Source of the DNA: an uncultured Clostridium sp. | Lineage (GTDB): Bacteria > Bacillota > Clostridia > TANB77 > CAG-508 | DNA: 64,000 nucleotides | Assembly (NCBI GenBank): GCA_900553945.1 | Contig: USFR01000006.1 | Coordinates: 52,948 to 116,947 of the forward strand | Direction: 5' to 3' | Shown here: positions 1 through 64,000 of the stretch, one piece after another | Numbering within the stretch: the stretch's first letter is position 1 | Layout of the letters: each line of letters begins with the position of its first letter | The notes under the pieces: model-generated | What the model was told of the DNA's origin: nothing | Databases searched by the model: none | The model's input: the letters and a program-made list of their open reading frames with translations, nothing else | Translations under genes and position numbers: made by a program

Positions 1-193
1 AATAACCTACTATTGCCATAAATAGCATTGGGAAAAATACCAATTTCAAATGTTCCCAAGTACTCTCATTTACTGCAGAAATAATCGAAAACACAACGCT
101 ATCAGGGAACCAATCATGTGTAAAATGTAATAATGTTCCAGCAATCCAGACAAAAATTATACTAACAATTTGAAAATTTTTAACTCTCTTCAT
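1..193 (-). CDS. Hypothetical membrane protein, N-terminal part only; the gene runs off the window start
   Basis: Minus-strand reading from ATG at 191-193 gives MKRVKNFQIVSIIFVWIAGTLLHFTHDWFPDSVVFSIISAVNESTWEHLKLVFFPMLFMAIVGY, a hydrophobic TM-like sequence. Confidence 0.4.
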   Translation of the reverse strand, partial: MKRVKNFQIVSIIFVWIAGTLLHFTHDWFPDSVVFSIISAVNESTWEHLKLVFFPMLFMAIVGY

Positions 194-347
194 AAAAAAC
201 CTCCATAACTAATTAATATTATAATAAGTTATAAAATATTATGAAAATTTTCTATCCATTCAAAATTTTTGCCTAACCTTGAAAAGCCGATTTTTTTTTG
301 CTATTATTTAAATAAATATTTAATAGCAGAATTGAGGAAAATTTGAT

Positions 348-1961
348 ATGACAATAAATGAAATAGAAAAAAGTTTACAAGAAAAATTTAATGATGAATT
401 CACAATAAAAGCATTTGCGAATTTTGCCTTTGAATTTCAAGAATGCTTTTCAGACATTCTATCCACTGAAGAATTAATACAAAGAATTAAAAAAAATGTT
501 AAAGGAAATATCATAGTAAAAGATGAATTTGAAAACAAACGATTAGATGGTCAATATAACAAGGATGGATATATATGTTTAAAAAAATCAGTAATCGAAA
601 ATGAAAGTTATACAAAATATCTTTTATTTCATGAAATGCTTCACGCAGTAACTTCAATAAGAGATGAAAATGGAAATGAAATTATGTCAGGCTTTTCATA
701 TATAGAACACAGCTATGGAAAAGGATTAAATGAAGCTATGACAGAATATCTAACTCAAATAAGAAATGAAAAATTCGAAAAAAACTCTAGCAACTTAATA
801 TCAGACTACAGAACAATAGTTGAACAACTCAGACGTCTTATTTTAATAATTGGGGATAAGAAAATAAAAGAATGCTATTTTCATAAGCCAATGGCATTTA
901 AAGATTTATTAAACGAAACTGGCATGAATTATGATGAAGTTGACTCAGCATTCAATGGCTTATGTGAGCAAGATTATGACGTTTATGCAATGGGACATGG
1001 GCAAAAGCTCAAAGAAAATAGTAATTATAAATTACATAAATATGCTGAAATACTATTTGAAAATTACTCAAAAGCAATTGGCGAAGTTAGAACATTAGAG
1101 GACTTTAAAAGAAAATATAAGGTTTTCGAAACATGCGTGGATGGTAATTTTGATGCTATTACAACAATGTATATACCCTACTATGGTCAAATGGGAAAAG
1201 ATATAAATTCTCTGTTAAATACAGGTATTCCATTTGAAAAAATAAAAGATACATTACAAATTCTAAAAATTAATTTAGATACATTGTCATCCGCATATGA
1301 TTTCTCAAAATGTTTTGTACCTGACAAAAACAAATCAGCTACTGAAATATATAAATATTATAAAAAAAATCCAAATAGATATACTGCATTTTTTAGTCAG
1401 AATTATGGCATGATATTTGACCATTTTAGTGAACTTACTGAATATACTTTAACGCCTAATGACAACACTTTATATGATTACTATCTATATCCGCTTAAAG
1501 GTTTATTAATACAAGATCATCCTGAAATAGATTATTCTGAAATCTCATGTAGAAGAATCAAAGATGAAAATTCAAAGGTTGATTTAGTTATTTTTAGTTC
1601 ATCTAATAATGAACAATACGGATATACTACAAATGGAGACAAAGCTATACAATATATTGATGACAAAGGAAATAAAATTTTGAGATTTAACGTAAGTAGT
1701 CAATACATTTTGAATTTAATATATCAAAAAGATGGCCAAGTAAATTTTCAATTCCAAGCTTCAAAAGATTTTCCACCTGAAAAATTCAAAGCTCTTATGG
1801 AAAATTTAAACTTTGAATCAAAATATTATTACAGTGACAAAGAAGATATAGAATATTGGTTACAAGAAAATAGCGATGATAAATTGTTGCAATCCAAATT
1901 AAATACCATATCAGAAAGAATTAACACTAGAAGGAAAGAAAGTTCTAAAACTTTGCAATAA
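348..1961 (+). CDS. Large hypothetical protein with an N-terminal HExxH zincin-like motif (HEMLH ... NEAMTEY, resembling ImmA/IrrE or SprT metallopeptidases)
   Basis: 537-aa ORF containing LLFHEMLHAV and a downstream GLNEAMTEYL Glu motif. The ~400-aa C-terminal region is unrecognised. An AT-rich promoter region precedes it. Confidence 0.55.
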   Translation: MTINEIEKSLQEKFNDEFTIKAFANFAFEFQECFSDILSTEELIQRIKKNVKGNIIVKDEFENKRLDGQYNKDGYICLKKSVIENESYTKYLLFHEMLHAVTSIRDENGNEIMSGFSYIEHSYGKGLNEAMTEYLTQIRNEKFEKNSSNLISDYRTIVEQLRRLILIIGDKKIKECYFHKPMAFKDLLNETGMNYDEVDSAFNGLCEQDYDVYAMGHGQKLKENSNYKLHKYAEILFENYSKAIGEVRTLEDFKRKYKVFETCVDGNFDAITTMYIPYYGQMGKDINSLLNTGIPFEKIKDTLQILKINLDTLSSAYDFSKCFVPDKNKSATEIYKYYKKNPNRYTAFFSQNYGMIFDHFSELTEYTLTPNDNTLYDYYLYPLKGLLIQDHPEIDYSEISCRRIKDENSKVDLVIFSSSNNEQYGYTTNGDKAIQYIDDKGNKILRFNVSSQYILNLIYQKDGQVNFQFQASKDFPPEKFKALMENLNFESKYYYSDKEDIEYWLQENSDDKLLQSKLNTISERINTRRKESSKTLQ

Positions 1962-1981
1962 CTATTAGTTTTCAACTCATA

Positions 1982-2020
1982 AAAAATCTCATGTTATTAA
2001 TTAAAACATGAGATTTTTTA
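1982..2020. terminator. Bidirectional rho-independent terminator between two convergent genes
   Basis: Hairpin aaaaatctcatgtt-attaattaa-aacatgagattttt with A/T runs on both sides. Confidence 0.6.
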
Positions 2021-2044
2021 TATATTCAAAGCAAATCTTTTATA

Positions 2045-3766
2045 TTAATTTAATTTTCCATAGTACATATCACTAAACATTCCGCCTTTGTCAATTAACT
2101 CATCAAATTTTCCTTCTTCTTCTATATGACCTTTGTTCAAAACAATTATTCTATCGCAATTTTTTAATGTAGTTAATCTATGTGCAATTGCAATAATCGT
2201 TGTATTATTTTCATCTTTCATTTTTTCTATTTCTGCTTGAATATGCTTTTCAGAGGTATTATCCAAAGCAGAAGTTGCTTCATCTAAAATTAATATTTTG
2301 GGCTTTCTCAAAAATATTCTAGCAATAGCTATTCTTTGTCTTTGACCACCAGATAAATTGTTTCCTCCTTCTGAAACCATAGTATCAAATTTTTCTGGTA
2401 AACTATTTATATAATCAAATATATATGCTCTTTTTGAAGCCTCTTCTACTTCATCTTTTGATACCTCTCTATCTATACCATACGTTATATTTTCATAAAT
2501 TGTTCCCGCTATTAAAAATGGACTTTGTGGCACTAATGCAATCAATTTAGAAATATCTTTTCTTGATAAATTATTTAAATTAATATTATCAATAATTATC
2601 GTACCCTTTGCTTTTTCCAGCTTACATATAGACTTTATCAAAGATGATTTACCGCAACCTGATGGCCCAGCAATACCAAGATAAGTTCCTTTATTTATAT
2701 CAATATTAAAATTATCAAGAATTACTTTATCTTTACTTTCTGGATAAGAAAACGTAATATTTTCCATATTAATCATTTCATCTGTTTCTTTATTTTCTGA
2801 TTTCACACTTATAGGAAAATAAGAAAAATCATTTTCTATTTCTGTCATTTTGAAGAAATCTGTTGCTAAAACAGTACATTCAGACACTTCATCGAAAATT
2901 CTATGTAATTCTTCTAATGGCTTTAATAATTGATTAAAACACAAATATGCTGTTAGAACACTACCTACTGAGATTATATTCTTAGTTGCTAGATATGTAG
3001 ATACACCAATAACTAAAACAGTAAATACTGCTTGATTAATAAATTTTAAACAATCATATACAGCCATTGCTTTATGATGTTTCATTTCCTTTGCTCGTAA
3101 AAATTCTGATTTATTTTCAAATCTATTTGTTTCAAATTCTAAGCTATCACATATTCTTATTACTTCAATACCATTTATTAATTCAACAATAGTTCCGTCC
3201 ATTTCAGATTTACTATTTAAAAGTTCAACTCTAATTCCCTTCTGACTTTTAATCTGTTTCAAAACTATAAAAACTCCAATTGGGATTACTAACATCATAG
3301 GTAAAGCTAATGCTATTGGTAACGTTATAAAAATAGTAATAATTGCTGCTATACTATTGAATATAGCTGGAGCAAAATCCATAAACAACAATTTTTCCAA
3401 TTTTATTGTTCCATCAAGACATCTATTTAACCTTCCATGAATATTTCCAGTCATATTTTTTCTGAAATATGATAATGGAGCCATTAAAAGAGATTTTATA
3501 ACAATTCCTCTTGCTTTTTTTTCTGTCCTAGTTGCTGTATCCTCAACTAAAACTCTTCTTACAATTTTTATTATTTCATTAACTACATTGACTATTAGTA
3601 TAAAAATAAGAAATGGTATTACTTTTTCAAACGAAATTGAATCCTTAGATAAAATATCATCTGTTAACCATCCTATAGCTTTAGGAGTCATCTGTGCTAA
3701 TATTGCTGAAATTATCATTATCATAATAATTATTATAAATCTTATTTTCTGCTTTTTATCTAACAA
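2045..3766 (-). CDS. ABC transporter, fused permease/ATP-binding exporter (MsbA/LmrA type)
   Basis: N-terminal six-TM region; Walker A GPSGCGKSS, ABC signature LSGGQRQR, Walker B ILILDEAT. Confidence 0.85.
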   Translation of the reverse strand: MLDKKQKIRFIIIIMIMIISAILAQMTPKAIGWLTDDILSKDSISFEKVIPFLIFILIVNVVNEIIKIVRRVLVEDTATRTEKKARGIVIKSLLMAPLSYFRKNMTGNIHGRLNRCLDGTIKLEKLLFMDFAPAIFNSIAAIITIFITLPIALALPMMLVIPIGVFIVLKQIKSQKGIRVELLNSKSEMDGTIVELINGIEVIRICDSLEFETNRFENKSEFLRAKEMKHHKAMAVYDCLKFINQAVFTVLVIGVSTYLATKNIISVGSVLTAYLCFNQLLKPLEELHRIFDEVSECTVLATDFFKMTEIENDFSYFPISVKSENKETDEMINMENITFSYPESKDKVILDNFNIDINKGTYLGIAGPSGCGKSSLIKSICKLEKAKGTIIIDNINLNNLSRKDISKLIALVPQSPFLIAGTIYENITYGIDREVSKDEVEEASKRAYIFDYINSLPEKFDTMVSEGGNNLSGGQRQRIAIARIFLRKPKILILDEATSALDNTSEKHIQAEIEKMKDENNTTIIAIAHRLTTLKNCDRIIVLNKGHIEEEGKFDELIDKGGMFSDMYYGKLN

Positions 3767-3978
3767 TTTATATATTTTCTTTAAAACATTCGATAAATTA
3801 TTTTTTTCATATTTACTCCTTTTAATTTAAATTACATTATATATTATAACATAAAACTATCTAAAACACCAATTTATCCGAATGCTATATTTTTTTACAT
3901 TTCATGTCATCAAGCTCTATTAATTACTTTAATATCTAACAATTTATTTCGTATACCACTTGATATATTTTATCAATT

Positions 3979-5343
3979 TTAGTTTATATCATCATTTTGT
4001 ATAACTTTTTTCTCTAATTTTTGAGCAAGTTTTTCTAGTTCTTCATCCCCTGTTTCATCAGCAAACTTTCTTGCCATAGTTTTATTTTTAGAAACTAATT
4101 TTTTTATAGTTAAATCATTCGCTTTATCATTTGCTAATCGAAGATTTCTGTCACTACTTACAAGAGCATCCTTTATTTTTTGAAGATGATCTATTGACTT
4201 ATCTATTTCTTCTATTGCCTCATTAAATTTTCTTGATGCTAACATATAATTTCTGCTAAATGCATCTTTAAATTTATTCATATTATCTTCGAAATTTGAA
4301 ATATCAATATTGGTATTTTTCATTTCAATCATTTGTTTTTTATATTGCAATGAATTCATTGATGCAGTTCGTAGCAAAGTGATAATAGGTATAAATGATT
4401 GTGGACGAATTACATACATTTTTTCATATCTATGTGATACATCAGTAATTCCAGCATTATAAAGTTCATTATCTTTTTCTAATAAAGAAACTAACACTGC
4501 ATATTCGCAATTCTTTTCTTTTCTATCTTTATCAAGTTCTTTGAAAAAATCCTCATTTTTATGTTTAGTAGCTGTTTCATCATTTTCGTTTTTCATTTCG
4601 AACATAATAGAAACTATTTCAACACCGTCATCATCATAATCTCTAAATATAAAATCACCTTTAGATCCTGTTTTAGCATCATTATCTTTTTCAAAATATG
4701 CATTTGAGAACAAAGGTCTTAATCTATTAAACTCAACATTGCAATGTTGTTCTAAGGTTTCTCCCACCATTTTTGTTGATAATGATGTTTTTAAGTCTTT
4801 ATAATATTCTATCATTTCATCTTTTTGTTTTAATTGATTATCATAACTTAATATAAGATTTTTTTCGTTTATTTCTTGCTCTTTTTTATTAAGATTAATC
4901 TGATTCTTCAAAGACTCTATGTCTTTATCTTTTTCATTTATTGCATCTTTAATAGCCATTTGATCTTTTGATTTCTGAACAATTAAATCAGATTGTAATT
5001 TTGTATTTTCATTTGTTAATTCATTTATTTTATCATTTAATTTTTTCTCTACTTCATTTCGAGTAGACATCTCTATATTTCTTTTCTCTTTTTCACTTTC
5101 TTGCAATTTGTTTTGAGCTGTTATTAATTCTAGTTTTAATGAATTAATTTCTTCTTGCATTTTCTTTTCTGTATTAACTTCTGCAAGTTTTACTGCATTT
5201 TCTTTTTCAGAATTAAATTGCTTAATTCTTATATCTAGTTCCTTCTCAAACTCATGATTTTTTATTTGCTTAACTATTGATTCATAATCTGTTTCATTTA
5301 TCGTAAATGCTTTTCCACAATGTGGACATTTAATTTCATTCAT
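3979..5343 (-). CDS. DUF2130/RmuC-like protein: N-terminal Zn-ribbon, long coiled coil, C-terminal PD-(D/E)xK-like nuclease fold
   Basis: CPHCGKAF zinc ribbon at the N-terminus. About 250 aa of heptad-like E/K/Q/L-rich sequence. C-terminal GDFIFRDYDDDGVEIVSIMFEMKNE ... EYAVLVS matches a D...ExK restriction-endonuclease-like motif. Confidence 0.6.
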   Translation of the reverse strand: MNEIKCPHCGKAFTINETDYESIVKQIKNHEFEKELDIRIKQFNSEKENAVKLAEVNTEKKMQEEINSLKLELITAQNKLQESEKEKRNIEMSTRNEVEKKLNDKINELTNENTKLQSDLIVQKSKDQMAIKDAINEKDKDIESLKNQINLNKKEQEINEKNLILSYDNQLKQKDEMIEYYKDLKTSLSTKMVGETLEQHCNVEFNRLRPLFSNAYFEKDNDAKTGSKGDFIFRDYDDDGVEIVSIMFEMKNENDETATKHKNEDFFKELDKDRKEKNCEYAVLVSLLEKDNELYNAGITDVSHRYEKMYVIRPQSFIPIITLLRTASMNSLQYKKQMIEMKNTNIDISNFEDNMNKFKDAFSRNYMLASRKFNEAIEEIDKSIDHLQKIKDALVSSDRNLRLANDKANDLTIKKLVSKNKTMARKFADETGDEELEKLAQKLEKKVIQNDDIN

Positions 5344-5395
5344 TATATATTTTCCTTTCTTTAATTATTAAAGTAAAATTTATAATATAATTGTA

Positions 5396-5620
5396 TCATT
5401 TATTCAGTAATTTATCATATATTAATTTTGTGTTTTCATTTAAATGTATTTTTTCATCAAAAACATCTACACATTTTGGTTTGCAAAAATTTTTAAATTC
5501 AGAAATAGCTAAATCTATATTATTTGCATTAACTTTATCTTCAAATATTTTAATTGCTGTTTTCATATATCCTCTTACAGCACATCCTGCCATTGCTTTA
5601 AAATAAGATTTTTCTGGCAA
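5396..5620 (-). pseudogene. Probable gene remnant: a 74-aa ORF with a TTG start, and out-of-frame fragments upstream (5621-5728)
   Basis: No ATG start and no Shine-Dalgarno. The adjacent 108 bp holds short frames in other phases (...APHGVFRSNKIIITNPRVVTDEMAMDF*), suggesting a decayed gene between DUF2130 and the RhuM pair. Confidence 0.3.
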
Positions 5621-5728
5621 ATTCGATTTATATTAAAAATCCATGGCCATCTCATCTGTAACAACTCTAGGATTTGTTATAATAATTTTATTACTTCTAA
5701 ATACTCCGTGCGGAGCTTAAGTGCTTTC

Positions 5729-5953
5729 TCAATCTATTATTTCAGCATCATCTGGAATAGCAACATCATATATTGTATCACCACGCACTAACCATCTTAG
5801 TATGTTATCTTCTGTACTAAAGTTAAAACCGCCCATTTTTTGTGGGTCATGAACATTAGGATTCCAATTATTAGCAATATTTACTTTTCCTATCTTATAC
5901 TCAAAATCCGAGGCTCCAGATTTCGTTTTAAACATTACCTTTAAATACTTCAT
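5729..5953 (-). CDS. Small hypothetical protein (74 aa) overlapping the 3' end of the RhuM-family gene
   Basis: Protein-like composition (GGFNFSTEDNILRWLVRGDTIYDVAIPDDAEIID). The 26-nt overlap with the upstream gene suggests translational coupling. Confidence 0.45.
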   Translation of the reverse strand: MKYLKVMFKTKSGASDFEYKIGKVNIANNWNPNVHDPQKMGGFNFSTEDNILRWLVRGDTIYDVAIPDDAEIID

Positions 5954-6863
5954 TTGCTTGTTTATGTGAATTTTTTCCTTTTCCTTCTAAAACTTCATAA
6001 TGGAAAACTTTTAGGGCATTTTCTACTTCATTTTTCCAATCTTCCATATACATTGTTATGTTTCTCTCTGCATTATTTTCAGCAATATCCAAAAATAAGT
6101 TTACTAAATTATTTAAATTTTTAATTTCTTGTTCACTTAAATAGTTCTTGGCAATAATTACATCAGATTTTAAAATTTTCCCATCAGGTGAATTTTCCCA
6201 GGTAGTAAGTCCAATATTTTCTTTTTTAGAATTCACTCTTTTATAAACTATTTCAGCAGCAATGTTTCCAGTAATTGCATAATGAAATTTATTTTGAATT
6301 GTTTTATAAAAAGTTATTGCAGTATCACTATTTTTATCATAATCAATAGAACATTCAGCAAATATATCAGTAATTTTTTGATAAAACATTCTCTCGCTTG
6401 TACGAATTAATTTAATTCTTTCGAGTAATCTTTTAAAATACTCTTGATCAGATTTCTTTGCTTTTAAAAATCTTTCATCATTTAAAGCAAAACCTTGAAC
6501 CATATAATCTTTAATTATTTTATTTGCCCAAGTTCTAAATTTAATTGCTTTTTTAGAGTTAACTCGAAAACCTATTGAAATGATCATATCAAGATTATAA
6601 TATTTTGTATTATAATCTTGTTTGCCATTGTTACCCACATGTTCCATTTTGGAACATGTGCTTTTTTCTTCAAGTTCTTCGTCTTCATAAATATTATTTA
6701 TATGTTTCGTAATTGCTGGTCGTTTAACATTAAAAAGTGCGGCTAATGCTTTTGTATTTAACCAAACATCTTCATTTTCTAATAGTACTTCTACTTTTGT
6801 ATTACCTTCTTCATCATTATAAAATAAAATATTTTTCTCATTTCCAATTAATTTTTCTTTCAA
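5928..6863 (-). CDS. RhuM/DinD-family virulence-associated protein (N-terminal Bro-N/KilA-N-like DNA-binding region)
   Basis: NTKALAALFNVKRPAITKHINNIY ... DMIISIGFRVNSKKAIKFRTWANKIIKDYMVQGFALNDERF is characteristic of the Virulence_RhuM family. Confidence 0.7.
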   Translation of the reverse strand: MKEKLIGNEKNILFYNDEEGNTKVEVLLENEDVWLNTKALAALFNVKRPAITKHINNIYEDEELEEKSTCSKMEHVGNNGKQDYNTKYYNLDMIISIGFRVNSKKAIKFRTWANKIIKDYMVQGFALNDERFLKAKKSDQEYFKRLLERIKLIRTSERMFYQKITDIFAECSIDYDKNSDTAITFYKTIQNKFHYAITGNIAAEIVYKRVNSKKENIGLTTWENSPDGKILKSDVIIAKNYLSEQEIKNLNNLVNLFLDIAENNAERNITMYMEDWKNEVENALKVFHYEVLEGKGKNSHKQANEVFKGNV

Positions 6864-6995
6864 ATTAACATCTCCTAATCCAAATATAATAAATTCTTAT
6901 CTAATTAATATAATACTATTTTTACGAACATTTGTATTGTATCATGGATATACTTGAATTTCAATATTTTTACATGCAATAATTATATTAAAAAA

Positions 6996-7030
6996 AGTGC
7001 ATCCAGATTATTACACTGGATTGCACTTTT
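6996..7030 (-). terminator. Terminator hairpin just downstream of the displaced secA 3' fragment; probably the ancestral secA terminator
   Basis: agtgcatccag-attattaca-ctggattgcact followed by a T-run. It sits immediately after the remnant stop codon at 7047-7049. Confidence 0.5.
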
Positions 7031-7046
7031 TTATTATATTATATAA

Positions 7047-7136
7047 TTACGCATTTTTTCCACAACAGTTTTTATACTTTTTTCCACTTCCACAAGAAGA
7101 CTTTATTTGTGTATTATCAATACTATAAAATACTAT
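7047..7136 (-). pseudogene. Displaced secA 3'-end remnant (encodes ...[17 protein letters not shown]), the distal att-repeat of the integrated island
   Basis: Minus-strand translation of 7047-7100 reproduces the SecA C-terminal zinc-finger tail. It is 41/48 nt identical to the genuine secA terminus at 14458-14505. Confidence 0.7.
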
Positions 7137-7572
7137 CTATACTAATAATATCACGGATTATAGCCATTTATATTTATTGTATTATTAGTATTTATTTTGT
7201 ATATGTTTTATTATTTTTTGCAAACAAAATGCAAACAATGTTTACATTCGATTTTAAAATTATAATAAAAATGCCTAGATTGCAACGTACTTAACATACG
7301 CTTAGCTTGTAGCTACATTGTCTAGGTCTTACTAAAAATATTTTACTATATCGAAACTTGTATGTCAAACATTTTTGCTAAAAAATATTAAAGGTAAAGA
7401 CCTAAATCTCTACCTTTTTTACCGTTGGTTATTTGGCAGGTGTGCCAAATCCTGCATCTCTTTTGACCTTTTAAAGGTGTGTGGATGGCACTATTGTCCA
7501 CTTCAAATAACCTAATTATATTGTACTTTTATTATACAACTTTTATTCATTTTTGTCTAGCATTTTTTAGAT

Positions 7573-7956
7573 TTATTTTTCCATATGATTTTTCCGTCTA
7601 TTTCTTATAGTTTGATTCCAAGTTCTTTTATTTAATTTCATTAATGTTATTATTGAGTTTTTATTATGCTCATCATCTTGTCCTAATGCTAACTTTATAA
7701 CGACTCTACCATTCTTTCCTATATCATCAATTTCTTTTAAATATATCATTGTATCTTCATGTCTATTATCTTCAACTATATAGTCTGGATTTTCAATTAT
7801 ACTTTTAATATATGGTCTTAACTGTTTATATTCTTCTTCGTGGAATAATAGTATGTGTTCATATAGTCGTTCATCTGTTAAAATAACTTCTTCAGTTATT
7901 AACTTATCTTTATATATTCCTAATTTTTCTTTATCTAAATTTGTTATATATTGCAA
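7573..7956 (-). CDS. Hypothetical 127-aa island cargo protein, possibly a toxin/nuclease-like domain
   Basis: ORF with a basic C-terminus (RNRRKNHMEK). First gene inside the island boundary. No confident family assignment. Confidence 0.4.
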   Translation of the reverse strand: MQYITNLDKEKLGIYKDKLITEEVILTDERLYEHILLFHEEEYKQLRPYIKSIIENPDYIVEDNRHEDTMIYLKEIDDIGKNGRVVIKLALGQDDEHNKNSIITLMKLNKRTWNQTIRNRRKNHMEK

Positions 7957-7983
7957 TTTATTACCTTCTTTTTATTATAATAT

Positions 7984-8430
7984 TTATCTTACATATTTTG
8001 TATTATTAAAAATATCTAAAGAATATATTTTGTTTTCTTCAAAATATTTGATAAACTGGATGCTTGTATCATATCCTCTTAATTCATTTTCTGTCATGTT
8101 TTTAACATCTTTGACATTTAACCATTTTACATCCAATATCTCATCAGTATCAAATTTAATATCTTCTTCTAATATATCAGCAGTAAATCTTACCATTACT
8201 CGTGTTTCTCCATCTTCTCCATCAACAGAACATATCGGTAATACCCCTGTGAGTTTTACTTTACAGCCCGTTTCTTCATAAGTTTCTCTTACTGCTGCAT
8301 CTGTTATTTTTTCTAATTCATCTACATGCCCTGCTGGAAAATTCCATTGTCCATAACATTTCTTTTTTGCTTCTTTTACCATTAAAATTTTATTATCTCT
8401 TACTATTATACAACCTGCTATAACTACCAT
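7984..8430 (-). CDS. NUDIX hydrolase
   Basis: Nudix box GHVDELEKITDAAVRETYEETG (GX5EX7REUXEEXGU). Confidence 0.8.
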   Translation of the reverse strand: MVVIAGCIIVRDNKILMVKEAKKKCYGQWNFPAGHVDELEKITDAAVRETYEETGCKVKLTGVLPICSVDGEDGETRVMVRFTADILEEDIKFDTDEILDVKWLNVKDVKNMTENELRGYDTSIQFIKYFEENKIYSLDIFNNTKYVR

Positions 8431-8444
8431 TCTATCTCTCCTAA

Positions 8445-9248
8445 CTATAAAATTACTTCTTCTAAATCATTTGGAACATAAACATTACCTAAAAAGAATT
8501 TCTTTGCTTCTTCTATATATGATTTTTTTCTGTTTTTTACATCATTGTCTATTGTATGCCATAAAATCAAATTTTTAGCTTTCATCATTTCCATCTTTTC
8601 TGCCACATCCTTAACTACTGAATGATTTTTTTCACGGGCTTTAAAAATAGGTTCTTCTTTTTCTAAACAAAATGCTTCATGTAGTATCCAATCAAAATTT
8701 TTTATTCTATCACATATCTTTTCAGAGCAAGGAACATCTCCTAAAAATGCTATATTCTTTCCATTATTTAATATCGTTTTAAATCCATATTGAATACATT
8801 CATTAGAGTGTAAATCTATTACATCTATATCATATCCTATAATAGAAAACTTTTTATAATCTTTACAAAAGTTATATATTACTAACTCTTTATATAAGTC
8901 TATATGTACTTTATGAAATGTAGCTGACATGAAAGTATCTATTATTTCTTTAATTTCATCATCACAATATATATTTAATTTTCCATTATATCTTTTCATT
9001 CTATGTTGTTGCATTATATATCTTAATAGTGGAATAATGCCTAATAAATGGTCTATATGTTTATGTGAGATAAAAATATCATGTATTTTATCAATGTCTA
9101 TATTTTTTGACTTTAATTGATTTAATATTTGATTACCACTACCTGTATCTACCAACATATACTTATCATCATTTTCTAGTAAAAAACATGTACTATAACA
9201 ATTTATTGATATTCCTGCCCCAGTACCTAAAACTATAATTTTTTCCAT
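8445..9248 (-). CDS. MBL-fold metallo-hydrolase (RNase Z / beta-lactamase superfamily)
   Basis: Glycine-rich N-terminus LGTGAG, HxHxDH motif (SHKHIDH), and a downstream His/Asp-rich region. Confidence 0.75.
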   Translation of the reverse strand: MEKIIVLGTGAGISINCYSTCFLLENDDKYMLVDTGSGNQILNQLKSKNIDIDKIHDIFISHKHIDHLLGIIPLLRYIMQQHRMKRYNGKLNIYCDDEIKEIIDTFMSATFHKVHIDLYKELVIYNFCKDYKKFSIIGYDIDVIDLHSNECIQYGFKTILNNGKNIAFLGDVPCSEKICDRIKNFDWILHEAFCLEKEEPIFKAREKNHSVVKDVAEKMEMMKAKNLILWHTIDNDVKNRKKSYIEEAKKFFLGNVYVPNDLEEVIL

Positions 9249-9261
9249 CTATAAATCCTTT

Positions 9262-9789
9262 CTATTTATTCAAATAATATTCTAATATATTTCTATCCCT
9301 TAATGCTATAAATTTTGTGTGATATACAGACTCGTATTTTGATGCAATTAAATTATCAAAACATTCTGTAATTAACTTTAATCCATTTTCAGGAGTTTCC
9401 CATAATAATTTAGCACCTTCTTCTTTTTCTTTTTGAGTTACATTCAGTTGTTTTGTATCTTTTATAACTTTTCCTACAAATACATAAGAAATTTGTTTAA
9501 AATTATCAAATGTTTTATATTCTTCAGTTGTTCCTAAACATTCTATAATTTCTACTTCGCATCCTGTTTCTTCTAGCACTTCTCTTTTAAATGCTTCTTC
9601 TGGTTTTTCTTCTCCTTCTAATCCTCCACCAGGTAATTTATATTCATTTTTATTACTCTTATTAAAAATTGCAATTTTACCATCTTCTCTTATCACAATT
9701 CCTCTTGCACCTAATCGCAATCTTGGATTGTCCATTTCAATCGGCTGTTTTCCTATATCTTTATCTGTTATTTTACATATTAAATTCAT
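9262..9789 (-). CDS. NUDIX hydrolase (second copy)
   Basis: Nudix box GGGLEGEEKPEEAFKREVLEETG. Confidence 0.8.
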   Translation of the reverse strand: MNLICKITDKDIGKQPIEMDNPRLRLGARGIVIREDGKIAIFNKSNKNEYKLPGGGLEGEEKPEEAFKREVLEETGCEVEIIECLGTTEEYKTFDNFKQISYVFVGKVIKDTKQLNVTQKEKEEGAKLLWETPENGLKLITECFDNLIASKYESVYHTKFIALRDRNILEYYLNK

Positions 9790-9922
9790 ATTTTTTATAT
9801 TCTCCTCTTTTGGGATATTTTTAAGGAATTATATCATACTTTACTTTATTTGTCTCAATTTTATAAAAATTTTATATTTTTCTTATATTTTAAAGAGCCA
9901 GTAATTATACTAGCTCTCTAAT

Positions 9923-11200
9923 CTAATAAGCAATTTCATATTTAATAATATCTTCAATCGTTTTAGAACTCATTAAATCGTCAAATACATTACTTACATC
10001 TTTCTTGTTTTCATCAGTACTTGTTATATAAAAGTTTTCAGTAGTTTCTATATATTTGTGTCCCAAAATATCAGCAACATCTCTTATTTCTATACCATTT
10101 CTTAAATTAATTGTTGCATAACTTCCTCTTAAATCATAAAATCTACAATTTTTAATACCAAGTTCTTTATGAATTATCTTAAATGGATAATTTAAAATAT
10201 TTCTGCCAACATATTTACCATTAGGTCTTGTAAATACCATATCTGCTTTGTTTATTTGAAGGATATTACTTTCATTCTGCACAATTCGTTGTTCTACTAC
10301 TTTTCCATATTTATTGAGTACATCTTCAAAATGATAAGTGCAATATTCTTTACCATATAACTTTTTCATATACTGTTGTTTCTTTTTATAATTCGTTAGA
10401 GCATTATATACAGTTTCACACATATTAATTTGTCTTGTGCCTTGTTTAGTTTTAGTAGTGCCAATATACCATCTTCCTTTATCATCTTTTGGCTTATCAT
10501 ATACTGTATGCCTAACTTTTATAACTCTATTTTCGAAATCTATATCGTCCCAAGTTAAGCTACAAACCTCTCCTGTTCTCATTCCAGTAAAACAACTTGT
10601 AATAAATGCACAAGTAAAAGTATCATCATCTTTAAATCTATCTAAAATTAAATCAATTTCATTTTTATTATATAAATGTTTCTTAAAAGCCTTTTCATCT
10701 TCTATTTTTGGTAGTTTTAAAGTCAATGTTGGATTATATCTTATAAATCCATATACATCTGTTGCTATTCTAAAACAGTTTTTCAAAACTTTTAATATAT
10801 TTTTATAATATGATTTTTTATAGTTATATTTGTTGCATAAATCAACGATATATGAATTTAGCTTTACACTTGTTAATGAACTTAATCTATACTTGCCTAG
10901 TTCTGGTTTTAAATATTTATCCATTATTGTTTTATAAGTTCTTCTTGTATTATATTTCAAGTTTATTTCACAATAATTTTCATACCAGTAATCTAAATAA
11001 TCACTAAATGAAATTGCTTTTTCTTTAAAACTCAAACCAGTGTTTAAATATTCTGTATAAGCAATATTTCCTGCTTTAATTGCTTCATCTTTTGTTTCAA
11101 ACCCAGATTTATTTATAAATTTTCTTTTGCCATCTACTTTAGCTACTTCAAATTTATATTGATAATATTTGCCTCTTTTCTGAATTGTAACATTACCCAT
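9923..11200 (-). CDS. Tyrosine-type site-specific recombinase/integrase (int1)
   Basis: 425 aa. N-terminal SAM-like region. C-terminal catalytic region with R...HxxR...Y context (DLRGSYATINLRNG ... HKYIETTENFY). Paralog of the 12941-14212 integrase. Confidence 0.85.
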   Translation of the reverse strand: MGNVTIQKRGKYYQYKFEVAKVDGKRKFINKSGFETKDEAIKAGNIAYTEYLNTGLSFKEKAISFSDYLDYWYENYCEINLKYNTRRTYKTIMDKYLKPELGKYRLSSLTSVKLNSYIVDLCNKYNYKKSYYKNILKVLKNCFRIATDVYGFIRYNPTLTLKLPKIEDEKAFKKHLYNKNEIDLILDRFKDDDTFTCAFITSCFTGMRTGEVCSLTWDDIDFENRVIKVRHTVYDKPKDDKGRWYIGTTKTKQGTRQINMCETVYNALTNYKKKQQYMKKLYGKEYCTYHFEDVLNKYGKVVEQRIVQNESNILQINKADMVFTRPNGKYVGRNILNYPFKIIHKELGIKNCRFYDLRGSYATINLRNGIEIRDVADILGHKYIETTENFYITSTDENKKDVSNVFDDLMSSKTIEDIIKYEIAY

Positions 11201-11206
11201 AACTTA

Positions 11207-11452
11207 TTATCTCTCTATATCTTCACATATCGATATTTTTCTTATATTATCAATATCTGATAAATCATTTCCTTCATTTTCTTTTAAAAAATCTTCTAAA
11301 GTAGATTTAAGAATCTTTATACTTTTCAATTTTACTGCTTTAAGTTTTCCTTTTTTAACTAATTCATATATATAATTAGGGCTTGAATGTAATATCTTTG
11401 CAGCTTCTTGAGCTGAATATACTATTTGTTCTTCTCTTATTTTTTCTGACAT
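11207..11452 (-). CDS. Excisionase/helix-turn-helix DNA-binding protein (Xis-like)
   Basis: 81 aa containing AQEAAKILHSSPNYIYELVKKGKLKAVKL, an HTH_17/MerR-like excisionase motif. Located immediately upstream of int1. Confidence 0.65.
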   Translation of the reverse strand: MSEKIREEQIVYSAQEAAKILHSSPNYIYELVKKGKLKAVKLKSIKILKSTLEDFLKENEGNDLSDIDNIRKISICEDIER

Positions 11453-11646
11453 TATAGTTCCATCTCCTTTTCTTTATTGTGTTCTCGTTCCCTTTCTTTA
11501 GCTTCAATTTCATCTAAAATTTCTTTTGGAACTTTTTTTATATATTTTTCATACTTTTTAACTTGATTTTGCATATTTCTTAACTTTACATCAGTTTCAA
11601 AATCCTGATCTACAATTTTATTCTTTAATTGTCTATTTTCATTCAT
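11452..11646 (-). CDS. Small coiled-coil hypothetical protein (64 aa); may be the out-of-frame continuation of the truncated AAA_25 gene
   Basis: Charged K/E-rich ORF directly downstream of the truncated 11718-12314 gene. Confidence 0.3.
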   Translation of the reverse strand: MNENRQLKNKIVDQDFETDVKLRNMQNQVKKYEKYIKKVPKEILDEIEAKEREREHNKEKEMEL

Positions 11647-11717
11647 TAGATCTTTATTATTTGATTTCTGAAAATTTACTCTTTCTTCTAGTTCTTGAAT
11701 ATATTCATTATAAGAAT

Positions 11718-12314
11718 TTACTTTTGATGTGTTCCAGAAATTTTATTAAATACATCACTATCATCTTGTTTTCTTAAATGGTGCACTAATATAATCGCAA
11801 TTTTATTTTTATCAGCAAATGCTTTTAATAATGAAATTTCTCCATAGTCTGCTGAATAATTAATATCATTACTTTGCTTTCTTATTTTTTGTAAAGTGTC
11901 TATAACAACTAATCTTATATTTGAATATTGCTTTAATGCTTGTTCTAATTGCATTACCAATCCATTTGTAATTTTGTTTGACTCTATTGCTATATGAAAA
12001 TTAGAACCTATTTCATCAGTTAACCTAAATAATCTTTTTTGCAATCTTTGATGGGTATCCTCTAACGCTAAATACAAAACATCACATTGATTAGTTTTTA
12101 AATTCCATAATTCTTCGCCTTTTGAAACTTTAATACATAAATCAAGCATTAACCAACTTTTACCTACTTTAGGTGCTCCACAAAATATATGAAGTCCTAT
12201 AGGTAATATTTCTTCGATTATAAATTCTGTTTCGCCTAAAGATGTATATAGTAAATTGTCTGCATTAATAATTTTTAAATCTTCCAAGTTTTCCTCCTTT
12301 CTAGCAAGTAGCAT
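11718..12314 (-). pseudogene. AAA_25/RepA-like replication ATPase (primase-helicase family), apparently truncated at the C-terminus
   Basis: Walker A GAPKVGKS, Walker B-like VVIDTL and a VHHLRK sensor motif. The ORF stops after ISGTHQK, where family members normally continue for about 100+ more residues. Confidence 0.55.
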
Positions 12315-12940
12315 TACATCAAAAAAGGCTTCGCTTTTTTAACTCAAACGAAACCTTATATCAAATTTATACATTAAAATAAATCCCTATATAAGCCATT
12401 AAATGATACAGAAGTTCCGTTTTCTCTTACTGAAAAATTCTTGTGCTTACTTGCATAAAAATTTTTCTTGACTTTTCTATAAAAAACAGAAAAGCCATAA
12501 GAGATATTAGAATATCAATTTAATTTACAGCTAACAAAATTCCTTATACAAGGCATATTTTAATAAGTCCATTAAATATACAATTTTGGACATATCAAAA
12601 AATATTTTGTCTACTGCAAATTAAATATGATATTCTGTAGCACTTACGACTTCTTATTACATCTATCTATTTGTTGGACCAAATTACATTATAACTATAA
12701 AAACCAACATAGGCCTACGAAACTTAAAAGGGCCTCATATCATTTCTGGCTTCCGATTAGTAGGGAAAGTATTTTCTTGCGAAGTACTTTTTGGATTATT
12801 TCTAATCAACCACTATTTTATCATTAAGTTACATAGTGGCTCAACCTACAACAGGGAAATATCTATATTTAATTTTTCAGTTGTATTCCTAATGAATACA
12901 TTTATTTTATATCACCATTTTTATGGTTTGTCAATCGTTT

Positions 12941-14212
12941 TTACAGAAATTTACAAATCTTCTCAAATTTATTTGCTGTCTCACTTTCCATCTTTTCTGT
13001 TACTCTCACATATATATTATAAGTAGTATCAATATTTCTATGTCCTAGCCTTTTTGAAACTGCTTTTATATCCGCACCTGATTCAATAAGTCTTGTAGCA
13101 TGAGTATCTCTAAAGTCGTGAAATCTACAAGGAATACCTAATTCATAATGTATAACTTTGAATGGATATTTACAACTATCAGTCCCCTCATATACTCCAT
13201 TTTTCTTTACAAAAACAAAATCTACTTCTTCCAACGCAACATCAATTTCAGAATATGCATTTATTATTTTTGTTTCTGTTTTATTATTATATGGATTAAC
13301 AACACTCTTTTTATAATGTTTCATATATGTATCGCCATAATTAATTTTATTTTCTTCTTGCTCTTTTTTATAAGTTTTAAGAGCATTTAATAAAGTATCT
13401 CCTATTGGTATAGTTCTATAGCTTGTTTCTGTTTTACAAGTTCCAAAATACCATACTGTAGTTGAATTACCACTTATATGTCTTTTCTTTGTACCACCAT
13501 TTTGATTCTTTTTTAGTATGTTTTTATTTACACTAATTGTTTTATTTCTAAAATCTATATCATTCCAAGTAAGTGCAAATACTTCTGCAATTCTTAATCC
13601 TGTACAATATGCAGTTAAAAAAGCATAATATATACAATGATTATTTTTAAACCTATCTAAAATAAGATTTATTTCTTCATTTGTAAATATATGAGCTGGA
13701 TCATTTGGTGGAACATCATATTTTGGAAGTTTCAATCCTATTGATGGATTTGTCTTTATTAAGTCATTTTCATAAGCATAAGTAAATGAGCCTTTTACAA
13801 CTTTTTTAATATTATTTAGAAAATTCTTACTAAATGATTTTTTGATGTAAATACTATTTATAAACTCTTGTAAAGTTGACCTAGTAATTTGTGATATTTT
13901 ATAAAAACCAATATTAGGCTTTATATGATTTTTTACAATACTACTATATGCTTCAATTGTATGATATTTTAAGTTTATATAGCAATAATTTTGTATCCAA
14001 TAATCTAACAAGTCTGCATAGCTCATATCACTTGGCTCAAAACCGTGTCCTGTATTAATATAATTATTATATGCAATTATCCCCTCTCTTTCTGCTTCTG
14101 CTTTTGTTTTAAATCCTGATTTGTTTGCAAACTTTCTTTTACCATCAACCTTTGCAATTTCAAATTTGTATTGATAGTATTTTCCTCTCTTTTGAATTGT
14201 TACATTCGACAT
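12941..14212 (-). CDS. Tyrosine-type site-specific recombinase/integrase (int2), adjacent to the secA attachment site
   Basis: 423 aa. N-terminus is near-identical in pattern to int1 (MSNVTIQKRGKYYQYKFEIAKVDGKRKF). C-terminal HDFRDTHATRL ... GHRNIDTTYNIY catalytic region. Confidence 0.85.
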   Translation of the reverse strand: MSNVTIQKRGKYYQYKFEIAKVDGKRKFANKSGFKTKAEAEREGIIAYNNYINTGHGFEPSDMSYADLLDYWIQNYCYINLKYHTIEAYSSIVKNHIKPNIGFYKISQITRSTLQEFINSIYIKKSFSKNFLNNIKKVVKGSFTYAYENDLIKTNPSIGLKLPKYDVPPNDPAHIFTNEEINLILDRFKNNHCIYYAFLTAYCTGLRIAEVFALTWNDIDFRNKTISVNKNILKKNQNGGTKKRHISGNSTTVWYFGTCKTETSYRTIPIGDTLLNALKTYKKEQEENKINYGDTYMKHYKKSVVNPYNNKTETKIINAYSEIDVALEEVDFVFVKKNGVYEGTDSCKYPFKVIHYELGIPCRFHDFRDTHATRLIESGADIKAVSKRLGHRNIDTTYNIYVRVTEKMESETANKFEKICKFL

Positions 14213-14457
14213 TTTTCATTTCTCCTTTCCTTTTTCGAATGTAAACATTATAATTTAATTCAAAAATAAAAATGCTAACACGAATGCTAACATTTTTATT
14301 TATTATATTCACTTTGTTTGCAGGTTTAAACTTCTTTATTTTCAAGCATTCCAGAGATTTTGTCCACTTATATGAAAACATTTTGCAAACAAAATGTAAA
14401 CAATTTGGCATGTTTTCATATTTATGTTTACTTATCTAATCTCTGAAAGTATTGATA

Positions 14458-17214
14458 TTATGCGTTTTTTCCACAACAGTTCTTGTATTTCTTTCCACTT
14501 CCACATGGGCACAAGTCATTTCTACCTACCTTAGGTCCTTCATTAACTATTGGTGCTTTCACTTTTTTCTTTTCTTCTTGAGCAAGCTCAGGATTAATCA
14601 TTCCATCAATATCTTCTCTACCTTCACCAGTAATTTTAACTGTGCTTCTTCTTTCATATCCTTCACGTTTCTTTACGCACATTAAAATTTTAGCTACCTC
14701 TAATTTGATGCTATTGATCATTTCTTCAAACATATCTGAACCTTCAATTTGATATTGAATAACAGGATCTTTTTGTCCATAAGCACGAAGTCCAATACCA
14801 TTTTTTAATTCATCCATGCTATCGATATGATCCATCCATTTTGAATCAACAACTTTTAATAAAACAATTCTTTGAAGCTCTTTGAATGGTTCTTCTCCGA
14901 TTTCTTCTTTTTTGGCTTCATATATTGCTAATGCTTTTTCTTGCATTTCAGCTAGTACTTCATCAGCATCAACTTTATCTTTCTTTAATGAATCTAATTC
15001 TTTTATGTTTAATCCGTTTTGTACTTCAATTAAGAAAGCAGCTGTATCAGGATTTTTCTCTGAAAGCTCAGCTCTATAAGTATCAACTATTAAAGCACAA
15101 GCTTCTCTTATCATATTTTTAATTGATTCTGTAACATCTTCTCCATCAAGAACTTCTCTTCTTTGTGTATAAATAATCTCTCTTTGAGTATTCATAACAT
15201 CATCATAGCTTAATACATGTTTTCTTATTGAGAAGTTTCTACTCTCAACTTTCTTTTGAGCAGATTCAACAGCTTTTGAAATTGGCTTAAATTGAATTGG
15301 CATATTTTCATCAGCTTTTAATGCATTATATACAGCAGTAACTTTATCACCACCAAATATTTTCATTAAATCATCATCAAGTCCAATATAGAATATTGAT
15401 TCTCCTGGATCTCCTTGACGACCACTACGTCCACGTAACTGGTTATCAATTCTTCTTGATTCATGTCTTTCAGTACCAATGATTTTCAAACCACCAGCAG
15501 CAATAACTTTTTCTTTTTCTTCTTTTATTTGTTTTTTGAATTTCGTTTCTAATTCGTTAAATGTTTTTCTAGCTTCAATAACTTTTTCATCTTTTGTTTC
15601 ATTATGAGCAGAAGCTTGATTTATAAGATCGTTAGTATATCCAGCTCTCTTCATTTCTTGCTTAGCCATATATTCAGTGTTTCCACCAAGCATAATATCA
15701 GTACCACGACCAGCCATGTTAGTAGCAATTGTAACAGCACCATATTTACCAGCTTGAGCAATTATTTCAGCTTCTTTTTCATGGAACTTAGCATTCAACA
15801 CTTCATGAGGAATTCCAGCTTTTTTAAGTAATTTACTTAATCTTTCTGATTTATCAATTGAAACTGTACCAACCAATACCGGTTGTCCTTTTTCATGAGA
15901 TTTTTTAATATCCTCAACAACAGCATTAAATTTAACTTTTTCATTTTTATATATAATATCGTTTTTATCATCTCTTGCAACTGGTAAGTTTGTAGGAATA
16001 CAAACAACATCCAAATTATAAATCTCTCTGAATTCTTCTTCTTCTGTTTTAGCTGTACCAGTCATACCAGATAATTTGTTGTACATTCTAAAGTAATTTT
16101 GGAATGTGATATTTGCTAAAGTTTTTTGTTCATCAGCAATCTTTACACCTTCTTTAGCTTCAATTGCTTGATGTAAACCAGCATTATATCTTCTTCCATA
16201 CATAATTCTACCTGTGAACTCATCAACAATTAAAACTTCTCCATCTTTAACGATGTAATCTTTATCTCTCTTCATAACGCCATGTGCTTTTAAAGCTTGG
16301 TTAACATTATGAACTATATCTGTATTATCTAAATCATTGAAGTTTTCAACTTCAAAGAATTCTTCAGCCTTCTTAATACCTTTTTGTGTCAATGTAGCTG
16401 TTTTGGCTTTTAAGTCTACAATGTAATCATATTTTTCATTATCTTCTAATTGAGCTTCATCTTTAATATCTTCTTCAATAATAACTTTTGCTTGTAATCT
16501 TTTTACAAAATCATCAGCTCTTTTGTATAAATCAGATGATTTATTTGCTCTACCAGATATGATAAGTGGTGTTCTAGCCTCATCAATCAAGATACTATCG
16601 ATCTCATCAACAATTGCATATTCTAATCCTCTTTGAACCATATCTTCTTTGTGAATAACCATGTTATCTCTCAAATAATCGAATCCATATTCATTATTTG
16701 TTCCATATGTTATATCACATGCATATGCTTTTTGTTTATCTTGTTGATTCATTCTTGAAATATTTAATCCAACAGATAAACCTAAGAATTTATATAATTT
16801 ACCCATCCACTCACTATCTCTCTTAGCTAGGTAATCATTAACTGTAATTAAATGAACACCTTTTCCTGTAAGTGCATTTAAGTATATTGGTAATGAAGCA
16901 ACTAATGTTTTTCCTTCACCAGTTTTCATTTCAGCAATTCTACCTTGATGTAATATAATACCACCAACTAATTGCACATCATAATGTCTCAATTCTAAAA
17001 CTCTTTTTGATGCCTCTCTTACAACTGCAAATGCTTCTGGTAAGATATCATCAAGAGTTTTGCCTTCAGCTAATTGTTTCTTAAAATAATCTTTTTTAGC
17101 TCTTAGCTCTGCATCTGTTAACTTTTCCATTTCAGGTTCTAAACTATTAATTTTGTTTACTATAGGTTGAACTCTTTTTACTTCTTTTTCACTATAAGAT
17201 TTAAATAAACCCAT
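14458..17214 (-). CDS. secA: Preprotein translocase subunit SecA
   Basis: 918 aa with DEAD-like motor motifs and the C-terminal zinc-binding tail [17 protein letters not shown]. Confidence 0.97.
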
Positions 17215-17336
17215 CTGATTTGCCTCCTAATTATTAACTATCGATAAATATATCATTAATTTTTTGAAATAGCAAGGAATAATCTATAAAATATTTCATA
17301 GTATTTAATAAATTTATTTTTAGGTAGGATTTTGCT

Positions 17337-17900
17337 ATGCGTATTTATAATTTTAAAATCAATAAAAACAAGTTATTTAAAGGGATTCTCCTTTTTTTCA
17401 TTATGATTTGTTTGGTACTTTTAATTCTTTCTGTTTATAAACTTTTTTTTGAAATGAAACATTATAATTCAGAAAATTTTGTAGTTAATGATACTTGTAT
17501 TTCTGATAACGATACTACAGAACTTAAATCCAATCAATATACAAATGTCTTAAAAGCAGTTCACGAAAATATTGATGATTACATTGGTAAAGAAATTACC
17601 TTTGTAGGCTATATCTACAGAATCAACTATCTACAAGCAAATCAATTTGTTCTAGCAAGAAATATGATTGTTAATCAAGCAAATCAAACGGTAGTTGTTG
17701 GATTTTTATCTGAATATGACAAAATAAATGACTTTACGAATTGCTCATGGGTTAAGGTTACAGGAAAAATAAAAAAAGGTTATCTAGATGGAGACATTCC
17801 AATACTAGAAGTAACTAAAATTGAAAATGTTGAAAAACCTACAGATGATTTTGTTTATCCACCAGACGAAACCTATATTCCAACAAGTGCTACCTTCTAA
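17337..17900 (+). CDS. Membrane-anchored hypothetical protein (DUF1980/TIGR03943-like permease-associated subunit)
   Basis: N-terminal TM helix followed by a soluble domain. Divergently adjacent to an AI-2E-type permease. Confidence 0.45.
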   Translation: MRIYNFKINKNKLFKGILLFFIMICLVLLILSVYKLFFEMKHYNSENFVVNDTCISDNDTTELKSNQYTNVLKAVHENIDDYIGKEITFVGYIYRINYLQANQFVLARNMIVNQANQTVVVGFLSEYDKINDFTNCSWVKVTGKIKKGYLDGDIPILEVTKIENVEKPTDDFVYPPDETYIPTSATF

Positions 17901-18966
17901 AAATAGCTTTAGAACTAGAAAAGAAATTCATAACTATAATTAACACAATTGGTCCAATTAAAAGTCCAATTATCCCACTAAATTTAAATCCAATGTACAT
18001 AGAAATTAACGTATACAACGGATGGATACCTAAATGAGTTGAAACAATTTTAGGCTCTAAAAATTGTCTTACAAGCGATATAAAAACTAATAACCCAATA
18101 ATACAAATTCCCAGTGTAACATCGCCCATAATAATCTCAATTATTCCCCAAGGCAACATTACTGTTCCAGAACCGAGTATTGGAAGTAAATCAACAAAAC
18201 CAATTCCAAGTGCAATCAAAAACGGCGATTTTACGTTCAACCCAACAAATTTAAAAATATATAATCCAATCAAAACTAATATAAAAGAAATAAAAATCAA
18301 AATTAATTCAGCTTTCAAATACTTTCCCATTACCAATGTTGTACTCTTAAAATGTTTGTTAGCCTTTCTAAGCCATCTTTTAGGAACCTTCTGTTCTAAA
18401 TCATCTAATATTGACAATCTATCTGTGCAAATAAAATAAGTAGCCAAAATAGTAATAACAAAATAAATAACAAAAACAGGAATCTGGGTTATCATATTCA
18501 AAATTCCAATTAAAAAATTCTTAAAATACTCAAGCATATGTGATATTAATCCATTAGTCGCATCATTTATGATATTCTTTACCTGAGGAGAAACATTTAA
18601 GCTTTCTATTTTTAAAAAGTTACTTATCTCCGCCACACCATTAAAAACATTATTTCCAAAGCTACTAAAGTCTTTTAATAAATTACTAGTTTCAGAAATT
18701 GTAGCAACACTAATTAAAATAATAACTCCTATTAAAATCGCAAATATCAAAATCAAAGAAATTACAGCCGATGCTTTTCTCACTAATTTAGTTTTTTTAC
18801 TTATAAATTTTATAATTGGATCTATTAAATTAGCAATTATCAAAGCAATTAGAAAAGGCATGAAAAAACACGCTAATTTTAGCACAACAAACACCATAAA
18901 AAATGTGAAAATACTATATAAAATCCTTTTTATAATTTTATTCCAATAACACATATCGATAATCAT
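17890..18966 (-). CDS. AI-2E family transporter (YtvI/PerM-like integral membrane protein)
   Basis: 358 aa with about 8 TM segments and an AI-2E (UPF0118)-like architecture. Confidence 0.6.
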   Translation of the reverse strand: MIIDMCYWNKIIKRILYSIFTFFMVFVVLKLACFFMPFLIALIIANLIDPIIKFISKKTKLVRKASAVISLILIFAILIGVIILISVATISETSNLLKDFSSFGNNVFNGVAEISNFLKIESLNVSPQVKNIINDATNGLISHMLEYFKNFLIGILNMITQIPVFVIYFVITILATYFICTDRLSILDDLEQKVPKRWLRKANKHFKSTTLVMGKYLKAELILIFISFILVLIGLYIFKFVGLNVKSPFLIALGIGFVDLLPILGSGTVMLPWGIIEIIMGDVTLGICIIGLLVFISLVRQFLEPKIVSTHLGIHPLYTLISMYIGFKFSGIIGLLIGPIVLIIVMNFFSSSKAIFRR

Positions 18967-19027
18967 TAAACATACCTCTTTTGGGTAGTATGTTTAATTT
19001 CGAATATAAATATACTTAACTATAGCA

Positions 19028-19150
19028 GAAATCAACTACTTTATTTTTAAATGACACGCAGTTTGAAAGTTTTTACCTAACCGACTAAACAAAGTTTAGT
19101 TGGTGGTAAAATCTTTTAGCAAGAAATTTAAAAATAAAGTAGTTGATTTC
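19028..19150. repeat. MITE-like palindromic element, copy A: 25-bp terminal inverted repeats flanking a ~73-bp structured core
   Basis: TIR gaaatcaactactttatttttaaat (19028-19052) against its reverse complement at 19126-19150. The core is homologous to 42685-42755 in inverted orientation. Confidence 0.7.
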
Positions 19151-19347
19151 TTTTTATTAATAAAAGGAAAATACATATAAAATTTTTTTACACCTTACTG
19201 TCGCATTCCTCAGAATTTTAAAATAAAATTTATCAATTTTATTTTAAATTCGGGTAGAATGCTTCAATCGAACTCACTTCGTTCGTTTGGTCCCTGCGCG
19301 GTGATTCAAAAATTTTATATGTATTTTCCTTCAGATTACAAATTAAT

Positions 19348-19386
19348 AAAAAAACTCATCACCAAAACTGACGATGAGTTTTTTAA
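19348..19386 (-). terminator. Rho-independent terminator of the 19393-19791 gene
   Basis: aaaaaactcatc-(loop)-gatgagtttttt, the same stem sequence as the terminator at 26968-27003. Confidence 0.6.
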
Positions 19387-19392
19387 AACGGA

Positions 19393-19791
19393 TCACTTTT
19401 TAAAAACTAAAAACACAATAGCAGCAACTACTACTCCAACGACAGCACCTGTGATAATCAGTTCCGCCGATTTCAGGATTACTCCCCAGAAAATCAGCAA
19501 CATCAACGATGCCATGAATAATATCACCACTATCAAAATAGCTGCAACCTTAGCATCGTTTTCCTCGATTGCCGTTATGGCTACATATGGACCTACCAAG
19601 AGCGAAAAAGCTAAATATCCATATGTCAAAAAGCCAACCAGCAGTGCAGCAATCAAGCCAACACGGGTTTCATAGCCTACCTGGTAGACTTGTATTTCGT
19701 AGAATATAAATCCTACAAATACTGCAATTGCTAAAACACCCTTCCAAACTTTCAAGTTCCGTTTTCTTTCCTGCATAAAACACACCTCCAT
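19393..19791 (-). CDS. Small 4-TM membrane protein encoded in a GC-elevated (about 40%) insert
   Basis: Four clear hydrophobic helices. Likely start at the internal MQERKRNL. Codon usage is G/C-richer than neighbouring genes. Confidence 0.55.
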   Translation of the reverse strand: MEVCFMQERKRNLKVWKGVLAIAVFVGFIFYEIQVYQVGYETRVGLIAALLVGFLTYGYLAFSLLVGPYVAITAIEENDAKVAAILIVVILFMASLMLLIFWGVILKSAELIITGAVVGVVVAAIVFLVFKK

Positions 19792-19881
19792 ATTGTTATT
19801 ATCTATAAGATGAACCGGTCATTAGACCAGATTGTGTTTCTTCTACAAGCAAGTACATCTATTATACCTCTTTTTTCTAAA

Positions 19882-21291
19882 TTAATCAACCATCTCGCGT
19901 ACTGCTGTCTTGAACTTATCTCCTCTATCATAAGCATTTTTAAACATATCAAAGCTAGCACTTGCGGGAGAAAATAACACAATATCTCCTTGAACAGCAA
20001 CTTCATTTGCAACTTCAATAGCTTCTTTTAATGAAAATGCTTCATATATATCCAATTCTTTGTGTTGATTAGCAAGTTCTTTTGTAACAGCATCATATAT
20101 CTTCTTTTTAGTATTTCCCATAAGAATCAAAGTTTTAACGCCTTCTACAATTGGCTTAGCAATTGGCGTATAATCCAAATTCTTATCATATCCACCAGCT
20201 ATCAAAATAACCTTTTTATAAAAAGCTTTTATTCCTGAAATTGTTCTTGTGGGTGATGAACTAGCTGAGTCATTATACCATCTAACATCATTTGAACTAA
20301 TTTTTACAAGTTCTAATCTGTGGGCAACACCAGTAAAATTAGTAACAATTCTCTTAGCATCTTCCTCTTTAACAAGAGTATCTGTTGCAGCCAATGCGGC
20401 ACAAATATTTTGATAATTATGCTTTCCAATCAAAGCAACATCTCTAACATTTAGAATATGCTTTCTTAATTTATTCTCACAGAATTTAATAGTTCCATCA
20501 TCTACTATATACCCATTATCTAGTCTTTCTTGATCACTAAAGAAAATAACTTTTCCTTTTGCTTCTTTTGCAAATTCACGAGTAACCAAATTATCATAAT
20601 TCAATACTAATATTCCGTCTTCATTTTGATATTTAAAAATAGATTTTTTAGCATCAATATATTCTTCTAAATCTGTATGATAATCTAAATGATTTGGTGT
20701 AACATTTGTAACAACAGCTATATCAGGGCTTACAGTCATATTCATAAGTTGAAAACTACTCATTTCCAATACAACAATATCATCAGGATTCATTTCATTA
20801 ACTCTTGTGAATAAAGGTGTTCCAATGTTTCCGCCTAAAAACACATTATATCCAGCCTCTTTTAAAATCTCAGATATCAATGTTGTAGTAGTAGTTTTTC
20901 CATCACTGCCTGTAACACCAATTACTTTGCAAGGGCATAACTCAATACACATTTCAATTTCAGTAGTTACCAAAGCTCCTCTCTCAGATTCGGCAACTAA
21001 TTCAGGCCTATTAGGTAAACAACTTGGTGAACGGAAAATCAAATCAAATCCCTTTAATTTAGATAAACTATCTTTTCCTAAAGAAAACTCCATTCCATAC
21101 TCTACAACTTTATCCATAATTGATTTATCAATATTATCAATTGTTCTGTTATCAAAAACTGTAACATTTGCCTTATATTTTCTTAAATAATCAATTAAAG
21201 GTACATTACTAACACCTAAACCAATAATTGCAACTTTTCTTCCTTTTAAATATGTATTAAATTCATCTAATTTCTCATTTACAAAATTCAT
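19882..21291 (-). CDS. murD: UDP-N-acetylmuramoyl-L-alanine--D-glutamate ligase
   Basis: 469 aa with N-terminal Rossmann GLGVSN, Mur ligase GTNGKT-type P-loop (GVTGSDGKTTTT) and C-terminal domain. Confidence 0.9.
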   Translation of the reverse strand: MNFVNEKLDEFNTYLKGRKVAIIGLGVSNVPLIDYLRKYKANVTVFDNRTIDNIDKSIMDKVVEYGMEFSLGKDSLSKLKGFDLIFRSPSCLPNRPELVAESERGALVTTEIEMCIELCPCKVIGVTGSDGKTTTTTLISEILKEAGYNVFLGGNIGTPLFTRVNEMNPDDIVVLEMSSFQLMNMTVSPDIAVVTNVTPNHLDYHTDLEEYIDAKKSIFKYQNEDGILVLNYDNLVTREFAKEAKGKVIFFSDQERLDNGYIVDDGTIKFCENKLRKHILNVRDVALIGKHNYQNICAALAATDTLVKEEDAKRIVTNFTGVAHRLELVKISSNDVRWYNDSASSSPTRTISGIKAFYKKVILIAGGYDKNLDYTPIAKPIVEGVKTLILMGNTKKKIYDAVTKELANQHKELDIYEAFSLKEAIEVANEVAVQGDIVLFSPASASFDMFKNAYDRGDKFKTAVREMVD

Positions 21292-21306
21292 AAATAATAT
21301 CTCCTC

Positions 21307-21996
21307 TTATTGTAAAATATAATTCAATTCTATAATATTCTCTGCCACCATTTTTGTTGACTCTTCTATGCTTTTCGAATCAGACACATCAACAACAATT
21401 GTATTATCATATATTTGATAATATCCTGATTTCTCTTGAAGTTCATCTCTTTTCAAAATATTATCTTTTAACTCTTTCCTACTAACGTCTTCACCATATT
21501 GTTTTGCTTTCCATTCAACTCTCTTATTAATATCAGCAGTAATAAAAATATGGTAATCTAAATCCGGATAAATTTGCATTGTATCCCTTCCAGAAAAAAT
21601 TACAGTATGACTCTTTTTATAGCCATCTATATATTCTCTTACAATCTTATAAGCGTTTTCATTATTAGCAATATTCGAAATTTTCGAAACAGCCATCGAG
21701 TTTTCTAAAGACTGTAAATCCTTCTCCTCAATCTTTTTTCCATGAGCATACACAACGCTTTCTCGATTTTCAATACCAATAGAAATTTCAAATTCTTTAA
21801 ATAAATCTTTCAAATCAATTGAATATAACTTTTCAAACGGAATTTCTTCTTTAATAATCTGATATGTAATTGCTCTATAGATATTTCCAGCATGTAAAAC
21901 AATTGCATTAGGAATATATTTTAATAATTCATGGCAAATTGAAGTTTTTCCCGTTCCCACAAGTCCTTCAATACCAATAACTAGATTTTTATCCAT
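21307..21996 (-). CDS. Cytidylate kinase-like (d)CMP kinase family protein
   Basis: P-loop GIEGLVGTGKTS, and NIYRAITYQI resembling the cmk AMYRAL motif. Confidence 0.6.
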   Translation of the reverse strand: MDKNLVIGIEGLVGTGKTSICHELLKYIPNAIVLHAGNIYRAITYQIIKEEIPFEKLYSIDLKDLFKEFEISIGIENRESVVYAHGKKIEEKDLQSLENSMAVSKISNIANNENAYKIVREYIDGYKKSHTVIFSGRDTMQIYPDLDYHIFITADINKRVEWKAKQYGEDVSRKELKDNILKRDELQEKSGYYQIYDNTIVVDVSDSKSIEESTKMVAENIIELNYILQ

Positions 21997-22170
21997 ATCG
22001 TCTTCCTTTCATACCGCAAAAACAAAAGCGGACATTAATATCATTTGCATTTATTATAAATTTTTAAAATCCATGTCTTTATTCGCATGTGTAAAATTTG
22101 CTTTACAAATTTCTATGTCATACTTCTAATAAGAATTTTCTGCAAATCTTCTATTACACAAAAATTAACA
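21997..22170 (-). promoter_or_regulatory. Conserved ~170-nt 5' leader, copy 1 (homologous to 30336-30510)
   Basis: Shares with copy 2 the blocks tttttgtRtaatagaa, gcaaatttYacRYgcgaaYaaagac and a G/C hairpin next to the RBS. Confidence 0.5.
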
Positions 22171-22277
22171 AACATATTATACTACATTTTTTAATAAATA
22201 TGAATATTTTTACGAAATTTTGAAAAAATAAATACATAAACTTTAAATAATTACTTAATTTACCGGAGGTGTTTTAA

Positions 22278-22343
22278 ATGAGTAAAGAAAAAAAGAATAA
22301 ACAAAAAAAGAATTCTTCATCAAATACTAATGAAGAAAAATAA
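22278..22343 (+). CDS. Candidate 21-aa lysine-rich micro-ORF (MSKEKKNKQKKNSSSNTNEEK)
   Basis: Strong SD GGAGGTG 6 nt upstream of the ATG, followed by a terminator hairpin. Not present in the ORF track. Confidence 0.3.
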   Translation: MSKEKKNKQKKNSSSNTNEEK

Positions 22344-22363
22344 TTTACTTTATATACAACGTT

Positions 22364-22390
22364 AAAGGCGGATTTTGAATCCGCCTTTTC
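22364..22390. terminator. Bidirectional terminator hairpin
   Basis: aaaggcggatt-ttg-aatccgccttttc. Confidence 0.6.
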
Positions 22391-23365
22391 TTAATTTCCA
22401 CCTTTACCTATTGTATTTTCAAAATACTCTACATCTTCTGAATCCAAATTATGTTGTACCTTTTTCAAAGCATTAGCTGACTTCACACAAAATTGTAAAA
22501 TCTCGCCTATATTATTACTCTTTATTCTATTTTGCAATGATATCAATGCTTCTTCTTTTTGTTCTTCAGGAACCGTATATTTAATCAAATCAGAAATTGT
22601 AGAAGAATCTAATCTATAACAACATTTATATAATGTCTCAAGCTTTCTCTTTTCAGGTACATAATACTGAATAATATCAGAAATCTGTTTACTAGTTAAA
22701 CTATTATAAACAACATTCAACACATCAGGAATTCTATCTGTTTCAGTTGAACAAACAATATCATATAAATCAGTTTTATTAAGTTCTTTTTGATATTTAC
22801 TAAGTGCTGTAAATTTTCTATCTGCATCCAATTCTTTTATAATATTTGCTTTTGATGAACCATCTAATCTAGTATGATATAAATTCAAGCAATCAAGTCT
22901 ATCATATAAAGGCATATACTTTTTTATAATTTCTGAAAGTGCAAATGAATCAAATCTATCAACACATTTTTTCAAAGCTCTAACTCTTTGATCTGGCGGA
23001 ATGTTATTAAATAACTGATACATATCCTCCAAATCCAATCTGTTTTGGAATTTCTCAAGTACACAAATTTTTCCATTATAATCGAGCTTTCTTAAAGCTA
23101 AATCAGATAAATCATATGGTGTAATATATTTTTGTGCAATTTCAATACCCTCAACTCTTCTTTTCATAGGTAAATGAGCAATTATGTGAACAATTGAATT
23201 TGAATTCATTTCAAAACAATATGTTCTCAAAATATCCAACACTTTCTCTGGATCTCTTTCTTTTACTGCTAATAATACTACCTTCTCTGTTTCGATTGAA
23301 GCTTCAGGCAATGCTTTAACTTTATTTTTAAAAAATATACTCTTTATTTTTTCAAATAACTTCAT
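22391..23365 (-). CDS. Hypothetical protein with ~40-aa internal repeats
   Basis: Recurring ...SKQISDIIQYYVPEKRK / ...STISDLIKYTVPEEQKEE units suggest helical repeats. Confidence 0.5.
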   Translation of the reverse strand: MKLFEKIKSIFFKNKVKALPEASIETEKVVLLAVKERDPEKVLDILRTYCFEMNSNSIVHIIAHLPMKRRVEGIEIAQKYITPYDLSDLALRKLDYNGKICVLEKFQNRLDLEDMYQLFNNIPPDQRVRALKKCVDRFDSFALSEIIKKYMPLYDRLDCLNLYHTRLDGSSKANIIKELDADRKFTALSKYQKELNKTDLYDIVCSTETDRIPDVLNVVYNSLTSKQISDIIQYYVPEKRKLETLYKCCYRLDSSTISDLIKYTVPEEQKEEALISLQNRIKSNNIGEILQFCVKSANALKKVQHNLDSEDVEYFENTIGKGGN

Positions 23366-23465
23366 TCTTTTGTACCTCGTCTAATACTTCAAAATTAGTA
23401 TATCACTAAATACAAAATTTTCAGTTACAATTCGTTTACATTTTGAACACAGTTATATATCATTT

Positions 23466-26288
23466 TTAATCTAAATACTTTTTCAAGAAAATCCCTGTTT
23501 GTGATTCAGGATTTCTAGTAATTTGCTCTGGTGTACCAACAGCAATAATTCTTCCTCCTGCTTCTCCGCCTTCTGGTCCTAAATCAATAATATGATCAGC
23601 TGTTTTAATTAAATCCAAATTATGTTCAATAACAATAATAGTATTTCCAGTGTCTACAAGCCTTTGTAAAATATCAACCAATCTATGAACATCATCAATA
23701 TGAAGTCCTGTAGTTGGCTCATCTAAAATATATAAAGTCTTACCAGTTGCACGTTTTGAAAGTTCAGTTGCAAGTTTAACTCTTTGTGCTTCACCACCTG
23801 ACAACGTTGTAGAAGGTTGTCCAAGTTTAATATATCCTAAACCAACATCAAATAATGTTTGCATTTTTGTTTTTATCTTAGGAATATTTGAGAAGAATTC
23901 TAAAGCTTCTTCGACAGTCATATCCAAAACATCTGAAATGCTCTTTCCTTTATATTTAACCTCTAAAGTTTCTCTATTATATCTTCTTCCATGACAAACT
24001 TCACAAGGCACATAAATATCAGGTAAGAAATTCATTTCAATTTTAATTATTCCATCACCTTGGCAAGCCTCACATCTTCCCCCAGAAACATTAAAACTAA
24101 ATCTTCCCTTTTGATATCCACGCATCTTAGCTTCATTGGTATTAGCAAAAATATCTCTAATTGTATCAAATACACCAGTATAAGTAGCTGGATTAGAACG
24201 TGGAGTTCTTCCAATAGGAGATTGATCAATATTAATAATTTTATCAATATTCTCTATACCTTTTATCTTTTCACACTTACCTGGTTTAACATTTGATCCA
24301 TACAATTCTCTAGCTAAATAATTATATAAAACTTCATTAACTAATGTACTCTTACCAGAACCTGAAACACCTGTAACGCAGTTAAATACTCCAAGTGGAA
24401 ATTTAACATTTACATTCTTTAAATTATGTTCTGTTGCTCCAACAATTTCAATACTCTTTCCATTTGATTTTCTTCTCTTTTTAGGAACAAGAATCTTTTT
24501 CTTTCCACTCAAATATTGTCCAGTAATAGAACCAGGAATTAATTTAATTTCATCAGCTGTACCTTGTGCCACAACATTTCCTCCATGAACACCAGCTCCA
24601 GGTCCTATATCAATAATTTGGTCAGCTGCATACATTGTATCTTCATCATGTTCAACAACAATTAAAGTATTTCCTAAATCTCTTAGTTTTCTCAAAGTAG
24701 CCAATAATCTATCATTATCTCTCTGATGAAGACCTATACTTGGCTCATCAAGAATATATAAAACCCCTGTCAATCCTGAACCAATTTGTGTTGCGAGACG
24801 AATTCTTTGTGCTTCACCACCAGATAAAGTTCCAGCAGAACGAGATAAAGTTAAATAAGACAAACCAACATCCATTAAAAATTGCAATCTTTTATTAAGC
24901 TCCTTAAAAATTTGATCTGCAATCATCTTATCTTTTTTGCTTAATTCCAAATTATCTAAATATTTCTTAATCTCATTAATTGGCATATCTGTAAGCTCAT
25001 TAATATTTTTATCTCCAACCTTTACAGCCAATACCTCTTCCTTTAATCTAGCTCCATGACAAGTGCTACAAGGCTTTTCACTCATATAAAGTTCATAGAA
25101 ATCTCTCATACCTTGTGATTTAGTCTCTCTATATCTTCTATCAAGAGTAGGAATAACACCTTCAAATGGACAACTAAACTTACGAACACCACTTGCAGAT
25201 GCAAACTCAAAATCAATAATTTCACTTCCTGTACCATATAAAATTTTATCTAAGAAATCCCTAGGAAGCTTTTTAATAGGCTTTTTAATATCAACTCCAT
25301 AATGTCTTGCAATAGATTCAAAATACATTTTAGCCATAGTTTCGCCCTTTTTCATTGTGCTTGAACCAAAAGCTTTAACACCATCATACAAAGTTTTGCT
25401 TTTATCAGGAATAATTAAATCCTCATCCATTCTCATTAAATATCCAATACCTGTACATTCAGGGCAAGCACCTTGAGGATTGTTAAAAGAAAACATTCTA
25501 GGAGACAATTCCTCAAAACTTATTCCGCAATCAGGGCAAGCATAATTTTGACTATAAATTCTTTCTCCTTTTCCAATAGCATCAATAGTAACTAAGTTAT
25601 TTGCATATTTTAAAGCAGTTTCAACAGATTCAGTTAAACGATTTCTAATATCTTCTTTTATAACTAATCTATCAACAATAATATCAATATTATGTTTTTT
25701 CTTTCTATCAATCTCAATATCATCAGATAATTCATACATAGTTCCATCAACTCTAGCTCTAACAAAACCATCTTTTTGGAAATCATCTAATAACTTAACA
25801 TATTCACCTTTTTTACCCCTTACAACAGGTGCTAAAACCTGAATCCTAGTTCCTTCAGGCAATTCCAAAATATTATCAACAATCTGGTCTATTGACTGTT
25901 TCTCAATTTTCTTACCACACTTAGGACAGTATGGAACACCAATTCTAGCATATAATAAACGAATAAAATCATAAATCTCAGTAACCGTTCCAACTGTAGA
26001 ACGAGGATTTTTAGACGTAGTTTTTTGATCTATAGAAATAGCTGGTGATAACCCCTCAATGCTCTCAACATCAGGCTTTTCCATTAATCCTAAAAATTGT
26101 CTTGCATAAGAAGATAAACTCTCAACATATCTTCTTTGCCCCTCAGCATATAATGTATCAAAAGCAAGAGATGATTTACCAGAACCTGAAAGTCCAGTTA
26201 TAACAACTAATTTATCTCTTGGTATCTCTAAATTAATATTTTTTAAATTGTGTACTTTTGCTCCCTTTATAACAATAGAATCATTCAT
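23466..26288 (-). CDS. uvrA: Excinuclease ABC subunit A
   Basis: 940 aa with two ABC modules (GLSGSGKSS / [17 protein letters not shown] twice) and zinc-finger cysteines. Confidence 0.97.
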
Positions 26289-26501
26289 TCTAACCCCTCC
26301 AAAATAATTTCTACACAGTTAAATATTTTATCATACTTATTATAAAATGTCATCACTTTTTTATGTTTACATAAGTATTTACTTTTGAACCTTAATATGA
26401 TATACTTTTAAAAGTTCCGCTTTTGAATAAAGGACACTCGCAATTTGTGTCTTAACAGGAACTGTGGAGAAATGGTTGTTTCTATATAGGAGGTATTTTA
26501 T

Positions 26502-26921
26502 ATGAAGAATACAAGTATTATAGAAAGAATCGAATACGCAGCGCAAAATGGAGTTTATGAAATTCCATTATACGTTTGGAACAAAACAGCCAAAAAACTG
26601 CGCAAAGAAGGTTTCATCCTTACTGAAACCAAAATCAAAAATGTTCGGAAAGGCGAAGGTCACTATCTGATTAGCTGGAAAAACGGTTATCATACTACCA
26701 ATCCAGAAATGAACTTGAAGGAACTGCTTCAAGAAACTGTTATGACAGTTGTTAGCAGCTTACCAGAAACAGTAAATAGTTGGGAAACACTTTTAAAAAC
26801 ATATAGTGAAATTGACAACAAGCTGTGCGTAAAAGTATTTCGTGAAAAAATATCGAAATACAACATCGAGCTCACTGAAGCCAACAGAATGTGGCTCATT
26901 GCAGCAACAAATCAAAAATAA
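26502..26921 (+). CDS. Hypothetical 139-aa protein in a GC-elevated insert between uvrB and uvrA
   Basis: Strong RBS aggagg. GC about 37% with ctg/cgg/ggc codons. Own terminator. Opposite strand to the flanking uvr genes. Confidence 0.6.
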   Translation: MKNTSIIERIEYAAQNGVYEIPLYVWNKTAKKLRKEGFILTETKIKNVRKGEGHYLISWKNGYHTTNPEMNLKELLQETVMTVVSSLPETVNSWETLLKTYSEIDNKLCVKVFREKISKYNIELTEANRMWLIAATNQK

Positions 26922-26967
26922 TTAAACAGTCAATCCGTTAACCGAACCATTTTTCCACAAATCTATG

Positions 26968-27003
26968 AAAAAACTCATCAAAAAACATTGATGAGTTTTT
27001 TCT
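26968..27003 (+). terminator. Rho-independent terminator of the 26502-26921 gene
   Basis: aaaaaactcatc-aaaaaacat-tgatgagtttttt. Confidence 0.65.
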
Positions 27004-27126
27004 TTACTTTAATTTATTCCTCAATTGAATAACAAATAACTATTAGAAAAAAGTTTGTATAAAACACTATAACATTTTATGTCACATCATTTTAAAACAC
27101 TAGTTTACTTTAAAATTTTCTATTTC

Positions 27127-29091
27127 TTATTTATTCTCTATAAACTTCTCTAATTCTTTAATCTTATCACGCAACTCCGCAGCCTTCTCAAATTCCATAG
27201 CCTGTGCACATTTAAGCATTTCATCAGTAAGTCTATTAATAATATCTTCAGGCGTTTCATTCTTATCAATTTGATATTCCGTTGAAATATCCTCAACAAT
27301 AGTTGCCTTAATTATATCTCTTACAGACTTCTTAATAGTCTTTGGAGTAATTCCATGTTCCTTATTATATTCTTCTTGAATTTTACGTCTTCTATTAGTT
27401 TCTGAAATCGCCTTTTCCATTGACTCAGTAAGTTCATCAGCATACATAATAACCTTCCCCTCAGTATTTCTAGCAGCACGACCAATCGTTTGGATAAGAG
27501 ATCGTTCTGAACGTAAAAATCCTTCTTTATCCGCATCTAAAATAGCAACCAAAGAAACCTCTGGGATATCCAAACCTTCTCTAAGCAAGTTAATACCAAC
27601 TAAAACATCAAACTCACCTATACGCAAATCTCTGATAATCTCCATTCTTTCCAAAGCCTTAATCTCAGAATGCATATAACGAACACGAATACCAATGTTT
27701 CTTAAATAAGCAGTTAAATCCTCAGCCATTTTCTTAGTCAAAGTTGTAACAAGAACTCTCTCCTGTCTCTCAACTCTTTCATTAATTTGAGTAATCAAAT
27801 CATCAATCTGATTCTCAACAGGCTTAACTTCTATCTTAGGATCCAAAAGCCCAGTAGGACGAATAATCTGCTCAACAACATTACTTCCTGAATGCTCTTT
27901 CTCATAATCAGCAGGTGTAGCACTAACAAACACGCATTGATTAATTCTCTCTTCGAACTCCTCAAACTTCAAAGGTCTATTATCATAAGCAGAAGGCAAT
28001 CTAAAGCCATAATTGACAAGCGAATCCTTTCTAGCCCTATCGCCATTATACATAGCCCTAACCTGTGGAATTGTTGCATGTGATTCATCAATCAAAAGTA
28101 AAAAATCATCAGGAAAATAATCAAACAATGTAAATGGAGGACTACCAGCAGCTCTACCACTTATATGCCTTGAATAATTCTCAATTCCTTGGCAGAAGCC
28201 AGTTTCCTTAAGCATCTCAATATCGAAATTAGTTCTCTCTTCAATTCTCTGTGCCTCAATTAATTTTTTATGATCTTTAAACCATTGAACTCTCTCTTCC
28301 ATTTCCTGTTCAATCGTTCCAAGAGCTCTTTCAAGTTTGTCCTTACTAGTAACATAATGAGAATTTGGAACAATCATAACATGTTCTCTAACACCAATCG
28401 TCTTGCCAGTAAGCGGATTAATCTCGCTAATCTTCTCAATCTCATCACCCCAGAACTCAACACGAATTGCAGACTCTTCTTGGTTAGAAGGATAAATCTC
28501 TAAAATATCGCCCTTAGCCCTAAAAGTACCTCTCTTAAAATCCATTTCATTTCTTGAATACTGCATATTAACAAGCTTTTTCATTACTTCATTTCTTTCA
28601 ATCTGCATACCAGGTCTCAAAGAAACAATCATATTCTCGTAATCAATCGGATCACCCAAACCATAAATACAAGAAACAGAAGCAACAACAATAACATCTC
28701 TTGCTTCAAACAAAGATGCAGTAGCTGAGTGTCTCAACTTATCAATCTCGTCATTAATAGAAGCATCTTTTTCTATATATGTATCAGAAGATGCAATATA
28801 AGCTTCTGGTTGGTAATAATCGTAATAAGAAACAAAATACTCTACTCTATTTTCAGGAAAAAATTCCTTAAACTCACTATACAACTGTCCAGCCAAAGTC
28901 TTATTATGAGCCAAAACCAACGTTGGACGTTGAGTTTTCTCAATTATATTAGCCATTGTAAATGTCTTACCAGAACCAGTAACACCCAAAAGTGTCTGAA
29001 ACTTCTTTCCATCTTCAATTCCTTTACTCAAATATTCAATTGCCTGAGGCTGATCCCCAGTAGGTTTATATTCTGAATGAATCTTAAACAT
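27127..29091 (-). CDS. uvrB: Excinuclease ABC subunit B
   Basis: 654 aa with helicase motifs GVTGSGKT and DESH, and the C-terminal UVR domain [12 protein letters not shown]. Confidence 0.97.
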
Positions 29092-29231
29092 AACTTTTCA
29101 AATACCTCTCCATCTCTCTATCAATCTTATGTATTATATCAAATTATCTCATATATTTAAACACCAAACATAAAATTACATAAAAAAGTACCTACAACTT
29201 TTCATTGTAAGCACTTTTATTAATATTCAAT

Positions 29232-29346
29232 TCTATTTATTTTTTCTTTTTTGAACTACTATCATTGTAACTAATCCAGCTAAAGATACACCAGCTATTG
29301 CTACATATAGAATTATATTATCATAACAAGATTTAATACTCTGCAT
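29232..29346 (-). CDS. Candidate small hydrophobic peptide (38 aa), type I toxin-like
   Basis: Minus-strand ORF MQSIKSCYDNIILYVAIAGVSLAGLVTMIVVQKRKNK: one TM helix plus a basic tail. Lies in a 350-bp gene-free region next to a palindrome taccaatt..aatttggta. No clear Shine-Dalgarno. Confidence 0.25.
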
Positions 29347-29444
29347 TTTTACCAATTTTGCCATGCCAATTTGGTAATCAAAAATTCCAATTACAATATC
29401 ATTCTTATAAAAACCTTAAACAGGAGTACTTACAGTAATTTAAA

Positions 29445-30335
29445 TCATTCAATAATATTTCTAATCATTTCATCAATCATATCATCATCTAATTTTAAAT
29501 CCGTATTTATCAAACCAATTTCCGGACGAATGCCATCTTTAAAATGGAAATCAGAACTAACAGTAACAAATAATCCATTTCTTTTTGCAAACTCACACCA
29601 TCTCTCAGATTCATCATGTCTTTGATTATTACAATCCGTATAAAAATAATAAGCTTCAATTCCATCAGGTTTCATATCATCAACAATTTTCTGGATATCA
29701 TCTTCTGTCAAACCATCCTCATTAGCATATGCAATTGGATGCGCCAAAACAACTTTTCCACCAGCTCTTCTTATAATTTCAGCAGCTTCACATGGCGTAC
29801 ATGTATTTTTCTTAACATAGGCAGGACACCCTTCGTTCATAATTGTTTCTATAAATTCACCTTTAGTAGGAATATGTCCAAAATCATTCAATAATTTCTT
29901 TTTATTTTTTTCACAATTTACTACATCAAGTGCTATATGAGCTTTTGTAACTGCCTCTATTTTATCTAATTCTTCAACATTTAGATAATAACCTAACTCA
30001 TTCAATTTCTCAGCAACATCATGTAAATAAATGTGTCTAATATTTCTTAACTTATTCAAACTCTTTCTAAAAGATTTGTCGTTTAAATCAAAATTATATC
30101 CCAAAACATGAATACCACATTTTTCCCATTTAGTTGATATCTCAACAGCATTTATAAGCTGTATATTCTTACTCTTAGCATACAAAAATAAATCCTCATT
30201 ATAAGCATCAACCGTATCATGATCAGATATAGCAATAACTGACACATTATTTCTCACAGCCTCGTCAATTACCTCTTTCGGACTAAAAGCTCCGTCAGAC
30301 ACATTTGTGTGGATATGTAAATCAATTCTTTTCAT
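29445..30335 (-). CDS. PHP-domain phosphoesterase (TrpH/YciV-like, pAp phosphatase/RNase AM family)
   Basis: N-terminal IDLHIHTNVSDG ... AISDHDT metal-binding motifs typical of PHP-family TrpH/YciV. Confidence 0.7.
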   Translation of the reverse strand: MKRIDLHIHTNVSDGAFSPKEVIDEAVRNNVSVIAISDHDTVDAYNEDLFLYAKSKNIQLINAVEISTKWEKCGIHVLGYNFDLNDKSFRKSLNKLRNIRHIYLHDVAEKLNELGYYLNVEELDKIEAVTKAHIALDVVNCEKNKKKLLNDFGHIPTKGEFIETIMNEGCPAYVKKNTCTPCEAAEIIRRAGGKVVLAHPIAYANEDGLTEDDIQKIVDDMKPDGIEAYYFYTDCNNQRHDESERWCEFAKRNGLFVTVSSDFHFKDGIRPEIGLINTDLKLDDDMIDEMIRNIIE

Positions 30336-30510
30336 AATAAATCCCCCCTTAATAGAACAAAAACGGACTATTTATAACATTTATACCAATTATAACATTT
30401 TCAAGCCCGCGTCTTTGTTCGCACGTGAAATTTGCAAAGTAATTTCTGTGCATTGTTATTTCATATAATAGAAAGTTCAGAGAAATTTTCTATTATACAA
30501 AAAGAGATGA
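30336..30510 (-). promoter_or_regulatory. Conserved ~170-nt 5' leader, copy 2 (homologous to 21997-22170)
   Basis: See copy 1. Contains ctttgcaaatttcacgtgcgaacaaagac and ends in aagggggggat before the ATG. Confidence 0.5.
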
Positions 30511-30545
30511 ACAAAAAGTCCATCTCCAAATATAGATATTACATA

Positions 30546-31085
30546 TTAATAATTTTCTGCTTTGATTTCAAAGAAAGCTTTTGGATGAGCACATACAGGA
30601 CAAACTTCTGGAGCTTTTGTTCCAACTACAATGTGTCCACAATTTCTACATTTCCAAATCTTAACTTCTCCTGCCTCAAAAACTTTTCCATCTTTAACAT
30701 TTGCTAATAATTTTCTATATCTTTCTTCATGTTCTTTTTCAATTTTTGCAACTTCTGAAAATAAAAATGCTATATGGTTAAATCCTTCTTCTTTAGCTTC
30801 TTCAGCCATTCTCTCATACATATCAGTCCATTCAAAATTCTCGCCTTCAGCTGCAGCTAATAAATTTTCTTCTGTTGAAGGAATATCACCACCATTTAAT
30901 AATTTAAACCACATTTTTGCATGTTCTTTTTCATTATCAGCTGTTTCTTGGAATATAGCAGCAATTTGCTCATATCCTTCTTTTTTAGCTTTACTTGCAA
31001 AATATGTGTACTTATTTCTTGCTTGTGATTCACCAGCAAAAGCATCCATCAAATTTTTCTCTGTTTTTGAACCTTTTAATTCCAT
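30546..31085 (-). CDS. rbr: Rubrerythrin
   Basis: Ferritin-like EEXXH di-iron motifs plus C-terminal rubredoxin-like CRNCGH...CPVCAHPK. Confidence 0.9.
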
Positions 31086-31157
31086 TTTATAACCTCCTAA
31101 AATTTTATTTTTTCTCCCCTTATTTGTTTCATTTTATATCATAAACTTAATATAATT

Positions 31158-31928
31158 TCAAGGCATTTTTGCTGCATGCAAAACAATTCTTTCTTTATTA
31201 TCATTAGTGCATGTTGACAATGTTAAAATCTTGCTTTGTGCTGATAGCTCTGTTCCAAAATTCTTTACACTTCGAGACTTCAATGTATTTAAAAACTTCA
31301 AATATTCCTCATCAGATTCAAAATAATTTTTTAAATAATATTCTTCTGGCTCAATCTTATATACAGAGAAAACTCGGTAATAATCAACACTATCTTTAGT
31401 TGCAAGAACAACTGTCATATTCTCCTCATTATTTTGCCAATCGGCTGTTAGCATATTGTTCATTGTACCAAACATAGAATTATCTCTCATATTATGTCCA
31501 AAAATAGAAATATTTTTATCAGTGCCATCAAACTTATTAATATAATTTGCAAATATCCACCCAGCACGATTATATTCCTTATAAAAATTATGTCTTAAGT
31601 AAAAATCATTGTTATCTGTTTTCACAACAGGGAAACTAATATCTGTACCATTAACAATCAAATATGCAATCGTATCAGGATTTTTCTCTGTCAATGCTGA
31701 AAAATCAACAATATATTCTTTTTCATTATTATCATCTTGAGTAACTTGAACATAATGCTGAACTTCACTAATAACTTCACCATTCTTCTTATTGTCCATA
31801 AACCAAGAATATATCTTCACTCCAGAATATATCAGTACAATAACAAATGTACATTCTATTATAGAAAATAGTATTAACTTTCTTTTTTTATTTTTTTCTA
31901 CTCTTTTTTCTCTTCTATTCATGCACAT
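31158..31928 (-). CDS. srtB: Class B sortase
   Basis: N-terminal TM anchor, catalytic His (IFGHNM), TLSTC active-site cysteine motif, conserved Arg (RIVLHA). Confidence 0.8.
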   Translation of the reverse strand: MCMNRREKRVEKNKKRKLILFSIIECTFVIVLIYSGVKIYSWFMDNKKNGEVISEVQHYVQVTQDDNNEKEYIVDFSALTEKNPDTIAYLIVNGTDISFPVVKTDNNDFYLRHNFYKEYNRAGWIFANYINKFDGTDKNISIFGHNMRDNSMFGTMNNMLTADWQNNEENMTVVLATKDSVDYYRVFSVYKIEPEEYYLKNYFESDEEYLKFLNTLKSRSVKNFGTELSAQSKILTLSTCTNDNKERIVLHAAKMP

Positions 31929-32108
31929 AATTATACTATTTCAAAATTTAAGAGTCAAATACATTCAATATACAAAACTTTACATTTATCGTTGAAATTC
32001 TTTGAATCTCCTTCCTTGCTTGATTTTCTGTGATTTTTGAGATATAATTACTATAGATGCTTTTTTATTTATATGTGAGACATTATTTACCAAAGGAGGA
32101 TAAACACA

Positions 32109-33134
32109 ATGAAAATGTCAAATACTTTAAAAGATGTCATCCATCAAAAGTACGTTAGTGCAGCACAGGCAGCAAGCATTAACCCAGTAGAGGTTGAAGA
32201 AAATCTTCGCAAAGAGCTCGAAAACATTGATTTTTCTGGAAATGATGCTATAATTATGGATTATTTTCTGGACAAACTTGACAAAAGCATTCTTGCTCGG
32301 AAACAAACCCACCAAATGACAAACGTCAGCAGTGATGTATTGCACACAGCAATGTATATTATCAAATGGTTGAATCACGAATTTGATTACAATATTGATA
32401 CAAACATTGTTGCAAGACGTAAAGGTCTTGATTCAGAATTAGCTAAAATGCTTAGCCTCGCAGATGAACAGGATCCAACTCAGATTATGGATCGATTTGG
32501 TATAAGATTTGTTCTCGAAAACAACATCTCAACCGTATGCAAGTTCATGGTAAAATTCGTTAACATCATTTGCCACTTGAATCGTCAAGATTTAAGAAAC
32601 TTTATGAGTTTCGTGGAAACATCAGAATATGTTGATGATGTAGATGCCTACAGAATCAAAAACTTATTAAGAATTCCGTTTTCACTGAAACCACTTAGCA
32701 GAAAAAGTGATGGCAAACAGTTTGACCACGAGAAATATCCTGATATCGAGCTCCCGACACAAGCCGATATTGAAATTGTTAAACATCTTCTTGGAAACAT
32801 GAAATTCTATTTCATTCCGAAATCAAATGGATATCAGTCCATTCATGTTTTGATTGAAATTGAATCTTCATCTCCAAAGTTGCCAGGTTTCCAGATTGAA
32901 GTACAATTCCGTACTCACAAAATGGATGACTTTGCAGAAAATAACATCAACGCATCTCATATTCTTCATAAGGGTAAATTTAAGGAATACCTTAATGTAT
33001 TTACCCTTACAGATGAGGAATTGAAAGGAACTAACATTAGATTCTTCCGTTCATATAAGAGCGAGCAGGATGACCAAGACGGCATTCACTTTGGGAAGAA
33101 ATTCTACAACCGTCGTATCAACACAATTTCATAA
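32109..33134 (+). CDS. RelA/SpoT-domain protein: small-alarmone-synthetase-like nucleotide pyrophosphokinase (possible toxSAS) in a GC-elevated insert
   Basis: Synthetase-fold motifs: basic helix VARRKGLDSELAK, DRFGIRFVLE (G-loop Asp), NGYQSIHVLIEI, EVQFRTHKMDDFAE...HILHKGK (ExQxRT..M..WA..H..YK pattern). GC about 37%. Confidence 0.65.
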   Translation: MKMSNTLKDVIHQKYVSAAQAASINPVEVEENLRKELENIDFSGNDAIIMDYFLDKLDKSILARKQTHQMTNVSSDVLHTAMYIIKWLNHEFDYNIDTNIVARRKGLDSELAKMLSLADEQDPTQIMDRFGIRFVLENNISTVCKFMVKFVNIICHLNRQDLRNFMSFVETSEYVDDVDAYRIKNLLRIPFSLKPLSRKSDGKQFDHEKYPDIELPTQADIEIVKHLLGNMKFYFIPKSNGYQSIHVLIEIESSSPKLPGFQIEVQFRTHKMDDFAENNINASHILHKGKFKEYLNVFTLTDEELKGTNIRFFRSYKSEQDDQDGIHFGKKFYNRRINTIS

Positions 33135-33343
33135 CAAAAAAAAAATTGTCTCACATCAATATACCACCGTTCCGAATTGGAACGCAAAACAAAAAAACGA
33201 CCATGCAGGCCGTTTTTTTGTTTTATTTAATTTTAATGATACCCCTCAACTATGCTAGGGGATAATTGTAACTTTAATAATCTACTCAACTATATTGAGA
33301 AATAATTATAACTTTAATATTTCTCTGTTATACACAAAAATAA

Positions 33344-35113
33344 TTATTTTTCCTCAGGTAAAAGGTTCAACAATTTTAGTATCGCAACACCAATCTTTTC
33401 ACCTTTTCCCTCATAAGGCCATTCGTTAATTGAATAGCCAGGATTATCATTAATCTCAATAATTGAATAATTCTCCTCATCCAAATCTTCAATAATTATA
33501 TCAACACCGCAAATTTTTGCATCAAATGCACGAGACGCTTTCTCAGCAACCTTTTTAAAATATGTTGGCATAATCTCAGTCATATCAACGCTCTCACCAC
33601 CAGTAGAACAATTTGAATTTGTTCTCAAGAAAACTCTCTTTCCAGCAGGTAAAACCGTTTCATAATCATAGCCTTGAACCCTCAAATACTCAACAACCGG
33701 TTCATCCATCTTAACAGGAGTTCCAGTCAAGAAATGCCAAGGCTCTTTATTTTTCGCATCAATCAATTCCTTAATTGTACTCTTTCCATTTCCAACAACA
33801 CTAGCAGCCCTCCTATGAGCGACACTCAAGCATTTACCATTAACAACTAAGAAACGATACTCCATACCCTTTACATACTGCTCAATTAAAACATTTTCAT
33901 CAAACTTAAACGCATAATCAACAGCATTCATAATCTGAGCTTTAGAAGCACTTTTAGCAAATACAGTAATACCTGTACCATAGTTCGTATTTCTAGGCTT
34001 TACAACCAAAGAGCGATTATAAAATTCCTTCAATAACTCTTCTCTATCCTGAGCATTCATATTTCTATTTAGCAAAATAGCATTTGGAACATTCAGACCA
34101 TGCTCTTTCATTATCTGCTTTGAAGTAAACTTATCATCAGTAATAATTGGGAAAATATATGTATCTTTATCAGTCTTATTTCCCTCAATTACAAACTCCT
34201 CTCTGTCCTTATAATAGAATTGAACAATACTCTTTAACTCATTCAAAACTTCATAATCAACACCATTAGCAATAGCATCTTTAATTAAAACTACAGATTC
34301 ACTAACTAGCTTCTTATAATTTTGAAGACAATATCTAGCATTGTGGCCTTCATTAGTATACAAACTCAAAAATTCTTCAACTTTTTCATCTGTTAAAGAA
34401 TCCTCATCAAATCTACACAATCCAGCTTTAACCTCAGCTTCAATAGATTCAAGACCTGATTTAGTCTTCAAATTATACTTTTTCTCTACCTTATATAAAT
34501 ACTTAATCTCCTCTTTTAAACTCTTTGATTCATCATTTCCTAAGCAACCAAAAATAAATGTTAATAAAAACATTGCATCAGCCTCTGACAAACCACACTT
34601 TGAACGATAATTAATACCTATTGATGAAATCCTCAACTTATTCTTTCCAGCAATAATCTTACACTTACCAAACAACGGCTGAATAAGTTCTAACTTACGC
34701 TCAAACTCCTTCTTAATCTTCTCATTAGCCTCTTCAATATCATCTGGTAAAAAATCCTTTTCTCTAATTTCATCATAAAACTCTTCATCCAATATAATTC
34801 CCATTTGAGCCTTTAAGTTTATCTTTTCATCCTTCTTCTTAAAAGTTCCAAACGTCCATATATATTGATTAATCTTATATAACTCTTCAATAACAACATT
34901 TGTTATTTCATTAAATTTATCATACGCATCAAATAAATTTTCTTCCATTGGCGTTTTAATTTTAAAAACAACATCATCGTCATCAGCCGTAATTAACGGA
35001 TTTTTTTCCTTACAGCCAAATGCCTTAGGAAAACTTGTTTCAACCAACTTATTTTTTGAATTAATTCTTACAAACTCTCTTTCGAGACTAATATTATATT
35101 TTTCTATTTTCAT
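33344..35113 (-). CDS. ATP-grasp ligase (D-Ala-D-Ala ligase/glutathione synthetase-like C-terminal domain) with an uncharacterised ~300-aa N-terminal domain
   Basis: C-terminal half has ATP-grasp signatures: VVKPRNTNYGTGITVF, EQYVKGMEYRFLVVNG, IIEINDNPGYS. The N-terminal half matches nothing recognisable by eye. Confidence 0.65.
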   Translation of the reverse strand: MKIEKYNISLEREFVRINSKNKLVETSFPKAFGCKEKNPLITADDDDVVFKIKTPMEENLFDAYDKFNEITNVVIEELYKINQYIWTFGTFKKKDEKINLKAQMGIILDEEFYDEIREKDFLPDDIEEANEKIKKEFERKLELIQPLFGKCKIIAGKNKLRISSIGINYRSKCGLSEADAMFLLTFIFGCLGNDESKSLKEEIKYLYKVEKKYNLKTKSGLESIEAEVKAGLCRFDEDSLTDEKVEEFLSLYTNEGHNARYCLQNYKKLVSESVVLIKDAIANGVDYEVLNELKSIVQFYYKDREEFVIEGNKTDKDTYIFPIITDDKFTSKQIMKEHGLNVPNAILLNRNMNAQDREELLKEFYNRSLVVKPRNTNYGTGITVFAKSASKAQIMNAVDYAFKFDENVLIEQYVKGMEYRFLVVNGKCLSVAHRRAASVVGNGKSTIKELIDAKNKEPWHFLTGTPVKMDEPVVEYLRVQGYDYETVLPAGKRVFLRTNSNCSTGGESVDMTEIMPTYFKKVAEKASRAFDAKICGVDIIIEDLDEENYSIIEINDNPGYSINEWPYEGKGEKIGVAILKLLNLLPEEK

Positions 35114-35133
35114 AATAACTCACTTTCTTACAA

Positions 35134-36105
35134 CTACAATATATTCATAGATTCTACCTGAACTTTTCCAAACCTTGGTGTTCTTTCATTACCAACTGCC
35201 GTACTTCCAGGCTCTATGCTCATATTAAGTGCATTTACTGGTTTAATTTCATGGTATACAACAAAATCATGTTCATACATATTCAAATAACTGCGTTTTT
35301 CATATGTATTTCTTTTTATAATATGAGACAATTTTTTAAACAAATTATCCGTATCCAAATCAACATAAGAAAAAACTTTTTCAGAACTCTCATCACCTTT
35401 ATTTTGAAAATCAATTTCAAATAAAAAAGTTGGAGCCTCTTTTAATTCTATGTTTTTATTCATAATTTCATAATAACCTACCAGCTTTAATCCTACATTT
35501 AATTCATCCTCCTGCAACGATTTAACCGTTTTGCACAAAGCATCAAAACTATTTTTATTTCTACAATCAATCTCACACGCTAATCGTATTTTATTCTCCT
35601 TATTTAACTCATAAGCGCCTTTAATTGCAGACCTATATAGTTGCTTACCAATTCCTTTTACTTTATTTCCATACACGTCAAAAATATTCTGCTTTGCAAG
35701 AACCCCTGTTATAAACATCACATTTTCATTTGAAGTTGGGAAAAACGGATTATTAGACTTTTTTAAATTATTTTCAATTTTAACTGTTGTTGCTCCAATA
35801 ATATCATTTTCACCAAACTCATTTCTCTGCGTTGCAAGTATAACAGGATACTTAGTCACATTTTGATAAACCTGTGAAACATCCGGCACATGCATAAAAT
35901 CTTTGTTACCAATAAAATTCTGGTCATAAAAATAAGTTAATTTCAAAATGCCATTTAAAAAATCTTTTTCTGGCAAAGATTGAAACAAATTAAATTTAAT
36001 ATTTGATTTCTCTTTCAGTTCCTCCATTTCTTTAAAATATTTTTTGAATACAGTCTCTTCAAGAGACATCTGTATTCGCGGTTTTGCTTTTTTCTTTTTC
36101 TTCAT
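35134..36105 (-). CDS. GNAT-family N-acetyltransferase domain protein
   Basis: Motif A-like NKVKGIGKQLYRSAIKGA after beta-strand FITGVLAKQ. Lysine-rich N-terminus; the true start is probably at MSLEETVF. Confidence 0.55.
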   Translation of the reverse strand: MKKKKKAKPRIQMSLEETVFKKYFKEMEELKEKSNIKFNLFQSLPEKDFLNGILKLTYFYDQNFIGNKDFMHVPDVSQVYQNVTKYPVILATQRNEFGENDIIGATTVKIENNLKKSNNPFFPTSNENVMFITGVLAKQNIFDVYGNKVKGIGKQLYRSAIKGAYELNKENKIRLACEIDCRNKNSFDALCKTVKSLQEDELNVGLKLVGYYEIMNKNIELKEAPTFLFEIDFQNKGDESSEKVFSYVDLDTDNLFKKLSHIIKRNTYEKRSYLNMYEHDFVVYHEIKPVNALNMSIEPGSTAVGNERTPRFGKVQVESMNIL

Positions 36106-36393
36106 ATGATTCTCCTATAACAAGCAATCCGAGCTAGTTACAACCGATTTGCTTGCTCATAAAAAATAGTGCTAACCACTTTTAAGGCTAACACAGTAAT
36201 AATACGATTTTTCAAATTAAAAAGCAATTTGATAAACGAGTTAATTTTAACCAATTTCAGTCAAATTTAACCATTTTAGCTCAAATTTCATTTCCAATAT
36301 ATGTTTATCTTTTTAAATATTGTTCTTAATCATTTTATTGCATTTTCTCAATAAAAGTCCCAGTAACTCAACACTTTGCAGAATTTTGTAGTT

Positions 36394-37191
36394 CTAAACT
36401 CCCATTATGTTATAACCATTATCAGCATAAAGTACATGTCCCGTAACACAACTTGACATGCCAGATAATAAAAACGTTGCAACATCACCAACTTGACTAG
36501 TAGTAACATTTTTATGTAATGGTGCCTTTTCCTCAACAATACTTAAAATACTTTCAAAATCTTTTATTCCCTTAGCAGATAAAGTTTTAATAGGTCCAGC
36601 AGAAACAGCATTCACACGAACACCTTCCTTACCAAGATTTTCAGCTAAATATCTAACACTCGTCTCTAACGCAGCTTTAGCAACACCCATAACATTATAC
36701 CCTTCTAAAACTTTAGTAGAACCGTGATAAGTTAAAGTAACTAAACTAGCATTTTCATTTAACAAATCCATTTGTTTAGCCATTCTAGCTACTAGCACAA
36801 ATGAATAACTACTTACATCACAAGCATGTGCAAATCCCTCTTTACTTGTATAAATAAAATCATTGTGTAAATCTTCTGTATTTGCATGCGCAATCGCATG
36901 AACAATTCCATCAACCTTGCCATTTTCCTCTTTAATTTTTTTGAAACATTCTTCAACTAATTCATCTTCTGAAGCACCATTCAAGCAATAGCACTTACTT
37001 CCAGCAAAATCAGAAACCAATTCTTCAATTTTCTTTCTATTATCCTCACCCATAAAAGTAAAAATCAATTTTGCCCCATTTTCATAAGCAGACTTTGCAA
37101 TTCCATACGCAATGCTCCACTTATTCCTAATTCCCATTATTAATATTTTTTTATTTTCTAATAACATATCAAAATCCAACCTTTCAATCAT
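36394..37191 (-). CDS. fabI: Enoyl-[acyl-carrier-protein] reductase (NADH), FabI
   Basis: SDR fold with the FabI-type N-terminus LIMGIRNKWSIAYGIAK and the active-site Y-x6-K region. Confidence 0.85.
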   Translation of the reverse strand: MIERLDFDMLLENKKILIMGIRNKWSIAYGIAKSAYENGAKLIFTFMGEDNRKKIEELVSDFAGSKCYCLNGASEDELVEECFKKIKEENGKVDGIVHAIAHANTEDLHNDFIYTSKEGFAHACDVSSYSFVLVARMAKQMDLLNENASLVTLTYHGSTKVLEGYNVMGVAKAALETSVRYLAENLGKEGVRVNAVSAGPIKTLSAKGIKDFESILSIVEEKAPLHKNVTTSQVGDVATFLLSGMSSCVTGHVLYADNGYNIMGV

Positions 37192-37202
37192 TATAATTAA
37201 TA

Positions 37203-37985
37203 TTAAACCTTCTTATACTCACCAATATTTCTAAACTTAGCATATCTATCTTCAACAAGCTCCTCATCAGATAATTGCAACAACTCATCTATAGCCTTGC
37301 AAATCTCACACTTTAAAGTATTTGCTGTTTCATCAGACTCTTCAATTATTTTGTCAATAACCTTTAAATCATACAAATCATAAGCAGTAAGTTTCATTTT
37401 TTCAGCAGCTTCCTTAGCCTTTGAAGAATCCTTCCATAGAATACTAGCATATCCCTCTGGTGAAAGAATCGAATAAATTGCATTTTCTAACATAAAAACT
37501 CTATTTCCTACACCAATAGCTAAAGCACCACCACTTGAACCTTCACCTATGACAATAGAAATAATCGGAACCTTAAGTCCAGCCATTTCAAGCATAGAAC
37601 TAGCAATTGCTTCACCTTGGCCTTTTTCTTCAGCCTCAATTCCAGGATACGCACCTTTAGTATCAATAAAAGTTATAACAGGTCTACGAAACTTTTCTGC
37701 CTGTTTCATAAATCTTATAGCCTTTCTATAACTTTCAGGATTAGGCATTCCAAAATTTCTTTCAATATTCTCCTTAGTATTTCTACCTTTCTGTTCAGCA
37801 ATAATTGTAAAACTTTGATTACCTATTCTAGCAATACCACACACAATTGACTTGTCGTCATATCCCATTCTATCGCCATGCAATTCAATAAACTCATCAA
37901 AAATTTCATCAATATAATCAAGAGATGTTTTTCGATTAGGTGACCTAGCAATTTCAACCCTTTCCCATGCAGTAACTTTTTTCAT
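37203..37985 (-). CDS. accA: Acetyl-CoA carboxylase carboxyltransferase subunit alpha
   Basis: 260 aa with the crotonase-like CT-alpha motifs ...[33 protein letters not shown]. Confidence 0.9.
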
Positions 37986-38893
37986 TAAACATCACTCCTT
38001 TTATGAAATTTAACCAATTTATATAACATACTTTTCATATCTTTTCTTTCAACTATTTCATCTATAAAACCATGTTCTAGTAAAAATTCTGAAGTTTGAA
38101 AGCCTTCTGGCAACTCTTGTCCAATCGTTTGTTTTATTACCCTTTGTCCTGCAAAACCAATCATTGCACCAGGCTCAGCCAAAACAATATCAGCAATGCT
38201 AGCAAAAGAAGCAGTGACACCACCATAAGTTGGATCAGTCAATACAGAAATATACAAAATGCCAGCTTTATTCAATTTTGCGACAGCTGCAGTAGTTTTC
38301 GCCATTTGCATTAAAGAAATAATTCCTTCCTGCATTCTAGCACCACCTGATGTGCAAAAAATTATAAATGGAATACCCAATTCAATAGCTTTCTCCATAG
38401 AATATGTAATCTTTTCACCAACTACACTTCCCATGCTTCCCATTAAAAATCCACTATCCATTACACATATTACAACATCTTCACCATTAATCTTTCCTGT
38501 TCCTGCACTAACAGCCTCCTGAATTCCAGTTTTAGCTCGTAAAGTTTTTATTTTCTGTTCATAGCCATCTAAATTCAATGGATTAACATTATCAATATTT
38601 AAATCGAACTTTTTATAAGACCCCTCATCAAGAATTGTTTCAAGTCTTTTATTAATATGCATTCTAAAATAAGCACCACAATTAGGACAAATACTCATAT
38701 TCTCTCTTACAGTTTCTTTATAAACAATTTCTTTACATTTATCACATTTAACCCATTTACCAACAGGAATATCTATTTTAGACTTTATATTCTTCGCAGT
38801 AGGTGGTCTTTTCTTCATCTTATCAACAATCATAATTTTTACACTCCTAAAAAAGCTAATGTATAATACAGTTTCTAAAATGCTACAAAGCAC
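37985..38893 (-). CDS. accD: Acetyl-CoA carboxylase carboxyltransferase subunit beta
   Basis: Zinc ribbon [10 protein letters not shown]...[10 protein letters not shown] followed by the CT-beta domain. The true start is probably internal (MKKRPP...). Confidence 0.9.
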
Positions 38894-38922
38894 ATTAAAA
38901 ATAACATTTTAGAAACTAGTTA

Positions 38923-40266
38923 TTATTTATTTAAAATTTCTTTTTCAATAAATGATGTGTCAAACTTTCCTCTAATGAAATCCTGATTTTTTATAATCTG
39001 AAATAAAAAATCAATATTAGTATCCACTCCCTCAATAACAATTTCCTCAAGAGCTCTTTTCATTTTGCTGATTGCTTCATTTCTTGTATCACCAAACGCA
39101 ATAATTTTTGCAATCATAGAATCATAATTTGGAGGAATAGTATATCCCTCATAAATTGCGGAATCAATTCTGATTCCCTTACCACCTGGAAAATTCAAAC
39201 CAGTTATCTTACCAGGACAAGGCATAAAATTTTTAGAAGGATTTTCAGCATTAATTCTACATTCTATACTATGCCCTCTAAACTCAACATCCTTTTGTTT
39301 TAATTTCAATTGTTCACCACCAGCAATCTTTATTTGCTGTTTAACAATATCAATACCTGTTCTCATCTCAGTAATCGGATGCTCCACCTGAATTCTTGTA
39401 TTCATTTCCATAAAATAAAATTTCTTATCATCATCTACAAGAAATTCAACAGTTCCGCAACTACTATATCCAGCTAATTTAGCAGCCTTCACGGCAGTTT
39501 CTCCCATTTTATTTCTTAGCTTTTCATCAACAATAGTTGAAGGTGTTTCCTCAATTACCTTTTGATTTCTTCTTTGAATTGAGCAATCCCTTTCACCCAA
39601 ATGAATAACATTTCCATGCTCATCAGCTAATATTTGAATCTCAACATGTCTTGGATTTTTAATAAATTTCTCTATATAAATTTCATCATCATTAAAAGAA
39701 ATTTTTGCCTCTTGCTTTACAATATTATAATTTTTCTCTAATTCCTCAGGTGAATTTGCAACACGAATTCCTTTTCCGCCACCACCTGCAGCAGCCTTCA
39801 ACATAACCGGATACCCTATTCTTTCCGCAACTGCAAGTGCATCTTTTAATCCTTTTATGCTTCCATCCGAACCAGGAATAACAGGAATTCCCGCATTCTT
39901 CATAAATTCTTTAGCATTAGACTTGTTTCCCATAAATTCAATAACCTTATGAGAAGGACCAATAAACTTAATATTAGATTCTTCACACATTTGGGCAAAC
40001 TGACTATTTTCTGATAAAAAACCGAACCCAGGATGAATACTATCACTTCCAGTAATATTAGCTGCTTCAATAATATTTTTACAATTCAAATAACTTTTGG
40101 TAGAATTTGCAGGGCCAATACACACAGCTTCATCCGCTAAATGAGTATGCATAGCATCTTTGTCAGCCTCAGAATAAACGGCAACAGTTTTAATATTCAT
40201 CTCTTTACATGCACGTATTACTCTAACTGCAATCTCACCTCTATTGGCAATTAATATTTTATTCAT
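38923..40266 (-). CDS. accC: Acetyl-CoA carboxylase biotin carboxylase subunit
   Basis: 447 aa; MNKILIANRGEIAVRVIRACKEM N-terminus with an ATP-grasp core. Confidence 0.95.
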   Translation of the reverse strand: MNKILIANRGEIAVRVIRACKEMNIKTVAVYSEADKDAMHTHLADEAVCIGPANSTKSYLNCKNIIEAANITGSDSIHPGFGFLSENSQFAQMCEESNIKFIGPSHKVIEFMGNKSNAKEFMKNAGIPVIPGSDGSIKGLKDALAVAERIGYPVMLKAAAGGGGKGIRVANSPEELEKNYNIVKQEAKISFNDDEIYIEKFIKNPRHVEIQILADEHGNVIHLGERDCSIQRRNQKVIEETPSTIVDEKLRNKMGETAVKAAKLAGYSSCGTVEFLVDDDKKFYFMEMNTRIQVEHPITEMRTGIDIVKQQIKIAGGEQLKLKQKDVEFRGHSIECRINAENPSKNFMPCPGKITGLNFPGGKGIRIDSAIYEGYTIPPNYDSMIAKIIAFGDTRNEAISKMKRALEEIVIEGVDTNIDFLFQIIKNQDFIRGKFDTSFIEKEILNK

Positions 40267-40281
40267 TATAAAATCTCCTTT

Positions 40282-40704
40282 TTAAACAATTGCAAAAGTA
40301 AGTTCACCTTTAGCAACAATTTTTCCATCACAAGTTGCTAAAGCCTCTCCAACACCAATTGGACCTTTTTGTTTTATGATTTTTACTTCTAATTTTAAAA
40401 CATCCCCAGGAACAACTTGCTTTTTAAAACGCATCTTATCAATTCCAGCAAATAAAGCATTTCTACCTTTATTTGCTTCTAAACTCAATATTGCAATAGC
40501 TCCTGTTTGGGCTAAACTTTCAGTAATTAAGACTCCAGGCATTATTGGATTTCCAGGAAAATGGCCCTTAAAATACCATTCATTTTCACTTACATGTTTA
40601 TATGCAATAGCTGATTCGCCAGGTACATATTCTTCAACTTCATCAATCATCAAAAAAGGTTCTCTTTGAGGTATGATTTGTTTTATCTCATTTTTGTTTA
40701 ACAT
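40282..40704 (-). CDS. fabZ: 3-hydroxyacyl-[ACP] dehydratase FabZ
   Basis: 140-aa hot-dog fold with [15 protein letters not shown] active-site motif. Confidence 0.9.
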
Positions 40705-40740
40705 ACTTTACTCCTTTTTATTTATTTCATTATCCTTTAC

Positions 40741-40909
40741 GTCAGAAATATAAAAATAAAATTTATGATTGCGACGTGAGAGATGGTAGTAGAAAATCTT
40801 AGAAAAATCAATTAGGGAATCTCACAGGAATGAGGGCGCTGATTGATTTTTCTTAGAATTTCTAAACCACGAAACGAGCCAAAATAAAATTTATTTTTAT
40901 ATTTCTGAC
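40741..40909. repeat. Palindromic MITE-like element, copy C (169 bp): near-perfect 24-bp TIRs plus nested internal inverted repeats, between fabZ and accB
   Basis: gtcagaaatataaaaataaaattt at 40741-40764 against its reverse complement at 40886-40909. Inner IR tagaaaatcttagaaaaatcaat / attgatttttcttagaatttcta. Confidence 0.65.
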
Positions 40910-40921
40910 ATAATTGTTAAT

Positions 40922-41359
40922 CTATATAATTCTAAATAAAGCTTTCCCATATTCAACAGCTTCACCATCTTTTATAAAAATCTCTGCAATTTCGCCATCA
41001 AACTCTGATTCAATTTCATTCATAAGTTTCATGGCCTCTATAATGCAAAGCACATCCCCCTTTTTAACATTCTTTCCAACCTCAACATAAGGATTAGCAC
41101 TCGGATTAGGTTTGATATAAAAAGTACCAACCATCGGAGACTTTACAATTTTTCCTGTATCTTCATTACTTGATTGCTCTGACTTAAGCTCCTCTTTCTT
41201 AACTTCTTGACTAGAAGATTTCATTGCTTTAGTTGATATCTCAACATTTTTATTTTTCTTCATACTGATCTTTGTACCATCAGGAAAATCAATATGAATA
41301 GAAGATAATTTTGAGTTTCCCATATCATCCATTAATTGTTTAATTTTCTCATACTCCAT
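40922..41359 (-). CDS. accB: Acetyl-CoA carboxylase biotin carboxyl carrier protein
   Basis: C-terminal biotinyl domain with the EAMKLMNEIE motif. Confidence 0.9.
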   Translation of the reverse strand: MEYEKIKQLMDDMGNSKLSSIHIDFPDGTKISMKKNKNVEISTKAMKSSSQEVKKEELKSEQSSNEDTGKIVKSPMVGTFYIKPNPSANPYVEVGKNVKKGDVLCIIEAMKLMNEIESEFDGEIAEIFIKDGEAVEYGKALFRII

Positions 41360-41376
41360 TTTAATTCACCTCATAA

Positions 41377-42624
41377 TTAATTCATTTTTCTAAATATAAT
41401 ACTTGCGTTATGCCCACCAAATCCTAAAGAATTAGACATAACTACATTTAAATCTTTTTTTATAACCTCATTTTGAACAATATTTAAATCACATTCTAGA
41501 TCTGGTACTTTATAATTAATCGTTGGTGGTACAATTCCATTTTCTAAAGCCATAGAACAAATAACCGCCTCAACACCACCAGCAGCACCCAGCAAATGAC
41601 CTGTATTACCTTTAGTAGAACTAACTAAAACATTATTCCAATCTTCTCCCATAACTTTTTTAATAGCCATAGTTTCGCAAGAATCATTCAAATGAGTAGA
41701 AGTTCCATGAGCATTTATGTAATCAATATCTCTAGCTAAAATACCAGCATCTTTAATTGCTCTATTCATAGCATTTACAGCTCCTGCTCCATCAGGGCAA
41801 GGAGAAGTAATATGATAAGCATCCGAAGTAGCGCCATACCCAATCACTTCGCCATAAATTTTAGCACCCCTTTTTTTAGCATGTTCATATTCCTCAAGAA
41901 CTAAAATTCCAGAACCTTCACCCATTACAAAACCAGATCTCTCTTTATCAAAAGGAATACTCGCTCTATTTTTATCAGTAGCACTAGAAAGAGCTTTCAT
42001 GTTTTCAAAACCTCCAATACCAACTTCACAAATAGAAGCTTCAGCGCCACCAGCTAAAATTACATCTTCATAACCATGTTTAATAGTTCTATAAGCCTCA
42101 CCGATAGCATGAGTAGAAGATGCACACGCAGTAACAATAGAAACAGATTCACCCTTAAGTCCAAGTTCAATAGCAATATTTCCAGCAGGCATATTAGCAA
42201 TAGACATAGGTATAAACATAGGTGAAATTCTATTATGTCCCTTCTCCAAATTAACCTCACATTGATTTTGAATTGTAATCAAACCACCAATACCTGAACT
42301 AACAAAAATACCAACATTATTAAAATCTGTATTCTCCTCAGAAATACCAGAATCAGCAAACGCTTCTCTAGCAGCAATCAAAGCAAATTGAGAAGACCTA
42401 TCCAAACGTCTAGTCTGTTTCACGTCAAAATAATCATGTGGATTATAATCCTTAACTTCAGCATCCATCTTGGTTTTAAAAGTTTCTGGATTAACTAACT
42501 TCATAGTATCGACACCACAAACTCCATTTTCAATTCCATTCCAAGTCTCTTCGACATTTTTTCCGATAGGAGTTATACAACCTAATCCTGTAACAACAAC
42601 TCGTCTATTACTCATAGCACTCAC
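41377..42624 (-). CDS. fabF: 3-oxoacyl-[ACP] synthase II
   Basis: 415-aa thiolase-fold KAS with active-site Cys (VTACASSTHA) and His motifs (NAHGTSTH, GHLLGAAG). Confidence 0.93.
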   Translation of the reverse strand: MSAMSNRRVVVTGLGCITPIGKNVEETWNGIENGVCGVDTMKLVNPETFKTKMDAEVKDYNPHDYFDVKQTRRLDRSSQFALIAAREAFADSGISEENTDFNNVGIFVSSGIGGLITIQNQCEVNLEKGHNRISPMFIPMSIANMPAGNIAIELGLKGESVSIVTACASSTHAIGEAYRTIKHGYEDVILAGGAEASICEVGIGGFENMKALSSATDKNRASIPFDKERSGFVMGEGSGILVLEEYEHAKKRGAKIYGEVIGYGATSDAYHITSPCPDGAGAVNAMNRAIKDAGILARDIDYINAHGTSTHLNDSCETMAIKKVMGEDWNNVLVSSTKGNTGHLLGAAGGVEAVICSMALENGIVPPTINYKVPDLECDLNIVQNEVIKKDLNVVMSNSLGFGGHNASIIFRKMN

Positions 42625-42657
42625 CTTTCACAATTTATTTTTAAACAATTAATTTTT

Positions 42658-42780
42658 AAAAATATTATATTTATTTTTTCGTTCCTTGCTAAAATATTTT
42701 CCCGCCTACTAAACTTCGTTTAGCAGGTTAGGGAAAAACTTTCAAACTGCGCGTCACTCAAAAATCAAATATAATATTTT
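42658..42780. repeat. MITE-like palindromic element, copy B (inverted relative to copy A), between fabG and fabF
   Basis: 71-bp core 42685-42755 is the reverse complement of 19053-19125 with compensatory stem changes. Flanked by its own ~21-bp TIRs aaaatattatattt[a/g]attttt. Confidence 0.65.
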
Positions 42781-42816
42781 CTTCTATGATTAATAATTGT
42801 CAAAACGATTTATTAA

Positions 42817-43548
42817 TTAAATTAATCCCCCTGTAACTGGAATAACTGTCCCAGTAACATAACTTGAAGCTTCGCCGCATAAAAACTCCACAACACCAGC
42901 CACGTCTTCAGCTGTTCCCATTCTTTTTAAAGAAATTTTCTTAGCAATCTCATCTCTAACAGAATCGCTCAAAACAGCCGTCATATCTGTTTCAATAAAT
43001 CCCGGTGCAACAGCATTTACTAAAATATTTCTAGAACCAAGTTCTCTTGCCAAACTCTTAGTAAAACCAATAATGCCAGCCTTAGAAGCAGAATAATTAG
43101 CTTGTCCTGCATTTCCTTCTATTCCAACAACAGAAGAAATATTAACAATTTTACCAGATCTAGCTTTAACCATATATGGGACAACATTTCTAGTCATATT
43201 GAAAGTACCAATTAAATTAACATCAACAACACTTGAAAAATCTTCAGGCTTCATTCTCATAAGCAACATATCTTTTGTAATACCTGCATTATTAACTAAA
43301 ACATCAATTTTACCGAACTTATCAAATATTTCTTTTGCAATTCTCTCACAATCCTCGAAAGAAGAAATATCTCCTTGAACAGGTAAACAATCTACTCCTG
43401 CTTTTTCAATTTCTGATTTTGTATTAGTTAAGTCATCATTTTCTTTTCTATAATTCAAAGCAATATCAAAACCAGCATTAGCCAACCTAATAGCAATTGC
43501 TTTACCAATTCCTCTTGTAGCACCCGTAATTAAAGCAACTTTAGCCAT
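42817..43548 (-). CDS. fabG: 3-oxoacyl-[ACP] reductase FabG
   Basis: SDR motifs TGATRGIGKAIA, NNAG, and YSASKAG catalytic region. Confidence 0.92.
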   Translation of the reverse strand: MAKVALITGATRGIGKAIAIRLANAGFDIALNYRKENDDLTNTKSEIEKAGVDCLPVQGDISSFEDCERIAKEIFDKFGKIDVLVNNAGITKDMLLMRMKPEDFSSVVDVNLIGTFNMTRNVVPYMVKARSGKIVNISSVVGIEGNAGQANYSASKAGIIGFTKSLARELGSRNILVNAVAPGFIETDMTAVLSDSVRDEIAKKISLKRMGTAEDVAGVVEFLCGEASSYVTGTVIPVTGGLI

Positions 43549-43549
43549 A

Positions 43550-44500
43550 CTAAAACACCTCCATATTCTTTTTTAAACTATCAATTGTAAATTCCAAAGA
43601 ATCAACATTATTAATATTAAAAATATAAACAGGTCTTTCAAATTCCATTCTCTTAACAAATCCAGATAATGTTTTACCAGGACCTATTTCAATAAATGTA
43701 TCCACTCCATCAGCATACATATTTTTTAGCACATCTGAAAATTTAACTGGATTAACAATATGCCTAGCTAAAATATCAGACATATTGTCATTGTTTTTAT
43801 ATTCATATCCATCTATATTCTTAAAAACTTTAGAATTAAACTCATGAAATTTTATCTTTTTCAAATCTTTTCTCAAAGCATTTGCAGCATCTATTAATTT
43901 TTCCGTGTGAAAAGGACCAGCAGTGTTTAAAACTCTAACCTTTTTAGCGCCATATTCAGTAGCAATTTTTTGTAGCTCACTAATACCTTCTGCATCGCCA
44001 GACACAACAATTTGTCCAATTGTGTTAAAATTTACTGGAACAACAAAACCATTCTTCACACTATTACAAGCAGAAATAACACTTTTTTCATCCAATCCCA
44101 ACACAGCAGTCATTTTCCAATCGCCCTCTGGCAATAAATTCTGCATATATTCTCCTCTTTTTTTAACTATTGATATTCCATCCTCAAACGAAAGAGCACC
44201 ACTATAAATTAATGAAGCATATTCTCCTAAGCTCAAGCCAGCAGAATCCTCAGCTTTTATATTCTTGTCTTCCAAAACATTCAAAATTGCTAAACTCATT
44301 GTTAAAATACATATCTGAGTATACTTTGTCTGATTCAAAATCTCAGCAGGCTGATTAAAAGTAATATCAGCCACATCAATCCCAGTAATTTTCTCAACCT
44401 CATCATACACTTTTCTAGCCACTTCATATTTTTCATAAATATCTTTTCCCATTCCAACAGATTGTGAACCCTGTCCAGAAAATAAAAATCCTATCTTCAT
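43550..44500 (-). CDS. fabD: Malonyl-CoA:ACP transacylase FabD
   Basis: FSGQGSQSVGMG and active-site GLSLGEYAS. Confidence 0.92.
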   Translation of the reverse strand: MKIGFLFSGQGSQSVGMGKDIYEKYEVARKVYDEVEKITGIDVADITFNQPAEILNQTKYTQICILTMSLAILNVLEDKNIKAEDSAGLSLGEYASLIYSGALSFEDGISIVKKRGEYMQNLLPEGDWKMTAVLGLDEKSVISACNSVKNGFVVPVNFNTIGQIVVSGDAEGISELQKIATEYGAKKVRVLNTAGPFHTEKLIDAANALRKDLKKIKFHEFNSKVFKNIDGYEYKNNDNMSDILARHIVNPVKFSDVLKNMYADGVDTFIEIGPGKTLSGFVKRMEFERPVYIFNINNVDSLEFTIDSLKKNMEVF

Positions 44501-45076
44501 TTATTTAATCCTTTCATAAACTTTCTTCTCAAATAAATTACAAAATTCTGAAATTATTTTTCCATTATCGACACTAAATCCAAACTCATTTTTTATAGAC
44601 GTAGCAATATCATGTATCTCATCAGCAAACTCAGTTTGATTCGTATTTATTCCTATACCAACAACTAAATCTCTCACACATTCACCAACTAACTTTGTCT
44701 CTGTAAGGATTCCTCCAATTTTCTTCTGATTATAAACAATATCATTTGGCTTTTTGATTTCTAATAAAATATTGTATTTCTTTTCAAAAATACTTCTTAT
44801 AATCTCGGCAATCTCCAATGTAACTCCATCAAGCTTTTCAATTTCAACATTCAAGTTCAAATAAAACGAAAAAGCAATATTATTCTTCTCATCAGTGTGC
44901 CACACTCTGCCATGAGTTCCAACACCACTCTCTTGAACTTCAGCACAAATAACAGTACCATTTTCAATTCTATTTTCTGCAACTCTTGACCAAATTTCTT
45001 TTTGCGTTGAATCAATCTTTTCATAATATTCAAAATTTCTCCCAAGCACTTGGGTATGTAAATTATTTAACTTCAT
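44501..45076 (-). CDS. Biotin--[acetyl-CoA-carboxylase] ligase, catalytic domain only (group I BPL, no HTH)
   Basis: ...QESGVGTHGRVWHT... and KIGGILTE motifs of biotin protein ligase. 191 aa without an N-terminal DNA-binding domain. Confidence 0.75.
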   Translation of the reverse strand: MKLNNLHTQVLGRNFEYYEKIDSTQKEIWSRVAENRIENGTVICAEVQESGVGTHGRVWHTDEKNNIAFSFYLNLNVEIEKLDGVTLEIAEIIRSIFEKKYNILLEIKKPNDIVYNQKKIGGILTETKLVGECVRDLVVGIGINTNQTEFADEIHDIATSIKNEFGFSVDNGKIISEFCNLFEKKVYERIK

Positions 45077-46859
45077 AATTTTTTAAAACCTTTTTCAAAT
45101 TTTCATTTCTTTTTATTTTTCCAGTAGTAGTTTTTATTAATGATTCCTTAGTTAATGTAATCCCTCTAATTGCCTTGTAAGGTGGCATCGTTTTATTAAT
45201 CTCTTTAACCTTTTGAAAAATTGCATCATATATACCATCAAAATCTTCAACCTTATATGCTTTCATAACAATATCCTCGTTATAAACTACTTCAGCAAAA
45301 ATCTTCAAATCATTAGGATCTTCTGAAATAGGCATCCCATAAATAAAAGACTCCTCAACACCCTCAATTCTATTTAGTAAATTCTCCATTTCTTCTGGAA
45401 AAATATTTTTGCCATTCTTCAAAACAATAACACTCTTTTTTCTGCCACAAATAAAAATATAACCATCGTCATCAATTTTTGCTAAATCTCCAGTATAGAA
45501 CCAACCATCACGTAAAGCATCTTTTGTAGCTTCTTCATTTTGGTAATATTCAAGCATAATACTTGGCCCCGAAACCACAAGCTCTCCCATTCCATCCTTA
45601 TCAGCATTAACTATCTTAGCCTTCACATGAGGAACAGTTTTTCCAACAGAACCAACCCTATTAAAAACCTTATTTCCAACAGCAACAACAGGAGACGTCT
45701 CTGTTAAGCCATAACCTTGAACCATATTCAAGCCCAATTTTCTATATTTTTCCTCAATTGTAGGATCTAAACTAGCAGCACCAGAAATCAACAATCTAAC
45801 ATTACCGCCAAGCATCTCATGTATTTCAGCAAAAACTTTCTTTTTCTCTTCCATAGAAGATCCCTTATGCTCCTCTTCTAGCTTAAGAATATTTTCTCTT
45901 AAATTTTTATTCTCCAACTGCTTAGAAATCATTTTAAAAATTCTTTCATAAATAGCAGGAACAGAAGCCATAACCGTAACATGATATTCATTCATATTCT
46001 CAACAATATGTCTAATTCCATCTGCAAAAACAGTTTGAGCCCCTTTATAAAGAGAAAATAAAAATCCAACAGTACACTCAAAAACATGATGCAAAGGCAA
46101 GAAAGATAAGAACACATCTTGGGCATTAATATCTAAAACAGAAGCAATATCCATCAAATTAGAACAAATATTTTTATGAGATAACGCAACAATCTTAGAA
46201 GCAGACGTTGTTCCAGAAGTAAATAACATTACACCCATTTTCTCAGCATCAATCTTAGCATCAACAAAATCTCTGTTACCATCCTCAACTAAATTCTTTC
46301 CATACTGAACAAGTTCCATTTCAGAATAAATTCCATCAGTATGCATATCCAAATCCATATTTATCAAATGCTTTAATTGGCCAACACACTCATATTTCAT
46401 TTTGATCAAATAATCTTCATATTTTTTAGTATAAAAAATCGCCTCAACACCAGAACGCTCAATCAAATTTCTAAGTTCATTTTCAGGCAAAGATTTATCC
46501 AAAGGAACAACTATACCAGTACCACACGCAATCGCCAAATATGCAATCTCCCATTCATACCTATTCTCACCAATAACAGCAATTCGTTTTCCCTTAAGTC
46601 CCATATTAATAAGAGCCGTTCCTAAACCATTAATCATTTTCCTAATCTCTTTATGAGAAAAAGTTATATACTCACCATTTCTCTTTATTTTATAAGCAAT
46701 ATTATCGCCATATAAATCACCTGACTTTTGAAGCATATCCTTCAAATCAGAAATCTCTATATATTCATATAACCCCTCAGCCATATTATAAAATCCTTTC
46801 TCAAATTCTTCCCCAAAAATCACTACAACTTTTATACCATTATTCAAAAATAAAATCAT
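45063..46859 (-). CDS. Long-chain fatty-acid--CoA ligase (AMP-dependent synthetase)
   Basis: AMP-binding motifs LFTSGTTSASK, GYGLTE, and downstream GRKK region. The true start is likely the internal MAEGLYEY (about 46784). Confidence 0.8.
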   Translation of the reverse strand: MILFLNNGIKVVVIFGEEFEKGFYNMAEGLYEYIEISDLKDMLQKSGDLYGDNIAYKIKRNGEYITFSHKEIRKMINGLGTALINMGLKGKRIAVIGENRYEWEIAYLAIACGTGIVVPLDKSLPENELRNLIERSGVEAIFYTKKYEDYLIKMKYECVGQLKHLINMDLDMHTDGIYSEMELVQYGKNLVEDGNRDFVDAKIDAEKMGVMLFTSGTTSASKIVALSHKNICSNLMDIASVLDINAQDVFLSFLPLHHVFECTVGFLFSLYKGAQTVFADGIRHIVENMNEYHVTVMASVPAIYERIFKMISKQLENKNLRENILKLEEEHKGSSMEEKKKVFAEIHEMLGGNVRLLISGAASLDPTIEEKYRKLGLNMVQGYGLTETSPVVAVGNKVFNRVGSVGKTVPHVKAKIVNADKDGMGELVVSGPSIMLEYYQNEEATKDALRDGWFYTGDLAKIDDDGYIFICGRKKSVIVLKNGKNIFPEEMENLLNRIEGVEESFIYGMPISEDPNDLKIFAEVVYNEDIVMKAYKVEDFDGIYDAIFQKVKEINKTMPPYKAIRGITLTKESLIKTTTGKIKRNENLKKVLKNYEVK

Positions 46860-47069
46860 TAGACTGGCGGGTCAGTACAAAAAAACACATTACTTTTAAG
46901 AAACAAAAACAAGTAGTTTTAAAACTACTTGTTTCATTAATTTCTTGTTTTTTAGTTCGTATTGCAAAATATGTTTGAGCAAGAGCAATAACTTCTTTTC
47001 GTGGATCTCCATTTTGTGCTATTAGTTAGCAAGCATAACGAGTTAATTTATAGTTATAAATATAACTCG

Positions 47070-47558
47070 TTATTTCCTATTAACCGTCTCAATAATAGCC
47101 GAATACTTATCCACCATACAAACAAGCAAAGCCTCCTTAGACTTCGGCAACTTCGTAATAGTAAGAGGCCACATATGAGACTCAATAATCTTCTGCTCGC
47201 TCTCTGAAATATCAAACATCTCTTTCGCATTCTTAGCAGCCGTCTTAGGATGACTAAAACCATGCCACCTATGCGCCTTATTCTTCTCATGCCAATCATA
47301 CAAAAAGAAATCATGCAAATAAGCACCAACAATCAAATCATCATAATTAAACTGGATATTGTATCTCTTCTCCAATCTCTTCGCCAACATAAAACTTCTA
47401 TATGCCACATTCCTAGAATGTTCCCACACAGACGTCTTGCCATGTTGTTTATAATTTTTAAGCAACTTTTTAATATACTTATACTTAGTCAACTTATAAA
47501 TATATTTATAAAATTCCATCTTACTATTTAACTTCATCTTTAAATCCTTTGTAATCAC
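47070..47558 (-). CDS. HD-domain phosphohydrolase
   Basis: H...HD metal-binding pattern (WEHSRNVAY ... GAYLHDF). Confidence 0.6.
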
Positions 47559-47561
47559 ATT

Positions 47562-48287
47562 TTATTTTGATAATTCAATTACAGAATTAACAACACTACC
47601 ATCCTCGCTCATAATAACAACAACATGTTTGCCATTAAAATAAGCATACTTACAAATAACCGTATCACCCAATTTAATCTCATGCTTATACGTTATTCTA
47701 AAAGAATCATAAGGTCTTGCATCATAAACATCCTCAGGCAAAGCATCATAAACCAAATTTAAATAATATGTATTATGCATGTGTCCATTAATATCAATAT
47801 CTTTTCTAGATACAGTATATTTAACCTCATTTGAAAATTCAATGGGAACTTCTGGCTTAGGAAAATTATAATCACCAAAAGAACTATAATCCTCAGGTTT
47901 ATAAGCCTCTTTTACTTCTGGTCCCATTCTAACAATCTTTCTAGTATCGCTATTAATCATAACCCACTTAGTAGTAGCTTTAATACACAATTCTCCCTTT
48001 GAATTGTAAACCTCAAAATCCCTATATGTATACGCCTTTTGGAAACATCTTCCCCAAGTTCTAATCTCTAACTCTTCAGGGTAAGCAGGTCTTTTAATAA
48101 CCTTAACTGTCCAATCAAGCAAAATCCAACTAAGCTTTGTTCTTTCAATGTCCAATATTCCATATCCCGCTAAATCAGATTGTTCACCACCGACATTCTC
48201 AAGAATCTCAAGAATCGCCTCATTTTTTATTAAACAATCTTTGCCAGAATCTCTTAATCCTATTTTAACTTTATCTACAAATATCAT
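47562..48287 (-). CDS. Acyl-[acyl-carrier-protein] thioesterase
   Basis: Double hot-dog acyl-ACP thioesterase pattern with conserved ...WILLDWTVKV... region. 241 aa. Confidence 0.7.
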   Translation of the reverse strand: MIFVDKVKIGLRDSGKDCLIKNEAILEILENVGGEQSDLAGYGILDIERTKLSWILLDWTVKVIKRPAYPEELEIRTWGRCFQKAYTYRDFEVYNSKGELCIKATTKWVMINSDTRKIVRMGPEVKEAYKPEDYSSFGDYNFPKPEVPIEFSNEVKYTVSRKDIDINGHMHNTYYLNLVYDALPEDVYDARPYDSFRITYKHEIKLGDTVICKYAYFNGKHVVVIMSEDGSVVNSVIELSK

Positions 48288-48289
48288 TT

Positions 48290-49972
48290 CTACCTCATCA
48301 CCTTGTAAATCTTACAACCAACATCTCCATCATCATCAAGTAAAACTTCATAATTTGAAAAGCCAGTTTTCTCAATAACTTTAGCCAAAATCTCATCAGC
48401 ACCTTTGTACTTCTTTATACTCAAAATAAATTCATTTTCTTCTGAAAGCTTAGAATCATTTTCCAAAACATCTAATTGATTTTCATTCAATATTAAACTC
48501 TCACTATATGTCTCAAACTCAGGCATACTTTGAATATGATTAAAAGCTGTGTCTCCAACATACACGAATTTATCTTCCTTATTTTCTTCAGCAATCTCTA
48601 AATATTTAGCATAGCCCTTATAAAGAAAAGCAGGTTCACTAAACATTAATCCATAAACTGAAATTACCAATGAAATTCCAACTAAACTATATTTTAGCAC
48701 ATTTTTATTTTTAATAACAGTGTCAATTAACAATAAAATCGAAATAATTATTAACGGTAACACACACATTATATATCTTATAATATTTGCATCTTGTAAT
48801 TCTGGTGAAACCTTTACAATAACACAAACATAACAAATTACAGAAAATATAATCGCACTTGCACCTAAAACATTTTTATCAATTTTCTTATCAATTACAG
48901 ATTTAACAGCAACCACCATACCAAATAAAATCAAACATATAGCAATAGCAAAAACAGGAACTGAAAAAGAATATCCAATCATATTCAAATACTCTACTAA
49001 CTTTTCTCCGAACCCTCTTGTCATCTCAGCTTTTCCAACTCCACGATATGAAAAGAAAATATGATTAATACTCAATGGATAAAACAATACACCTATTACA
49101 GCCATTTTTAAATATTTCAAAATATACGTTATAGCGCCCTGTTTTCCTTGTTTTCTTATCACTCCTATTAAAACTAAAACCGCAACCATTCCAGCAACAA
49201 TGCAAAAATAATATTGCGTCCAAAATCCAAGTAAAACAATCCAAGTAAGTTTATTCCATAATTTTTTATCTATATCAAAATCTTTTTTTATAATATCAAT
49301 GTTAGCTGAAATAAACATTAAAACAAAGAAATTAAGCATAGAATACATTCTCTGAAAAATAACCGTTGAAATCGCTCCCATACTGAATCCGTACAAAATT
49401 AAAGTAGGAATTATTAAATACTTTTTATCCAATTTTTCAAAAATATTTTTTATAGTCCACAAACTTAAAACCATAAAAACAAGATTAATACCAAAAATAA
49501 TATACTTTGAAAAATGCCCCATAAAAAATATTGAAACTGTATGTACTAAAAAATAAAAAAGAGGCGGATGAATATCACGAGATTGATTATAATAAACCAT
49601 TCCATAATTTAATGCATCCTTTGGCTGAATAGTTAAATAATCATTTGCCTCATCCGAACTTCTCCATGTTGGAACAAATTCAGATTTAATATCAACCAAC
49701 GTTTCATCCTTTATATCTCTATGATCAATTAAATAATACTTCAAATTTTGAAAAATATTGCCATTCATAATTTTTTCTTTAACAAAAATATTCGTTTCAT
49801 CTTCCTTGCCATAAGGTCTGTAAACATTGTCATAAGCGTAATTAGACGAACCATAAGAAAACATTTCATCCTCATGAAAACCTTCCTTTTTTGTCATAAA
49901 AAACGTCATAACAACACTAATAACTAAAATAACAATAATATATTTATAATTCTTTTTAAAAAATTCCTTCAT
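48290..49972 (-). CDS. Polytopic membrane protein, putative GT-C-fold glycosyltransferase (ArnT/PMT/YfhO-like)
   Basis: 560 aa with about 12 TM helices and an N-terminal FHEDEM acidic loop motif. Confidence 0.45.
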   Translation of the reverse strand: MKEFFKKNYKYIIVILVISVVMTFFMTKKEGFHEDEMFSYGSSNYAYDNVYRPYGKEDETNIFVKEKIMNGNIFQNLKYYLIDHRDIKDETLVDIKSEFVPTWRSSDEANDYLTIQPKDALNYGMVYYNQSRDIHPPLFYFLVHTVSIFFMGHFSKYIIFGINLVFMVLSLWTIKNIFEKLDKKYLIIPTLILYGFSMGAISTVIFQRMYSMLNFFVLMFISANIDIIKKDFDIDKKLWNKLTWIVLLGFWTQYYFCIVAGMVAVLVLIGVIRKQGKQGAITYILKYLKMAVIGVLFYPLSINHIFFSYRGVGKAEMTRGFGEKLVEYLNMIGYSFSVPVFAIAICLILFGMVVAVKSVIDKKIDKNVLGASAIIFSVICYVCVIVKVSPELQDANIIRYIMCVLPLIIISILLLIDTVIKNKNVLKYSLVGISLVISVYGLMFSEPAFLYKGYAKYLEIAEENKEDKFVYVGDTAFNHIQSMPEFETYSESLILNENQLDVLENDSKLSEENEFILSIKKYKGADEILAKVIEKTGFSNYEVLLDDDGDVGCKIYKVMR

Positions 49973-50104
49973 AATATTCTTCTCCCTAAACTAACAAATA
50001 GTCTACCATAAAAAAAGTATTTTGTTAACGTTCTAAAAATAAAAATAGACACACATTTTGTGTCTAATGTATCCATACTATAAAATTTTCCATCTTTTGA
50101 TTTT

Positions 50105-50142
50105 AAAGTGAGTTATCGACAGTTTGTCGATAGCTCACTTTA
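50105..50142. repeat. Long near-perfect palindrome (15-bp arms, 3-nt loop)
   Basis: agtgagttatcgaca-gtt-tgtcgatagctcact. Lies just downstream of the NUDIX gene stop (minus strand) and upstream of a second hairpin agacacacattttgtgtct with a T-run. Confidence 0.5.
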
Positions 50143-50161
50143 AAAATATGCATATTAAAAA

Positions 50162-50593
50162 TTACCAACCAAATATAGAAAATGGCTCATCACGCAAATA
50201 TGATTCTATCCCTTTTCTTATATATGGAATCGTATTCTCAGGCAATTTCTTCAATTCAAAAAATCTCACATCATCACATTTGTTTTTTTCCATAATTTCA
50301 ATCTTACCTTCATATTTTTTACAAATTAAAAAATAATCTATACTTTCTCTATCAGGTGCTTTTCTTTGCATAACATGAACAATTTTTAAATCTTCTTTTT
50401 TTATTTTTATACCTATCTCTTCAAAAGCCTCCCTTTGCATTGCCTTTATAACATCTTCATCTTCTTCAACATGCCCTGCTGGAACACTATAATTTCCATC
50501 TTCATAACCTGTATTATACCTTCTTGATAATAATACTTTTTCATTTTCTATCAAAATTAAATGTACTGCTGTTATTATTTTAAATCTTTCCAT
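50162..50593 (-). CDS. NUDIX hydrolase (chromosomal copy)
   Basis: Nudix box GHVEEDEDVIKAMQREAFEEIG. Confidence 0.8.
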   Translation of the reverse strand: MERFKIITAVHLILIENEKVLLSRRYNTGYEDGNYSVPAGHVEEDEDVIKAMQREAFEEIGIKIKKEDLKIVHVMQRKAPDRESIDYFLICKKYEGKIEIMEKNKCDDVRFFELKKLPENTIPYIRKGIESYLRDEPFSIFGW

Positions 50594-50769
50594 TTTTTCT
50601 TCTCCAATCTTTTAATTTTACAAGAACTTTTGTTTGTATTTTATGTTATATTTTACTCATTGTCAATCACAAAAATTTAATCTTATAATCCCACACAAAA
50701 AAATCATTACTTTCTTATTCTCTCAACAATATTTTTATAAAAATATATATTGGTGAAATACTCAGTATG

Positions 50770-50803
50770 TGTTATAATATTTCTAACTTGAGAATCTCAA
50801 GTT
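50770..50803 (+). promoter_or_regulatory. Extended -10 promoter (tgttataat) followed by a perfect 8-bp inverted repeat operator candidate (aacttgag-aat-ctcaagtt)
   Basis: Located 45-80 nt upstream of the small HTH-like gene at 50848. RBS aaggagag. Confidence 0.45.
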
Positions 50804-50847
50804 ATTTTGGTAACTTGCAAACAATAATTTGAATAAGGAGAGCAAAT

Positions 50848-51078
50848 ATGCCAAACAGAAAATATGCGTATGCCGACATGCAAAAGTTTCGAAAAACTAC
50901 AAACGCTCAGAACAAAAGATACTATGGCAAAACTGAGTTTTACGGTCCGAGTAATTGGACTGTCGAACAAGATAAAATGGTTTTGGAGCATCTTATTACC
51001 GATACTGAGTTGTCAAAAATCATTAAACATTCTGTTAAAGCAATTCAAGTGCGCCGGTGCAGGTTAAAGAAAAAATAA
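50848..51078 (+). CDS. Small HTH-like hypothetical protein (76 aa)
   Basis: Good RBS. C-terminal TELSKIIKHSVKAIQVRR helix-turn-helix-like segment. Strong terminator at 51080-51106. Confidence 0.55.
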   Translation: MPNRKYAYADMQKFRKTTNAQNKRYYGKTEFYGPSNWTVEQDKMVLEHLITDTELSKIIKHSVKAIQVRRCRLKKK

Positions 51079-51079
51079 A

Positions 51080-51106
51080 GAAAGGGGTCGTATGACCCTT
51101 TTCTTT
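51080..51106 (+). terminator. Rho-independent terminator
   Basis: aaaggggtc-gtat-gacccttttctttt. Confidence 0.7.
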
Positions 51107-51129
51107 TACCCTTTACAATAAACTTCAAA

Positions 51130-53721
51130 CTATATATTATCCTTCCTTATTGTTTCAATAATATTTTGCTTATTAATTTTCTTCAAAGAAAATCTCATAA
51201 TAACCCAAATTAAAATTGCAACAACAACAATTGAAATACCAATCGCCTTAAATGGTAGTTCGTATGTCATCTCATAGCTAATGCCAAAAGCCTTAAACAA
51301 TAAATATGACAAACCAACTCCAATTGGAATACCAATAACTAAAGCCTTACTACCATATAAAACACTTTCCAATCTAATCATCCTGTTAAACTCTTTTTTC
51401 GTCATACCAATTGATTTCAAATTAGCAAATTCCTTTTGACGTAACTCCATATTAGTTGTAATAGTATTAAATATATTCGTAACACCAATCAAAGAAATAA
51501 CAGCAATAAATCCATACAAGAATATAGAAATAGCTAGCATCATAGCGTTTTGCTCCTTAGCAATAGTCTCAATATTCTCAACATAACTACCTATATTTGA
51601 TTTTCTAACAATTTCTTCTAACTCGTTTGGATTACTAGAATCCATATACAAACTAACACTCATATCTTCCTTGCTTTTGTATTTATCAAAAAACTCATCA
51701 CTAACTATAAACATTCCATTTGAATAGTAAGGTCCCATTGGAACCGAATCAACAATCGCAGCGATTTCTAAATCAGTGCTCTTACCATCTATACTAGCAC
51801 TAATATGATCACCTTTTTTGTAATCATAAATTCTATACATTGAATATGCTTTCTTACTATCTATATACGTTTTAGCAGAATCATTTAAAATAACTTTATC
51901 TTTCACATCATCATATTTCAAACCGTTCTTACTTAAAAATCTCATATATTCATCTTTCCCAACTGCCACTAAATTTGCATAATCCTTTTCATCATTAGAA
52001 TTTATCATACCAAGACTTTCATCAGCATTCTTCTTCTCACTTGTATAATGATTTCTTAATTCTCTTCCAGCAACCTCAGCAACTAAATCCCTATTAATAG
52101 AATACTTTTTAACAGTATCATTTTTCGCAATCTCAAGCAATTGATTAATCTCACTCGTTCTTCCATTTACAATAAGATTATAATCATAATCCTTATAATA
52201 TACAGACGTTGTACCAAATGCATATTCTATAAACGCACTCATTGCAATAAAAATTGACACACTAACAATAATTGAAATAACTGTTGTTCTGTACTTTTTT
52301 CTATTTCTCTTTAAATTCTTATAAGAAATATCTCCACCAACGCCAAATAAACTCTTTATAATCCTTGGCGTTCTCAATTTCTTAGCTTTAATTTTTATAT
52401 CATCAGTATTCCTAATTGCTTCAATTGGTGAAATCTTGCTTGCCTTTTTTGCAGACTTTCTAGCAGATAAATAAATAGTAATACCCGCAAGTAAAATAGA
52501 AATTGCAATTGCCGAAAGATTTGTTGTAAATATAAATTCAAAACCTAAAAAACTTTTTAAAATATGTGAAATAACTTTAAGTAAAACAAAAATTGCAATC
52601 AAGCCACTCAAAATTCCAACAGGAACTCCAATAAGTCCTAGAATTAAACCTTCATACAATACATTCTTTCTAATCTGCTTTGAAGTAGCACCAACAGAAG
52701 CAAGCATACCATACTGTCTCGTTTTTTCAGTGATAGAAATTTCGAAACTATTTCTAATACAAAAAACAGAAGTAACAATAATAATCACTATAACAATCGC
52801 ACTGACAGTATATAAAACATTTCTAGTAGCCTCTTTAAACTCTAAATTCTCCCATCTTATCAAACTATCATTTTCAGAAAATACATACTTAGCATTTCCA
52901 AAAATCTCTGTATCTGACTTACTAATCATTCCATTAGACGAGTCAGAAATACGTTTCAACACTTGTTCATCAATTCCAATAATTTGAGCAGTTGTAGCAA
53001 GATGTTTTTTAACATCTTTATACCTTACATACACATTCAAACTACCCTTAATATCATTCTCATTCAATATAGTAAGAACCGTATAGCCAGGAGCTGTATA
53101 AGGTTCAATATCAAAATTTGGTCTCTCTATTATTCCAACAATCTTGTAATTCTTCTCATTTCTAAGAACAAAACTCTCACTTTTTTCTTCATCTAAAGCC
53201 ATACCTTGATCTAAACTTTCACCATCACTAATTCTTTCACCTAATTTCAAATCAAGCTCATCACCAATTTTATACTCAACACCACCATTAGATTTTATAT
53301 GAGATGAAATCACAACCTCATTATCATTCTCAGGAAGCCTACCTTCTTTTAGTTCAATCCCAAGTTTCTCAATCGAACCCTTTGAATACGCTTTAAGATA
53401 CAAATATGGTTTATCTTCGTTCTTACTACCATCCAATAAACTATAACCTAAATCTTCATTTAAATATACATCCTCAACATTTCTATTATTTTTAATATAC
53501 TTTAAATCATCAACAGGCACATTATAAAATACATAATGATAATCTCCCGAATCTTGCTTTTCATATTCAATAATCGTGCTCCTAAAACTACTAACAAGAG
53601 TTGCAACACCAGTAATTAAAGCAGTAGACAAAATAATACCAATTATAGTAACCAATGTTCTCTTTTTGTTCAACCTCAAATTCTTTAAAGTCAATCTATT
53701 CAACAAATTCATATTACTCAC
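51130..53721 (-). CDS. ABC transporter permease, FtsX-like (BceB/MacB-type, large extracellular domain)
   Basis: 863 aa with two FtsX-type 4-TM bundles separated by a large extracytoplasmic domain. Adjacent to a MacB/BceA-type ATPase. Confidence 0.8.
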   Translation of the reverse strand: MSNMNLLNRLTLKNLRLNKKRTLVTIIGIILSTALITGVATLVSSFRSTIIEYEKQDSGDYHYVFYNVPVDDLKYIKNNRNVEDVYLNEDLGYSLLDGSKNEDKPYLYLKAYSKGSIEKLGIELKEGRLPENDNEVVISSHIKSNGGVEYKIGDELDLKLGERISDGESLDQGMALDEEKSESFVLRNEKNYKIVGIIERPNFDIEPYTAPGYTVLTILNENDIKGSLNVYVRYKDVKKHLATTAQIIGIDEQVLKRISDSSNGMISKSDTEIFGNAKYVFSENDSLIRWENLEFKEATRNVLYTVSAIVIVIIIVTSVFCIRNSFEISITEKTRQYGMLASVGATSKQIRKNVLYEGLILGLIGVPVGILSGLIAIFVLLKVISHILKSFLGFEFIFTTNLSAIAISILLAGITIYLSARKSAKKASKISPIEAIRNTDDIKIKAKKLRTPRIIKSLFGVGGDISYKNLKRNRKKYRTTVISIIVSVSIFIAMSAFIEYAFGTTSVYYKDYDYNLIVNGRTSEINQLLEIAKNDTVKKYSINRDLVAEVAGRELRNHYTSEKKNADESLGMINSNDEKDYANLVAVGKDEYMRFLSKNGLKYDDVKDKVILNDSAKTYIDSKKAYSMYRIYDYKKGDHISASIDGKSTDLEIAAIVDSVPMGPYYSNGMFIVSDEFFDKYKSKEDMSVSLYMDSSNPNELEEIVRKSNIGSYVENIETIAKEQNAMMLAISIFLYGFIAVISLIGVTNIFNTITTNMELRQKEFANLKSIGMTKKEFNRMIRLESVLYGSKALVIGIPIGVGLSYLLFKAFGISYEMTYELPFKAIGISIVVVAILIWVIMRFSLKKINKQNIIETIRKDNI

Positions 53722-54390
53722 CTACCCTTTTACAATTCTGCCATCTTCGATTCTTATAATCCTATCAGCAGTCTTTGCAATCTCTAAATCATGAGTAATC
53801 ATAACAATCGTTTGATTATATTTTTTATTAGACAAACGTAGCAACTCAACAATCTCTTCACTAGCCTTTGAATCAAGATTTCCAGTTGGTTCATCAGCAA
53901 GCACAATACTTGGATTATTTATAAGACTCCTTCCAATTGAAACCCTTTGTTGTTGACCACCAGATAATTGATTAGGCAAATGCTTTCTTCTATTACTCAA
54001 CCCCAAAGTCGCAATCAACTCATTCAACTGTCTTTGATCAGGTTTCTTACCATCCAACTCACAAGGTAAAGTAATATTCTCCTCAACATTCAAAATAGGA
54101 ATCAAATTATAAAACTGATAAATAATCCCAACCTGTCTCCTCCTAAAAATCGCTAAAGCATCATCATTCAAAGAATAAATATCCTTACCCTCAATAAAAA
54201 CTTTACCAGAAGTAGGCCTATCAACACCACCAATCAAATGAAGCAACGTAGACTTTCCACTACCAGAACTACCAACTATTGCAACAAACTCGCCCTTCTC
54301 AATTGAAAAAGAAACATCATCCACCGCAACAACCTGATTATCACCTTTTCCATATCTTTTTGTTAAATTTTCAACTCTTAATATTTCCAT
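53722..54390 (-). CDS. ABC transporter ATP-binding protein (BceA/MacB-type)
   Basis: Walker A GSSGSGKST, signature LSGGQQQR, Walker B VLADEPTGNLD. Start taken at MEILRVENL with an upstream RBS and tataat box; the ORF track call extends to 54447. Confidence 0.85.
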   Translation of the reverse strand: MEILRVENLTKRYGKGDNQVVAVDDVSFSIEKGEFVAIVGSSGSGKSTLLHLIGGVDRPTSGKVFIEGKDIYSLNDDALAIFRRRQVGIIYQFYNLIPILNVEENITLPCELDGKKPDQRQLNELIATLGLSNRRKHLPNQLSGGQQQRVSIGRSLINNPSIVLADEPTGNLDSKASEEIVELLRLSNKKYNQTIVMITHDLEIAKTADRIIRIEDGRIVKG

Positions 54391-54460
54391 AACAAAATCC
54401 TTTCTTAATAAATTTGCTAAACACATTATATAAATCAAAAGTGACAATCAAATGACAGTA

Positions 54461-54545
54461 TCACGGGAACGTTCTTTTTGACACGTACATCCAACCCAGC
54501 AACCAAGCCAAGTTGTCATGGGGACGTCCTTTTTGACACAGATAA
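54461..54545 (-). promoter_or_regulatory. Two 21-bp direct repeats (GGGRACGTYCTTTTTGACAC) upstream of the ABC ATPase promoter; candidate response-regulator binding site
   Basis: Repeat units at 54465-54485 and 54520-54540, 55 bp apart, GC-rich relative to their surroundings. A -10 tataat and RBS follow on the minus strand. Confidence 0.45.
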
Positions 54546-54567
54546 AATTGTAATTATTTTTCAACGC

Positions 54568-55779
54568 TTACTTAAAATATTTAACCGTAAACACAGTACC
54601 CTTTCCAACCTCCGAATCCACACTAACAAACCCATTCTGCTTTTCAACAATCGACTTTGAAAGTGCTAAACCAATACCGAAACTATCCTCAGCTGAATTA
54701 CCTCTCTTATAGAACCTCTCAAAAATATGAGGCAAATCCTTCTCATCAATCCCCTTTCCTTCATCTCTAATTACAATCTTAGTATACAAATCATTCTCCT
54801 CAGCACCAATAAAAATATTCTTTCCATCCGGAGTATATTCAACAGCATTTTTAACAATATTCAAAACCGCTTCTTTATTCCAATTATAATCCCCATCAAA
54901 ACGAACATTCTCTGAAACATCAACATGGACATCAAGATGTTTCAACTCAATAAGCACATCTAAATCAGCTAAAATATCTGCTATAAGCTTATTTACAGAA
55001 ATCTTCTCATTATCGAACTCAACTACACATGCATCCAACTTCGACAACTTAAGCAAAGAAAAAATCAAAAAATTCATTCCCTTAACTTGTCTTAAAATTT
55101 CCAATGTAAATTTTCTTCTCGTATCACTATCCATATTCTCGTTTTCTAAAATATTATCAAGCAAAATCTGAATTGACGTAATCGGTGTTTTCAACTGATG
55201 AGAAATATCAGAAACCAACTCCAAAATTGCCTCATTCTGCTTTCTCTTACTTTCCGAATCTTCTTTCAACATAACCGTAATCTTATACAAAGAATCCTTT
55301 AACCTATTAAGCTCGTCCTCAGATTCCTTATCAATCCCAATCTCATACATCTTATTAGAAACATCTTGAATATATCTATCTAACTCGTCAATCTTCCTCT
55401 TTCTCTTGTTTGTATACACTCCAAACACAATTAATAGTAAAACACCTAATCCAGCTAAAATAGCCAAATTACCAATCACCGTAACTCTTCTAGTATGTTC
55501 CATACTCTTAAAAACATATACATCACCAGAAATTCCATAATCCGCAAGCACATCATCCGAACCCTCAACAGTCTCCGCATTAACAAGTTCAACAATCTCC
55601 TCTTCACTCACCTCAGGATATTTCTCCCTAACCATCTTAACCATAGCACATGCATATTTGTTCAAAGCTTCCCTATACTCAACATCTTGATAAATATTAA
55701 ACCCAATCATACATGCCATACATATTAAAATAACAATTCCAGAAAATATTAAATATCTTCGAGCAACTAAATTTTTCAT
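54568..55779 (-). CDS. Sensor histidine kinase (BceS-like, intramembrane-sensing type)
   Basis: Two N-terminal TM helices with a short loop, H-box ISHQLKTPITSI, HATPase_c motifs (G-box GIGLALSK). Confidence 0.85.
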   Translation of the reverse strand: MKNLVARRYLIFSGIVILICMACMIGFNIYQDVEYREALNKYACAMVKMVREKYPEVSEEEIVELVNAETVEGSDDVLADYGISGDVYVFKSMEHTRRVTVIGNLAILAGLGVLLLIVFGVYTNKRKRKIDELDRYIQDVSNKMYEIGIDKESEDELNRLKDSLYKITVMLKEDSESKRKQNEAILELVSDISHQLKTPITSIQILLDNILENENMDSDTRRKFTLEILRQVKGMNFLIFSLLKLSKLDACVVEFDNEKISVNKLIADILADLDVLIELKHLDVHVDVSENVRFDGDYNWNKEAVLNIVKNAVEYTPDGKNIFIGAEENDLYTKIVIRDEGKGIDEKDLPHIFERFYKRGNSAEDSFGIGLALSKSIVEKQNGFVSVDSEVGKGTVFTVKYFK

Positions 55780-55854
55780 ACCAAAACCTTCTCTTAACTT
55801 TCACTTTTTAAATCACTCAATTTAAAACTTCAAAATATATTCTAAACAGCAAAA

Positions 55855-56526
55855 TCATACATCATTACTAACCCTATATCCAACACCTCTCACAGTCTCA
55901 ATAATCTTGCCATCCTTATCACCAATCTTCTCTCTAATTCTCTTAATATAAACCGTAAGTGTATTATCATTCACAAAATTACCCGCTAAATCCCAAATAT
56001 CATTTAAAATCTCCTCACGCGTAATCAACTTATTAATATTACTAAACAAATTCAAACAAATACTATACTCAAGCTTAGTCAAATCAACCTCAGCTCCATC
56101 TCTAAAAACCTTCCTCTGAACCGTGTCAATCGAAACACCCTTACACGAAATCAAATCAGGCTTACCATTTCTCCTAAGCACATTCTTAATCCTAGAAATC
56201 AACTCCCTATTTCTAAAAGGCTTTGTAATATAATCCTCTGCACCCAAATCTAAACCATATACAACATCCTTCTCCTCGTCATTAGCCGTCAAGAAAATAA
56301 TCGGCAACTGCTTTCTATACTCCTTTATATATTTGCCAACCTCAAATCCATTACCATCAGGCAAACCAATATCAATTAAAACAATATCAAAATTCTCTTT
56401 CTCAATTTTTTCAATTGCATCCTTTTTTAATTTAGCAAAATCGAACTCAAACTTTTCTTCCTTAAATAAATATTCCAAACCTAAAATTATCGAATCATTA
56501 TCCTCAACCAATAAAATCCTACTCAT
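55855..56526 (-). CDS. OmpR-family response regulator
   Basis: Receiver domain LLVEDNDS...D...K plus C-terminal winged-helix (TVYIKRIREKI, GVGYRV). Confidence 0.9.
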   Translation of the reverse strand: MSRILLVEDNDSIILGLEYLFKEEKFEFDFAKLKKDAIEKIEKENFDIVLIDIGLPDGNGFEVGKYIKEYRKQLPIIFLTANDEEKDVVYGLDLGAEDYITKPFRNRELISRIKNVLRRNGKPDLISCKGVSIDTVQRKVFRDGAEVDLTKLEYSICLNLFSNINKLITREEILNDIWDLAGNFVNDNTLTVYIKRIREKIGDKDGKIIETVRGVGYRVSNDV

Positions 56527-56711
56527 AACCCTCTCCTATCATAAAACAATTTTCTCAACGTAAGGTCATACCATTGGAATGTTTTGAAAACACAAACCTC
56601 AATTCCAGTCACAGTCTCAAAGTGCCACAGGAGCACCACTTTTGAGGCATCAAACTTCTCATAAAAATTCTCTTTAATGTAAAAATACCATCAAACGCAC
56701 ATTCAAAAAGC

Positions 56712-56741
56712 AAAAAAGATTTTTGACAAAAAACTATCAAA
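56712..56741 (-). terminator. Terminator hairpin for the 56756-57739 gene
   Basis: Perfect 10-bp IR agatttttga-caaaaaacta-tcaaaaatct followed by a T-run on the minus strand. Confidence 0.55.
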
Positions 56742-56755
56742 AATCTCTTTCGTAA

Positions 56756-57739
56756 TTATTTATTTTTTCTAAATTCTGCAAATGCCTTTTGGTTTTCAGG
56801 CGTATAGCCAATTAATATTTGATCATTTTTCTCATGAATTTTTTCCATTATTTCTTGAAGCATTTTTTCATCTCTTACCGCATATGCAATTTGAACACTT
56901 CTCTTATCCTTCTTAATTGCAATTAAATATCTTCCAGTTGTTATACCTCTGTATTTAGTATTATTAATATATATCCAATACAAATCATCATATTTTATTA
57001 CATCAAGTCCAGATGCAGTAGAAATTAAATATTCATCTGCTAAATATATTTTAGCTTTTTCATAAGCTACACTGTTTTCTAATGCTTTTTCCAATTCATC
57101 TTTATTAAATTCTTTTAAAGTTTTCTTCATTCTTGACTTTTTGATAAAATACGTAATAAGACAAGCAAAAGCAAAAATATCAGCAAATACACCTAAACAA
57201 ACACATAGTGAAACAGTACCATCATTAGGCAATTGAATTTCATCTAAATAATACTTTCCAAAATATTGATCAAAATCTGCATCTGTGAAATCTTCTTCTG
57301 AATATTCTTTTACTCTCTCTATCGCAAGTTTCTTTACTTCATCAGGAATTGCATAAATATATCCTTTTAACTCATAAGAAAAATTTTCACCTTGTTCATC
57401 AATTGCACTCTCAATTTTATTAAAAGTATCAACTGTCAATTTAGCAATATACGCATTATTTTCATCACCAACTATATAATACTTATAATCATTCCCACTA
57501 CCTTCTAATTCAGCAAATTGATCTGGTTCCCATATATCCTTTATTGTAACATATGTCTCTTCTGCATCATTTCCTGAATTTCTTAATGTTCCCCAATCAA
57601 CCGGAGTTACATTGGCATCTTCATCGCTAACGCTTACTGCCATCCAATAAAAGAATATAGATGCAAGAATTAAAATCATTCCAATAATCAAACTTCTTTT
57701 TAAGTTTTTAATAAATCCTTCAATTTTCATTTGTTTCAC
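56756..57739 (-). CDS. Hypothetical two-TM membrane protein upstream of the Bce-like module
   Basis: 327 aa. TM helices near residues 17-35 and 178-198. Acidic extracytoplasmic domain. Confidence 0.5.
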   Translation of the reverse strand: MKQMKIEGFIKNLKRSLIIGMILILASIFFYWMAVSVSDEDANVTPVDWGTLRNSGNDAEETYVTIKDIWEPDQFAELEGSGNDYKYYIVGDENNAYIAKLTVDTFNKIESAIDEQGENFSYELKGYIYAIPDEVKKLAIERVKEYSEEDFTDADFDQYFGKYYLDEIQLPNDGTVSLCVCLGVFADIFAFACLITYFIKKSRMKKTLKEFNKDELEKALENSVAYEKAKIYLADEYLISTASGLDVIKYDDLYWIYINNTKYRGITTGRYLIAIKKDKRSVQIAYAVRDEKMLQEIMEKIHEKNDQILIGYTPENQKAFAEFRKNK

Positions 57740-57925
57740 ACACCTTTATATTAAATTTCTAATCTTCATTTAGATTACATCATTACCATGCAAAAGTCAA
57801 CCTTTCAAAATTCAGTTTTACACTACTAAAATTCAAAACAAATATCATTATAATCAAAATACTAAATCAATTTTTTCTAAATATTTTTAGTATATAAAAT
57901 TTCATTATGCAAATACTAAATTCAG

Positions 57926-58111
57926 GTGGTGATAAAAATGACAAATAAAGAACTTTTATATGTTGAAGATGCATTAGGACATGAACAATTTATGAAATGT
58001 TGTAGTAAAAAAACATCTGCTCAATTGCAAGATGCTACACTTTCACAATATGTTAGTGAATTAGAACAAAAGCATTGCGAATTATTCAACAAATTTTTAA
58101 ATTTATTATAA
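57926..58111 (+). CDS. Small spore-coat-associated protein (Coat F-like, first of a pair)
   Basis: 61 aa. RBS ggtggtg. Paired and overlapping with the downstream Coat F-like ORF. Confidence 0.45.
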   Translation: MVIKMTNKELLYVEDALGHEQFMKCCSKKTSAQLQDATLSQYVSELEQKHCELFNKFLNLL

Positions 58112-58126
58112 GGAGTGTTTCAAAAA

Positions 58127-58377
58127 TGGAAGACAGAGATTTAATGGAAAAAGAATTATTAGTCATAAAAGGAGTATGTGATTTATACCTACACGGCACA
58201 ATCGAATCAACAACTCAAGAAGTACACTGTGCATTTAAAGAAGCATTAAATACTTCTTTAGATATACAAAATAAAATTTACAATTTAATGAAAGAAAAAG
58301 GTTGGTACACAACTCAAGAAGCAGACCAAATGCAACTTGCAAGTGCTAAACAAAAATTTCAAGCTTGCAATCAATAA
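58127..58377 (+). CDS. Spore coat protein F-like domain protein
   Basis: Start MEDRDLMEKEL with RBS aaggagtg. ELLVIKGVCDLYLHGTIESTT...HCAFKEALNTSLDIQNKIYNLMKEKGWY resembles Coat_F. Terminator at 58386-58423. Confidence 0.55.
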
Positions 58378-58454
58378 TTTGGCTCAAAAAACAGGAGAAT
58401 TTTTTATCGAATTCTCCTGTTTTATAATTGTCAAAAAGCACGTCTCATTGACAC

Positions 58455-59750
58455 TCAGATCATATTTTTAATTGTTCTTACAACATCACCATACACATAA
58501 AAGCTTCCAACAACTAAATTAACAGTATTCTCATCAGAACCTTTTGTACTAATTATTGCGTCTTCTAATGTCATTGTACTAATTTTATCTTCATCAACAT
58601 ATTCTTTCATGCATTCATACAATGTATTTCCATCAACATATCTCTCCGCATCATTTCCAGATGTGAAAATAAATTTTCCTTCTTTATCACTTGCAAGGAT
58701 TTTTAACATTTTTCTATAATCCTTACTCTTCAAAATTGACACAATATAAACTCTATCGAAATCAGAATAATACATAGCCACCATACTCTGCAAATTCTCC
58801 ATTGCAGGCGTATTATGAGCTCCGTCATAAACTATAAAAGGTTTAGACAATAATTTCTCCATTCTAGCTTTATGAATAACAGTTTTCAAGCCTTCTCTTA
58901 TGCTTTCATCTGAAACCTCATACCCTTTATCTTTTAATATTTTCATTGCTTCAATACAAATACTTGCATTTCTAATTTGAACCATTCCTTTCAAATTAAC
59001 AGCAATATCTTTCATCTCGCCATAATCAAAATACTGCAAATCACTATCATATCTATAATTAGAAACATTCTTTTCTCTCACAATATGAAGCTGATTTTCC
59101 TTCTTCGAACACTCTTTGGCAAAAACCTCATCCACATCTGGAGTTTGTTCAAAAATAACTGTACTCGAATTAGGCTTAACAATCCCAGCCTTTTGAAAAG
59201 CAATCTTAGGTAAAGTATCTCCTAAAAGATTCATATGATCATGTCCAATCGACGTAATAATAGAAACCAATGGACATGTAATCACATTTGTACAATCATA
59301 CAAACCGCCAAGCCCAGTCTCTAAAACAACAAAATCAACTTTCATTCTATAAAAATATAAAAGTGCCATCATTGTTTCTAACTCAAATAGTGTAATTCTA
59401 GATTTTTCTTTTTCACTATACTCTTCAATCAAAGGTTTTAACTCTTCAATCAATCCCTGCATATCTTCGTCAGAAATGCTTTCTCCATTAATACTAATTC
59501 TTTCATTATATCTAATTAAATGTGGAGATAAAAATTTCCCAACTTTATACCCTTGTATTTTTAATATATTAGATATAATTTCTACACAACTACCTTTTCC
59601 ATTTGTACCAGCAATATGGATAAATTTCATTTCTTTTTCGAAATTATTATACTTATCCATAAAATAATGCATAGCTTTTAATGATGGTTCCTTAGTTCCT
59701 TTATAAAATCCTTTTAAATATTCATTTACATCAATCATTTCTTTCTCCAA
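58455..59750 (-). CDS. folC: Bifunctional folylpolyglutamate synthase/dihydrofolate synthase
   Basis: Mur-ligase-type P-loop HIAGTNGKGS and the FolC domain organisation. Confidence 0.88.
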   Translation of the reverse strand: MEKEMIDVNEYLKGFYKGTKEPSLKAMHYFMDKYNNFEKEMKFIHIAGTNGKGSCVEIISNILKIQGYKVGKFLSPHLIRYNERISINGESISDEDMQGLIEELKPLIEEYSEKEKSRITLFELETMMALLYFYRMKVDFVVLETGLGGLYDCTNVITCPLVSIITSIGHDHMNLLGDTLPKIAFQKAGIVKPNSSTVIFEQTPDVDEVFAKECSKKENQLHIVREKNVSNYRYDSDLQYFDYGEMKDIAVNLKGMVQIRNASICIEAMKILKDKGYEVSDESIREGLKTVIHKARMEKLLSKPFIVYDGAHNTPAMENLQSMVAMYYSDFDRVYIVSILKSKDYRKMLKILASDKEGKFIFTSGNDAERYVDGNTLYECMKEYVDEDKISTMTLEDAIISTKGSDENTVNLVVGSFYVYGDVVRTIKNMI

Positions 59751-59899
59751 AACACATTTTACATAGTTTTATCAGTTTTTATAGAAGAAGTCAAATTACA
59801 CTTCTAATAATTTAAATTTTCCGCTTCGTCTAATTAATACTTTAATATCTATTCCGAATAAAATCAATTTTTTCTATAATTCGTAATAATATTATAACT

Positions 59900-60766
59900 T
59901 TAATTTCTCAAACAACTAACAATATCGGAAATTTTATCCTTAGTCTGCTTATACCCAAACTCATAAAGTTCTTCCTGTCTACCTTTAGCAAGTAATCCAA
60001 CTTTAGGCATATACAATTTTAATAAATAATCCGTGCCGTCCCATTCATAATTCGCAAGCTCTGAACACAATATTGAAAAAGACTTATCTAAAACATCATA
60101 AATATTATCACATCTTTTCTTGTCTTTATCAACAAAAACAATACTCAAAACTTTATCAGCACCAGCTTTTTTCGTTTCTCTCCACGGAAGATTTTCTGCA
60201 ATTCCTCCGTCAACTAGTAAATTATTTTCAAATCTGCAAGGTGAGAAAATGCCTGGATAACTGCAACTAGCTTGAACTGCAGTTCCTACACTAATATCAT
60301 TTATGTATTTTATATCTCTATCTCTATTTTGAATTATATTATTAGAAAATACATACAGCTTCTCTGTACACAAATTAACTGCAGGAATAACAATTGGCAT
60401 TTTAATCTGTTTAATATTGCTTATTCCTTTTTTAAAACAATATCTGTCAACAAGATTTTTTATAATTATTCCACTATTAAACCCATCAATTTTCAATCCC
60501 TTACCCGAAAAAAAATTCTTTGTAATTCTTTTAATATTTTCAAAATCAACATACCTTATTTTTCTAACATTAGCCCTAAAAATATCATGAATCTCATCTG
60601 TCGAATAGCCACAAGCATATAGCATCGCAACAATACTTCCAGAAGACGTACCAGAGATATAATCAAAATGTATTCCAGCTTCCTCTAATGCTTTAATCGC
60701 CCCAATATGAGCAAAACCTTTTATTCCGCCACCAGCTAAAGATAAACCTAATTTCATAAAAATCAC
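59900..60766 (-). CDS. Patatin-like phospholipase
   Basis: Oxyanion GGGIKG, nucleophile elbow GTSSG, catalytic DGG motif. Confidence 0.85.
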   Translation of the reverse strand: MIFMKLGLSLAGGGIKGFAHIGAIKALEEAGIHFDYISGTSSGSIVAMLYACGYSTDEIHDIFRANVRKIRYVDFENIKRITKNFFSGKGLKIDGFNSGIIIKNLVDRYCFKKGISNIKQIKMPIVIPAVNLCTEKLYVFSNNIIQNRDRDIKYINDISVGTAVQASCSYPGIFSPCRFENNLLVDGGIAENLPWRETKKAGADKVLSIVFVDKDKKRCDNIYDVLDKSFSILCSELANYEWDGTDYLLKLYMPKVGLLAKGRQEELYEFGYKQTKDKISDIVSCLRN

Positions 60767-60798
60767 CTGAAATATAATATTCCAGATGATTTAAAATG

Positions 60799-61551
60799 TT
60801 ACTTTTTCAAAATATCCTTAATTACTTCCCCAGCAATAATCATTCCAGCAACACTAGGCACAAATGAAATACTACCAGGCACTTGATTCTTAACCGCACA
60901 TGTTCTTTTAGCACCAGGAGGACAAACGCAATGATTCTTGCAACTATTCTCCGCACTCTCATAAGGCTTAATAGGCTCCTCCTTAGAATAAACAACCTTC
61001 AACTTCTTAATTCCTCTAGCTCTCAATTCTTTTCTCATAACCTTAGCCAAAGGACAAACACTAGTCTTATAAATATCTGTTACTTCAAATCTAGTTGGAT
61101 CTAATTTATTTCCTGTTCCCATTGCAGACATAATTGGAACACCAAGCTTATCAGCCTGCATAACAAGCTCAATCTTAGCCGTAACAGTATCAATAGCATC
61201 AACAATATAATCAATACTATCATCAAGTATTTTCACCTCAGAATCAGGCATAAAAAACTCTTTGAAAACTTCAACCTTCGCATCAGGATTAATCTCCAAA
61301 ATTCTATCCCTCATCAGCTCAGCCTTATACTTTCCGATCGTCTTTCTAGTAGCATGAATCTGTCTATTTAAATTAGTTAAACAAACCTCATCATCATCAA
61401 CCAAAATAAAATTACCAACACCAGCTCTAACAAGTCCCTCAACAACAAACGAACCAACACCGCCAACGCCAAAAACTGCTACTTTTGCATTATGTAATTT
61501 TTCTACGCCATCTTTTCCTATTAATAACTCTGTTCTAGAAAACTGATTCAT
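60799..61551 (-). CDS. tcdA: tRNA threonylcarbamoyladenosine dehydratase (ThiF/MoeB-family E1-like, TcdA/CsdL)
   Basis: Rossmann GVGGVGS and ThiF-family fold, about 250 aa. Confidence 0.75.
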   Translation of the reverse strand: MNQFSRTELLIGKDGVEKLHNAKVAVFGVGGVGSFVVEGLVRAGVGNFILVDDDEVCLTNLNRQIHATRKTIGKYKAELMRDRILEINPDAKVEVFKEFFMPDSEVKILDDSIDYIVDAIDTVTAKIELVMQADKLGVPIMSAMGTGNKLDPTRFEVTDIYKTSVCPLAKVMRKELRARGIKKLKVVYSKEEPIKPYESAENSCKNHCVCPPGAKRTCAVKNQVPGSISFVPSVAGMIIAGEVIKDILKK

Positions 61552-61600
61552 ATATGTACCCCTTTCACATCTCTGCGATTATCACTAATCGCACTCATTT

Positions 61601-63799
61601 TTATTTAACAACTCTTAACCTCAATGCATTCAATACTACAAACAAGCTACTGAATACCATTGCAAGTGCCGCAAGCATTGGATTCATACTTACTCCTAAA
61701 CCAACGAACACACCCATAGCAATTGGTATCATACAAATATTATAGAAAAAAGCCCAAAACAAATTACCACTAATATTTCGAATAGTTTTAGAACTAATTC
61801 TAATCAAATCATTAATTCTATCCAAATTATCATTCATAATAACAACCTGTGCAGAATCCATAGCAATATCAGTACCTGAAGAAACAGAAACACCAATATC
61901 TGCTTTAACTAAACTAACACTATCATTAATTCCATCTCCACACATCATAACCAAGCCATCTTTTTTAAACTTCTCAACATACTCAGCCTTTTGACTTGGC
62001 ATAACATTAGCTACAACAGTCTCAATTCCAACATTTTCAGCTATTTTCTTTGCAGTTACTTCATTATCTCCTGTAAGCATAACAACATTTATATTCTTCT
62101 TTTTCAAAGAAGAAATAACCTCAGAAACATTTTCTTTAACAACATCTTTAACGCCAATTAAAGCAACAACTTTATTATTCGAACTTACATATAAAATACT
62201 ATTTCCGTCATTTACTAACTCATCAAAATCAGACTCATTCACAGAAATATTATTAGCATCCATTAATCTCTTGTTTCCAATTAAAACATCATAATTTTCA
62301 ACAACAGCAAAAACGCCTTGACCTGAAATAGCTTTAAATTCCTTTACTTCATCAAAATCAATATTTCTCTTTTCAGCCTCTTCCACTATTGCTTTTGCAA
62401 TTGGATGTTCAGATTTCTTTTCAACTCCCGCAATGATTTTAAAAATATCATCATCATTCAAATCACTATAATTGTACATTTTTGAAAAACTCAATGTTCC
62501 TTTTGTTAAAGTTCCAGTTTTATCAAAAATAACAGTTTTAACTTTGTGCGCATTTTCTAAGCTCTCACTATTTTTTACTAATATCCCTTTTTTACTACAA
62601 ACACCAGAAGCAATAACAATAGCAAGTGGTGTTGCCAAACCTAAACTACATGGACAAGCCACAACTAAAACAGTTATAAAATAATTTAACGCAACAGCAA
62701 AATTTCTTTCAATCACTAACCACACAATAAAGGTAATAATAGCAATTGCAATAACTATAGGAACAAACACACTACTAACTTTATCAGCCAACTTTGAAAT
62801 AGGAGCCTTTGTATTTGTAGCCTCAACAACCATTCTAACAATTTCAGAAACAGTTGATTCTTTGCCTATTTTTTCAGCTTTATATTTAATTGCCCCCTCA
62901 TAATTAATACTACCAGCAATAACCTTAGAGCCAATTTCAACCTTAGCTGGAACACTTTCTCCTGTTATAAAAGACTCATTTACATGAGAAATTCCATCAG
63001 TTACTGTACCATCCACTGCAATCTTTTCACCAGGTCTGCAAATAACAATATCTCCTTTTTCTATTTCATCTAATGTGACATTAGTTTCTTTGCCATCTCT
63101 TTCAATAACAGCAGAATTAGGAGTTATTGTCATCAACTCTTGAATTGCTTCTTTAGTTTTATCTGTATTTATTCCTTCAACATATTTTCCAATCTTTATA
63201 AAGAAAATAACTATAGCTGCTGATTCATAATAAAGCGAATGCACAAAACTCGCATCACCTAAAAAAATCTGTACAGTTTCATATAAACTATAAATAAAAC
63301 TAGCAAATACTCCTATTGTTACTAATGTATCCATATTAGGAGTTCCGTGCATTAAATTTTTAATACCATTTTTTAAAATATTATATCCCAATCCTAATAC
63401 AATGGTTGTTAGAACTAGCAATAAAACAGCATAATTTAATGGATGTTCCATCATACTAATTAAAGAAATATTCGGTAATCTAATCATATGAGCCATGGAA
63501 ACATACAAAATTAAAATTGAAAAAATTGATGTCAAAATTAAATTAATTTTTTCTCCAGATTTTTTTCTCTCTTCCTTTTTCAAATTATCTATTCCTAAAC
63601 TTTCAAAACCAGCTTTATCAACAAATTTTTCTATATCTTTTAAAGATAATTTTTTATCATCATACTCTATACTAGCATTATTCATTACCAAATTAACATT
63701 AGCTCGAACAACGCCATCTTGCTTATTCAAGTATTTTTCTAATCCGCTAGAACAAGCACTACAAGTCATTCCTCCAATTTTTAATAAAACTTTCTTCAA
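61601..63799 (-). CDS. copA: Copper-translocating P-type ATPase
   Basis: N-terminal HMA domain GMTCSACSS, TM CPC motif, phosphorylation site DKTGTLT, GDGINDS hinge. Confidence 0.95.
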   Translation of the reverse strand: MKKVLLKIGGMTCSACSSGLEKYLNKQDGVVRANVNLVMNNASIEYDDKKLSLKDIEKFVDKAGFESLGIDNLKKEERKKSGEKINLILTSIFSILILYVSMAHMIRLPNISLISMMEHPLNYAVLLLVLTTIVLGLGYNILKNGIKNLMHGTPNMDTLVTIGVFASFIYSLYETVQIFLGDASFVHSLYYESAAIVIFFIKIGKYVEGINTDKTKEAIQELMTITPNSAVIERDGKETNVTLDEIEKGDIVICRPGEKIAVDGTVTDGISHVNESFITGESVPAKVEIGSKVIAGSINYEGAIKYKAEKIGKESTVSEIVRMVVEATNTKAPISKLADKVSSVFVPIVIAIAIITFIVWLVIERNFAVALNYFITVLVVACPCSLGLATPLAIVIASGVCSKKGILVKNSESLENAHKVKTVIFDKTGTLTKGTLSFSKMYNYSDLNDDDIFKIIAGVEKKSEHPIAKAIVEEAEKRNIDFDEVKEFKAISGQGVFAVVENYDVLIGNKRLMDANNISVNESDFDELVNDGNSILYVSSNNKVVALIGVKDVVKENVSEVISSLKKKNINVVMLTGDNEVTAKKIAENVGIETVVANVMPSQKAEYVEKFKKDGLVMMCGDGINDSVSLVKADIGVSVSSGTDIAMDSAQVVIMNDNLDRINDLIRISSKTIRNISGNLFWAFFYNICMIPIAMGVFVGLGVSMNPMLAALAMVFSSLFVVLNALRLRVVK

Positions 63800-63812
63800 A
63801 GTAATTCTCTCC

Positions 63813-64000
63813 TTTATTTAACTTTAAATCCAGCATCAACAATTGCAGATTTTATATCTTCAGCTTTTAATTTACTATCATACTCTATTTTAGCAATTCC
63901 TGTTTCAAAACTAACCGCTGCTTTTGAAACGCCATCTAAATTACTTAAAACCTTTTGTAGTCTTGTACTACATCCTGTACAATGCATTCCTTCAATATTT
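63813..64000 (-). CDS. copZ: Copper chaperone CopZ (heavy-metal-associated domain); 5' end lies beyond the window
   Basis: Minus-strand translation ...IEGMHCTGCSTRLQKVLSNLDGVSKAAVSFETGIAKIEYDSKLKAEDIKSAIVDAGFKVK*. Confidence 0.8.

What the first reader, a model, noticed from the sequence alone, without database searches (positions are those of the whole stretch)
32109..33134. Solitary RelA/SpoT-synthetase-domain protein in a GC-elevated insert: candidate toxic small alarmone synthetase
The 341-aa protein carries all hallmark SAS motifs (basic RRK helix, D-x-G-x-R strand, GYQSIHV, EVQFRT...H..H.GK). It has a ~70-aa N-terminal extension and a ~40-aa C-terminal extension unlike RelQ/RelP. It is encoded alone on the plus strand amid minus-strand genes at about 37% GC, with a hairpin-rich 3' region. 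Stand-alone divergent SAS proteins include toxSAS toxins (FaRel, PhRel, CapRel) involved in toxin-antitoxin and anti-phage defence. No obvious separate antitoxin gene is adjacent, so the extensions could act as fused regulatory or antitoxin domains in a novel arrangement.
Basis: partly seen in the sequence, partly recalled or inferred. Interest (0 to 1): 0.65.

Follow-up and report, generated by a model that had tools for sequence, protein, structure and literature searches.

The report
Solitary alarmone synthetase with self-closing mRNA
A stand-alone RelA/SpoT-type enzyme gene in an uncultured gut Clostridia species has intact catalytic residues and no antitoxin partner, and unexpectedly it sits in every strain as deeply diverged alleles and is carried on an unusually folded messenger RNA whose two ends pair with each other.

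Summary
The ORF (32109-33134, +, 341 aa) is real. It carries every RelA/SpoT synthetase catalytic motif, invariant across about 30 relatives. It defines a rare, unannotated small-alarmone-synthetase (SAS) subfamily found only in uncultured gut Clostridia. What sets the protein apart is a roughly 65-aa insertion in the middle of the synthetase domain plus a longer N-terminal helical region, not large terminal extensions. Its nearest solved relatives are RelP, RelQ and long Rel, not CapRel or FaRel2.

It is not an insert. All 10 strain contexts sampled through a neighbouring gene carry it in the same slot, and no partner gene is conserved, so the toxSAS operon test fails.

Three unexpected properties emerged:
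1. The transcription unit is a sharp divergence island. Alleles within one species are only 49-90% identical in protein while flanks are 96-99.6% identical in DNA, and the alleles are under purifying selection.
2. Third-codon-position GC is elevated across nearly the whole family.
3. The mRNA folds far more stably than synonymous-codon shuffles (z -2.4 to -11.2 in 12 alleles; 11 of 13 control ORFs -2.0 to +0.5). It is closed by a 9-14 bp helix between the 5'UTR and 3'UTR that covaries between lineages.

Best reading: a catalytically competent, tightly post-transcriptionally controlled alarmone synthetase. A defence role stays open.

The parts
32020..32048 (+). Promoter of the SAS gene: -35 TTGATT (32020-32025), 17-nt spacer, -10 TATAAT (32043-32048). 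The predicted transcription start is about 32055.
   Evidence: Consensus scan and sequence. TGnTATAAT-type -10 boxes lie at the equivalent place in most homologue loci (upstream sequences printed).
32073..32082 (+). 5' strand (ATGTGAGACA) of the long-range closing helix, in the 5' UTR about 27-36 nt upstream of the start codon.
   Evidence: Inverted repeat I3. The 7-mer occurs once in the 64-kb window. The cognate against non-cognate helix test gives P = 30/50,000 at lineage level. All 10 of 10 pairs are in the MFE of the 1.17-kb transcript, with mean pair probability 0.96. It is helix 1 in the RNAalifold consensus.
32093..32099 (+). Shine-Dalgarno sequence AAGGAGG.
   Evidence: Sequence. It is left unpaired in the consensus fold, while the AUG lies in a short local hairpin. 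Occlusion of SD or AUG is inconsistent among alleles.
32109..33134 (+). SAS ORF, 341 aa: a RelA/SpoT synthetase-only protein of a new subfamily. Its coding sequence also carries excess RNA secondary structure.
   Evidence: MFE is -272.5 against -212.1 +/- 8.9 kcal/mol for synonymous-codon shuffles, z = -6.8.
32109..32393 (+). N-terminal helical region (aa 1-95): four predicted helices. It helps define the family and is one of the two most variable parts of the protein.
   Evidence: AF2 secondary structure. It is the best-scoring stretch in distant relatives. 21% of its sites vary within the 90% cluster.
32394..32576 (+). Synthetase core part 1 (aa 96-156): the R103-x-K105 strand, a helix, and the D128-x-x-G-x-R133 strand.
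   Evidence: Aligns to RelP residues 67-121. Residues are invariant in the family.
32577..32798 (+). Insertion within the synthetase domain (about aa 157-230): three helices, a short strand, and a 20-25 aa coil that is absent in many distant relatives.
   Evidence: Gap between the two aligned halves, 84 against 21 residues in RelP. AF2 elements H159-171, H177-187, E191-194 and H218-230. The coil segment is missing in the 300-330 aa relatives. 23% of sites are variable.
32799..32978 (+). Synthetase core part 2 (aa 231-290): the G-loop PKSNGYQSIH, the catalytic strand EVQFRT, and the helix ending in SHILHKGK.
   Evidence: Pfam match to aa 234-283. Aligned to RelP, RelSeq and RelA. Residues are invariant.
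32979..33131 (+). C-terminal tail (aa 291-341) with the conserved motif F-x-S-Y-K-x(3)-N/D-D-x-D-G-I-H-x-x-K-x-F-Y-N-R-R.
   Evidence: Family alignment: D322, G325, K330, F332 and N338 are invariant. It is conserved in distant relatives too.
33147..33156 (+). 3' strand (TGTCTCACAT) of the closing helix, 13-22 nt after the stop codon.
33168..33184 (+). Small hairpin CGTTCC-GAATT-GGAACG directly after the 3' strand. A hairpin of different sequence occupies the same place in other lineages.
   Evidence: Fold, alignment, and downstream sequences of all lineages.
33186..33224 (.). Bidirectional intrinsic-terminator-like hairpin (A-run, 17-nt arms 94% complementary, T-run), shared with the convergent ATP-grasp gene.
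   Evidence: Inverted repeat I4 and fold. The strict consensus scan did not call it because of a mismatch in the stem.
32000..33400 (.). Divergence island: the stretch in which conspecific genomes differ by 13-31% in most 100-bp bins, while flanks are 97-100% identical.
   Evidence: 100-bp divergence profile, window against L100. Recombination tract 32879-33379 against L094. Allele classes across 10 strains.

Best explanation
The gene encodes a catalytically competent small alarmone synthetase of a previously undescribed, lineage-restricted subfamily. It is a RelA/SpoT-type pyrophosphokinase that transfers the beta-gamma pyrophosphate of ATP to the 3'-OH of a purine nucleotide. The acceptor is most probably GDP, GTP or GMP, giving (p)ppGpp or pGpp, because its G-loop and catalytic strand look most like those of RelP and long Rel enzymes.

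It is a fixed, single-copy chromosomal gene, transcribed alone from its own promoter and against the direction of nearly all neighbouring genes. It has no protein antitoxin. I infer that control is built into the messenger instead. The roughly 1.17-kb mRNA is exceptionally structured, and a helix between the 5' UTR and the first 20-30 nt after the stop codon closes it on itself, followed by a small conserved hairpin and a terminator. I infer that this architecture sets the mRNA's stability and/or limits its translation so that a potentially growth-arresting enzyme is made only in small or conditional amounts. I also infer that the need to keep the pairing explains the unusual G/C-rich synonymous codon usage.

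The variable N-terminal helical bundle and the inserted helical subdomain are the likely regulatory or partner-binding surfaces. The locus carries deeply diverged alleles that are exchanged by homologous recombination and kept under purifying selection. This implies some form of balancing or frequency-dependent selection on the gene.

Shown here: the domain and its residues, the fold class, core-gene status, absence of a partner gene, the allelic divergence island, the excess RNA structure, and the covarying end-to-end helix. Inferred: the product, the effect of the RNA structure on expression, and the selective agent.
For: - Domain and residues: Pfam 44.3 bits. Invariant R103/K105, D128/G131/R133, K238/N240/Y242/H246 and E264/Q266/R268.
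- Fold: AF2 model pLDDT 87.3, pTM 0.86. Foldseek top hits are RelP, Rel and RelQ at probability 1.0. The family profile hits RelP at 3e-9, Rel at 5.6e-9, RelSeq at 7e-7 and RelA at 5e-6. The family is acidic.
- Core and solitary: 10 of 10 contexts found through rubrerythrin carry it. Synteny is kept within four lineage groups, but no partner gene is shared. The upstream gap is 96-268 nt and the downstream gene is convergent in nearly all loci.
- Alleles: flanks 96-99.6% nt against SAS 70-84% nt / 49-91% aa within one species. The island is bounded at about 32000-33400. A mosaic tract is visible. dS is saturated at 90% aa identity, and pooled dN/dS is 0.11.
- RNA: z = -6.8, -4.5, -6.9, -4.4 and -7.8, -6.4, -2.6, -2.6, -2.4, -3.1, -11.2, -5.4 against synonymous shuffles, with no shuffle of 12-16 reaching the native value. 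Eleven ordinary control genes, including GC3-matched ones, give -2.0 to +0.5.
- Closing helix: 9-14 bp, with different sequences and compensatory changes between lineages; permutation P = 30/50,000. It is present in the MFE of 6 of 7 full-length transcripts at pair probability 0.84-0.96.
- Consensus fold: 17 pairs with double changes against 9.8 +/- 1.8 in shuffles (0/500) and 0-6 in slid controls.
- Precedents for 5'-3' pairing controlling bacterial mRNAs: aapA3 and hok (PMC6733600) and icaR (PMC3868564).
Against: - The product is not determined. The literature states there is no clear sequence signature separating tRNA-modifying toxSAS from nucleotide-modifying SAS, so similarity to RelP/Rel does not fix the substrate.
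- Deep allelic polymorphism is unusual for a physiological alarmone synthetase and fits a conflict gene better.
- The closing helix lies upstream of the SD, and predicted occlusion of SD or AUG is inconsistent among alleles. Translational repression is therefore not demonstrated.
- The reverse-complement strand also folds better than its shuffles (z -4.6 and -5.6). Assignment of the structure to the sense mRNA rests on somewhat stronger sense values and on many G-U pairs.
- RNAalifold structures derived from the same sequences bias the covariation counts upward.
- All RNA structures are predictions, and the transcription start is inferred from a consensus promoter.
- Whether these genomes also carry a long Rel or a hydrolase could not be examined.
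Confidence: 0.5

Rival explanations
1. It is a single-gene toxic SAS acting in anti-phage defence by abortive infection. The enzyme is kept silent by its locked mRNA and/or by intramolecular autoinhibition through the N-terminal bundle, the insert or the C-terminal tail. A phage cue releases it. It then arrests growth by pyrophosphorylating tRNA or by flooding the cell with (pp)pApp or (p)ppGpp. Allelic diversity reflects an arms race with phage triggers or inhibitors.
For: - Stand-alone, divergent SAS with intact catalytic residues and no antitoxin.
- Alleles 49-90% identical within a species whose flanks are 96-99.6% identical, confined to the transcription unit.
- The SAS tree is incongruent with host synteny.
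- The accessory regions are the most variable parts: 21-23% of sites against 7-8% in the cores, and dN/dS 0.13 against 0.05. This parallels the variable sensor domain of CapRel (PMC9712102).
- The mRNA has end-to-end pairing as in toxin mRNAs (PMC6733600).
- There is a weak PADLOC hit to the defence candidate PDC-S33.
- toxSAS are thought to have arisen repeatedly from non-toxic SAS (PMC7229694).
Against: - The gene is core: 10 of 10 contexts.
- It lies among housekeeping genes rather than in a defence island or prophage.
- There are no relatives in phages, plasmids or viral structure sets.
- The nearest solved relatives are RelP, RelQ and Rel, while CapRel reaches only E 0.28 and FaRel2 E 0.16.
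- The family is acidic, with no sign of the basic patch used by FaRel2 for tRNA.
- Overall dN/dS is 0.11 with no robust signal of positive selection. One segment in one pair shows 12 non-synonymous against 2 synonymous changes.
- The PDC-S33 match covers only 37 of 349 profile positions.
Confidence: 0.3
2. It is a recently acquired, GC-richer foreign insert. The composition and the opposite strand mark a horizontally transferred island carrying the SAS.
For: - GC3 is 0.35 against 0.20 in the window.
- Codon usage is shifted towards G/C-ending codons, including CGN, CTG and CAG.
- Neighbours differ between distant lineages.
- The SAS tree is incongruent with synteny.
Against: - The gene occupies the same slot in every strain sampled and in relatives whose SAS is only 44-64% identical.
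- There are no integrase, repeats or tRNA at the borders.
- The GC3 excess recurs in hosts of 28-30% GC across lineages whose synonymous sites are saturated. It is therefore maintained, not a fading trace of import.
- The excess goes together with excess RNA pairing.
- Homology breaks lie at the edges of one transcription unit, not of an island.
Confidence: 0.04
3. The flanking inverted repeats and the internal self-complementarity act at the DNA level. The unit would be a cassette bounded by short terminal inverted repeats that is swapped between genomes by a dedicated recombination mechanism, possibly through a single-stranded stage. The repeats would covary because one protein recognises both ends, not because RNA pairs.
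For: - 10-14 bp inverted repeats bracket the ORF and differ between lineages.
- The unit behaves as a replaceable cassette.
- The reverse complement also folds better than its shuffles.
Against: - The divergence island (about 32000-33400) extends beyond the repeats (32073 and 33156) and includes the promoter and terminator.
- A mosaic breakpoint lies inside the ORF, as expected of ordinary homologous recombination.
- There is one copy per genome at a fixed site, no target-site duplication, and no recombinase nearby.
- Many predicted pairs are G-U, which exist only in the sense RNA.
- Sense-strand excess stability exceeds antisense in the window allele (-60 against -39 kcal/mol).
Confidence: 0.04
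4. The excess structure and elevated GC3 are by-products of the gene's orientation against replication. They would reflect selection to limit R-loops or transcription-replication conflict, or a strand-specific mutation bias, and would have no regulatory role specific to the SAS.
For: - The gene lies opposite to 41 of 44 genes in a window with strong GC skew, and opposite to its neighbours in most homologue loci.
- Another small + strand gene (26502-26921) also shows GC3 of 0.34 and z of -3.2.
Against: - Two other + strand genes (348-1961 and 17337-17900) have ordinary GC3 (0.18) and z of -1.7 and -0.3.
- Both C3 and G3 are raised beyond what mirroring the strand bias would give.
- A specific, covarying 5'-3' helix and a conserved 3' hairpin are not explained by a general bias.
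Confidence: 0.07

Closest known systems
RelP / RelQ (SAS2 / SAS1) small alarmone synthetases of Firmicutes (PDB 6ewz, 6fgj, 6fgk, 5dec)
   Same: Synthetase-only RelA/SpoT proteins with the same fold (Foldseek probability 1.0). They share the catalytic motifs R-x-K, D-x-x-G-x-R, G-Y-x-S-x-H and E-x-Q-x-R-T. Both are acidic proteins and both are chromosomal stand-alone genes.
   Different: - Only about 16% identity.
- 341 aa here against about 210-230 aa.
- A roughly 63-aa helical insertion between beta2 and the G-loop, an N-terminal region longer by 25-30 aa, and a different conserved C-terminal tail.
- The G-loop reads NGYQS as in long RSHs, not GYRS.
- Extreme allelic polymorphism and a structured, end-paired mRNA. 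I did not test RelP or RelQ mRNAs for the latter.
Synthetase domain of long RSH enzymes (Rel, RelA; PDB 1vj7, 9s6k, 7oiw, 5iqr)
   Same: The G-loop PK-x-NGYQS-I/L-H and the E-I/V-Q-I/F-R-T strand are nearly identical in sequence. The family profile hits Rel at E 5.6e-9 and RelSeq at 7e-7.
   Different: No HD hydrolase domain and no TGS or ACT regulatory domains; only PF04607 is found in the 341 aa. The N-terminal 95 aa give no detectable HD similarity.
Fused CapRel (CapRel-SJ46, PDB 7ztb), a single-polypeptide toxSAS-antitoxin defence protein
   Same: A single ORF of similar length (373 aa) with a RelA/SpoT synthetase domain plus extra regions and no separate antitoxin gene. Its non-catalytic parts are the most variable (PMC9712102).
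   Different: - Sequence relation is limited to the G-loop at E 0.28, and CapRel is not among the Foldseek hits.
- The extra material here is N-terminal and internal rather than a C-terminal pseudo-ZFD.
- No Y-x-x-Y motif in a C-terminal 3-10 helix could be identified.
- It is not prophage-borne and it is a core gene.
- The protein is acidic.
toxSAS toxin-antitoxin modules (FaRel, FaRel2, PhRel, PhRel2; PMC7229694)
   Same: Divergent SAS enzymes outside RelP/RelQ, with the catalytic Tyr of the G-loop and the Mg-binding Asp retained.
   Different: - No conserved bicistronic or tricistronic arrangement.
- FaRel2 (8pu1) is only Foldseek rank 32 at E 0.16.
- No basic patch is suggested by composition.
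Toxin mRNAs locked by a 5'-3' long-distance interaction (hok of plasmid R1; aapA1/aapA3 of Helicobacter; PMC6733600), and the icaR mRNA of S. aureus (PMC3868564)
   Same: The two ends of the mRNA pair with each other. The pairing is conserved with covariation across homologues, and the whole mRNA is compactly folded.
   Different: - Those mRNAs are short (a few hundred nt, for peptides of 30-50 aa), or pair the 3' UTR directly with the SD. Here the helix spans about 1.08 kb, encloses a 341-codon ORF and lies upstream of the SD.
- No antisense RNA antitoxin was found.
- Occlusion of the ribosome-binding site is not consistently predicted.

Membership tests
RelA/SpoT homologue (RSH) superfamily, synthetase domain (Pfam PF04607) | Profile match above the curated threshold | tested here: met
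   44.3 bits against a cut-off of 27, for aa 234-283. The first half of the domain is recovered by the family profile against RelP and Rel.
RelA/SpoT homologue (RSH) superfamily, synthetase domain (Pfam PF04607) | Catalytic residues present: R-x-K ATP-phosphate binders, Mg-binding Asp, G-loop Tyr, and catalytic Glu in E-x-Q-x-R | tested here: met
   R103, K105, D128, R133, Y242, E264, Q266 and R268 are invariant in 30 sequences. R103, K105, D128 and K238 are invariant, and Y242, E264 and Q266 more than 90% conserved, in the wider set.
RelA/SpoT homologue (RSH) superfamily, synthetase domain (Pfam PF04607) | Nucleotidyltransferase-type alpha/beta fold of RSH synthetases | tested here: met
   AF2 model pLDDT 87.3. 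Foldseek finds RelP, Rel and RelQ at probability 1.0, TM (target) about 0.5.
Small alarmone synthetase (SAS; synthetase-only RSH) | No HD hydrolase domain and no TGS/ACT C-terminal regulatory domains | tested here: met
   PF04607 is the only Pfam family in the 341 aa. NCBIfam gives only partial hits to the synthetase part of the long-RSH models.
Small alarmone synthetase (SAS; synthetase-only RSH) | Synthesis of (p)ppGpp or pGpp from ATP and a guanine nucleotide | not testable with these tools
   Requires an enzyme assay.
RelQ / RelP subfamilies | Close sequence relationship over the full length of a compact 210-230 aa protein | tested here: not met
   16% identity with alignments confined to two segments. 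A roughly 63-aa insert. No NCBIfam SAS-level match.
RelQ / RelP subfamilies | Homotetramer through the C-terminal helix, with an allosteric pppGpp site in RelQ | not testable with these tools
toxSAS toxin-antitoxin systems (FaRel, FaRel2, PhRel, PhRel2, unfused CapRel) | Conserved, often overlapping two- or three-gene operon with a cognate antitoxin (PMC7229694) | tested here: not met
   Flanking-gene clustering of 19 loci finds no gene family shared across synteny groups. The gene is monocistronic, with an upstream gap of 96-268 nt and a convergent downstream gene in nearly all loci.
toxSAS toxin-antitoxin systems (FaRel, FaRel2, PhRel, PhRel2, unfused CapRel) | Toxicity on expression that depends on the G-loop Tyr | not testable with these tools
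   Requires expression assays.
toxSAS toxin-antitoxin systems (FaRel, FaRel2, PhRel, PhRel2, unfused CapRel) | Basic surface patch near the N-terminus that guides the tRNA acceptor stem (shown for FaRel2) | tested here: inconclusive
   Whole-protein pI is 6.3, the N-terminal region 5.4, and the family median 5.8. This argues against a basic patch, but surface electrostatics could not be computed without coordinates.
Fused CapRel defence proteins | C-terminal pseudo-zinc-finger antitoxin domain with a Y-x-x-Y motif that blocks the ATP site (PMC9712102) | tested here: not met
   The CapRel chain 7ztb matches only aa 231-274, at E 0.28. The predicted C-terminal 50 aa are short helices, coil and one strand, and they are well conserved rather than variable.
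Fused CapRel defence proteins | Frequent location in prophages or defence islands | tested here: not met
   No hits in phage or plasmid records. The only IMG/VR hit is a long RSH. BFVD best E is 0.04. Neighbours are housekeeping genes.
PADLOC defence candidate PDC-S33 | Match over most of the 349-position profile | tested here: not met
   Only positions 134-170 match (aa 236-271), at 30.6 bits. This is the shared G-loop motif.
mRNAs controlled by a 5'-3' long-distance interaction (works-like comparison: hok, aapA, icaR) | [quoted passage not shown] | tested here: met
   9-14 bp cognate helices of different sequence in at least 5 lineages; permutation P = 30/50,000. In the MFE of 6 of 7 transcripts. 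Helix 1 in the consensus.
mRNAs controlled by a 5'-3' long-distance interaction (works-like comparison: hok, aapA, icaR) | The interaction sequesters the Shine-Dalgarno sequence, or an antisense RNA antitoxin is present | tested here: inconclusive
   The helix lies upstream of the SD. The probability of SD being unpaired ranges from 0.04 to 0.71, and of AUG from 0.06 to 0.99, among six alleles. No convincing antisense promoter was found and there is no Rfam match.

The most novel reading that the evidence does not exclude
The locus is a one-gene immune or growth-arrest module of a new kind. A toxic RelA/SpoT-type pyrophosphokinase would have as its 'antitoxin' its own messenger RNA rather than a gene: a compact, end-to-end-paired mRNA that keeps the enzyme untranslated or scarce until a trigger opens it. 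Candidate triggers are phage-induced RNA processing, 3' trimming, or loss of a factor that binds the conserved 3' hairpin. The allelic cassettes would be maintained in the population by frequency-dependent selection from phages. This would extend the type-I-toxin logic of a locked mRNA from small membrane peptides to a 341-aa enzyme, and it would add a core-genome, RNA-gated member to the toxSAS world.
Probability: 0.2. Interest if true: 0.88.

Novelty: new variant of a known kind. Interest (0 to 1): 0.72.

Why it matters
RSH enzymes are central to bacterial stress signalling, and some have turned out to be toxins and phage-defence effectors. Most of the 30 recognised SAS subfamilies remain uncharacterised (PMC7229694).

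This locus adds a subfamily from abundant but uncultured human-gut Clostridia, with a domain insertion at a new position. More unusually, it couples the enzyme to two features not previously linked with RSH genes, as far as I could find. One is a whole-mRNA fold closed by a covarying 5'-3' helix. The other is deep allelic polymorphism confined to one transcription unit of the core genome.

If the RNA fold controls expression, it would explain how a potentially toxic synthetase can exist without an antitoxin. It would also be a rare bacterial example of a long ORF embedded in a selected global mRNA structure, with visible consequences for codon usage.

If the polymorphism reflects phage pressure, it points to alarmone synthetases as core-genome immune genes. 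Both ideas can be tested directly by mutagenesis, structure probing and enzyme assays.

Tried and rejected
- **Recent foreign insert.** Rejected. The gene is in the same slot in all strains and in relatives, and the GC3 excess is family-wide.
- **Hypermutation or rapid positive selection as the cause of divergence.** Rejected. Differences from the nearest strain form one recombination tract. dS is saturated while dN/dS is about 0.05-0.13.
- **Strand mutation bias as the cause of high GC3.** Not sufficient.
- **Compositional artefact in the folding z-scores.** Rejected with GC3-matched controls.
- **Free RNAduplex comparison of the UTRs.** Dominated by A-run/U-run pairings. Replaced by a contiguous-helix test.
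- **Riboswitch, leader or known sRNA around the gene.** No Rfam match at a useful score.
- **Phage or plasmid origin.** No hits. The single IMG/VR hit (L092) is an ordinary long RSH at a contig end.
- **Repeats marking a mobile cassette.** Only the short inverted repeat and chance matches were found.
- **Placement among the 30 named SAS subfamilies.** Not possible, because the classification tables of PMC7229694 are not held.
- **First synonymous-shuffle run.** Timed out and was repeated on a smaller scale.
- **Two literature searches.** Failed on syntax.


Full report
**1. The observation**

The ORF at 32109-33134 (+) exists and encodes 341 aa. It has an AAGGAGG Shine-Dalgarno at 32093-32099 and a TTGATT-17-TATAAT promoter at 32020-32048. 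A hairpin-rich 3' region follows it: 33125-33345 folds with z = -5.5. That region contains a small hairpin (33168-33184) and an A-run/stem/T-run bidirectional terminator (33186-33224).

Pfam finds RelA_SpoT (PF04607) at 44.3 bits, but only over aa 234-283.

Two parts of the description need correction.
- The gene is not a '37% GC insert'. Gene GC is 0.355 (z = 1.7 among 44 long ORFs), and the excess is confined to third codon positions (0.351 against 0.20 +/- 0.06).
- The terminal 'extensions' are modest. The family profile aligns positions 92-145 to RelP 67-121 and positions 229-301 to RelP 142-213. So the N-terminal excess is about 25-30 aa and the C-terminal excess about 20 aa.

The main anomaly is an insertion of roughly 63 aa between the D-x-G-x-R strand and the G-loop. 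The AlphaFold model (pLDDT 87.3, pTM 0.86) predicts three helices, a short strand and a coil for it.

**2. What the protein is**

The protein belongs to a small family with no functional annotation.
- 31 clusters turned up in the 5.8-billion-sequence search, all 336-387 aa apart from one 192-aa fragment. The only name given is 'hypothetical protein [Clostridia bacterium]'.
- An exhaustive profile search of 1.84 billion representatives finds 43 proteins at E <= 1e-30 and 97 at E <= 1e-10.
- Among GTDB species representatives, full-length relatives occur only in uncultured gut Clostridia MAGs.

More distant members of 300-330 aa keep the N-terminal helical region, the helical part of the insert, the catalytic residues and the C-terminal D-x-D-G...K...R-R motif. 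They lack the coil segment of the insert.

The best Foldseek hits of the model are RelP (E about 1e-4, probability 1.0, TM about 0.5 on the target), then Rel catalytic fragments and RelQ. FaRel2 is rank 32 at E 0.16, and CapRel and Tas1 do not appear. With the family profile, RelP scores 3e-9, a long Rel 5.6e-9, RelSeq 7e-7, RelA 5e-6 and CapRel (7ztb) only 0.28. The PADLOC hit to PDC-S33 covers just the G-loop. The family is acidic: median pI 5.8, query 6.3, N-terminal region 5.4. FaRel2, by contrast, uses a basic patch for tRNA, and RelP/RelQ are negatively charged in that region. The same paper notes that no clear sequence signature separates tRNA-targeting toxSAS from other SAS, so the substrate stays open.

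**3. Genomic setting**

The window is a chromosomal stretch of a roughly 29% GC Firmicute. Of 44 long ORFs, 41 lie on the minus strand, and the GC skew is strongly negative. Around the SAS lie uvrB, a PHP-domain gene, rubrerythrin and class B sortase on one side. On the other side lie a GshAB-like ATP-grasp gene, an unknown 323-aa gene, and fabI-accA-accD-accC.

I clustered flanking genes over 19 family loci. At least four synteny groups appear:
- A: rubrerythrin-[sortase or Fur]-SAS-[ATP-grasp + unknown, or HAD]-fabI
- B: glmS-SAS-DUF2508-purA-serS
- C: L010 and L013
- D: the distant relatives

No gene family is shared across the groups. The SAS is always monocistronic, with 96-268 nt upstream and a convergent downstream gene in nearly all loci. 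It usually lies opposite to its neighbours. The defining toxSAS feature, a conserved operon with an antitoxin (PMC7229694), is therefore absent.

I also sampled the locus without reference to the SAS, through contigs encoding the identical rubrerythrin. All 10 distinct contexts carry the SAS between sortase and the ATP-grasp gene. The gene is core in this species. The truly variable island nearby lies between the PHP gene and uvrB. No relatives exist in phage or plasmid records. The one IMG/VR hit is a long RSH, and the viral structure set gives nothing better than E 0.04.

**4. An allelic divergence island**

In every syntenic comparison the SAS is the most diverged gene:

| Pair | Neighbour identity (aa) | SAS identity (aa) |
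|---|---|---|
| WIN vs L100 | 95-99.8% | 90% |
| WIN vs L101 | sortase 94% | 48% |
| WIN vs L005 | 88-99.8% | 58% |
| WIN vs L102 | uvrB 95.7%, ATP-grasp 93.7%, rubrerythrin 92.2% | 45% |
| L004 vs L015 | mostly 63-86% | 40% |
| L014 vs L121 | 74-89% | 28% |

Within the window's own species, flanking genes are 96-99.6% identical in DNA. The SAS falls into at least three allele classes: the window type, a common class at about 81% nt / 90% aa, and a 365-aa class at 70% nt / 49% aa. The 90% cluster alone holds 126 protein variants.

The 100-bp profile against L100 shows 97-100% identity outside about 32000-33400. Inside it, identity is 69-87% in most bins (93% in one), which corresponds to the transcription unit from promoter to terminator. 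Against the closest strain, the differences form one tract at 32879-33379. That is a recombination import.

The alleles are old rather than fast-evolving. At 90% protein identity, synonymous sites are already saturated (146 synonymous differences in 341 codons). Pooled dN/dS over four close pairs is 0.11: 0.05 in the catalytic cores and 0.13 in the N-terminal and insert regions. Those accessory regions also hold most of the within-cluster variation.

The SAS tree does not follow synteny. Group A alleles split into three clades, and one group B allele is closest to an allele from another context. Group D shows tandem paralogues with differential retention.

Together these results indicate replacement of allelic cassettes by homologous recombination at a fixed core site, with long-lived allelic lineages. 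Such a pattern is typical of genes under balancing or frequency-dependent selection. The agent of that selection is not identified.

**5. Codon usage and RNA structure**

The elevated GC3 is not specific to this window. In 9 of 10 homologue loci the SAS has GC3 of 0.28-0.54 against 0.11-0.18 for its neighbours, while GC1 and GC2 are ordinary in the window gene, the one allele checked. The shift affects all NNC codons plus CAG, AAG, CTG and CGN. It exceeds what mirroring the strand bias would give.

Synonymous sites are saturated between alleles living in hosts of 28-30% GC. The composition must therefore be maintained. An explanation came from folding. Each SAS ORF is far more stable than versions in which synonymous codons are permuted, with protein and codon usage unchanged.
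- z = -6.8, -4.5, -6.9, -4.4
- z = -7.8, -6.4, -2.6, -2.6, -2.4, -3.1, -11.2, -5.4

No shuffle reached the native energy in any of the 12 alleles. The excess is 36-61 kcal/mol in the first four. Eleven ordinary control genes from the window, including ones with GC3 of 0.25-0.43, give z from -2.0 to +0.5. The two sets do not overlap.

The ORF is bracketed by a short inverted repeat: ATGTGAGACA at 32073-32082 in the 5' UTR and TGTCTCACAT at 33147-33156, 13 nt after the stop. All group A alleles keep this pair, even at 45-59% protein identity. Other lineages carry different but mutually complementary pairs at the same places:
- L001: TGTGAGGCAATTA / TAGTTGCCTTACA
- L010: AGTACGAGTA / TACTCGTACT
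- L015 and L104: TGTAAGGGA / TCCCTTACA
- L012: GATGTGAAT / ATTCACATC

Cognate 5'/3' windows give better contiguous helices than non-cognate ones. The lineage-level permutation P is 30/50,000, and individual helices are exceeded by 0.5% or fewer of non-cognate pairs in WIN, L005, L101, L102, L001 and L010. The distant group D/H relatives and L004/L008 show no significant helix.

In folds of the whole roughly 1.2-kb transcripts, the helix spans about 1.1 kb. It is present in the minimum-energy structure of 6 of 7 alleles, with mean pair probability 0.84-0.96.

RNAalifold on 12 gapless alleles of the species recovers this helix as the outermost element of a nested set of long-range helices, 241 pairs in all. 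The pair counts are:

| Measure | Observed | Shuffles | Slid controls |
|---|---|---|---|
| Cells paired | 96.7% | 95.8% | 35-45% |
| Pairs with compensatory double changes | 17 | 9.8 +/- 1.8 (0 of 500 reach it) | 0-6 |
| Cells with double changes | 41 | 18.4 +/- 3.9 | 0-10 |

The caveat is that the structure was derived from the same sequences. A small hairpin follows the 3' strand in every lineage, with a different sequence in each.

The reverse complement also folds better than its shuffles (z -4.6 and -5.6). Strand assignment therefore rests on the larger sense excess in the window allele and on the many G-U pairs. Predicted occlusion of the SD or the AUG differs between alleles. The structure cannot simply be read as an SD mask.

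**6. Interpretation**

The protein is best described as a catalytically competent SAS of a new subfamily. Its active site most resembles those of (p)ppGpp synthetases. It is core, solitary and has no antitoxin.

The new and best-supported facts concern the gene as a unit: a sharply bounded allelic divergence island, and an mRNA under strong structural selection that is closed by a covarying end-to-end helix. End-to-end pairing is a known device for keeping toxin mRNAs inert (hok, aapA3; PMC6733600) and for controlling icaR (PMC3868564). From this I infer that expression of the enzyme is restrained or conditioned at the RNA level. I also infer that the pairing requirement explains the G/C-rich synonymous sites.

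Whether the enzyme is a physiological alarmone synthetase (my preferred reading, 0.5) or a self-contained toxic or defence effector (0.3) cannot be settled by computation. Core status, housekeeping surroundings, absence from mobile elements, acidic composition and RelP/Rel affinity favour the first. The allelic polymorphism, the variable accessory regions and the toxin-like mRNA architecture favour the second. A DNA-level cassette mechanism and an orientation by-product are minor rivals.

**7. Novelty and verdict**

By sequence, fold and architecture this is an RSH/SAS enzyme, so it is not categorically new. It is a new variant in three respects:
- a domain insertion at a position not seen in the solved SAS structures retrieved
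- a core locus with 49-90% allelic identity inside a species
- a globally structured, end-paired mRNA with a visible imprint on codon usage

I could not check it against the 30 named SAS subfamilies, because the tables are not held. The host's other RSH genes, the enzyme's product and any toxicity are also untested. Interest 0.72.

Noticed in passing
window 26502-26921 (+): A 139-aa ORF of unknown function between uvrA and uvrB, on the minority strand and called as a gene in conspecific contigs. Like the SAS gene it combines elevated GC3 (0.34) with excess folding against synonymous shuffles (z = -3.2).
   Followed up: partly
window 19259-19675 (+): A 138-codon ORF whose translation looks non-genic lies in a locally GC-richer stretch (19-20 kb, GC 0.336). 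It folds much better than shuffles (z = -4.2, GC3 0.39). It may be an unannotated structured RNA; nothing in Rfam reaches threshold.
   Followed up: no
window 29092-29444, between uvrB and the PHP gene: This short intergenic gap is the site of a hypervariable island in other strains. They carry a RhuM-family gene plus one to three unknown genes, or a HisKA_7TM kinase/response regulator/SHOCT set, or 456-aa and 506-aa (Flg_new) genes. The window strain carries none of these.
   Followed up: partly
window 7428-7511 (-): skipping-rope sRNA (Rfam RF02924) at 69.1 bits, well above its gathering score of 36.7.
   Followed up: no
window 33245-33279 and 33285-33319: A 35-nt direct repeat (80% identical) lies between the SAS terminator and the stop of the convergent ATP-grasp gene. 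It is conserved in conspecific strains and its function is unknown.
   Followed up: no
window 33344-35113 (-) and 35134-36105 (-): A 589-aa protein pairs a short N-terminal glutamate-cysteine-ligase fragment with a GshAB/cyanophycin-synthetase-like ATP-grasp half. It is followed by a 323-aa protein with no family match. The pair is conserved in group A loci, but the 323-aa partner diverges far faster (64% against 94% identity between WIN and L102).
   Followed up: partly
L014:1100-3000: A distant relative's genome carries two tandem SAS-family paralogues (287 and 310 aa, 19% identical). Related genomes keep one or the other at the same site, L121 the first type and L105 the second.
   Followed up: partly
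L001:9170-10741 (also L002, L003): In one lineage the SAS is followed on the opposite strand by a 205-aa unknown gene and a 288-aa gene with a faint HD-domain hit. I did not test whether the latter is an alarmone hydrolase.
   Followed up: no
window 32053-32072 and the equivalent 5' UTRs of L001, L005 and L102: Between the -10 box and the 5' strand of the closing helix, several alleles have a short TAGAT...ATCTA-type stem at the very 5' end of the predicted transcript. This is a possible 5'-terminal stabilising hairpin (sequences). It was not tested statistically.
   Followed up: no

Follow-up and report, generated by a model that had tools for sequence, protein, structure and literature searches.

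What do two adjacent genes of an uncultured gut Clostridium, one for an ATP-grasp ligase and the other for a GNAT-fold protein, make together? The pair lies in the window, the 64,000-nucleotide stretch of DNA that was analyzed here. An earlier note on this DNA had proposed that the two genes form an operon, that the ligase carries a novel N-terminal half, and that the pair may produce an N-acyl peptide or amino acid conjugate.

The A-B operon and its upstream region

Both open reading frames described in the earlier note are present, with 589 and 323 aa. That note placed the GNAT-fold gene downstream of the ligase gene; since both lie on the minus strand, the GNAT-fold gene, here called A, is upstream and comes first, and the ligase gene, B, comes second. 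The features of the operon are as follows.

35134..36105, minus strand: gene A, 323-aa ORF, GNAT-fold protein, first gene of the operon
33344..35113, minus strand: gene B, 589-aa ORF, second gene of the operon
36112..36115, minus strand: Shine-Dalgarno sequence of gene A, GGAG, 6 nt ahead of the ATG at 36105, read from the sequence
35119..35127, minus strand: Shine-Dalgarno-like sequence GAAAGTGAG before the gene B ATG at 35113, read from the sequence
33185..33226, either strand: bidirectional intrinsic terminator (A-run, hairpin, T-run) at the end of the operon, from the ViennaRNA fold

The gap between A and B is 20 nt and holds no terminator, each gene has its own Shine-Dalgarno sequence, and a strong terminator follows B; these sequence features support the proposal that A and B are cotranscribed as a two-gene operon. 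The terminator, which is common to the operon and a convergent 341-aa gene, folds with −21.5 kcal/mol on the minus strand and −24.3 kcal/mol for the region on the plus strand (ViennaRNA). AGGAG is kept at the Shine-Dalgarno position of gene A in nearly all loci compared. A hypervariable RelA/SpoT-domain gene adjoins the operon.

The co-occurrence of the two genes in other genomes, on which the earlier note had made its reading depend, is borne out. Of 34 genome loci, 31 complete ones and 2 cut short by contig ends have B immediately after A in the same orientation, and 20 further loci with A followed by B were found in metagenomes. The two genes are thus neighbors in ∼50 genomes or metagenome contigs, which all derive from uncultured gut Clostridia, and remain so where the proteins are only 45% identical. 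The exception is a lineage (L032 and L082) that has A without an adjacent B. Clustering of the neighbors of 35 loci revealed no third conserved gene: only A and B are common to them, and the next commonest neighbor occurs in 13. The pair is present in every clade member sampled and is set among housekeeping genes, not in islands.

Upstream of gene A, three elements were recognized.

36199..36229, minus strand: conserved promoter-like block AATTGCTTTTTAATTTGAAAAATCGTATTAT, from the comparison of loci
36111..36198, minus strand: 5′ leader with two hairpins, from a terminator-like site call and fold energy
36239..36278, no strand assigned: tandem direct repeat, 2 × 20 nt with 16/20 identity, just upstream of the −35 element, from a repeat search and shuffles

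The block would act as the promoter of the operon: it combines a −35 element, TTGCTT (36227..36222), and a −10 element, TATTAT (36204..36199), across a 17-nt spacer made of a T-run and then an A-run. Another 22 loci, with A proteins that are only 45 to 50% identical, have it ahead of gene A, and a regular expression for it matched 36 times in 1.38 Mb, with 23 of the matches upstream of gene A and 1 in the window. The conserved promoter was not among the sites called by a sigma-70 scan, which found no more promoter-like sites in the region than in shuffles. A CodY box (AATTTTCWGAAAATT) was considered in the promoter spacer and rejected because its 4 to 7 mismatches equal the background.

In the leader, hairpin 1 (36194..36169) is followed by a U-run (36168..36159), and hairpin 2 (36166..36111) pairs this U-run with the Shine-Dalgarno region; the leader folds with −32.4 kcal/mol (z −5.2). 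Most loci have a hairpin in the same position with a different sequence (z −1.3 to −5.1). RNAalifold returned no consensus structure for 13 leaders, since the hairpins differ in length and sequence, and an Rfam search of 33000-36500 at E values up to 1 found nothing in the leader, giving only subthreshold chance matches at the terminator. As the support comes from single-sequence z-scores, with no RNAalifold consensus, we claim a positional hairpin and no riboswitch.

The tandem repeat of the earlier note exists, with a period of 20 nt and not 21; its units are 36239-36258 and 36259-36278 (in the register of that note, 36247-36286), and it carries GGTTAAA(A)T on the coding strand. A comparable repeat arose in 12 of 2,000 dinucleotide shuffles of the intergenic region (P ∼0.006) and was seen in 3 of 222 equal-sized blocks of the window. 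The suggestion that it is an operator fared worse. The repeat is identical in the closest species (L001 and L002), is kept in part in L025, where the motif recurs at 20- and 10-nt spacing, and is absent upstream of gene A in more distant loci. Thus, the direct repeat is lineage specific, and conservation is much stronger for the promoter block and leader hairpin.

The N-terminal half of B is a remnant of the GCL half of GshF

Gene B was divided into two domains.

34364..35113, minus strand: residues 1-250, reduced GCL/glutamine-synthetase fold domain, from Pfam, profile, AF2, and Foldseek
33344..34363, minus strand: residues 251-589 and the stop codon, GshF-type ATP-grasp ligase domain, from the alignment to 3ln6, NCBIfam, and Pfam

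That the protein ends in an ATP-grasp domain is confirmed by four Pfam models scoring above their gathering cutoffs, which places B in the ATP-grasp superfamily: RimK, the top ATP-grasp match (54 versus 21), Dala_Dala_lig_C (40.9 versus 24), ATP-grasp_6 (38.3 versus 25), and ATP-grasp_3 (32.5 versus 23.2). An ATP-grasp_6 predomain at residues 275-320 precedes the core, and 51% of the positions from 323 to 589 do not vary within the family, including the motifs VVKPRNTNYG, EQY, NSNCSTGGES, CGVDII, and IEINDNPG. The ATP and Mg motifs are intact (KP, EQY, NSNxSTGG, CGVD, and ExN are family invariant), and dN/dS of the domain is 0.014 to 0.05. Residues 250-580, in the C-terminal half, align with residues 407-744 of GshF 3ln6 at 203 bits and with the other solved GshF at 188 bits. 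On the other hand, several family-invariant residues in the lid/substrate region are unlike both solved GshFs, for example, HRR at 433-435 versus LRV and PWH at 458-460 versus PLR.

GshF (GshAB), the bifunctional glutamate-cysteine ligase/glutathione synthetase of Streptococcus, Listeria, and Pasteurella (PDB 3ln6 and 3ln7; NF002688 and TIGR01435), is also the best NCBIfam family for B. The scores stay below the equivalog cutoffs, at 353.9 bits versus 425 for NF002688 and 213.9 bits versus 656 for TIGR01435, and both models match in two separate stretches. Other ligases follow at a distance: cyanophycin synthetase CphA (TIGR02068; 204.9 bits, cutoff 850) over model positions 161-470 only, Ngg (TIGR03103; 147.8 bits, cutoff 569) in its ATP-grasp part only, and the RimK family (TIGR00768; 54.1 bits, cutoff 143.4). 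The Mur-ligase-like M domain of cyanophycin synthetase is absent from B.

The first half of B, called novel and unrecognizable in the earlier note, turned out to be a reduced glutamate-cysteine ligase (GCL) domain. Pfam Glu_cys_ligase (PF04262) matches residues 3-97 only, which correspond to profile positions 13-107 of 372, and a profile of the domain matches residues 23-141 and 277-334 of GshF 3ln6 as well as the GCLs 3nzt and 1v4g. The AF2 model of the domain (pLDDT 92.3) found 3ln6 and 3ln7 with Foldseek at an E value of 2e-9 (TMq 0.75), and its TM scores against GshF and GCL structures, E. coli GCL included, are 0.72 to 0.76. The domain spans ∼250 to 262 residues versus ∼400 in GshF (the 3ln6 alignment has ∼400 columns, gaps included), and the ∼130 residues of B from 100 to 232 occupy the place of GshF 114-393 (∼280 residues).

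We take the metal-ligand and catalytic residues of E. coli GCL to be Glu27, Glu29, Glu67, His150, Glu328, and Arg330. Their register in B was taken from the N-domain profile alignment and counted over 36 sequences. E11 is kept in 32 of the B sequences and E13 in 28; the Glu67 equivalent, position 51, is Lys in B, as it is in 24 of the 36. The Glu and Arg of the GCL segment lEfR fall at positions 161 and 163, where the sequences vary (Q/E/K/R and S/F/N/Y). B has another sequence in place of the lEfRtfD catalytic strand, and it has no counterpart to the stretch of GCL that bears His150. These findings show that the N-terminal half is a remnant of the GCL half of GshF from which conserved metal-ligand and catalytic residues have been lost; judged from these replacements, the domain is very probably catalytically dead. 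Since it is still under strong purifying selection (dN/dS, 0.036 to 0.044), it has probably been kept as a nonenzymatic module that is structural or binds a substrate or a partner.

In its domain order B resembles GshF, with a GCL-fold domain followed by a D-Ala-D-Ala-ligase-like ATP-grasp domain that is homologous over its whole length, and the N-terminal domain superposes on the GCL half (TM, 0.75). It differs in length (589 aa versus ∼750), in the Lys at the Glu67 equivalent, in the replaced lEfRtfD strand, in missing both equivalog cutoffs, and in always being paired with a GNAT-fold gene, a pairing that to our knowledge GshF does not have. The earlier note had reasoned that a GCL match would make B an ordinary GshF. 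The GCL domain is there, but the ordinary GshF is not: 353.9 bits fall short of 425, the domain has ∼262 residues versus ∼400, and the catalytic residues are not conserved. Because the GCL domain is shortened, has lost key catalytic residues, and remains under strong purifying selection, B does not qualify as an ordinary GshF, and it is no new fold either. Intact frames of 570 to 595 aa are found in >100 clusters of the B family, the longest relative having 613 aa.

Gene A and its sister clade

No match to gene A was found in Pfam, NCBIfam, or the PDB sequences; a profile of its family found none among PDB sequences at E values up to 10, and hhalign of A against one Pfam-positive GNAT was not significant (E, 0.17). 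The GNAT fold attributed to the 323-aa protein is thus borne out at the level of structure only. The AF2 model (pLDDT 86.2) has the canonical GNAT order β1-α1-α2-β2-β3-β4-α3-β5-α4-β6-β7 and an additional C-terminal β domain at residues 243-298. Foldseek matched it to RimI, the top structural neighbor, and to Naa60 and EctA (E, 1e-5 to 7e-4; probability 1.0), with TM scores normalized to the target of 0.5 to 0.62 for these three and AtaT; viral RimI-like proteins match too, and AtaT and KacT are among the weaker fold matches. A Fem-type (tRNA-dependent, tandem-GNAT) transferase was considered and rejected: the 50 best structural matches include no Fem structure, and only one GNAT domain is present in A.

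A motif A-like loop, K148-V-K-G-I-G153, lies directly before the helix at 152-170 (α3). G153 is invariant superfamily-wide and G151 nearly invariant in clade I; the loop departs from Q/R-x-x-G-x-G/A in its first residue, K, and in an insertion of ∼10 residues after β4. Residues invariant in the superfamily are Y60, N67, H72, P74, G153, D180, N183, and S186, and the best-conserved stretch, residues 58-75, is the α1-α2 region of the model, the acceptor site in GNATs. The N terminus is Lys rich (MKKKKKAKPR), and such a tail is conserved across clade I A proteins. A diverges faster than its surroundings, with 65% identity between the window and L025 versus 94% for B and 73 to 96% for neighbors, and is under purifying selection (dN/dS, 0.12 to 0.15).

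The A family, which the model assigns to the GNAT fold, is rare, very divergent, and unannotated: it comprises 92 clusters at 50% identity among 1.84 billion proteins and has no Pfam or NCBIfam model. Its longest member has 451 aa, and none of the 92 cluster representatives is an A-B-type fusion. The only public names that we found for the A and B families are one JGI “glutamate--cysteine ligase” and one “hypothetical protein.”

The family consists of two clades, and the sister clade (clade II) pairs not with B but with an M20 dipeptidase of the PepD type (TIGR01893), in 26 loci. Each clade is thus tied to a peptide-bond enzyme, and the two act in opposite directions, ligase versus dipeptidase. 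The partnership with a dipeptidase suggests that the substrates are amino acids or dipeptides.

Proposed function and its alternatives

The reading that we prefer, to which we would give an even chance, is that A and B make a small N-acylated amino acid or peptide conjugate in the cytoplasm by a two-step route. The module would be self-contained, cytoplasmic, and cotranscribed, with two enzymes. A, as a putative GNAT, would use acyl-CoA to acylate an amino acid or dipeptide on its amino group, the acyl group probably being acetyl. The ATP-grasp domain of B would then phosphorylate the free carboxylate of the N-blocked substrate and join an amino acid to it. γ-Glu-Cys is itself an N-acyl cysteine, and the step proposed for B would be the ancestral chemistry, that of the glutathione-synthetase half of GshF acting on γ-Glu-Cys; a separately encoded GNAT would apparently have taken over from the GCL domain as the supplier of the N-acyl substrate. 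The GNAT assignment of A comes from its predicted fold only, and the two steps were put in this order because of the substrates that the relatives GshF, CphA, and Ngg prefer. Of the reading in the earlier note, the GNAT fold of A, the ATP-grasp domain of B, and the analogy to N-acetyl-dipeptide synthesis of the Ngg type are supported. A simple biosynthetic model does not account for the hydrolase that partners the sister clade.

Several known systems resemble the pair. Ngg N-acetylates glutamine and ligates a second glutamine to it, and its operon also contains a peptidase (PMC8070244). The Ngg/AsnO system for N-acetylglutaminylglutamine amide (TIGR03103, “trio_acet_GNAT”) resembles A-B in combining GNAT activity with an ATP-grasp from the GshF/CphA clade to which B belongs, and its peptidase gene recalls the dipeptidase linked to the sister clade of A. 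However, GNAT and ATP-grasp are fused in Ngg and separate in A-B, the A-B loci have no AsnO-type amidotransferase neighbor, Ngg lacks the GCL remnant of B, the score of B against the Ngg model is 147.8 bits with a cutoff of 569, and A has no detectable similarity to Pfam GNAT families. In animals, NAT8L makes N-acetylaspartate and RIMKLA or RIMKLB extends it to N-acetylaspartylglutamate, an N-acetyltransferase followed by an ATP-grasp ligase. The two-step logic is that proposed for A-B, but RIMKLA and RIMKLB are RimK type (B has only 54 bits against the RimK model), and the genes are unlinked and eukaryotic. ATP-grasp ligases and M20 peptidases that act on the same dipeptide are described for ATPGD1 with carnosinase/PepD and for the Staphylococcus aureus hmrA-ldmS operon (PMC3407494, PMC6271292, PMC9486568). 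Carnosine synthase ATPGD1 with carnosinase, and HmrA (M20) with the ATP-grasp L-amino-acid ligase LdmS, parallel the A family, whose members are partnered by either a GshF-like ligase or a PepD-type dipeptidase. They have no GNAT-fold partner, and ATPGD1 and LdmS are not close relatives of B; no specificity for histidine or β-alanine follows for A-B. A literature search found no paper that joins GshF, ATP-grasp, and GNAT.

Four other explanations were weighed. B might still be a glutathione or γ-Glu-Cys-X synthetase that retains only a GshB-like second step, with γ-Glu-Cys coming from another enzyme or from uptake and A being an accessory or unrelated acetyltransferase. The ATP-grasp half is indeed nearest GshF (353.9 bits versus 205 for CphA and 148 for Ngg), aligns over its whole length with both solved GshF ATP-grasp halves (203 and 188 bits), and has all the catalytic motifs. 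Yet this leaves the strict linkage of A and B unexplained, no GCL gene is conserved in the operon neighborhood, the GshF equivalog cutoffs are missed, and the HRR and PWH residues depart from LRV and PLR in both solved enzymes; we consider it unlikely. Marginally less probable again is a protein or ribosome modification by a RimI- and RimK-like pair, in which A would acetylate an N terminus or lysine and B would extend a C terminus or side chain with amino acids. RimI heads the structural neighbors of A, RimK the Pfam ATP-grasp matches of B, and the Lys-rich tail of clade I A proteins is conserved. Against this, B scores 54 bits with a RimK cutoff of 143 and 354 bits with GshF, its close relatives (GshF, the CphA G domain, and Ngg) use small molecules or a nonribosomal polymer, no candidate substrate gene is linked to A-B, and the sister clade is partnered by a dipeptidase, not a protein-modifying enzyme.

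A toxin-antitoxin or phage defense system, in which A would be a GNAT toxin like AtaT, TacT, or KacT, would fit the appearance of AtaT and KacT among the weaker fold matches, the faster evolution of A relative to B and the neighbors, and the adjoining hypervariable RelA/SpoT-domain gene. It is very unlikely, as PADLOC defense models match neither A nor B, both genes are under purifying selection (dN/dS, 0.12 to 0.15 for A and 0.01 to 0.05 for B), the pair occurs in all sampled clade members among housekeeping genes and not in islands, and a 589-aa ATP-dependent ligase is no known type of antitoxin. Hardly credible at all is the idea that B is the product of a decaying GshF pseudogene, fortuitously next to A. 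The truncated GCL half and its lost catalytic residues are what decay might leave, but the frames are intact at 570 to 595 aa in >100 clusters, the N-terminal domain has a dN/dS of 0.04 and a confident model (pLDDT 92), and A and B stay adjacent where the proteins have diverged to only 45% identity. Data on selection and synteny already contradict this idea.

A bolder version of the N-acyl conjugate reading, a long shot in our estimation, has the pair making an unknown low-molecular-weight peptide of gut anaerobes in which the γ-glutamyl step of GshF has been swapped for N-acylation. The product might be a “minimal glutathione” such as N-acetyl-Cys-Gly or a carnosine-like N-acyl aminoacyl-histidine dipeptide; the dead GCL domain would be retained as a pseudoenzyme scaffold on which the GNAT or the substrate docks, and the A protein of the sister clade with its PepD-type dipeptidase would be the degradative side for the same class of compounds.

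The B family documents a fate of GshF that we found described nowhere, with the ligase half almost unchanged and the GCL half reduced to a very probably noncatalytic domain under selection; the first step of the pathway has apparently passed to an unrelated GNAT-fold enzyme encoded in trans. For annotation, B-type proteins should not be named GshF or “glutamate--cysteine ligase,” as one JGI record does. The product, if identified, would be a new small peptide metabolite for uncultured gut Clostridia, perhaps an osmolyte, thiol, or signal.

The A-B operon and its neighborhood

Region 33344-36105 holds two open reading frames, both on the minus strand. The earlier note had set the acetyltransferase-like gene downstream of the ligase gene; on the minus strand, it is instead the first of the pair (gene A), and the ligase gene (gene B) starts 20 nt past its stop codon. 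No terminator-like site was found between the two genes.

Genes and terminator of the operon (window positions)
36105 to 35134, minus strand: gene A, 323 aa, with AGGAGA ahead of the ATG
35113 to 33344, minus strand: gene B, 589 aa, with GAAAGTGAG ahead of the start
33185-33226: terminator (A-run, hairpin, T-run), -21.5 kcal/mol, 118 nt past the gene B stop and common with the convergent gene

The window is AT-rich (24-34% G+C), and its gene order is nearly identical to that of an "uncultured Clostridium sp. UMGS1994" contig and a Hadza gut MAG, with most proteins 95-100% identical to theirs. Ahead of the pair in the window is a fatty-acid gene cluster (enoyl-ACP reductase, AccA, AccD, and biotin carboxylase). 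When one genome per GTDB species was scanned, 34 gene A loci emerged, all from MAGs of uncultured gut Clostridia (human, mouse, rabbit, chicken, and ruminant; some named Candidatus Scatovivens). The co-occurrence that the earlier note proposed to check holds: gene B follows gene A by 20-80 nt on the same strand in 31 loci that are complete and 2 that a contig end truncates. One genome-scan locus stops short of the expected gene B position, and one, L032, has gene A with no adjoining gene B. All-against-all clustering of neighboring ORFs left only A and B common to the loci; the next commonest neighbor occurs in 13 of 35, and the fatty-acid context in only 4. The pair forms a self-contained module surrounded by housekeeping genes.

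One lineage has gene A without an adjoining gene B (L032, 9950-10984; L082, 1739-2776); there, a convergent FolC-like gene follows it and a 294-aa gene, YabG-like by eye, precedes it.

Several other features of the surroundings were noted. Between the gene B stop and the terminator lie two tandem copies of a ∼40-nt element (33239-33318, minus strand), each starting with ATTAAAGTTA(T/C)AATTAT and then folding into a small hairpin; its 17-mer recurs in a third, weaker form at 59888-59904. GC skew in 2-kb bins over 1-64000 is negative in all but the first bin, the cumulative skew falls almost monotonically, and the long annotated ORFs at 29-40 kb are all on the minus strand except one; the whole window appears to come from a single replichore, its genes co-oriented. 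The convergent neighbor (32109-33134, plus strand, 341 aa) has a RelA/SpoT nucleotidyltransferase domain at residues 234-283 (Pfam) and a weak PADLOC match, PDC-S33. It shares only 48% identity with its counterpart in L001, a locus of one of the closest species, where almost all other proteins are 92-100% identical, and 44% with that in the related locus L025. By this measure the gene is hypervariable; it may encode a toxic small alarmone synthetase or serve in defence.

Promoter-like block and leader

The tandem direct repeat that the earlier note had likened to an operator is present, as two 20-nt units at 36239-36278 (16/20 matches), and is identical in two conspecific genomes; a repeat of this kind arises in 0.6% of shuffles and 3 of 222 window blocks, which is unusual and not extreme. 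L025 shares its core, GGTTAAA(A)T, which is missing from the region ahead of gene A in more distant loci. Its position just upstream of the -35 box could suit an activator site or a UP-like element.

Far better conserved is the promoter-like block AATTGCTTTTT-(T/A-rich)-AAAATCG(G)AGTATNAT, also present ahead of gene A in 22 further loci, where the A proteins are only ∼45-50% identical. A form of it reads AATTGCTTTTT...AAAATCGGAGTATNAT, its spacer holding a T-run/A-run dyad.

Upstream features (window positions)
36227..36222, minus strand: putative -35 box TTGCTT, in the conserved block, followed by a 17-nt spacer
36204..36199, minus strand: putative -10 box TATTAT, in the conserved block
36111-36229, minus strand: block plus 5' hairpin, at the same position in L004, L007-L011, L013, L017-L021, L024, L025, L027, L028, L031, L033, and L034

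A regular expression for the block gave 36 matches in 1.38 Mb of related DNA, 23 of them the sites upstream of gene A, and one match in the 64-kb window; the block is almost unique to the A-B operon within that DNA. Identification of the block as a CodY box was rejected.

Most loci have a single long hairpin right after the -10 box, its sequence varying by clade (z -1.3 to -5.1). The window leader has two (-32.4 kcal/mol, z -5.2): hairpin 1 is followed by a U-run and is terminator-like, and in hairpin 2 the same U-run pairs with the Shine-Dalgarno sequence. An Rfam search of the leader matched no family and RNAalifold on the leaders gave no consensus structure; we therefore do not call a riboswitch and describe the leader as a predicted positional 5' hairpin that would act as an attenuator or stabilizer.

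Gene B, a GshF derivative

The C-terminal ATP-grasp reported in the earlier note is borne out by Pfam matches above thresholds. The best NCBIfam model for gene B is the bifunctional GshA/GshB (353.9 bits in two stretches, below its cut-off of 425 bits); the next best are cyanophycin synthetase (205 bits) and Ngg (148 bits). Among solved structures, Streptococcus agalactiae GshF aligns over its residues 407-744 with gene B residues 250-580 (203 bits). The ATP-grasp motifs VVKPRNTNYG, EQY, NSNCSTGGES, CGVDII, and IEINDNPG are invariant in the family. Family-invariant residues unlike both solved GshFs include HRR433-435 and PWH458-460, departures that, read from sequence, would be compatible with a changed substrate. 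Held against GshF proper, gene B has the ATP-grasp half and falls short in score, completeness of the glutamate-cysteine ligase (GCL) domain, and catalytic residues. Gene B is derived from GshF, and its ATP-grasp ligase is intact and of the GshF type.

The N-terminal half had been considered novel and unrecognizable, a view that Pfam, profile, and fold matches overturn: it is a reduced GCL domain of the glutamine-synthetase fold. Pfam places residues 3-97 at the beginning of its Glutamate-cysteine ligase profile (positions 13-107 of 372), and S. agalactiae GshF aligns there too (its residues 20-114 with gene B residues 7-100); from the flanking alignments, ∼130 residues therefore stand in place of ∼280 in GshF. 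Built from residues 1-262 of 19 family members, a profile matches GshF (E 1.7e-8) and two stand-alone GCLs, 3nzt and 1v4g, with a weak second stretch, residues 159-216, against the GCL strand ylEfRtfDlnPfspiGi, where the window protein has KLRISSIGINYRSKCGL. The AlphaFold model of the domain (pLDDT 92.3) matches the GCL half of GshF (E 2e-9; TM 0.75, normalized to query), Escherichia coli GCL (TM 0.72-0.75), YbdK, and glutamine synthetases.

In the register of the profile alignment (E. coli residue 26 is gene B residue 10), we compared positions that we take to be metal ligands of E. coli GCL across 36 diverse family members.

Conservation of gene B among 36 diverse family members
E. coli Glu27, gene B E11: kept in 32/36
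E. coli Glu29, gene B E13: kept in 28/36
E. coli Glu67, gene B position 51: Lys in 24/36, Glu in only 5/36
lEfR Glu and Arg (E. coli Glu328 and Arg330), gene B 161 and 163: variable (Q/E/K/R... and S/F/N/Y)
Residues 1-90: 16% invariant columns
Residues 91-250: 0% invariant columns
Residues 251-322: 36% invariant columns
Residues 323-589: 51% invariant columns

One more divergent member has IVRNVLR in place of the GCL ERExLR. To judge from these residues, the GCL remnant very probably does not catalyze a reaction. Decay of the domain is ruled out by intact reading frames (570-595 aa) in more than 100 gene B clusters and by dN/dS of 0.036-0.044 for residues 1-250 in comparisons of the window with two related genomes; the ATP-grasp half gives 0.014-0.05. 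A 613-aa family member from JGI (P0090) carries the public label "glutamate--cysteine ligase," which is probably wrong because the GCL domain is degenerate.

Gene A, its dipeptidase-linked relatives, and a possible pathway

Searches of Pfam, NCBIfam, and PDB sequences with gene A gave no significant match, and a 40-sequence profile gave no PDB match with E of 10 or less. The GNAT fold claimed for the protein is nonetheless supported by its AlphaFold model (pLDDT 86.2, pTM 0.86), in which an N-terminal helix precedes the canonical order b1-a1-a2-b2-b3-b4-a3-b5-a4-b6-b7 (residues 36-232) and an extra beta-rich domain occupies residues 243-298. Foldseek matched it at probability 1.0 to RimI (E 9.5e-6), Naa60, EctA, AtaT, and many other GNATs; RimI-like phage proteins matched as well. 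The loop K148-V-K-G-I-G153 lies immediately ahead of helix a3, at the position of GNAT motif A. Gene A is a GNAT by its modeled fold and by no sequence test. The family is rare, with 92 proteins among 1.84 billion cluster representatives in a profile search; the longest has 451 aa, so none is an A-B fusion.

Residues Y60, N67, H72, P74, G153, D180, N183, and S186 are invariant superfamily-wide; some members lack Cys181 of the EIDCRN motif. The best-conserved stretch, FYDxNFxGNKDFMHIP (residues 58-75), falls in the a1-a2 region, which in GNATs is the acceptor site, so the acceptor is probably similar across the whole family. Gene A evolves several times faster than gene B (dN/dS 0.15 versus 0.01-0.04; range for gene A, 0.12-0.15): between the window and L025 (gene A at 10001-10978), A is 65% identical, B 94%, and flanking housekeeping proteins 73-96%.

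Nine loci with distant gene A relatives and 42 metagenome loci split cleanly in two by identity to the window protein. Relatives at least 40% identical are followed by a B-like gene (20 loci; N-terminal domain 28-49% and ATP-grasp half 61-79% identical), except at two contig ends and in L082, which resembles L032. At 27-36% identity, the next gene instead encodes an M20 peptidase (26 loci; the exceptions are contig ends) of the PepD/aminoacyl-histidine dipeptidase subfamily (TIGR01893, 297-335 bits, below the cut-off of 344). Loci with the PepD-type dipeptidase are L035-L042, L044, L046-L059, L065, L067, L068, and L085. An unannotated 94-aa ORF intervenes in L035 and L036, and a YgjV gene does so in L040; in L040, a full-length Rel gene (HD, RelA_SpoT, and TGS) overlaps the 5' end of the A-like gene. 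The Lys-rich N terminus MKKKKKxKPR (36076-36105, the first 10 codons) is conserved in the ATP-grasp-linked clade, and the dipeptidase-linked clade is without it.

Elsewhere, carnosine synthase (ATP-grasp) and carnosinase/PepD (M20) make and hydrolyze the same kind of compound (PMC3407494, PMC6271292), the Staphylococcus aureus hmrA-ldmS operon joins an ATP-grasp ligase to an M20 dipeptidase for one compound kind (PMC9486568), and the NAGGN operon encodes a GNAT-ATP-grasp protein and a peptidase (PMC8070244). By analogy, these ligase/dipeptidase pairs suggest that the gene A family works on amino acids or dipeptides of some kind.

We propose that gene A would N-acylate an amino acid or small peptide and that gene B would then convert the free carboxylate of this N-blocked substrate to an acyl phosphate, thereby activating it, and add an amino acid. 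We infer this order because the relatives of gene B all use N-substituted carboxylates: gamma-Glu-Cys (GshF), the polymer end (CphA), and N-acetyl-Gln (Ngg). The GNAT in trans would replace the lost GCL activity as supplier of an N-acyl amino acid, and the GCL remnant would stay on as a scaffold or docking module. The pair would work like Ngg, or like NAT8L with RIMKLA/B, while belonging to none of these families. We hold this general model, acylation and then ligation, to be an even call. We regard the A-B finding itself as solid and its biology as moderately interesting: A and B are a co-transcribed, conserved pair, in which a GNAT-fold partner accompanies a ligase whose GCL remnant is under selection.
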